Assembly: GCF_001194135.2 (NCBI RefSeq)
Contig: NC_068981.1
Span: 6,490,631 to 6,529,939, forward strand
Direction: 5' to 3'
Length of the DNA: 39,309 bases
Source: Octopus bimaculoides
Taxonomy: Eukaryota
Shown in pieces: positions 1 through 39,309 of the stretch. A model generated the notes under the pieces. That model did no database searches. It was not told where the DNA came from and worked only from the letters and a program-made list of their open reading frames with translations. A program made the translations under genes and the position numbers. Within the stretch, counting starts at the first letter, position 1. Every line of letters starts with the position of its first letter.

Positions 1-36
<36 letters not shown>

Positions 37-1654
37 GTATGTATAAGATCCAGTTATCGAGGTGTAGGAAGAAAGTTAGCTTCAAGCAATCCGTAGTAAA
101 TATAAAAAAACAACTTTCAGGGACAAAAGTGGTTTATTGAGACGGGAGGTTGTGGATTTTTTCGTATCGAAGTACGTATGTGTGTGTGTGTGTGCGTGTG
201 TTTAAAACTTTATATTTTAAAACTTTTTGCGTACCGGTATGTGTACGAGTGTGTGTTCATACACACAAGCATGTGCGCATACAAAAAAGTATACCAACAT
301 TCAGGATCAGTTCAGAGCCTAAAACATTTTACTGTAAATCTTAGATGTAAAATTCTACACTATTTTTACTGCCCCCACAGCCTCCCATAAATTGACCTCC
401 ATTGAAGCTTCTTGGAAAACAAAGAATTACCATGAGTATTCCTCGTACATCAGCCGGAATATTAAAAAAAAAACACTTTCCTCACATCACATCTTAGTAT
501 TAGCGACGGCACTAGAAAGCGCAAAATACATTTTTTTTCCTTTGGAAAATACATTTCATCCATTGTTGTAGCCAACCTTTGATGCGAAAACTGATTCCAG
601 TCCTCTTAATGGCATTATTTGGTTACTTTGATTGCGATGTTTAAGTTTTTGTTGTTTCATAAATATTTCCTAGTTGAGACAAATAAACTTTCCATTCGAG
701 CAGGAGATTAAGGTTAATCTTTAGCTGAGTGTCACGGAAGTATATTTCTATGATTTTTCCTGAATATCCCGATGGTAATTTCAAAATGAGAGGTTTTCGT
801 GAGCTTCCAACTTTTCTGTTTCTTCTCATAGCTTCCGGTGGGATTTTTCAACTGAACCTCTGACAACTGAATCTATTATGGTACATCCGGGTTTATGTCA
901 AATGAAGATAGTTATAAGTCTGTTTAGAATGACAAGCAAAAATATTTCGTGTAGCAGAGCGTGTTTGTGGCGGAGGAGGTCGGGCGTGAGGAAATGGATG
1001 TGTGTCACACTGATTCGTGTCGCTCTCTAATGTCTAAGTCATTAATGTCATATACAGTTTATTAACAATTACTGAGATAACGAACGAGGCATTTTTTCCG
1101 CTTATGATCTGATTGTTTTCCCTTCGCGAATTCAATGGAAAATTAGATTTTCGTATTGTAGCTAGACGAGACTTATCAAACCTTTTTTAAATTCAAGGTA
1201 AATGCTGGTGCAAATCTATTCTAGTGTGTGTGTGTGTGTGTGTGTGCGAGAGAGGGGGAGGGAATGCGTATGCGTGTGCGCTTGAAAGAAGGAAGAGAAT
1301 GTAAGCAAGAGATAATGTGTGTGAAGAAGAGGGAGAATGAGTAAGTATTTGCGAATGGAAGACAGGAAGAGAGAAGTGAGGAAGAGTAAGAGAGTGAAAA
1401 AGAATACGGATTCGTGTGTGTGGATGTGTGTGTGAGTGTGGGTTTGTGTATGTGTATGAGTGTGTATGTGCGTGCGTGTGCTTAATTTTTAAATTATAAT
1501 TTTTTTCTTTATATTGTGTTAATGGCAATTAAAACCGTAGAGAAAGAAGTGAGCAGTGATACAGTTTCAATTCCTGGTCGGAAAAAGTAAATGGGTCACT
1601 GTCTGTTTCATCAATAAATACGTAGTTCTTTATTCAGCAGAATTGTCTTCTCTT

Positions 1655-1770
1655 GATTTAGCGAGAAAGTGGCTGAATATTCCACAGACACGGGTAAAAT
1701 TCGTATAATTCCGAAGTGGAACCAGCGTGACATAATGTGACACAGCTGAATCTTCGAACTCCTGCTACAA
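1655..1770 (-). mobile_element. Decayed 3' half of family B SINE
   Basis: AAGTGGCTGAATATTCCACAGACACG...CAGCGTGACATAATGTGACA aligns to 3038-3115 of the intact copy. Confidence 0.55.
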
Positions 1771-2012
1771 GTTAATATGATCAGCCTTTCTTATAATCTC
1801 TGCTCAAAGAATTTCACTGACAAGATTTGAGTCGACTCGAATCTTTGGTTAAAAAATAAAAAAAAACCTTTGCCGCAAGATGCCATGCAGTGGTACCGAA
1901 CTCGTGGTATCCATAAATACAAAGTCAATATCTTAACCATATAACTAAGCAATTGGAGAAGGTTTACAACCCAATACATTCCAATTTAATCTCCTAATAT
2001 GCAGAATGTTTG

Positions 2013-2243
2013 GGCGGCGAGCTGGCAAAATCGTTAGCACACCGGGCGAAATGCTTGGTGGTATTTCGTCTGCTGTTACGTTCTGAGTTCAAATTCCGCC
2101 GAGGTCGACTTTGCCTTTCATCCTTTCGGGGTCTATAAATCAAGTACCAGTTATGCACTGGGGCCGATGTAATCGACGTAATGTCTTCGTCTGTCCTTGT
2201 TTGTTCCCTCTATGTTTAGCCCCCTGTGGGCAATAAAGGAATA
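2013..2243 (+). mobile_element. tRNA-derived SINE, family A (central GCCTTTCATCCTTTCGGGGTC domain), full length with 17-bp TSD
   Basis: tRNA-like head (GGCGGCGAGCTGGC...GAGTTCAAATTCC) and AATAAA tail. Exact direct repeat AATATGCAGAATGTTTG at 1996-2012 and 2244-2260. Homologous copies at 12.1, 24.5, 31.4 and 36.6 kb. Confidence 0.9.
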
Positions 2244-2685
2244 AATATGCAGAATGTTTGCACCACGGCACAACTAAACGAATGTTTTCCCCTGAGGTGT
2301 GGATAAAACTATACCACGACTAGCAGCTTCACGGTTTCAATTCCTGACTGAAGCAAGTTTATTAAATTTACGCCTCTGATGCACTTACCAAAAGCACAAA
2401 CATCGCATGTTCCAAGCCGCTCCTAGTTCATTATATGATACACATATATATATCCGGGTTATAAATTCAAACTTCTACCGTTATAGGAATACTTGGTTAC
2501 CACCCTAAAAGGGTTAGAAGCCGACATGTGAGGCTTGGGATTCCCCCCAAAATGGGATGAAAACACCTAATCTGTAGATTCCATTGAAAATATGAAAAAC
2601 ATTCAGAAAACTTAACTTGTAATAAGATTCACATATGCAATGCGCGCGCGCGCGCACACACACACATATGTACATACGTATGTGC

Positions 2686-2729
<44 letters not shown>

Positions 2730-2960
2730 GACTACGTCGCTTTGTGTAGCTTGAATTGCAATGATAGAGTCTTGTTTTTATGTTAAAGACCTGTTCTTTC
2801 TCCATTTGTAGGAAATAAAACAAATAAAATCAAAGAGAACACAATCATGTACATACATGTATACATTCGTACACGAATATATGCACACAGACACACACAC
2901 ATATGTAAAAGAAATTACAATAAAAACACGTTTATATTATTTGTTTTATATAAATGTCGC

Positions 2961-3333
2961 GGCCCTCCGTCGGTTACGACGGCGAGGGTTCCAGTTGATC
3001 CGATCAACGGAACAGCTAACTCGTGAAATTAATGTGCAAGTGGCTGAGCACTCCACAGACACGTGTACCTTTCACGTAGTTCTCGGGGATATTCAGCGTG
3101 ACACAGTGTGACAAGGCTGACCCTTTGAATTACAGGCACAACAGAAACAGGAAGAAAGAGTGAGAGAAAGTTGTGATGAAAAAGTACAGCCAGGATTCGC
3201 CATCACCGCCTGCTGGAGCCTCGTGGAGCTTTAGGTATTTTCGCTCAATAAACACTCACAATGCCTGGTCTGGGAATCGAAACCGCGATCCTACGACCGC
3301 GAGTCCGCTGCCCTAACCACTGACCATTGTGTC
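2961..3333 (-). mobile_element. tRNA(Arg)-like SINE, family B, full length
   Basis: Minus-strand head (CAATGGTCAGTGGTTAGGGCAGCGGACTCGCGGTCGTAGGATCGCGGTTTCGATTCCC) has A/B boxes. The 5' ~190 bp are shared with the copy at 23564. Confidence 0.88.
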
Positions 3334-3380
3334 AAGACACACACAGACACACACATATGTGTGTGTGGGTATTTATGTAT

Positions 3381-3825
3381 GTATAAAGTGTGTTAAGAGC
3401 ATTTATAGAACACGTATTCTATAGAAACTCAACAAAGGGAGAAGGTGTTATAAGTTAAAAAAAATTAAATCCATGCATATGATCGTTTTGAACGGTAATA
3501 TTAACATGTAAATAACATGATAAAAAATTAGTTTAATTATAATTATAATTAAATTAATTACATATTACTGTTCTCGTCTGTAACAGTATAACATTCTTCT
3601 GATGCGTTCTTTTTTTTGCACTGACGAGAATAGTAATATGTAATTAATTTAATTATAATTAAATTAATTTTTTACTATGTGATTTACATCTTAATAATAC
3701 CGTTCGAAACGATCGTATGGATGGATTAAATTTTTTAAAACTTATAACACCTTCTCTTCTCCATCTTTGTTTGTTGGGTTTCTCTAGGATAGGTGTTCTA
3801 TAAATGCTCGTAACACACCTTATAC
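3381..3825. repeat. Long inverted repeat (foldback): ~200-bp arms, 44-nt spacer, HHR-like core; probable Penelope-like remnant
   Basis: 3381-3578 is the reverse complement of 3623-3825 (about 90% by eye, two small indels). Confidence 0.92.
3617..3721 (+). ncRNA. Putative minimal type I hammerhead ribozyme
   Basis: TGCA-CTGACGA-GAAT...(70 nt AT-rich)...GTTC-GAAA-CGATCG-TA-TGGA. The core is intact, stem III ACGATCGT is palindromic, and stem I has one mismatch that the opposite arm corrects. Confidence 0.55.
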
Positions 3826-4142
3826 TTGTAACATTTTCATATTCAAAAAAATACTTACAACAGTAAGCTACCAAAGAAATCTGAAGAATCTTTATTAGAA
3901 ATCGACCTTTGGAACTCCACCAAAGTAAAGGATGATATGGAACTCAAACTTTTCTCACATATATGTATGCATGTATAAGGTGAGGGTGATCACGTGCGTA
4001 TGACATCATGATCCTGTTTGAGGCCACGTTTGTGGTCGTGCTCACGTGCATGTTCGTGCCACGGAAACCAGGAAACCGGCCAACGATTTCATGTCTCAAG
4101 AAGGACCTTCATCCTTTTTTTTTGCTATATATCTATCTGCAT

Positions 4143-4532
4143 TCTTTTATCCTTTTATTCTTTTATTTGTTTCAGTCAATTGACTGCGGCCATGCTGGAA
4201 CACCGCCTTTAGTCGAGCAAATCGACCCCAGGACTTATTCTTTTTAAGCCTAGTACTTATTCTATCGGTCTGCTTTGCCGAACCGATTAGTTATGGGGGC
4301 GTAAACACACCAGCATCAGTTGTCAAGCGATGTTGGGGGGGGGTCAAACACAGTCACGCAAATATATACATATATACTACAAGCTTCTTTCAGTTTCCGT
4401 CTACCAAATCCACTCACAAGGCTTTGGTCGGCCCGAGGCTATAGTAGAAGACACTTGCCCAAGGTGCCACGCCGTGGGACTGAACCCGGAACCATGTGGT
4501 TGGTAAGCAAGCTTCTTACCACTCCTGCACCT
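4143..4532 (-). mobile_element. tRNA-derived SINE, family C (CCTTGGGCAAGTGTC CORE-like segment, internal microsatellite)
   Basis: Aligns end to end with six other copies in the window; (TTCTTTTA)-type tail. Confidence 0.9.
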
Positions 4533-5041
4533 ATTTCCTGCACATATGAAATTCGTAATGTGGTGAGACCTCGCTGAATGAACGCCGGAGCTGGAATTAG
4601 TTTTCTCACGGTTTTAATGATTTTGAGAATGAAATAAATATCGTAAATGCCATTGCAATTTCTCGTAACTTCAAGAGTTTTTGCCTAATTAGAAAAGCAG
4701 TTAACATGTGATAATGAATGAAGTACTTTTTATGCGAAATTGAAAAGTGAAATATTTGTCGATTGTTTTAATAAAGTTTCGCTTACAATACTTAAAATTC
4801 TTGTATTTTATCAATCTAACGAAATACTTATGAAAGGAGAAAATTTGACAGCCAAGGGGCCTGTGGCTGGACTATCCCTGGCTTAGGCGACAGATATGCA
4901 TTTGTTTATTGTTCACATACTTAGCACTTTGCTCCAGGGAAATATCTTGTAAAGGACAATAACATGTTTAACGCATTTAAATGTCGGAATATATTACAAA
5001 GCATAAGATAGAGACATCTTTTATTGAGATTCAGTCACTGG

Positions 5042-5175
5042 ATGAGAGAGAGAGAGAGAGAGAGAGAGAGGGGAGAGAGAGAGAGAGAGAGGGGGAGAGA
5101 GAGAGAGAGAAAGAGAGAAAGAGAGAAAGAGAGAGAGAAAGATAGAAGAAAGGAAAAAAGAAAGACAGAAAGAAA
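5042..5175. repeat. (AG)n/(AGAA)n microsatellite
   Basis: Direct inspection. Confidence 0.95.
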
Positions 5176-5280
5176 TGAAAAGCTTAAAGCTGTGATAAAC
5201 TTTTCTAGTTGTTGGGATCACTGGGGATTTCCAGTATAAAATTGTGTGACTTGGTGTTTATAGGAAATAAACGTAGATTC

Positions 5281-5658
5281 AGCGTGGTTGTGTGGTAAGA
5301 CGTTTACTTGCAGCTACCTGGTTCCGGGTTCAGTCCCACTGCGTGGGGTCTTGAGTAAACGTCTTCTACTATAGCATCGAGGCGACCAAATTCTTCTGGG
5401 TGGATTTGGTAAACAGAAACTGAAAGAAGTCCGTCTTACATATAGGTACATGTACATCAGTGTGTGTGTGTCTTTGTGTATATGATTGCCCCTGCCAGCG
5501 CTTGATAACTGGTATTGGTATGTTTACGTCCCCGTAACTTAGCGGTTCAACAAAAGAGACCAATCAAGTAAAGTACTGGGTTCGATTCGTACGAGTAAAA
5601 TTCTTCAAAGCGGTGTCTCAGTATGGATGCAGTCTGATAACCTAATCAACTAAAAGAC
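5281..5658 (+). mobile_element. SINE family C, diverged copy
   Basis: GCGTGGTTGTGTGGTAAGA...GGTAAACAGAAACTGAAAGAAG...TTTACGTCCCCGTAACTTAGCGGTTC. Confidence 0.85.
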
Positions 5659-5664
5659 GAAGAT

Positions 5665-5995
5665 ATAGGGAGTGATTCAGGGTCTCTTAGTTCTGAAGCA
5701 AAAGATTGTGACGAGGTTTTGTAGGGACAGATAAAAGGTATTGAGGCAGGTATCGTTGAAAGGGAGACCGTAATATGTTTTTAGCGAGTGGGTTATTGGC
5801 TGTTTGTCGTAATTATTAAATGTTTGTTAATAATAAACTGGGTAGTCTTTATTTGGATGTAACTTGTTCTGCAATGTTTTATGTATTGTAAAATCAAAAA
5901 ACCAAATATGTAAGTAAATACTTTGATGTGATAACATGTGTGGTTTGTAGGAGTTTGTAACTCTTCAAAGATGGAGCTTGTTTGGTTTCCGGCTG
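5665..5995 (-). mobile_element. Possible decayed Penelope-like element ORF fragment (region C-terminal to RT)
   Basis: Minus-strand translation ...HCRTSYIQIKDYPVYY*QTFN...YYGLPFN loosely resembles the PLE 'xRGYPxxII' segment. Contains stops; similarity judged from memory only. Confidence 0.3.
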
Positions 5996-6139
5996 TCTTA
6001 GCGGAAGTGGAGTGCTTTGGATTTCCTTTTCCCCAAAGTTATTAGTGCAGGGTTGGTTCTTAAATGGTTCTTATTTATGATATTAGAAATAAATCGAAAC
6101 TTCGATCAGGAGGAGTATCAAAAGAAATTGTAGTAATTG

Positions 6140-6635
6140 TTGTTGTACAAGGAGCTCTATATACTCTTCAAAGTTACCCGTCTGATTAAGGGCACACCAG
6201 GCACACGCATCACAACCATATGTGCGAGACATGGTGACCTCATATCAAAATAAACAGCGCATGAGCTTGTAGGTGGGGGTCCAGTTAGAATCTTTGTTTT
6301 CAGGTTAAGTAGCTCACCCCACTCAAAAGGTCCTTGAATATGGGCTGTTTAAGGATGATACACGACACACCCATGTTTCCAGGAATGAATCGTTGAAACC
6401 CCAAAAATTACCTATAAATTACCTCTCAACACATGGCTCTGATACTCCCCCACTACGTCAGCTCGTCATCAGAGATACACATATCAACTGGTTAAGGTCA
6501 AACAACTGACAGGCAAATCTGTGGTATTGAGCAGAATATTTGCTGTAGCCCATCTTTTATACCAAGACAAAACAATGTACATGTTAACACTTTTAATCAA
6601 TTAAGATCAAAAGCTGTGGGATCCACTGCCTGGTG
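6140..6635. mobile_element. Unclassified interspersed repeat
   Basis: GC-richer block that I recognise as a common octopus repeat (AGCAGAATATTTGCTGTAGCCCATCTTTTATACCAAGACAAAACAATGTACATG). No second copy in the window to confirm. Confidence 0.35.
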
Positions 6636-7156
6636 TTGCAGCAGCAGCAGCAGCAGTGGTAGCTATAATAATAGCAGAGTTGGTAGCGACTATGTTACTT
6701 TTTTTTCCATAGCTACAATATTAAAACAAACATTTCACGCAGTAAAACGAAGTTTATTGCCAGAAGAATAGAGTATGTCTAACATTTCAGACAAGACTCT
6801 TCATCACTAACTTTCTGTTCCAAACCCTTTAACAGTACCCATTTCTGTATCTCCCTTCGCTGAGGAGTTTTTGCTCAAAATGTTAAGCTTGTTTCCTTTC
6901 TAACGCCATAACATTTTCAATTTCTTAAGATTACTTTTTCCCAAATTCAATCCATTACTAGTTCCCTCGTTTTCTACTCTTTTAGTGCAGGTGAGTTCTA
7001 ACCGAAATGGTTGTGGTAAGAGATCCGTTGTAGGTTGGTTATATTATTATAATAAAATAATTAATTAAACCACTTCATTTATTTAGTTTTTAATTGGTCT
7101 CAATGGTACGGTCGTTTCTACTCCAAACCGGAGATCTTTTATTTTTTCTTCAATTC

Positions 7157-7187
<31 letters not shown>

Positions 7188-7188
7188 A

Positions 7189-7221
<33 letters not shown>

Positions 7222-7257
7222 TTCCTTTTTACTTTCTTTCTTTCTTTCTTTCTTTTT

Positions 7258-7297
<40 letters not shown>

Positions 7298-7330
7298 TCC
7301 TTCTTTCTGTCTTTCTGTCTTTCTGTATTT
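7157..7330. repeat. (CTTT)n tetranucleotide tract abutting a gap
   Basis: Direct inspection. Confidence 0.95.
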
Positions 7331-7594
7331 CTTTCGTTTTTTTCTTTATTTCTTCCTTCCCCTCTCTCTCTCCTTNNNNNNNNNNNNNNNNNNNNNNNNN
7401 NNNNNNNNNNNNNNNNNNNNNNNNNNNNNNNNNNNNNNNNNNNNNNNNNNNNNNNNNNNNNNNNNNNNNNNNNTAGAAATAAAATAAAATGAAATACGAG
7501 GAAATACAAATGAAAATAAGCATTTCATAATAATTGTTATAACTGGCTAAAGTATTTACCAAAGAGCACCAGGACGCAAATTCATTCTGTCTTA

Positions 7595-7595
<1 letters not shown>

Positions 7596-7646
<51 letters not shown>
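7596..7646. repeat. (AC)n microsatellite
   Basis: Direct inspection. Confidence 0.95.
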
Positions 7647-7648
<2 letters not shown>

Positions 7649-7942
7649 GCACACACGCAATGTCTATTCGAATATATATATATATTTGTATGTATATATG
7701 TATGTATATATACTAGTTGTTTCTTTTACTACACAAAATTATCATTTAATTACTGTGATTAATTAATTAATTCTGCTACCCCCATATATTCCATTCAGTA
7801 AAACAAGTAACACTGTATAATGCATAAAAGAAATAAATCTATACAACATAATACAAAATGCAATATGGCGGCTATTAAAGCTTATTTCTGTTTTCTCACT
7901 CCTCATCTGCCTCTCTTTCACGTTTCCCTCTCATCTTATTTA

Positions 7943-7944
<2 letters not shown>

Positions 7945-8012
<68 letters not shown>
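7945..8012. repeat. (ATT)n microsatellite
   Basis: Direct inspection. Confidence 0.95.
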
Positions 8013-8013
<1 letters not shown>

Positions 8014-8990
8014 AAGAAAGAATTATTAGCATTATTGTTATTGTTGTTTTAATATTTTACAAGAAGCTATTATTATGTTTTAAATATAATAAAGTATAGC
8101 AATTATATTTTATTTATTTAATTATATTTCTTTTAAATTTTCTAATTTACTTTCATTTTTTTGTCTTCTCCATTCAGTTTTTCATTTCTTTTTTCTTTGT
8201 ATACCAATTCTGCCTAACCCACACTCTTTTGTCCTTATTCCACCCCTATCTTCCATTTTTTCTTTCGTTCTTACCATTCTGTTTCTATCATTTTTTTTAC
8301 CATGTTTTTTTTTTCCTGTTTACTTTTTCAGTTGACATTTTCATAAAAGGCAAAGCGTAGAACAACTAAACCTATTCTTCTCAAGTATGCTGACTGGTTT
8401 GTTTAGAATGCTGTGATCCAATATTCAGCCTATCACATCCACGATGCATAGAAATTATACAACCCATGACACTGCAGTTCAAATATGTCCTTCCGTTAAT
8501 TTATTCGCCATTCCGTTCCACAATTCACCTGTCAACCCTACCCCTACCTAATCACATGCCCATCCGACCATTCTTTAATCATCCACACATGAAAACAATC
8601 AAATAGATCTGTCTATCAGCCTGTCTGTCAACGCATGACTAATCTCCCATCATATTTACATCGCTTTTTTCTTCTGCCTCATTCTCTCTTCTCATTCATA
8701 CGGTCTTTCGCTTATCCATCTGTCTCGTCAATCGATCTGTTAATCTACCCAAATAACAGTCGATCTGTCCATCTTTTCGCTGCTTCTCCGATTGTTTATT
8801 CCAACTGCCATAAAAACCAGTCTTACATATTTTTTCCCCATTATTGCTTAAAAAAATTATACAAATACAGCCTAAGGGTTTACTCTTCCTTTACAAGAAC
8901 TACACTTTATCCATTTAAATACTCGTCTATATTTCTGAATACCCTTTAGTTTTAATATTATCATAATCCCGCTGGTCAGTCATCTGTGTC

Positions 8991-8992
8991 TG

Positions 8993-9038
<46 letters not shown>
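8991..9038. repeat. (TCTA)n microsatellite
   Basis: Direct inspection. Confidence 0.95.
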
Positions 9039-9039
<1 letters not shown>

Positions 9040-9228
9040 GCATGTCTGTCTGTCTGTCTCTCTGTCTGCCTATCTATCTATCTTCCCTTGTTTGTTTGTT
9101 TCTTTCGCTCTCGTCTGTATCTACCTGTCTGAACATGCACACACAGACGCACACATNNNNNNNNNNNNNNNNNNNNNNNNNNNNNNNNNNNNNNNNNNNN
9201 NNNNNNNNNNNNNNNNNNNNNNNNNNNN

Positions 9229-9291
<63 letters not shown>

Positions 9292-9447
9292 AACTAGCGA
9301 GAAATATGCGAACACAGAAGTAAAAACCTAAATTAAACCAGAAAAAGTGAAAATTTAGAGATATCGCAGTTGGGATTGAAATAGAAAACACTGGCTTACA
9401 TTAAAATGTAAATGCTTTCCTCGGTTTTCAGAGCCTAACTTTTTCTA

Positions 9448-9840
9448 TTCTTTTATTATTTTATTTGTTTCAGTCTTTTGACTGCGGCTATACTGGAGCA
9501 TCGCCTTTAGTCGAGCAAATCGACCCTAGGACTTATTCTTTGGATGCCTAGTACTTATTCTATCGTTCTCTTTTTGCCGAACCGCTAGATTACGGGGACG
9601 TAAACACACCAGCATCGGTTGTCAAGCGATGTTGGGGGGGGGGCGACAAACACAAACACACACACACACACACATATATATACATATATACGACGGGCTT
9701 CTTTCAGTTTCCGTCTATCAAATCCACTCACAAGGCTTTGGTCGGTCCGAGGCTATAGTAGAAAACACTTACCCAAGGTACCATGCAGTGGGACTGAATT
9801 TGGAACCATGTGGTTGGTAAGCAAGCTCCTTGCCACACAG
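9448..9840 (-). mobile_element. SINE family C
   Basis: Aligns with 4143-4532 and 16645-17049; head truncated by ~10 nt. Confidence 0.9.
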
Positions 9841-10334
9841 TAAGTTTTATATAAAACATGAAATAAAATATTTTAGTCGGTGGAAAAAGGTTGAAAAATC
9901 TCGTTAGATGGAAATGGCTTTCAAAATTTTATAATGTTTTGTTACTTTCCTCTCCTGCATTGCTCAACCACAGAAATATGATCTGATTTGCAGGGAGGGT
10001 GTAGAAATAGTATAAAAGATAAATGGTGTTTTGCTTCTAGTGCCGGGGTCAACTTGCCTAAAACAGGAAAATTCATCCCCACTAGAAACAAAGGGTTCAC
10101 AATCTGAAGCCATGAAGGGCTGGAAATCACAAACTGTTGGGATCTTGATACCCCAAATCTCCGCTGTATTTCATATTTTCTCATATCACAAAACTATACT
10201 TCCAAAGTTAACCACCATACGATGGATAATTCATCAGTCGAATAGCAATGGTCCCTTCTGCTTTATGCCTACTATATCATACCATTGCATTTATTTATGT
10301 GTATACTGGTCTGTTCGTACTAGCACAATTGGAT

Positions 10335-10495
10335 AGTTATATACGCCGGAAGTTTAATTCAAATATGCATACACATATATATGTGAATAATTTTGACCGA
10401 CTTTGGGCCACCAGTTATATACGCCGGAATTTTCATTCAAATTTGCATACACACATATATACATGTGAATAATTTTGAAGGACTTCAGGCAACCT
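10335..10495. repeat. Two-copy 78-bp tandem duplication
   Basis: AGTTATATACGCCGGAA...GTGAATAATTTTGA starts at 10335 and again at 10413. Confidence 0.85.
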
Positions 10496-11253
10496 ATTAC
10501 ATTCATATTTTATCTTTTTCTCGCACCACTCATCTTTATAACATTGTAATTACATTAGACTGCCATATGTGATATAATTATTATTTGATATATAACAATA
10601 TATAATACATTAGATAATTTAACATATTACATTATACTATATTAGTCTATAATATATTGTATTATACACATATTATTACAATTGATTACATTTGTATAAT
10701 TTCCATTGAAATCGTTTATTTAATTCTTAGACAAAAGCAGGCTTCACACTTAATATTTACATGCAACAATAAATTACCAGCCTCGAACTAAATTTTATGT
10801 ATTTAATTTTAGAAAACCACCTTTAAATCCTGAATTTGTAAACCCACGCATCTACTTAGGCAAACCTATGTAACCGTTAAGAACTTCTCGCATTAACATT
10901 AATATGGAAGTTAATTACAATTATTAATTCATCCAAAATCCACCAATTCAGAACTAGCATAAACTAGATGATTAGGTACCAACACATGAATAACTTTCAC
11001 TTAAATTTAGATTACAAGAAAATTTATTATAATATGAATTGTTAAAGGAGGCTCAACCAGCACAAATAAATTTAATAGGATTTCCTATAAAACTTAACAA
11101 TTACCATATTATGTCACTGGCTGCTTTTCTGTTCAGCCACCTGCTACAAACCATTTCAAACGCAATCATTATTAGAGATTGGGATAATTCCACTTAAAAA
11201 TCATATAAAAAAATTAACTTAACGGCCTTGATCTTAACATTTTCATCGATATA

Positions 11254-11913
11254 ACGCAAACGTGGATGTGTGGTAAGATGCTTGTTTTCCAATCACTTGG
11301 CTTCTGTTTCAGTTCCAGTGTGGCACTTTGGACTAATGTCTTCCATTATAGCTTCGGGTCGATCAAAGCCTTGAAAGTGGATTTGGTAGACAGAAACTGA
11401 AACAAGCCCGTCGTATGTATGTATGTATGTATGTATGTATCAGTACATCTCTTGTACTGATAAAGATTTGCTAAAAAATAATGGTTTATCCTTTATGTTG
11501 GAAATCTATATGGTCGTATGCTTTCAAAGAGAGCGGTTTATTTGAAATTAATGTAATGTTATCATTGATCGAAACGGCAGTAATGCACTAATATCTGGAC
11601 ATCCTTGTTACTTATTTGTCTTTTATTAACCCTCGAGCTGTGCGAACTATACTGAACTGGCTTGGAACCTCAACTTAAGTACCTAATTCAACCGAATCTT
11701 AATTATTGTGTGTATGTGTTTGTGTGTGTTTGTGTCTGTGTTTCTCTCTCACCACTGCCTGATAACTGGTGTTGGTGTATTTACGTTCCCGTAATTTAGC
11801 AGTTTGGCAAATAAGCCCAATAGAATAAGTACCAGGCTTACAATAAAGATAAGTAAGCAAAAATTCTCCAAGGCGGTGCCCAAGCATGACCGCAGTCTAA
11901 TGACTGAAATAAA
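11254..11913 (+). mobile_element. SINE family C split by a ~265-bp insertion in its internal microsatellite
   Basis: 5' half 11254-11412, (GTAT)n, unrelated sequence 11441-11705, then 3' half 11706-11913. Confidence 0.8.
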
Positions 11914-12000
11914 ACATAACTATTTGAATGCATCCATTCTATACTAAATACACCATCGCCAATTGCTGGTGCTGTTATTTCCCGCCGTTTTTATTCTTAC

Positions 12001-12075
12001 AACTTCTTTCTCTTTTTCTCACTTGTATATTTTACTTCCTCTTGTCTCTTATTTTCATCAATCCTCATTTTCGAC
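12001..12075 (-). CDS. Candidate internal exon (75 nt, phase 2-2), SKMRIDENKRQEEVKYTSEKKRKK
   Basis: Minus-strand TCTTAATGTAG| acceptor and |GTAAGA donor; only one frame is open. No homology recognised. Confidence 0.3.
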
Positions 12076-12121
12076 CTACATTAAGAGTCTATACTTGAAA
12101 AATATTTAGCGACAAAAGCAG

Positions 12122-12358
12122 TATTTATTTCTTTATTGTCCACAGGGGGCTTAACATAGAGGGGACAAACAAGGACAGACAAAGGGATTAAGTCGATTAC
12201 ATAAACCTCAGTGCGTAACTGGTACTTATTTAATCGACCCCGAAAGGATGAAACGCAAAGTTGACCTCGCCGGAATTTGAACTCAGAACGTAACAGCAGA
12301 CGAAATGCCGCTAAGCATTTCGCCCGGCGTGCTAACGTTTCTGCTAGCTCACCGTCCT
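12122..12358 (-). mobile_element. SINE family A, full length
   Basis: Reverse complement aligns to 2013-2243. Probable TSD CAAAAGCAG/CAAAAGTAG at 12113-12121 and 12359-12367. Confidence 0.88.
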
Positions 12359-12468
12359 CAAAAGTAGCGTTGAAGCCAAAAGGTAGTATTTATCTTCCGG
12401 TTGTGATATTTACTATGAGAGAACCTCTCATATGGACTTGTGACGCATAAAAGCATTTGTGTTTATAT

Positions 12469-13409
12469 NNNNNNNNNNNNNNNNNNNNNNNNNNNNNNNN
12501 NNNNNNNNNNNNNNNNNNNNNNNNNNNNNNNNNNNNNNNNNNNNNNNNNNNNNNNNNNNNNNNNNNNNNNNNNNNNNNNNNNNNNNNNNNNNNNNNNNNN
12601 NNNNNNNNNNNNNNNNNNNNNNNNNNNNNNNNNNNNNNNNNNNNNNNNNNNNNNNNNNNNNNNNNNNNNNNNNNNNNNNNNNNNNNNNNNNNNNNNNNNN
12701 NNNNNNNNNNNNNNNNNNNNNNNNNNNNNNNNNNNNNNNNNNNNNNNNNNNNNNNNNNNNNNNNNNNNNNNNNNNNNNNNNNNNNNNNNNNNNNNNNNNN
12801 NNNNNNNNNNNNNNNNNNNNNNNNNNNNNNNNNNNNNNNNNNNNNNNNNNNNNNNNNNNNNNNNNNNNNNNNNNNNNNNNNNNNNNNNNNNNNNNNNNNN
12901 NNNNNNNNNNNNNNNNNNNNNNNNNNNNNNNNNNNNNNNNNNNNNNNNNNNNNNNNNNNNNNNNNNNNNNNNNNNNNNNNNNNNNNNNNNNNNNNNNNNN
13001 NNNNNNNNNNNNNNNNNNNNNNNNNNNNNNNNNNNNNNNNNNNNNNNNNNNNNNNNNNNNNNNNNNNNNNNNNNNNNNNNNNNNNNNNNNNNNNNNNNNN
13101 NNNNNNNNNNNNNNNNNNNNNNNNNNNNNNNNNNNNNNNNNNNNNNNNNNNNNNNNNNNNNNNNNNNNNNNNNNNNNNNNNNNNNNNNNNNNNNNNNNNN
13201 NNNNNNNNNNNNNNNNNNNNNNNNNNNNNNNNNNNNNNNNNNNNNNNNNNNNNNNNNNNNNNNNNNNNNNNNNNNNNNNNNNNNNNNNNNNNNNNNNNNN
13301 NNNNNNNNNNNNNNNNNNNNNNNNNNNNNNNNNNNNNNNNNNNNNNNNNNNNNNNNNNNNNNNNNNNNNNNNNNNNNNNNNNNNNNNNNNNNNNNNNNNN
13401 NNNNNNNNT
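12469..13409. other. Assembly gap. Other gaps at about 7376-7473, 9157-9228, 19650-19712, 23106-23131, 27483-27551, 28113-28738, 34453-35279, 35869-36589 and 37828-38822.
   Basis: Runs of N, almost all bordered by microsatellites. Confidence 0.98.
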
Positions 13410-13444
13410 ATATATGTATATGAATTTGTCTATCGATATGTTTG

Positions 13445-13465
13445 TCTGTCTGTTTCTCTGTCCGA

Positions 13466-13527
<62 letters not shown>

Positions 13528-14022
13528 ACCTATCTTCCCTTGTTTGTTTGTTTGCTTGTTTCTTTCTCTCTCTCTCTATCTATCATTTTATCTATCTATC
13601 TACCCAGTCAGTCATCCATCCACCCACCACCCCGCTCGCCTTTAATGACCCTCCATTACAACTTCAATCCGATCAGCCATCATTTCGTATAACAATTAAC
13701 ATTATTCAACACGGAGTTTAGTTTTCAAGCATTCATAACTCACGGTTAGTCGTAGACAACAAACAACCCTACTCACACCCATACATGCACACGCGTGCGC
13801 ACATGCGCGTTCACAGACATGCGCATACAAGCACATAATTACGAACACATCGACAACTCTACACAGTTACACACACAAAACGGACATACACTCCGTCGTG
13901 CAATTTTACACATATACAGCAGCATGTGCGTACTTTAACACAGACAAGACGTATGTATGTATGTATGTATGTATGTATGTATATATATACACAGAGACAG
14001 GCACACACATATACATATATAT

Positions 14023-14054
<32 letters not shown>

Positions 14055-14133
14055 GTATATATATATATATGGGGAGAGAGAGAGAGACTGCTCGATATGT
14101 ATAAATATAGATGTATCCATGTATATATATATG

Positions 14134-14169
<36 letters not shown>

Positions 14170-14225
14170 CACACGCGTATATATATATGTATATCAGTGT
14201 GTGTGTGTAGAGCAAGAGAGAGAGA
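13445..14225. repeat. Compound (CT)/(TCTA)/(GTAT)/(AT)/(AC) microsatellite region
   Basis: Direct inspection; short unique spacers lie between the tracts. Confidence 0.85.
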
Positions 14226-14456
14226 GGGTTGGTTCCATCAATAGTCTAATTATGTAATACAATCACATAATTATTTAATACCAGCACATAATTATAGGAA
14301 TGCAGATCATCTGCTCACATGGTCATAAATATCCATGAATAGGTGGGGAGAGAAGGTGGAAGACAGAAAGAGAGAGTGTGTGTGTGTGTGTGTTAGTAAG
14401 AGGGGGTGAGGCGAAGGAGTGTGATAGGGAAAAGGAAGAAAGACAGAGAGATAGAT

Positions 14457-14496
<40 letters not shown>

Positions 14497-14554
14497 GCAA
14501 AACGCAACAGTGTCCTTATGTGTGTGTGAGAGAGAGAATGATTGAGAGAGGAAG

Positions 14555-14588
<34 letters not shown>

Positions 14589-14734
14589 TGAGAGTATAGT
14601 TTAGAGGGTCAAAAGGGTAGAACATGAAAAGAGAGAAAGAGGAAACAAATTGGAAGAGAGAATGCTGTATGTGTGTGTGTGTGTATGTGTGTGTGTGTGT
14701 GAGTGTGTGTGCGGTTGGGGATGGGGGATGGGAG

Positions 14735-14890
14735 CTAAAACAAATTCGCAGAGTCGTTAGGACAATGCATGGAACATGTTGCTGCTCCGGTTCTCTGTGA
14801 TCTGAGTTCAAACCTTGCTGGTGACTCTCTACTTTCATCTTTTCTAATTTAGTAAAGCAGCCGTACAGTACAGAGATCGAATCTAATCTA
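14735..14890 (+). mobile_element. Highly decayed SINE family A
   Basis: GTCGTTAG...CTGAGTTCAAACC...ACTTTCATCTTTT...GAGATCGAATCTAATC follows the family A motif order. Confidence 0.45.
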
Positions 14891-15182
14891 ATCTGTCTGT
14901 CTCTGTCTCTGTCTCTGTCTTCCTCTCTCTCTCTCTCTCGCGCGCGCGCAAACACACACACACACGTACACACACAATCTCTCTCTCTCTCACACTATGT
15001 TCCTCTCAGACTAGAAACGGTTGAGCCGTGCTAGGATTTCAATGACGACCAGGACACACCACATGTCAGGACGACATCAATGGAAAAGGGACGAAGAAGA
15101 AGAAGAAGAAGCATAAACCTTGAGAGAGAGAGAGAGAGAGAAAGAACAAGAAGCGGGATGGGTGCACAAACAGACAAATGAC

Positions 15183-15184
15183 TG

Positions 15185-15238
<54 letters not shown>

Positions 15239-15239
15239 T
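15183..15239. repeat. (CTA)n microsatellite
   Basis: Direct inspection. Confidence 0.95.
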
Positions 15240-15856
15240 ATTCTACGCATATCGAATATAATATTTCTGTTATAAGATGTAATTACTTCGATCTCTACAC
15301 AAAATTATGATGTTATGCAAGAAAAAAACTATCCTGACTCGAAGAACCAAACACACTCACGTGCGTCGCCCTGGATGTGTCATCGACGACAACAAAACTT
15401 CCTACTCTAATCTACTTTATCTCTTTATCCACAAAAAAAAAAAAAAATCCTGGCCCGGAAATTCGACAAACGTACATAGAATATGTAATTTTCCAAATGG
15501 CGTACCTCAAGGATCCGTTCTCTCATTCACAAACCTTCACTTTAAAAATATTTATATACATCATGTTGCCAATGTTGTTAACAATGAAGCTAAAAGCATG
15601 GCTGCTTTCGCTGTTGGTTGGTTTTTAAATTGTTGCTCATCCTTCTGGCATTCTTTTACTAATTTTTTATTATTAATAACGTTCTTCCCGGGAAAAAAAA
15701 AAAAGAGTTACAGACAGTGCTGTGTTATTGATTCTGTAAATGGTGGTTTTGAAGGAAGAATTATTGTCACAGTTGTTGGTGATAAAGCTAATGATAAAAT
15801 AATTATAACGTTTTATGAAAACACTCTTTCACCAAGATAAAACCCGAAAAAACTGA

Positions 15857-15857
<1 letters not shown>

Positions 15858-15940
<83 letters not shown>
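15858..15940. repeat. (TTA)n microsatellite
   Basis: Direct inspection. Confidence 0.95.
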
Positions 15941-15941
<1 letters not shown>

Positions 15942-16644
15942 TTAAAAGTTGTTTAGTTGTTATTTCCTTTAATAGCATGCTGCTGAATTTATTTATTTTT
16001 ATAAAACTATTTAGAGACATTATTTTAAATTCTCCCTCCCGAGAGATAGTGGACCATCAGCAAAAAATGCTAATCAACGTCCTAAAATGCAAGTTGCTGT
16101 CTTAAAATGCTAATATCCTCGTGGAGACGAACCGGATTGAAATTCCCGTAGAGATAATTTTTTTTTTTGCCGCCAACAGCCGTTTCCAATGAATATTGAG
16201 ATGCTTTGATTAGGCATGAGAATTCTGTTCCATATTTTAGCGGGTAATGGAAATTGGAAGTTGTGTGCGGTACCCTTTCCCAAAGGTATAAAAGTGTAAA
16301 CGAAATGAAATCATCTCAATTAAGTATCTAATCCGGGTCACAAATTGCTACACACTGGCCACAGTTTCTATGAATATCGATTAGTTTACCGAGAACGGGG
16401 ATTCTGTAATAAAAGTAATTTTTGTCAAGTTTAATGAGTTCATACCAATATATTACTGGTATTTAATTTCCCATTTATTTTATGGGTTAAATTAAACTTT
16501 ATTTTAATTGTGGTTTGCTGCTGTTTTATTAGGTTAGGACAGATCCATCATGAATAAACGCACGAAGCCATGATGGAAGGCATTCTAGCCATGACCATCA
16601 TGCTTTTTCTAAAGCCAGTTATATACTTCAGATGAACATATTAG

Positions 16645-17049
16645 TCTTTTAGTCTTTTACTTGTTTCAATCATTTGACTGTGGCCATGCTGGAGCACCGC
16701 CTTTATTCGAGCAAATCGACCCCAGGACTTATTCTTAGTAAGCCTAGTACTTATTCTATCGGTCTCTTTTGCCGAACCGCTAAGTTACGGGGACGTAAAC
16801 ACACCAGCATCGGTTATCAAGCGATGTTGGGGGGACAGACACAAACACATACACACACATACATATATATATATATAGATATATACGACGGGCTTCTTTC
16901 AGTTTCCGTCTACCAGATCCACTCAGAAGGCTTTGGTCGGCCCGAGGTTATAGTAGAAGACACGTGCCCAAGGTGCCACGCAGTGGGACTGAACCCGGAA
17001 CCATGTGGTTCGTAAGCAAGTTGCTTACCACACAGCCACTCCTACGCCT
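16645..17049 (-). mobile_element. SINE family C, near-intact full-length copy
   Basis: Complete head (TAGGCGTAGGAGTGGCTGTGTGGTAAG on minus), body, internal (TA/CA)n and tail. Confidence 0.93.
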
Positions 17050-17892
17050 ATGTCTAAAATGTCCTTTTTTTATGGAGCTAAGCTGTGTTTGAGGTAAATC
17101 TGATTGCTATTTCTAACAAATCTGGCAACGAAATAGAGGCATGGTCATTGTCTCGTTAATTTGCTTTCGTGTTTGTTTCGATGAGGAAATGTTAGTTTAG
17201 CTGTGTTCCATTGTGTTTCTGATTAGAGAGATGAGAAGGAATCCCCCAACGTCCGAAGGTTCATGACTCTGGTCGTTAGTTGCTGATGGTCAGGGCTACT
17301 TTCGCTGACCAATGACACCGAAGAAGCCGGCTAAATACAATTATGAAACACTAGTTTCCAACAAGCACGGATTACATACATGCTACACTGTGACAGAGAG
17401 AGAGAGAGAGAGAGAAGGAGGGGGTGCACACACACACGCATCACACACACATGCACACACAAATATATAAATATACATAATTGTTTACACACATATATTA
17501 TATGCGCACAAAAACACACGCCTCCAATGAAAGATTTAGTGTCAGTAAGGTTTTCTTTTGGGTTTTTCAGCGCATGCGCGAAGACGAACTGACATAATTT
17601 TCGACCTACAGAAAGCACATTTGTTATAGTGGAAGCGATGTCTCTGTTGTATGCGAGCGGAACGATGATTGCTTCATCTTATTTGATGGCAGCGGCCCCA
17701 TTATTTAATATTTATTCAAACTGCTCAATGTCATACAACTATGCGCTTCTTGTTACTTCAATGGGATAAATGTCTGTAGGTATGAGTGTGTATGTGCGCG
17801 TCATACATATACAAAAGCAGGCATACTAGCACACACACATATAGTTAGACAACTACGTACGTACACACATACATACATACGTATGTAAGCAC

Positions 17893-18452
17893 GTTAACAT
17901 AAAGCTGAAGATCAGTGGAAAAGAGAACACGTAGGCGGAACTACTGAGAAAATTGCAGTTACTCTATCCAGGTTACAAGTTCAGGTTTATTTACACCTGT
18001 AATTATTGAGACTCTGGGATGTGTAATACACTGCCTAAGTAACAATCTTGAGAAATTAGGCTTCTCAAAACCAGAAAGGAGAAAACTAATTCGAAGACAA
18101 CAGATCCAATCCATCACTGGAATTGTGAAAATCTGTAAAACTTTCCAGAAGTTTATCATTTAAATATATATGACCATGTCTAGATATGCAACTATATGCA
18201 TGAGAAGACATGCATAAAGCATACAGATCTGCTCATACATACATACATACATACATACACACATACATATATACATACATACATAAATACATACACACAT
18301 ACATACATACATACATACATAAATACATACATACATACATACAAAAATACCCTTTTGTTTGTGTTGAAATTCCAATGAAAGAACCTTGGATCTAGGTTAC
18401 AAACCGGTTCTTTCTCTATTGGCAAGAAATCTTGAAATAAACTGAATAATGA
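17893..18452 (+). mobile_element. 5'-truncated R4/Dong-like non-LTR retrotransposon (RLE-domain C-terminus plus 3' UTR), pseudogenised
   Basis: Translation VNIKLKISGKENT*AELLRKLQLLYPGYKFRFI/PVIIETLGCVIHCLSNNLEKLGFSKPERRKLIRRQQIQSITGIVKICKTFQKFII* (stop 18161-18163) matches the R4-clade C-terminal pattern (K..Y..L...PI.IG.LG...LQ...L.GT..I). One stop and one frameshift. The 3' boundary is uncertain. Confidence 0.8.
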
Positions 18453-18530
18453 CATACATACATGCATACACACATGCATACATACATACCTACATTCATA
18501 CATGCATACACACATACGTACATACATACA

Positions 18531-18560
<30 letters not shown>
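18234..18560. repeat. (CATA)n tracts within and flanking the R4-like 3' UTR
   Basis: Direct inspection. Confidence 0.9.
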
Positions 18561-18561
<1 letters not shown>

Positions 18562-18589
18562 GTACATCAGATAATGTCCAACACCTTAC

Positions 18590-18687
18590 AATCAAGAAGA
18601 CAGCACTGAATTCTTTAAACTCTTGTTGGTTGATGATTTCGTATGGATATTGAGAATTTTTCGCTTTCTTTCTACTGTAGTTGGTAA
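18590..18687 (-). CDS. Candidate internal exon (98 nt, phase 1-0), TNYSRKKAKNSQYPYEIINQQEFKEFSAVFLI
   Basis: Minus-strand TTTATTTGTCGTTCATAG| acceptor and ATT|GTAAGG donor; single open frame. A unique island between two TEs. Confidence 0.4.
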
Positions 18688-18724
18688 CTATGAACGACAA
18701 ATAAATTCAGAAATCCTTTCTATA

Positions 18725-19230
18725 TATAGAAAACAAGATGTCTATGTGGCAAATGTGCAGGAACAATAAGCAGTAAAAATTGGAAATTGGGCCTCTCCCT
18801 CAAAGTGAAACGTAGATTGCATTCGAATGGCAATCCTCCATAGTAGTGAAACGTGTGCCCTGAATGCAGAGGACATGTGAGGACTGGAGAGGAATGAAGC
18901 AAGTATTCTCCAGTGGATGTGCAACATCAGTGTGCATATATGACAAAGTGCAAAATTGCTGGGCATAAGAGGAATTAGATGGAGCTTGTAAGAGAGAAGA
19001 CTACAATGGTTTGGTCAGGTGTTGCATATGAATGAAGACAGGTGTGTAAAGAAGTGCAAATGGCTTAAAGTGGATGTGACTTCTGGAAGAGGGAGACCCA
19101 GTTGGACATGTGATAAGATACTGAGGGCTGATCTCAACATGTTGGGCTCATGGAGGAGACGACAATGGACTAAGACTTCTGGCAATATGAGATTCTTTAG
19201 AAAACCCACTCATCTCAGCGAGGGCGAGTG
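18725..19230 (+). mobile_element. RTE-clade LINE ORF 3' fragment, decayed
   Basis: Frameshifted translation GLSLKVKRRL...SETCALNAEDM*GLERNEASILQWMC...LGIRGIR...RRLQWFGQVLHMNEDRCVKKC...GRGRP matches the RTE C-terminal 'RLRWFGHV.R...GRPR' signature. Confidence 0.85.
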
Positions 19231-19576
19231 TTCTTGAAGCAAGGGCGAGTGTTATTGAACATTAATTCACCCCCACCACACTAATGAACAAAAGTACAAC
19301 TCTTCATGCACTATGCTTGTCTCTCCTGTCTCACTCCAGCAGCCCAACACCATTCTATCATATCTCTCTTGTCCTTGCTCAACCAACTGAATCATTACAA
19401 TACTGTGGCTCCCCCTACATACCTGCATTTCATCACTCACTGCATTCCCCTCTCCCTCCTCACTCTCCTTTTGCACACTCGTGAACTTCCTGCTCAGGCA
19501 CCCTGTCCAATCGTCTACCACTCCACTTACATTCATCTTCTTGTACCTTGAGGGCACACCTTGGCACATCGTCACC

Positions 19577-19577
<1 letters not shown>

Positions 19578-19649
<72 letters not shown>

Positions 19650-19712
19650 NNNNNNNNNNNNNNNNNNNNNNNNNNNNNNNNNNNNNNNNNNNNNNNNNNN
19701 NNNNNNNNNNNN

Positions 19713-19772
<60 letters not shown>

Positions 19773-19790
19773 CTCTCTCTCTCTCTCTGG
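19578..19790. repeat. (CT)n microsatellite spanning a gap
   Basis: Direct inspection. Confidence 0.95.
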
Positions 19791-19914
19791 CTTGTATAGT
19801 CATGTATCTCCTTGTATAGCCATGTATCTCCTCTACAGCGTCACATCTGTTTCTGTTCCTCTCTCATAGTTCCACCTCACACCACTTGGCACAAAGTCAC
19901 CCCACTCAATACCA

Positions 19915-20167
19915 CTACCCCTGTCAGGTGAGGGACCTTTGTCTTGCAAGTTACCTGGTGATCTCACTGGTGCTGATGCCATGCAAACAGCAGTCGGTAC
20001 ACTTCTGTGAAATGTATGAAGCTAGGAAGGGAATCCAGTCATAGAAACCAAGCCAAAGCAGACAATAGACCTTAGCACTGTGCTCTGGTTTTCCAGCTCT
20101 TGAAAACCGTTCAACTTGTGCCAGCATGGAAGACGGACGCTAAATGATGATGATGATGATGATGATG
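19915..20167 (+). mobile_element. RTE-type LINE/SINE 3' UTR ending in a (TGA)n tail
   Basis: TAGGAAGGGAATCCAG...CCAGCATGGAAGACGGACGCTAAATGATGATGATG. Same orientation as the upstream RTE ORF fragment. Confidence 0.7.
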
Positions 20168-21102
20168 GCTCCAAAATATTGTCAGTTAACAAGTAGTAAA
20201 AGTGACACTCCAATATTTTGTTCGCTGCCAATATGAGAAGGAAGAAAAGTTTCAAGTAGTTCAAACTGCATCGCAAAAGTTTTTCACCAAAGTTTTTCTT
20301 CCAGATCTTGACATGATTTGATTTCTTTTACATTCTTTTCAGAAGCAAACGACTGAAACGGCTGAAAGAATCCGTTTGATAACTTTTCTGCCATTCTGAC
20401 AGGGCAAAAAAGGAAGCTATCAGTAAAGGAAAGAAATTTTCCGCTTTACAATTTCTGAGAAAATATTTGAGATTCAACAAATGGATCAAAAGTGCTGGAA
20501 CCACTGAAATCTTCAAACTCGCAATTTCCCTTTTCTTTTCCGTTTCTTCTTCTTTTTGTTCAGTATCACAAAACGTTTGAATATATCCGGGCACCATTCT
20601 TGCAGTGTGCAAGCTGTGTTCAAATCTCGGACAGAGGACTATGAATGTGAGCTGATTATTTAAAAGTGCTTCAAAACTTAATTCCAAAGTATGTGATAAA
20701 GCAGAAGAAAGAAGATTTCACCGTTTATTTGAAACGGAAAATGTGCGTTCAAATTAACAAAAAAAAGTCATCCCTTTTTCACAATATTCAACGCCGTATT
20801 TTCCAATCAAATAGAATATAATTCTAAAACACGCTGTTCAGCTCTTAAATTCTTGCTTATAAACTAACGTATTTGCCTGGATGGCATTGTCATAACTATG
20901 TCTGAGACTATATAACAATAATGTTTTCCTTTTAAAGTTCGTTTAATAACGAACAAAATGTTTCGCACAGGAACATTTCATATCCAAAAGGTTACAAATC
21001 TTTCCAGTTGTTCAGACGGCAAAATATGGCGTCAAATCAAGGTTAATGGGTTCGTATTAGATCGATTTGGAGTAAAACTATATTTGTTTCTTCCCTGTAC
21101 AG

Positions 21103-21152
21103 TTAATCCAGTAATCCGGAACGCTGGGTCCAATCAGATTGATGATCGCCAT
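21103..21152 (+). CDS. Candidate small plus-strand exon (50 nt), NPVIRNAGSNQIDDRH
   Basis: TTGTTTCTTCCCTGTACAG| acceptor and CAT|GTATGT donor. Its strand conflicts with the minus-strand candidates, so it may be a chance match. Confidence 0.2.
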
Positions 21153-21182
21153 GTATGTTGTTTCGAGAAGTCTCTTGTGTGA

Positions 21183-21468
21183 AGGCGCGCCTCTTAGTGG
21201 TTGGCATGTTGCACTCACGATCGCTAGATCGTGGTTTCGATTCTCGAATTGGGTGGCTTCTTGATCAAAACACTCCATTTCACTCTGCACCAGTCCCCTC
21301 AACTGTAAATGGGTCACCCTACGATGGAATAACCTTCCGATCAGAGGAAAGATTCGCCTGCCCTCCTAACCAGCGGGAGGCGGCATCGTTCGAAGGCTAA
21401 AACAATGCGAAGCGCATTGTAACCATCGATGTATAACAACATCCGATATTCTGGTTATTACCGTGACA
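21183..21468 (+). mobile_element. tRNA-derived SINE, family D, diverged
   Basis: tRNA-like head (GGCGCG..CTTAGTGGTTGG...GGTTTCGATTCTC), CORE-like CTTGATCAAAACACT...GTAAATGGGT, and tail GAAGGCTAAAACAATGCGAAGCGCATTG. Confidence 0.7.
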
Positions 21469-22202
21469 CTGTGAAATTTTTTAGTGTGAGTATTTCAATG
21501 CTCCACAACAAAATGGTCCAATTTTACCAGTAAACCTAACAACTTCAAATGATGTCTCTTTAGTTTTATCTCTATCACAGAGCGAATCGCCATGAAACCT
21601 TTAAAATCGTCATTATTCACCCTCGAAGAAAACACAAATACTTTTGTTCACTCGCCATTTTGTTTCGAGATTGTTTGTTAATAAATGTGATTCCACCTCG
21701 AATTCCTATTCAAGCTTGTTCTTCATTTCCGGTTCTTTGAGAAGCGGGAGCTTTACTTGGATTTTCTTGAATGCTAACATAATTTATCTCATCGAAATCA
21801 CCTTGTCCCTGGGTTGAGCGTTTTAAATGTTTCAAACACGTCCGCTACCCGAACATTTGTTCGCCATTGTTTTTTTGTGCATTAACAATAAAATTAAGTC
21901 TTGTCTTTGAGAAGAACTTTGTTAGTTTTGCAGTCATTAAAATCTTTACTCGTAAATTCTGATCAACATCCTGAAGTCATAACTTTGCATGGAAAATAAA
22001 ATCGGTTTCTTTTGCTGATTGAATGGCAGAACCAATTCCTTGCATGTTTTCTCTGGGTTTATGAAGACGATGGAAATAAAGCTTCTGACACAACTGAGGC
22101 TGCCATTCTTTGTCATGGAATCACATGGATGGAAACAAGTCATTGTTACCATGTTGACATTCACCTCCTCGCGCCCTCCCTTAGCTCCTCCAATATTCAC
22201 CG

Positions 22203-22419
22203 CCGCCATCGTCATCATCATCATCATCATCATCATCATATCCATCACAATCAACAGGATTGTTTGGGCATTCACCAATCTCATTAGAACACTTGTTCTT
22301 TCCACTTGTTTCACCTTCAATGGACGCTGGCGGTTTTGTACATTCTGCCGCATCACCACCACCACCACCACCACCACCACCACCACCACCACCACCACCA
22401 CCACCACCACCACCACCAT

Positions 22420-22465
<46 letters not shown>

Positions 22466-22516
22466 GGTTGTGTCAGTCATTACACCAGCACCGCCACCAC
22501 CACCACCACCACCATT
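22203..22516. repeat. Compound trinucleotide tracts (CAT)n, (CAC)n, (TAC)n
   Basis: Direct inspection; source of the poly-H/T/P/Y ORFs in the track. Confidence 0.95.
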
Positions 22517-22567
22517 ATTATTACGAGAATCAGAGTGTTCATATTTCTCTTCCATCCATCATAGTAC

Positions 22568-22650
22568 AGGTTGGCCACTTCGTTCTCTTCCAGTTTCTTT
22601 GCTCTTTTGCGGCTCCTGAAATAAAATGCCGTCCAATATCTCCGGTTCAA
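22568..22650 (-). CDS. Candidate exon (83 nt, phase 1-0), EPEILDGILFQEPQKSKETGRERSGQP
   Basis: Strong minus acceptor TTGTTTCCATTGCAG| and weak donor CCT|GTACTA. Two frames are open. Confidence 0.25.
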
Positions 22651-23045
22651 CTGCAATGGAAACAATTTAAATAAAACAATTACTTAAAAATACAGAATTT
22701 ATGTAAATAAAACATTTGAACTACAGGTGTTCAAAACACATGTATGCGTCACAGGTAGCAACTGCAAGACATAGCATATCCTAAGGTACCAGTTCCAAAA
22801 TATAGCGTAACGTTTTGTTTGTGGTAAAATAAACTCGGATCTCATTTTTGGAAAAAAATTCGCAAACGTCAAAATTATAATTATACTAATAAACGCAATG
22901 GCTATGTGAAGACAAATACCTACACACGCATGCGCACATCTACACCCATCTACTCACATATATACACACACATATATACCTATATATGTGTGTGTGTGAG
23001 AGTGTGTGTTTTATGCATACATACGTCCTTATATACATAAATGTA

Positions 23046-23084
<39 letters not shown>

Positions 23085-23563
23085 ATATATATATATATAT
23101 ATATANNNNNNNNNNNNNNNNNNNNNNNNNNNATACTGGAAGGTTTGGAGGTGATGTACAGGAATTATATATTAGAAAAAATAATAATCAGGTACTCAGA
23201 TGTCTGGCTGGTTGTATATTTACAATGTTTTAACGTTGTTTACCTTGTTGCTGACGTCTTTTGGACATTCGAAATGTTAACACGATGAGGTAAATTCGGT
23301 TATGTTAGAATTTCCTTCTTTTTTTATGGATACTCCGTTTAAGAGAACCCAAGTAAGGCTCTCACTGATCAAAGATCTGGAAATCTAGGTCGCGTTTCAA
23401 ACGGTATTTTTAAGTGGAATCACATATATCAGCAAGCATCTAACAACATCCAGCTCACCCTTAATTTTCTCTTAAACGAACCAGAATATAATATGCCAGA
23501 AACGTACCAATAATTTTTACTCTGTATGCGGACATGAATAATATTTACGTATAGAACACTCGT

Positions 23564-23838
23564 GGAGGCGCAATGGCCCAGTAGTTAGGGTAGCGGACTC
23601 GCGGTCGGAGGATCGCGGTTTCGATTCCCAGACCGGGCGTTGTGTGTGTTTATTGAGCGAAAACACCTAAAAGCTCCACGAGGCGCCGGCAGGGGTGGTG
23701 GCGACCCTTGTTGTACTCTTTCATTCCAACTTTCTCTCACTCTTTTTTCCTGGCGGGGGTACACATATACTATAGAAACCGGGAAACCAGGCCCATGAGC
23801 CTGGCTAGGCTTTAAAAAGGGAGCGTAAATAAATAAAT
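23564..23838 (+). mobile_element. SINE family B 5' part with an alternative 3' tail
   Basis: 23564-~23750 aligns with the 2961-3333 copy, then diverges into GAAACCGGGAAACCAGGCCCATGAGCCTGGCTAGGCTTTAAAAAGGG-(AAAT)n. Confidence 0.85.
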
Positions 23839-24487
23839 ATATGGAATACTGCAAACTGAGAAAGGCTGCAAGTCTCTAAACATTATGACTACCAGAATCA
23901 CTAGTGGAATGGTACATCAACTGAAAGTCCGTCGAATCCGATTTGATCTATTAACTGTTTTCAACGAATCTGAGAGACAAGGCTTAAATGCTTCAGTTTT
24001 ATGCATGTTGATGTTTCGCATTGTTATTTTAGAAGTTAAGATTCTTGCCTGATAGACAAACCTAATGTAATTTCATTTTTGTGGTTTAATGTTTAAAATG
24101 TGATTATATTAAATATGTGGCTTCTGCTATAGGTTTATTTAACGTTCACAATGTTAAAATAAAGAAAATGGATTCATTAGATTGTCTATAATGATTTAAT
24201 AAAAGACTGTAGAGTTTAATCGATTTTATTAATGATTAAAATAATTAAACTCAGTTATTGTACAACGACTCTAATCCATTGAAAAGAGGAATGTCTACTA
24301 ATGAATACTAACATTTAATAAAAATGATACAATTCTGGCGTTTAGTGTTGCCATTTAGTTTGATTATCAATTTTATTTAATATAAAGAGTATTGGATCTT
24401 GGAAGTATTCCTTTTATTGAATTAACCTTCGACACGCAGTCATTCAGGTTAAAGACAGTTTAGTAATACAGTAACAGAATATGTGCA

Positions 24488-24707
24488 AAGGTAGCGAGCT
24501 GACAGAAACGTTAGCACGCTGGACGAATTGCTTAACGGTATTTCGTCCGTTTTTATGTTCTGAGTTCAAATTCTGTCGAAGTCATCTTTGCCTTTCATCC
24601 TTCCGGGGTCGATAAATTATTTACCAGTTGCGTACTGGGATCGATCTAATCGACTGACTCCCCACCACCTCAAAACTTCAGGCCTTGTGTCTAGAGTAGA
24701 AAAGAAA
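24488..24707 (+). mobile_element. SINE family A variant with 12-bp TSD
   Basis: Family A head and central domain; AGAATATGTGCA repeated at 24476-24487 and 24708-24719. Confidence 0.88.
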
Positions 24708-25635
24708 AGAATATGTGCAGAATCAATGAATGTCTTGGTAGCTTCCAAGTATTTAGTGTGAGTGTCATGAAAATAAGGGGTTTATTGTGTATGTTACTTT
24801 TGCTACAGAAATGATCAAACCAAGAGAAGGATATCTCTACAAAGATAATCGACTGCTTTATAGTTGATTATCTTTATATAAGACATGTAGTCTTAATATC
24901 GAACGTCCTGTACACACAGTAACCCTTTTAAGAATTGTAAGGGTTTATTGAAGTATAATCGATCGCTATATAGCTAGTATAACGCTGTTGAGTGTGTAGT
25001 TGAATTGAACGGGTCATGTGACTACGTAGAGTCGCTTTACCAGCGATGATGTTTACAAAGAAATACGAATTTTCTTTTGTTATTGTGTCGTGTACAATGG
25101 AGGGACGGGGTGCAGATTCTAGAATTCTTCTCTTTCAATCTAAAAGTAACAACTTGAACTCTTTAAGAATAAAATTTACCCTGAAATAATGCGATCTCAA
25201 TCAACAGAGGTAAAAATGAGATGATCCGGCAATTGTAAAAATGGGAGGTAAATGAGTTATAAAGATAGGAGGCAATTTGGAGGTGGGTTAAATTCAAATT
25301 AGATATCTTCGAAGGAGAATTGGGACCCTGAATGACTATCAAAACTGGAAGCATACTGAATATTTGTGTGTCCTGGTCTCAGACTCCATCCATGATCCTC
25401 TCATCTGACAAACATTTCACAAGGAAAGAAAATTAGATATTAGTGGAAGATGACAAGAAATTATAATTTCGTTTGGAAAACTTTGTTTTTCTGAAAAAGA
25501 AGCTGAGGAGACATTTTGGTTTTCCAGTTAATTATCATAATTATAAAACATCAGAAATTGGTAGGAATTAATGTTCACGGGAGATCAGCGCTAAATAGCA
25601 GGCATAACAAATTTGCAAGAAAAATTCCCCAAAAT

Positions 25636-25661
25636 GGGTTCTGGACTCGAGTCCAGAACCC
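25636..25661. repeat. Perfect 26-bp palindrome
   Basis: GGGTTCTGGACTC-GAGTCCAGAACCC. Confidence 0.95.
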
Positions 25662-27131
25662 GTTTTTCTCGTTTCCAAACTCTTTTTGCCAATTTGTCAA
25701 ACTTAGATTATATAAAATATTCCTCAATAGCAGCAAAGAAACTTTTGCAAACCAAGAAATTTTAGAGAGAAATAAACTTTGAGAACCTAATATTATTCAG
25801 CCAAAAGAGAAATAGCGCCAACCGGGAATTGAAAATAGCAGACTCTACTCAGTAAGACTATAGAATTCACCCATTCTTTAGAATTTGGCATTTTAAGCAA
25901 TGTATAACAAGTGCTTTTTTTTTATCACTTTAAAAATTTTCCGTTTTGTCGCCTTTCATAGAATTTGTTATATATTTTAAAATATAAATTTTTTCTTGGT
26001 AAAGTAGATAAAAATTAAAAGTTGGTAAGCTTTGCTATGCAGTTAGTCCCGTTCCAGACGGAATTCGTTCATTTATATTTATAAACCGAAACAGCAATTA
26101 AAGCTGAAATAACAACGAATAAGAATACAATAGGAGCAAATCAATAATAGCTTTTAAATAGCGGTAATGAAATAAATAATGAGTAAACAGTCATACGAAG
26201 AGAACGAAAAGCAAGAAAAAAATCGTTTATGGTGGCAAAATATATAACGACGAAATTTACAAAATGGCGGCTGTATCTTTGTAGAATTAATTATTACTAT
26301 AACAACATGCTGAGTTGTATCATAGGGAATCCCTTGATATCAGCTCAAGTAGACGGTTTCTCTGGACTCGAAGTATATTTGATAAAAGGCCTCTCACAAG
26401 GGAGTCAAAAGCCAATTCAAGCTATTTGGCATATGCTAGCATTCGTTCATTCTTTCTTTCTCTCTTTATCTCTCCTTTTTCTTTCTCTTCCTTCTTTCTC
26501 TCGGATTTTTTCTTTCATGTTTTCCTCTCTCCTACATATTCCCTCTTCGTCTTCCTCTCGTTTTTCCTCATCCTTCCTTCGTTCCTTCCTTCCCCATTCT
26601 CCTTTCTCTGTCTGTCTGTCTGCCTCAGACTCTCTCTCCCTCTCTTTTCGACATTCCCTTTCCTTTTTTTTATTTATTTATTTCCTTCCTCAGCAATTCA
26701 ATTAGTGGAAAAGACGCATCAATCAACCCAGGTCTCTCTCTAGAGACGAGACCATCAGCCATTGATGATATTAATCAAGAGTGTTGGCGAAGCAAATTGG
26801 AGGGCGAGAAAGAGAGCAACAAAGAGGCGGAGGCGGGCGACATGAAGTGATGAGAGAAGAGGTTACCATGATTATTACGTTTACGTATGAAAGCTAAATA
26901 AGCGTTCAGTGAGTTCTTGATGCCTGTTCTCTTACGGATAATAGAGTTTTCAGCCAGTGATTCACCTATTATTTTATCGCCTTTACACCACGTGGCAAAC
27001 ACCTAATCAACCAACGCCTTTCTTGCTTTCTTGTTTTCGTTCCAATTCCCTACGTTTTACTCTAGCGTTAACACACACACACACATCTATATAAACAGAG
27101 GCAGCAATTACATACATACACACACACTCAC

Positions 27132-27440
27132 ATATTGTATAAAGGATCGTGGGTAAGGCCAAAACAACGCGAAGTAAATGGAAGGTAAATCACAAAATAA
27201 AAATAAAACAAATATGTGAATTAATGTAGACTTACCTTGTATTCAATATTTCGGGGTTATGATCCCATTTTCAAGAAACAATTTTCGGCAACAATCGTCA
27301 ATTTCTTGAAACTGGGATCATAACCCCGAATTATTGAATACAAGGTGAGTCAACATTAATTCACATATTTGGTTTCTTGTGATTTACCTTGGATTTATTT
27401 CGCATTGTTTTGGCCTTACCCACGATCCTTAATACAATAT
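27132..27440. repeat. Long inverted repeat (foldback): ~140-bp arms, 23-nt spacer
   Basis: 27132-27278 is the reverse complement of 27302-27440 (about 90%, one ~7-nt indel). Confidence 0.93.
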
Positions 27441-27551
27441 ATTCTACATAATGCTTCATAGTAATTATTCCATTATAATATANNNNNNNNNNNNNNNNNN
27501 NNNNNNNNNNNNNNNNNNNNNNNNNNNNNNNNNNNNNNNNNNNNNNNNNNN

Positions 27552-27605
<54 letters not shown>

Positions 27606-27739
27606 CGTGTGTGTGTATATATATGTGTATGTGTATATATGAGTTTACATGAGAATGCTTTTATATGTAAAACAATGGAGCCATATGCCGGTGTTTCATG
27701 CATATATTTATATTAAACATAGAGAATTGGCGGTCTCCA

Positions 27740-27930
27740 TGTTCCTGTTGATGCGTTTGTATCACATGGCTGTGTCAGCCGACAACTGACAAAGAGTCGT
27801 GTTCTTTGTGTTATTTGTCCTGTTTTCCATTTGTTTCTCTCGTTGTTTGCGTATTGAACTCATTTGCTTTCGTATTCCATGTTGTTTACTGTCGGTGACG
27901 TCCTGTACCCATATACGCATGTATATATAT
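27740..27930. mobile_element. Interspersed repeat shared with 38985-39168 (unclassified, possibly PLE-derived)
   Basis: Both copies contain GACAACTGA(C/T)(A/G)AAG, ATTTGTTTCT.TCGTTGTT and TGACGTCCTGTACCCATATA.G.ATGTATATATA in the same order. Confidence 0.7.
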
Positions 27931-28061
27931 ATATATATTTATATATAACGTTGACCAATACTTTAATCCCCTGAGATCGCAGATATTATTTCTGAATCTC
28001 TCTGATTCTTTAAATTAGCTCCCTGGTAATAATTCAATATTAATTAATATATGATTTTTTA

Positions 28062-28112
28062 CGACCTCAGCTCTTCAATGCCCTGCCAAAATATTTGAGA
28101 GACCTGCAAGAC
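28062..28112 (+). mobile_element. CR1/L2-group LINE C-terminal fragment running into a gap
   Basis: Translates as RPQLFNALPKYLRDLQD, matching the 'GPxLFNxLPxxLR' motif at the end of CR1/L2-type ORF2. Confidence 0.5.
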
Positions 28113-28738
28113 NNNNNNNNNNNNNNNNNNNNNNNNNNNNNNNNNNNNNNNNNNNNNNNNNNNNNNNNNNNNNNNNNNNNNNNNNNNNNNNNNNNNNNNN
28201 NNNNNNNNNNNNNNNNNNNNNNNNNNNNNNNNNNNNNNNNNNNNNNNNNNNNNNNNNNNNNNNNNNNNNNNNNNNNNNNNNNNNNNNNNNNNNNNNNNNN
28301 NNNNNNNNNNNNNNNNNNNNNNNNNNNNNNNNNNNNNNNNNNNNNNNNNNNNNNNNNNNNNNNNNNNNNNNNNNNNNNNNNNNNNNNNNNNNNNNNNNNN
28401 NNNNNNNNNNNNNNNNNNNNNNNNNNNNNNNNNNNNNNNNNNNNNNNNNNNNNNNNNNNNNNNNNNNNNNNNNNNNNNNNNNNNNNNNNNNNNNNNNNNN
28501 NNNNNNNNNNNNNNNNNNNNNNNNNNNNNNNNNNNNNNNNNNNNNNNNNNNNNNNNNNNNNNNNNNNNNNNNNNNNNNNNNNNNNNNNNNNNNNNNNNNN
28601 NNNNNNNNNNNNNNNNNNNNNNNNNNNNNNNNNNNNNNNNNNNNNNNNNNNNNNNNNNNNNNNNNNNNNNNNNNNNNNNNNNNNNNNNNNNNNNNNNNNN
28701 NNNNNNNNNNNNNNNNNNNNNNNNNNNNNNNNNNNNNN

Positions 28739-28774
<36 letters not shown>

Positions 28775-29193
28775 AATACTTACACCTCCCACACACATAC
28801 CTTAATATAATGAGAGAAAAAAGAACATGGGCTGGAATTCATTACTTCTTTATTTCACCTGTTACACGTATTGCAGTGTTCGGTATCTCATGTTACATTT
28901 TTGGTGCAATCCGTGCATGCATCTCATAAGGGCAGCATGCATAAGCTGGCACATCTTTAGACTGATAAATGAGAAATACAAATATCACACACACATACAC
29001 ACGTACACTCGCGCGCGCGCGCACACACACACACACACCGACATTTTTGAACAATTAGCGTCGACAAAATTTCATTTAGATGATGAGGTTATAGTGATAG
29101 CCACTTGGATAATGTGCCACGCAATGGATTCGATCCCGCAATCTCATTGTTACGAAATGAAATTCTTAGCCAAATAACTATACGTAAGCCTAT

Positions 29194-29373
29194 ATTCTTT
29201 TATTCTTTTATATGTTTCAGTCATTTGACTGCGACCATACTGAACTGACCCCAAGACTTATTTTTTCTGAGCCTATCGGTCTCTTTTGCTGAACCGCTAA
29301 GTTACGGGGACGAAAACACACCAACATTGGTTGTCAAGCGATGGGGGGGGGCGACAAACACAGACACACAAAT

Positions 29374-29427
<54 letters not shown>

Positions 29428-29610
29428 GCACACACACATACGACGGGATTCTTTCAGTTTCCGTCTACCAAACCCATTAACAAGGCTTTGGTCAACTCGA
29501 GGTTATAGTAGATAGCACTTGCTCGAGTTTTTTTTTTTTTTACGCAGTAGGACTGAACCCAGAACCATGTGGTTGGGAAGCAGGCCTTTTACCACAACCA
29601 CTCTTGCCTA
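29194..29610 (-). mobile_element. SINE family C with small internal deletions and an expanded (CA)n
   Basis: Aligns to 16645-17049. Confidence 0.88.
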
Positions 29611-30489
29611 TATAATCAATATTTGTAAATGTTTTCCTCTAATCGTTTTGATAGATTTCTGATAATGACAAAAGGAAACAGATATTGAGGTCAGGGTGCA
29701 GGAGGGGGTATAGTCAATTAAAATCTATTCAGAGATATACCTGGCTCTTATTCTGTCGACCCTAGATGTCGACAATGCTGAGATTCGAACTATAAAAGTT
29801 AAGCGACTTGGTTAAATACTAGAAGACATCTTGCCGGACTATATGTTAATTCGCCAATCCGTCATTTCGCTAAAACTCATTTTTGTCATCAATTTTTGAA
29901 CGAAATTATCTTGCATGTCATTGTATTTCTCCTGTACATCGTCATTTTGATTTAGTTTCGCCTCTAACCTCTTACTGTGCCAGCGAAATAATCCCCTGGG
30001 AAAAGAATACTTTCGACCTATCAAAAAACACAAAAATACACTTTGTTGTTAAAATGAATGGATTTCTTAGTTTCCTCAGTTTCTGTGTCAGCCGAGTGGA
30101 CAGTGAAGTAATCGATCAAGTAATCGATGATGGTTAACAAGAGAGATATTATTTTTGAAATAGTCGAACATGTTGATTGGTGATGGTGTGAATGATAGTG
30201 GAAGTTGCAAGATTAAGTCTGCAGTTCATTGTTCGTTGTTCCGAAATAACAGAGCTGAGTCGTGATAAATGCTTCGAAGCTATCTGTAAATAACGAACAA
30301 CAATAAACGAGACATAATCTATCAATAACAATAGACTGTTTATTACACTATTTTTTTCTCTCATCAACCGACGTTTCTAATAACTTTATCCAAGATTCTA
30401 TTTTTAATGGTGCCAAGTACAAGGAACTCAGTAATCAACGAGATCATTGAAGATATCAATCGCAAGAATTGTAATATTAGCATCATACA

Positions 30490-30535
30490 TTTACACTGAT
30501 GAAATCTTTCATATTTGATTGAAAGCTTTTGTAAA
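30490..30535 (+). ncRNA. Putative minimal type I hammerhead ribozyme
   Basis: TTTACA-CTGATGA-AATC-tttcatattt-GATT-GAAA-GC-TT-(T)-TGTAAA: 6-bp stem I, 4-bp stem II, palindromic AGCT stem III, and one extra T. Confidence 0.55.
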
Positions 30536-30798
30536 ATTTTCATGAAAAAATCTGCTGAAAAAATATTATTTTTTCTAGGAACCCCTGTTACATTATAGAT
30601 ATTTATGTAAAAATATTTTCCTCGGATATGGGAGAATAACTCAGAGCTTTGGCTCTGATCCTCGTGACCTCTTTTAACTATAATTCCAATCCAAAACCGT
30701 TCGTAAAACTCTCATTCTAATTAGAAAATTAATATTTTTAAATATCACAACGTTAGATATTCAGCCTCAGTAATTTGGAGTAAAGATTGTTTGCCAAC

Positions 30799-30980
30799 AT
30801 AACATGGCAGTCCTGGTTCAGGACGAATGTTGCTGTAATTTAGCCTCAGGAGACATCGTCTCCAGCTGGCTATATGACACGATATAAGGACACAGATCAT
30901 GTCGTATAACCAGCTGGAGACGATGTCTCCTGGGGTTAAATTACAGCAGCATTCATCCTAAACCAGGATTGCCATGTTAT
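30799..30980. repeat. Inverted repeat (foldback): 85-bp arms, 12-nt loop
   Basis: 30799-30883 vs 30896-30980: 76/85 identical, no indels. Confidence 0.95.
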
Positions 30981-31390
30981 CTCATTCTAACGTTGTAACA
31001 TAAAGCAAAACCAAATTTAAATAGAAAGCACTTCAATCGTGGGGTTACTGAAGCAACATTTATGATAAAGAATAAGGGCCAAATATCTATTATTTAGAAG
31101 GCAGAATTTAAAATGAGAACTTACATTGGGACGATCATATGAGCCATTCATATAATGCTTATAAATAATTGTAGATGTCTGTGTGACGAAGGTACCAAAG
31201 TTCTAAAGAAGAGTGGTTTTCATTGGATTATACAGAAAGTTTAACCCTACTGGTGGTTTCATGTCATGTGATGAAGCCAGTAGCTGTATAGGACTTGTAG
31301 AGGATTTCTCACTGTTAGAGAGGCTGTCGCGTGTTATTGAGCGATAGCTAAACGGGGATACGTTGAGGCAACAGGTCAAAGTAGTTGAAG

Positions 31391-31612
31391 GTGGCAGTGA
31401 ACTGGCAGAACCGTTAGCACACCAAGCAACAATGCTTAGCATCATTTCGTCCGTCATTACGTTCTGAGTTCAAACTCCACCGAAATCAATTTTCCCTTTC
31501 ATCTTCTCCCGGTGGATAAAATATATCCATAAGATATGTACCAGTCGAATACTGGGATCGAAGTAATCGAATTATCCCCTCATCCGAAATTGCTGGCCTT
31601 GTGCCAAAATTT
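31391..31612 (+). mobile_element. SINE family A variant, diverged
   Basis: GGCAGTGAACTGGCAGAACCGTTAGCAC...TTACGTTCTGAGTTCAAACTCC...GGCCTTGTGCCAAAATTTGAAA. Confidence 0.82.
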
Positions 31613-31771
31613 GAAATCACTAGGTGAAATTCCTCGAAATCTCCAATAGAATCTTAGTAATATTTCAGTAAAGATTATGAAGTGTTCTGAAACGGATTAA
31701 AACTGATTCTCAACCGGGCTCCATATAAGATTTGGACGTTAAAATTTATCTGCAATACATTGTTTATACTA

Positions 31772-32073
31772 CGCGCATGCGTGGCTGTGTGGTAAGAAGC
31801 TTGCTTCTCAACTTCATGGTTCAGAGTTCAGTCCTACTGCGTGGCACCTTGGGCAAGTGTCTTCTACTATAACCTCGGGCCGACCAAAGCCTTGTGGGTG
31901 GATTCGGTAGACGGAAACTGAAAGAAGCCCCTCATATATATATATATATATATAAAATATGTAGTTTTAGGGAAAATAACCAATTATCAAGAACTCATCG
32001 ATGAAAATCCACTATCACATATAGAAAAATTAATAATTAAAAGCACAATAAATGAGTATAATATAAAGTAAAG

Positions 32074-32113
<40 letters not shown>

Positions 32114-32368
32114 TATATGTATGTGTATGTGTGTATGTATGCATATATTTATGTGTGTGTGTGTCTTTGTTTCTGTGTTTGTCCCACTCACCATCACTTG
32201 ACAACCTATGCTAGTGTGTTTACGTCCCCGTAACCTAGCCGTTCGGCAAAACATACCGATAAAATAAGTATCAGGCTTACAAAAAATAAGTGCTGGGGTC
32301 GATTTCTTCGACTAAAAAGGCTGTGCTCCAGCATGGCCGCAGTCAAATGAATGAAACAAGTAAAAGAA
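31772..32368 (+). mobile_element. SINE family C split by a ~120-bp insertion in its internal (TA)n
   Basis: 5' half 31772-31932, (TA)n, unrelated 31955-32075, (TA)n/(TG)n, then 3' half to 32368. Confidence 0.85.
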
Positions 32369-33399
32369 CACTTCATTGCACAAAATATTTTTATTTTTTT
32401 ATAGAATTTTCAATGGTATTTTATAAAAAATACAATAAAATTTATTTTATACTCATCGAATGTCTCTGGGGGCCCAATACAGTAAAATGGGAATCAAAGG
32501 GACCCAGAGGTGACAAATGGCTGAGAAACAACACTGGGTAACAATTTTCAAATAGGGATCTTCATATTTCTACCATCAACGGAGATCATTAGTGAGCAAT
32601 TTCGTTAAGTTTCTCTCTGGGAGACAAAACCTGTTCGTCAGAGCGAACATAAAAGGGGTCTTCTCGAGTAAACAACAAATTGCAAAAGGCAGATCAGTTT
32701 CAAGGCCCTGAATTTCTAGTGAACGCTATCGAGCTTGCTGTCACCTGTCATGTCAGAGTAACCCCTTTCGTTCAGTAGTTGTTCCATGATACACGGTAAA
32801 TATTATGACAATTGTCATCTAACAACAAACTTAAAGAAATGAACATTTTACACCATCGATGACGTCAGCCCTCGTTAGAACTTGTGGCAGCTTCGCTACT
32901 TAAATCGACAGCATTTGAATCATCAAACGTGCTTTTTTGTCTGTGAAAATTTGATTAATGCAGATTAAATCACAAAGTGTTAACAGGTACATACACATAC
33001 ATACACGCACACGCACACACACACACACACACCCAAATCTATATACATACACATATATTCCTATATATATAAATATGCATACATATACATGCATATTTAT
33101 ATATTTGTGTATATATATATATATATATATATATTCGTATATATGTATGTGTGCATGCGTGTATGTGGGTATACACACAAATGTGTTTATACATATGCAT
33201 TCAGATATTGTAGAGAGAGCTAAAGTATGAGAAAGAGAGAGGGGGAGGGAGGGGGATGATAGCTGAGTAAACATATAATCCAATTCCAGAGCAATGTATA
33301 CGGTAGAATGGAAATAATGCTATATTGAGTTTAGGAGAGCAAAATAGATTTCTACATTTCTTCGTTTGAAAAAATAAAAAGAAAGAAATTCTTACTTAC

Positions 33400-33444
33400 C
33401 ATTCCTATATTCTTCCTCGTGGTTTTTGTTTTGTAATCTTTGTT
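33400..33444 (-). CDS. Candidate 45-nt internal exon (QRLQNKNHEEEYRN in phase 1, or NKDYKTKTTRKNIGM in phase 0)
   Basis: Near-perfect minus-strand splice sites TTTTTTTTATTTTATAG| and ATG|GTAAGTAAG; length divisible by 3. Confidence 0.5.
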
Positions 33445-34330
33445 CTATAAAATAAAAAAAATCCATCCGTAATCTGTTATGATATTTTTTCCAATGACAT
33501 ATTGATCATCAACAAATATATTGACCACCAGCTCAGTTCTTAGATATCGACTATAAATAATCCATTTACACAGATTCTTTCATGGGTTAGTCAAGATTTA
33601 AAACTATACTTTGGAGTGTGTATGTATGTATGTATGTATGTATACATGTTTGTATGTAGTAAATTCGTGTTTGCGAGTGCGTATTTCACTTTAGCATCGC
33701 CAGTTTATGATTTCTTTGAAGGAGTTGATGTTATCTTCTTCAGAATCAAATGGTTAAACCCTCGTGACATTTTGAAAGAAATATTCCATTTCGTAGAATA
33801 TTATTGATTTCTTCTTCTCCGAATTAATATAACCAAGGATTTCTAACACAAGCAAAAATATACATATTTTTAGTGGGAGTTGGGTGGGGCAGATTAAGTA
33901 GGCCGCAGTACGTGACCGGCATTATTGTATCGACCCAGAAACATTGAAAATTAAAATCAACCTCGGTGGATTTGAACTTAAATTTTAAGGACTGTAACTA
34001 TCAATGGGCCATTCGTATGGGCCAATCCAATTATGACCAACCTGACTGCATAGTTTCTCTGCTTTTCCTCAACAATCCCTAATATTTAGTTCTTTCCTCT
34101 CAGAAGGTTTGTCCTCTGAAATTAACTTCGTGTTTCCCTACCGCCAAGAGCTGACAACTGTTCACGACCAGCATTTCCCGTGACCAACACACTTGAGGAG
34201 GAAAGCCAAGGATGCGCTCCTTTCTGCCGTATCAAAACAATAAAATAAATATCTGTCTTCTTTCGTTTTCGTATCTTACAATTTAGTGTAAGTCTACAGC
34301 TCTGAATTTATGCCATTATTTATGATTAAA

Positions 34331-34343
34331 TCTATCTATCTAC

Positions 34344-34412
<69 letters not shown>
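34331..34412. repeat. (TCTA)n microsatellite
   Basis: Direct inspection. Confidence 0.95.
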
Positions 34413-34413
<1 letters not shown>

Positions 34414-35319
34414 GTGTGTGTACGTGTATGTATGTGTGTGTGTTTGTGTGTANNNNNNNNNNNNNNNNNNNNNNNNNNNNNNNNNNNNNNNNNNNNNNNN
34501 NNNNNNNNNNNNNNNNNNNNNNNNNNNNNNNNNNNNNNNNNNNNNNNNNNNNNNNNNNNNNNNNNNNNNNNNNNNNNNNNNNNNNNNNNNNNNNNNNNNN
34601 NNNNNNNNNNNNNNNNNNNNNNNNNNNNNNNNNNNNNNNNNNNNNNNNNNNNNNNNNNNNNNNNNNNNNNNNNNNNNNNNNNNNNNNNNNNNNNNNNNNN
34701 NNNNNNNNNNNNNNNNNNNNNNNNNNNNNNNNNNNNNNNNNNNNNNNNNNNNNNNNNNNNNNNNNNNNNNNNNNNNNNNNNNNNNNNNNNNNNNNNNNNN
34801 NNNNNNNNNNNNNNNNNNNNNNNNNNNNNNNNNNNNNNNNNNNNNNNNNNNNNNNNNNNNNNNNNNNNNNNNNNNNNNNNNNNNNNNNNNNNNNNNNNNN
34901 NNNNNNNNNNNNNNNNNNNNNNNNNNNNNNNNNNNNNNNNNNNNNNNNNNNNNNNNNNNNNNNNNNNNNNNNNNNNNNNNNNNNNNNNNNNNNNNNNNNN
35001 NNNNNNNNNNNNNNNNNNNNNNNNNNNNNNNNNNNNNNNNNNNNNNNNNNNNNNNNNNNNNNNNNNNNNNNNNNNNNNNNNNNNNNNNNNNNNNNNNNNN
35101 NNNNNNNNNNNNNNNNNNNNNNNNNNNNNNNNNNNNNNNNNNNNNNNNNNNNNNNNNNNNNNNNNNNNNNNNNNNNNNNNNNNNNNNNNNNNNNNNNNNN
35201 NNNNNNNNNNNNNNNNNNNNNNNNNNNNNNNNNNNNNNNNNNNNNNNNNNNNNNNNNNNNNNNNNNNNNNNNNNNNNNNGTTCGTTGTGTGTCCCTAAAA
35301 TGCAGACAACTCTCTCAGG

Positions 35320-35688
35320 CGGTGTGGTGGTGGTGGTGGTATTGGTGTAGTGGTGGTGGTGGTGACGTTAAGTGCTGACAATAGATCGGTCATTAAAGCC
35401 GATGCTGTTTGTTTTATCGCAGAGAAGAGAACCGTTGTGTCGGTAGTTGTGATGGCGGTGGCGGTGGTGGTGGTGGGGTTAGTGGTGGTGGTAGTGTTTC
35501 CGTGAGGCTAGAGGAGTTATGGATGGTTGGGGTGTAGTAGTAGTAGTAGTAGTAGTAGTAGCAGTAGCAGTAGCAGGAAGAGTAGTATTAGTAGTGGCTG
35601 TAATAGTAGAAATCGTAATAGCAGTAGTAGCATTAGTAGTAGTGGCAGTAATAGTAGTAGTAGCAGTAGTAATATTAGTGTAATGGCT

Positions 35689-35722
<34 letters not shown>

Positions 35723-35831
35723 CAGTAGCAGTATTAGTAGTAGTGGGAGTAATAGTGGTAGTAGTAGAGACGGCGCTGCTGCTGCTGCTGCGGAGTGTAA
35801 TGGTCATATGATCCATGAGACGCGCTTGTTG

Positions 35832-35868
<37 letters not shown>
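35320..35868. repeat. Low-complexity (GTG)/(GTA)/(GCA)/(GAT) trinucleotide region
   Basis: Direct inspection. Confidence 0.9.
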
Positions 35869-36589
35869 NNNNNNNNNNNNNNNNNNNNNNNNNNNNNNNN
35901 NNNNNNNNNNNNNNNNNNNNNNNNNNNNNNNNNNNNNNNNNNNNNNNNNNNNNNNNNNNNNNNNNNNNNNNNNNNNNNNNNNNNNNNNNNNNNNNNNNNN
36001 NNNNNNNNNNNNNNNNNNNNNNNNNNNNNNNNNNNNNNNNNNNNNNNNNNNNNNNNNNNNNNNNNNNNNNNNNNNNNNNNNNNNNNNNNNNNNNNNNNNN
36101 NNNNNNNNNNNNNNNNNNNNNNNNNNNNNNNNNNNNNNNNNNNNNNNNNNNNNNNNNNNNNNNNNNNNNNNNNNNNNNNNNNNNNNNNNNNNNNNNNNNN
36201 NNNNNNNNNNNNNNNNNNNNNNNNNNNNNNNNNNNNNNNNNNNNNNNNNNNNNNNNNNNNNNNNNNNNNNNNNNNNNNNNNNNNNNNNNNNNNNNNNNNN
36301 NNNNNNNNNNNNNNNNNNNNNNNNNNNNNNNNNNNNNNNNNNNNNNNNNNNNNNNNNNNNNNNNNNNNNNNNNNNNNNNNNNNNNNNNNNNNNNNNNNNN
36401 NNNNNNNNNNNNNNNNNNNNNNNNNNNNNNNNNNNNNNNNNNNNNNNNNNNNNNNNNNNNNNNNNNNNNNNNNNNNNNNNNNNNNNNNNNNNNNNNNNNN
36501 NNNNNNNNNNNNNNNNNNNNNNNNNNNNNNNNNNNNNNNNNNNNNNNNNNNNNNNNNNNNNNNNNNNNNNNNNNNNNNNNNNNNNNNNN

Positions 36590-36707
36590 AAGAATGAAAG
36601 GTACAGTCGACCTCGGCGGAATTTGAACGCAGAACGTAAAGACGGACGAAATACCGCTGAGCATTTTGTCCGGCGTGCTAACGACTCAGCCAGCTCCTTG
36701 CTGCCTT
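36590..36707 (-). mobile_element. SINE family A 5' half (remainder in gap)
   Basis: GTCGACCTCGGCGGAATTTGAAC...CGGCGTGCTAACGA..AGCCAGCTC aligns to 12240-12358. Confidence 0.85.
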
Positions 36708-36819
36708 TATAATTATAATAATAATTGTACTTGTTTGATTAAGAATGCTAATAGTAGCGATACTGTTATTGACTTGGTGCAGTCGGCGCTAGTTGTGTGG
36801 GTCACGTGGTGCAAATGGA

Positions 36820-37200
36820 GGCTTGTTGCTGTTGTTGTTGTGATTGCTGTTAGCCATATAGGAAGAGTTTAATGATAAAAAGTGACATTGTTGATATTAT
36901 TGTTCATACCATTATTATTAGTATTATTATTATTATTACGAATAGAAATTGTTTGACGACTTATGATGATGATGATGATGTTGTTAATGTGGTATTGTTA
37001 TTGTGGTTGTTGTTGTTGTTGTTGTTGTTAGTGGTGTTGATTTTTAGTGCATTTTCGGTGGTGGTGATGTTAGTTGTGGCGGTGGTGGTGTTGTAATGCA
37101 ATAATGATGAGTGGTGGCGCTTGTGTCATTTAGTAACAATTGCACATTTGTTGGGTCATGTTGCTGTTGATGTTGTTGTTGTTGTAGCTGCCATTGTTTA
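36820..37200. repeat. Low-complexity (GTT)/(GTG)/(ATT)/(GAT) region
   Basis: Direct inspection. Confidence 0.85.
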
Positions 37201-37618
37201 TCGAAATAATTACGATGTGCTTATTGAGAGGCGGCCCTCGTCTCAGGACTGATTGGCGAAAGAGGAAACAGAAGAGAAGCTAAATGAAGAAGAATCTTCA
37301 GTGTTGCTGTATTGGCAGAGATGGCGGCGGCGGCTGTGAGTGTTTGTCGTCTGTTTATGTGTATATATGATGCTGGTGTTGGCGGTAGGATAGGATGACA
37401 GAGTACAGGGGGAAGGACTAGTGGAGAAGGGGGTAATATTTCATTGACAAAACAAGATTAAGGTTACTGTTCAATAATTTAATCAATTTGAATAATTTTG
37501 TGTCAAGAAGAACGGTGTGAGGGACTGCCAGTCGGTGTTTGTCGATCGATTTAAACAGTTCTTTCTGATATTTCCTCCATCTTACTCATCACCGTCTCTT
37601 TCTCTTTTGCACGCTAAC

Positions 37619-37656
<38 letters not shown>

Positions 37657-38984
37657 CTTACTCACTCTGTCTTATTATCTCCGCTTTTCTCTCTATTTCA
37701 CTCTCCTTCTTCTCTCACTCTCTCACGTTCCCTCTCTCTCACACTCTCTCACTCTCAAAAAAGGATATCTTAATTATATCTCTTTCTCTCTTCATATAAA
37801 TGTGTGTGTATGTGTGGATATATATATNNNNNNNNNNNNNNNNNNNNNNNNNNNNNNNNNNNNNNNNNNNNNNNNNNNNNNNNNNNNNNNNNNNNNNNNN
37901 NNNNNNNNNNNNNNNNNNNNNNNNNNNNNNNNNNNNNNNNNNNNNNNNNNNNNNNNNNNNNNNNNNNNNNNNNNNNNNNNNNNNNNNNNNNNNNNNNNNN
38001 NNNNNNNNNNNNNNNNNNNNNNNNNNNNNNNNNNNNNNNNNNNNNNNNNNNNNNNNNNNNNNNNNNNNNNNNNNNNNNNNNNNNNNNNNNNNNNNNNNNN
38101 NNNNNNNNNNNNNNNNNNNNNNNNNNNNNNNNNNNNNNNNNNNNNNNNNNNNNNNNNNNNNNNNNNNNNNNNNNNNNNNNNNNNNNNNNNNNNNNNNNNN
38201 NNNNNNNNNNNNNNNNNNNNNNNNNNNNNNNNNNNNNNNNNNNNNNNNNNNNNNNNNNNNNNNNNNNNNNNNNNNNNNNNNNNNNNNNNNNNNNNNNNNN
38301 NNNNNNNNNNNNNNNNNNNNNNNNNNNNNNNNNNNNNNNNNNNNNNNNNNNNNNNNNNNNNNNNNNNNNNNNNNNNNNNNNNNNNNNNNNNNNNNNNNNN
38401 NNNNNNNNNNNNNNNNNNNNNNNNNNNNNNNNNNNNNNNNNNNNNNNNNNNNNNNNNNNNNNNNNNNNNNNNNNNNNNNNNNNNNNNNNNNNNNNNNNNN
38501 NNNNNNNNNNNNNNNNNNNNNNNNNNNNNNNNNNNNNNNNNNNNNNNNNNNNNNNNNNNNNNNNNNNNNNNNNNNNNNNNNNNNNNNNNNNNNNNNNNNN
38601 NNNNNNNNNNNNNNNNNNNNNNNNNNNNNNNNNNNNNNNNNNNNNNNNNNNNNNNNNNNNNNNNNNNNNNNNNNNNNNNNNNNNNNNNNNNNNNNNNNNN
38701 NNNNNNNNNNNNNNNNNNNNNNNNNNNNNNNNNNNNNNNNNNNNNNNNNNNNNNNNNNNNNNNNNNNNNNNNNNNNNNNNNNNNNNNNNNNNNNNNNNNN
38801 NNNNNNNNNNNNNNNNNNNNNNCATATATGTCTATATGCTCACTGTTTTTACCGTTTATTTTCACTGTCCTGTTTTTGTTACCACTTTAACCCACCGCAA
38901 ATCCCAAATTTTATTCAATTTGCTTTGCGGGACCGACTATTTTAACGAAGTCGCGTCTTGTACCAACGTTCGAAACGTGGAATA

Positions 38985-39168
38985 GATAAAACAGGGGACA
39001 ACTGATGAAGGGATTGTTTTTCATGCTGCCAGTCTCGTTTCTCTATTTGTTTCTTTCGTTGTTCCAAAAAATGTTTGTTTTCCATGTTTTTGTTATTTTA
39101 TGTTCTCGTTTTTCATTTTGTTCACGATCTTTTTGACGTCCTGTACCCATATATGTATGTATATATAC
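38985..39168. mobile_element. Second copy of the 27740-27930 repeat family
   Basis: Shared ordered motifs, see 27740-27930. Confidence 0.7.
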
Positions 39169-39238
39169 ATATATATGTAAGTATGTACATATATGTATGT
39201 ATATATGCATATATATGTATATTATTGATATTATACGG

Positions 39239-39292
39239 TGGTGCACCAGCATGACCGCAGCCACTTGGCTGAAACACATAAATAAATAAATA
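39239..39292 (+). mobile_element. SINE family C-like 3' tail fragment
   Basis: GTGCACCAGCATGACCGCAG...CTGAAAC-(AAAT)n matches the family C 3' end. Confidence 0.6.
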
Positions 39293-39309
39293 AATATATA
39301 TGTATATAT

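Follow-up and report, generated by a model that had tools for sequence, protein, structure and literature searches.

A foldback element with a hammerhead-like motif in octopus DNA, possibly the relic of a Penelope-like element

A 445-bp inverted-repeat element is located at positions 3381–3825 of the window, which is the whole 39,309-nt stretch of octopus DNA that was analyzed. The element consists of two arms of about 200 bp that flank a 38-bp spacer. It has terminal inverted repeats, a small size, and no coding capacity, and its G+C content is 26%, compared with 37% for the window. The element, its ends, and its left flank contain the following features.

3143–3330, minus strand: tRNA-derived SINE copy, which precedes the microsatellite
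3336–3380, unstranded: microsatellite of (CA)n/(TG)n and (TGTA)n, which directly adjoins the left end of the element
3381–3581, minus strand: left arm, a reverse-oriented copy of the ~200-bp unit with a damaged motif
3382–3385, unstranded: TATA at the left end, a candidate target-site duplication
3582–3619, unstranded: central spacer of 38 bp, unique and unmatched in the other arm
3620–3825, plus strand: right arm, the other copy of the unit, with an intact hammerhead-like motif
3821–3824, unstranded: TATA at the right end, a candidate target-site duplication

The inverted-repeat pairs 3540–3581/3620–3661, 3439–3545/3650–3756, and 3381–3445/3761–3825 span 42, 107, and 65 nt with 95%, 89%, and 85% identity, respectively, so that the identity declines from the center (95%) to the tips (85%) of the element. 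The overall likeness between the arms is about 85–90%. In the arm alignment, 176 of 206 columns were identical with gaps counted, corresponding to about 90% on substitutions alone, and the arms also differ by two indels, of 11 and 6 nt. When the element was aligned by BLAST with its reverse complement, the identity was 79% over 467 columns, gaps counted. The inverted repeats and the self-alignment bear out the initial annotation, which had described a foldback at 3381–3825 with arms of about 200 bp that are about 90% complementary, the latter figure being reached if substitutions alone are counted (176/206 with gaps).

The right flank consists of about 320 bp of unique DNA followed by a ~400-bp repeat. 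The sole candidate target-site duplication is TA or TATA at both ends, and it is uninformative because it is palindromic and indistinguishable from the inverted repeat itself. No direct repeat of 3, 4 (TTAA), or 8 bp was found at the ends. There was no ORF of at least 90 amino acids between 1529 and 7082, and no Pfam domain, including reverse transcriptase and GIY-YIG, was detected in ten ORF segments sampled across the window. The absence of reverse transcriptase and GIY-YIG is uninformative for a heavily 5′-truncated remnant because such a remnant would lack both. The window as a whole is eukaryotic and non-coding, and no long reading frame in it is convincing. Microsatellites are dense (75 tandem-repeat rows), and there are short-read-style assembly gaps (10 runs of N, 4438 N in total). 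An ORF in the commonest repeat, of about 400 bp, showed 86% and 57% identity to two entries named "Hypothetical predicted protein [Octopus vulgaris]". Two chromosome loci of O. vulgaris (L008 and L009) have this ~400-bp repeat and the tRNA-derived SINE in common with the window at 80–91% identity, and are not collinear with it.

A hammerhead-like motif was identified in the right arm, and a damaged version of it in the left arm. The parts of the motif are given below, with those of the left arm as read on the minus strand.

3617–3620, plus strand: TGCA, proposed 5′ strand of helix I, outside the inverted repeat save for 3620
3621–3627, plus strand: CTGACGA, matching the hammerhead core from C3 to A9
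3628–3631, plus strand: GAAT, 5′ side of a putative helix II of 4 bp, with G10.1 at 3628
3632–3701, plus strand: 70-nt insert within helix II
3630–3678, plus strand: inner AT-rich hairpin, in which ATAGTAA/TTACTAT closes a 28-nt palindrome and which rivals helix II
3630–3636 and 3672–3678, plus strand: ATAGTAA and TTACTAT
3642–3669, plus strand: 28-nt AT palindrome
3702–3705, plus strand: GTTC, 3′ strand of the proposed helix II, with C11.1 at 3705
3706–3709, plus strand: GAAA, matching G12, A13, A14, and A15.1
3709–3716, plus strand: ACGATCGT, perfect 8-nt palindrome and proposed helix III, which cannot close as a hairpin
3710–3715, plus strand: CGATCG
3716 and 3717, plus strand: T and A (A17), with the predicted cut after 3717
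3718–3721, plus strand: TGGA, 3′ strand of helix I, in which G3720 mismatches G3618 and is C in the left arm
3580–3574 and 3573–3570, minus strand: CAGACGA and then GAAC, the start of the left-arm motif
3493–3490, 3489–3486, and 3485–3480, minus strand: GTTC, AAAA, and CGATCA, the second half of the left-arm motif
3479–3478 and 3477–3474, minus strand: TA and then TGCA, the end of the left-arm motif

Each coordinate of the right-arm string TGCA-CTGACGA-GAAT-[70 nt]-GTTC-GAAA-CGATCG-TA^TGGA, on which the initial annotation was built, matches the sequence. The strings CAGACGA, GAAC/GTTC, AAAA, and TGCA are present on the minus strand of the left arm as claimed, the 28-nt AT palindrome and ATAGTAA/TTACTAT are both at the places given for them, and the supposedly self-complementary helix III at 3709–3716 is indeed a perfect palindrome.

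All hammerhead core bases are present in the right arm (3621–3627, 3706–3709, and 3716–3717), together with the G10.1–C11.1 pair, a GUA cleavage triplet, and the 8-nt palindrome. The core of the left arm is broken: U4 and G12 are each replaced by A, and one helix-III base is lost. The G+C-rich islands in the otherwise AT-rich element correspond exactly to the core and helix III. In both arms, the motif is on the outward-reading strand and points away from the center, and the outer end of the arm is about 108 nt away from the predicted cleavage site. The core halves are 78 nt apart in the right arm, and no other GAAA, which would allow an alternative register with a shorter helix II, occurs within 3628–3705.

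Two descriptors were used to estimate how often such a motif arises by chance. The loose descriptor required CTGANGA and GAAA, between them a helix-II stem of 4 bp or more enclosing up to 120 nt, and also UH and a helix III that is either palindromic or a short hairpin. It is expected to match 0.17 times per dinucleotide-shuffled window, so a hammerhead look-alike of this loose quality is cheap. It matched at two further sites in the window (17905 and 30496), which suggests that octopus DNA may yield look-alikes more often than shuffled sequences do, and it had zero matches in 40.7 kb of Octopus vulgaris DNA. One of the two extra look-alikes is closer to a C/D-box RNA than to a hammerhead. The strict descriptor (CTGANGAG...CGAAA, helix II of at least 4 bp, UH, and a perfect Watson–Crick palindromic helix III), which adds the G10.1–C11.1 pair and the perfect helix III palindrome to the loose one, matched only this site in the window. 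The chance figures for the strict motif are optimistic because the criteria were fixed after the match had been seen: the expectation was 0.0005 per shuffled window (0–2 matches in 4000 shuffled windows), a palindrome of at least the observed length occurred in 0 of 4000 shuffles, and arithmetic gave about 1e-4 per window from the base frequencies of the window, which would amount to a few fortuitous matches in a genome of octopus size, and, from the base composition of the element itself, a value well under 1e-5 per element. Judged from its sequence, the motif appears to be a better match than chance easily explains, and it seems too complete to be dismissed lightly.

The two arms had been combined into a complete ribozyme, with the left arm supplying the bases that repair the stems of the right arm. 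The hammerhead positions that differ between the arms are 3622, 3631, 3706, 3715, and 3720. At 3622, 3706, and 3715, the working base is in the right arm, and at 3631 the base of either arm pairs; a genuine repair by the left arm (G to C) is seen only at 3720, in stem I. Because there are just two copies, either base may be the ancestral one wherever the arms differ. The complete ribozyme is a consensus in which the better base of two copies was picked at each difference, and to call it complete was an overstatement; if the hammerhead likeness is a coincidence, such a two-copy repaired consensus proves little. When the left-arm bases 3631C and 3720C were put into the right arm, the predicted pair probabilities rose from about 0 to 0.82–0.92 for stem I and from about 0 to 0.40 for stem II, and the cost of the hammerhead fold decreased from +13.0 to +4.5 kcal/mol.

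Stem I is not wholly contained in the arms, as had been supposed. Its 5′ strand (3617–3620) is TGCA in the right-arm copy, where it lies within the unique spacer, and the left arm has GTTA there. The arms differ at 5 of 32 hammerhead positions and at 25 of 174 positions elsewhere (Fisher p = 0.79), and because the hammerhead positions differ as often as the rest, the motif appears to have been under no protection after the unit was duplicated. An inspection by eye of the inner hairpin for changes that compensate each other in the two arms led to their dismissal, as the left arm simply loses two pairs.

The Rfam hammerhead models (Hammerhead_1, _3, _II, HH9, and HH10), of which the initial annotation had put forward Hammerhead_1, HH9, and HH10, were searched against 39 kb, 601 nt, and 141 nt of sequence; none of them matched, whether the gathering threshold or a limit of E ≤ 10 was applied. 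This negative result is not decisive because the 70-nt insert may defeat those models. Structure prediction for 3606–3745 gave −6.0 kcal/mol for the hammerhead-compatible fold versus −19.6 kcal/mol for the MFE fold, and the hammerhead fold costs +13.0 kcal/mol above the best fold. In 3610–3730, the four stem-II pairs had a probability of 0.0000 and the stem-I pairs of at most 0.0002, and the pair probability of the inner hairpin was 0.73–0.99. Across the cleavage site, helix I has only the pairs A3620–U3718 and C3619–G3719, followed by the G3618/G3720 mismatch. The inner hairpin competes with stem II because both need bases 3630–3631; ATAGTAA/TTACTAT, which had been taken as an extension of stem II, thus rivals it rather than lengthening it. 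In the predicted homodimer, the palindrome ACGAUCGU pairs between the molecules, GUUCG is bound to UGGAUGG of the partner, and helix II is not formed. A transcript over both arms is predicted to form a near-continuous hairpin of about 200 bp, with −224 and −202 kcal/mol for the plus and minus strands, respectively. On such a transcript the second motif is antisense, and there is therefore no tandem partner of the kind that minimal hammerheads need.

Further copies of the unit were searched for in several collections. BLASTN and nhmmer found no second copy in the rest of the 39-kb window, and the same programs, used with the element and with a two-arm profile, found none in the two O. vulgaris loci, a 40.7-kb sample far too small to exclude a family. 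The only match, of 36 nt with 86% identity at 23393–23426 (p ~0.02 against shuffles; nhmmer E = 0.13) was treated as chance because it is not collinear with anything else. Among viral contigs, an exact 17-mer from the ends of the element occurred in seven unrelated phage contigs, and the exact 20-mer pattern of the core was absent. Exact-pattern scans of metagenome and prokaryote-genome collections gave no matches. The 55-amino-acid translation of the right arm had no match in a word-indexed protein search, and a full HMMER scan with it returned a single unrelated repeat protein (P0004). A protein search with concatenated ORFs taken from the initial 13.8 kb of the window revealed no orthologous octopus locus, and sequence strings from the element did not occur in the full text of the literature searched. 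Since no further copy was found, the search provides neither covariation nor a link to Penelope-like elements (PLEs).

We take the element to be a single old, non-coding mobile-element relic in an octopod genome. As to its origin, we tentatively and only narrowly favor a PLE insertion with a now dead hammerhead over the MITE-like foldback considered below. PLE insertions are often 5′-truncated and adjoin an inverted, 5′-truncated copy (PMC8557442). An insertion of this type would have left a 5′-truncated copy (3582–3825) beside an inverted, likewise truncated partner (3381–3581), each with its 3′ end facing outward. The minimal type-I hammerhead, which PLEs have close to their 3′ ends, would then have kept its core and palindromic helix III in the right arm and decayed in the left arm. 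The anatomy of the element, the rarity of the motif, and its predicted failure to fold are established here, whereas the retroelement origin and any self-cleavage by the ancestral unit are inferred. Of the proposal of a PLE-derived foldback carrying a hammerhead ribozyme, the core, the palindrome, and the outward geometry fit, and the Rfam searches, helix II, the conservation pattern, and the search for Pfam remnants do not. None of the independent tests, namely covariance models, folding, differential conservation, coding remnants, and family copies, came out in favor of a ribozyme.

At this locus, the motif is probably dead, as predicted from the mismatched stem I and from the weak, four-pair stem II around a 70-nt insert, which is beaten by the inner hairpin, and also from the absent tandem partner and the ~200-bp hairpin expected in any two-arm transcript. 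It is highly improbable that the site is a currently active, unusual hammerhead with a helix-II insert of about 70 nt that is cleaved in trans as a dimer via an 8-bp helix III. The intact right-arm core and the intermolecular pairing of ACGAUCGU in the predicted dimer are compatible with activity, and a very short stem II is tolerated in natural hammerheads (PMC3088659). However, G3720 creates a mismatch in stem I, the pair probabilities of stems I and II are about 0 at a fold cost of +13 kcal/mol, and in the predicted dimer GUUCG is engaged with UGGAUGG of the partner instead of forming helix II. Moreover, the motif would be tied up in the −224 kcal/mol hairpin by the antisense arm, which lies 40 nt upstream, and the twin copy has decayed with no sign of selection.

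Quite possibly, the element is instead a local inverted duplication or the relic of a MITE-like foldback DNA transposon, and its hammerhead string is coincidental; any movement would have occurred by cut-and-paste via the terminal inverted repeats, and a ribozyme would never have been encoded. The inverted arms over the whole 445 bp, the 26% G+C content, and the lack of coding sequence are consistent with this origin, as is TA/TATA at both ends, a possible duplication of the Tc1/mariner type, and DNA transposons (Tc/Mar and hAT) dominate cephalopod repeats (PMC6962438). A coincidental motif also agrees with the lack of a match to the Rfam hammerhead models, the conflict between stem II and the inner hairpin, the absence of preferential conservation at the hammerhead positions, the position of the stem I 5′ strand outside the repeat, and the two further loose look-alikes in the window. 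On the other hand, the rarity of the motif (at most 0.0005 per shuffled window) argues against coincidence. No second copy was found to prove a transposon family, the candidate duplication, being palindromic, carries no information, and an identity of 95% at the center versus 85% at the tips is unlike the conserved ends to which a transposase binds.

The minor rivals, together with readings not listed here, are rather unlikely even when taken jointly. That the locus is a source of long hairpin RNA, giving rise to siRNA or representing a young microRNA-like gene for which the hammerhead likeness would be irrelevant, is most unlikely. Either strand is predicted to form the near-continuous ~200-bp hairpin (−224 and −202 kcal/mol), and the weak Rfam matches came from generic hairpin-type microRNA models only, such as MIR1435 with 20.9 bits against a threshold of 94; but these scores are far below threshold, and every foldback transposon would make the same prediction. 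An assembly artifact, a chimeric palindrome generated by library construction or scaffolding, is hardly credible. The window is gapped in a short-read style with 10 N runs, but the nearest gap starts at 7376. Artifactual palindromes have identical arms, whereas those of this element differ by about 10% substitutions and the 11-nt and 6-nt indels and enclose a unique 38-bp spacer.

If the element is a true relic of a PLE-type hammerhead, cephalopod retroelement hammerheads would include those with very long helix-II inserts, which present descriptors and covariance models fail to detect, and hammerhead counts in cephalopod genomes would be underestimates. A bolder proposal, which we regard as improbable, is that cephalopods have an undescribed short, PLE-derived, non-autonomous family whose hammerhead carries a structured helix-II insert of about 70 nt, forming a three-way junction, and is cleaved as a dimer via the 8-bp helix III. 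The architecture of such a family would escape standard descriptors and Rfam models. If the likeness is a coincidence, the case warns that an ordinary AT-rich foldback may contain an almost perfect core together with a palindromic stem III. Either way, the element is an inactive repeat with no likely present function as a ribozyme.

Among known systems, metazoan non-LTR retrozymes resemble the element in having a unit of about 170–400 nt, a low G+C content, and a hammerhead of type I whose helix III is weak (Cervera and de la Pena 2020, PMC7229834). They occur as direct tandem repeats from which circular RNAs arise, whereas the units here form a single inverted pair, and the hammerhead here is without loop 1/loop 2 contacts. 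The element was therefore not assigned to the non-LTR retrozymes: its units are inverted rather than tandem, and no tandem array was detected. With MITEs and foldback DNA transposons of the Stowaway/Tc1-mariner-derived type that have a TA duplication, it shares the length of a few hundred bp, the AT-rich and non-coding sequence, the full-length inverted arms, and the TA ends; unlike them, it was found as a single copy, and its ends are its least conserved part.

The minimal type-I hammerheads of PLEs (Cervera and de la Pena 2014, PMC4209133) have a canonical core, a conserved G10.1–C11.1 pair, palindromic 15.2–16.2 and loop 3, a helix II of 6–8 bp, an extra base after position 9, and a short helix I. 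They show low activity, as dimers only, and are mostly scattered singly, with some opposite-strand pairs 100–700 bp apart. Two of four of these hallmarks, G10.1–C11.1 and the palindromic 15.2–16.2, are found in the right arm, and the other two, the additional base after position 9 and the 6–8-bp helix II, are not. The motif thus resembles these hammerheads in its CUGANGA...GAAA core, G10.1–C11.1 pair, short palindromic helix III, which implies dimer cleavage, short helix I, occurrence as an opposite-strand pair, and presumably low intrinsic activity. It differs from them in that four weak helix-II pairs close a 70-nt structured insert, instead of 6–8 bp closing a small loop, and in that no extra base separates positions 9 and 10.1.

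Cephalopod Naiads are reported to be without canonical hammerheads, and some Naiad-type PLEs contain hammerhead cores that fit no stem descriptor, with half-cores 35–50 nt apart (PMC8557442). The unusually distant core halves of the right arm resemble in architecture these "HHR_core / HHR_half_core" motifs of some PLE 3′ UTRs, although the halves here are 78 nt apart. PLEs occur in Octopus species, have hammerheads near the 3′ end, and favor microsatellite targets (Craig et al. 2021, PMC8557442), and like their insertions, the element has head-to-head arms of unequal length, 3′ ends facing outward, and a flanking microsatellite.

The loose hammerhead descriptor (CTGANGA, helix II of at least 4 bp enclosing up to 120 nt, GAAA, a helix III that is palindromic or a short hairpin, and UH) gave three matches in the window, compared with 0.17 expected per shuffled window. 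The second and third look-alikes were as follows.

30490-30562, + strand: second hammerhead look-alike, TTTACA-CTGATGA-AATC[10 nt]GATT-GAAA-GCTT-T^TGTAAA
17905-17962, + strand: third, loose look-alike, with CTGAAGA, helix II, GAAA, ATTGCAGT, and TA

In the second look-alike, helix I was perfect (6 bp), but the 10.1-11.1 pair was A10.1-U11.1. Rfam yielded many weak C/D-box snoRNA matches to this segment, the top one being snoR128 (21 bits versus a threshold of 40); UGAUGA and CUGA boxes were present, along with a terminal stem of UUU and AAA. No repeat copies of 30490-30562 were found. In the third, which lay outside every repeat present in the sample, helix II comprised 7 bp (TCAGTGG/CTACTGA, U10.1-A11.1) with a loop of 22 nt, GAAA was followed by the near-palindrome ATTGCAGT and then TA, and five of the six helix-I pairs were present.

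A 36-nt stretch at 23393-23426 on the minus strand, including CCGTTtGAAACG, showed 86% identity to positions 3676-3711 of the right arm of the foldback. This match was marginal: comparison with shuffles gave p of about 0.02, and nhmmer assigned it E = 0.13. It had no upstream CTGANGA and no similarity to the foldback in its flanks. An exact 21-mer, TTAAGAGCATTTATAGAACAC, was common to the foldback end and three phage-type IMG/VR contigs, at least two of which are mutually related.

L001 5384-5404, L002 8525-8545, L007 1722-1742: exact matches to the 21-mer

No similarity between the foldback and these contigs was found outside the 21-mer, and the sharing is therefore regarded as coincidental.

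Three interspersed repeat families were recognized in the window and in one or both of two Octopus vulgaris loci (L008 and L009).

3143-3330 (-), 23564-23752 (+); L008 14357-14543; L009 4050-4257: tRNA-derived SINE
4152-4522, 5284-5580, 9439-9840, 11262-11912, 16641-17051, 29193-29596, 31770-32367: ~400-bp repeat, with several further copies in L008 and L009
2013-2180, 12189-12354, 24558-24712; L008 2854-2937, 18073-18233: short interspersed family

The SINE copies, 83-88% identical to one another, contained the B-box-like GGTTTCGATTCC, and ARAGORN called no tRNA in them; the short family was common to the window and O. vulgaris, at 78-89% identity. The ~400-bp repeat was very abundant, occurring roughly once every 6 kb. 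ORFs that arise in it by chance bear the O. vulgaris label "Hypothetical predicted protein" (P0001 and P0002), and these gene models are therefore probably repeat-derived artefacts.

At 10335-10485, a 78-bp unit was repeated 1.9 times (87% matches), adjoining a 40-bp sub-period. An open stretch of 81 aa at 18992-19234 (+), in which a Pfam search found no domain, contained ERRLQWFGQVLHMNED...GRGRPSWTCDKILRADL... and may be similar to the tail found at the C-terminus of reverse-transcriptase proteins from non-LTR (LINE) elements.
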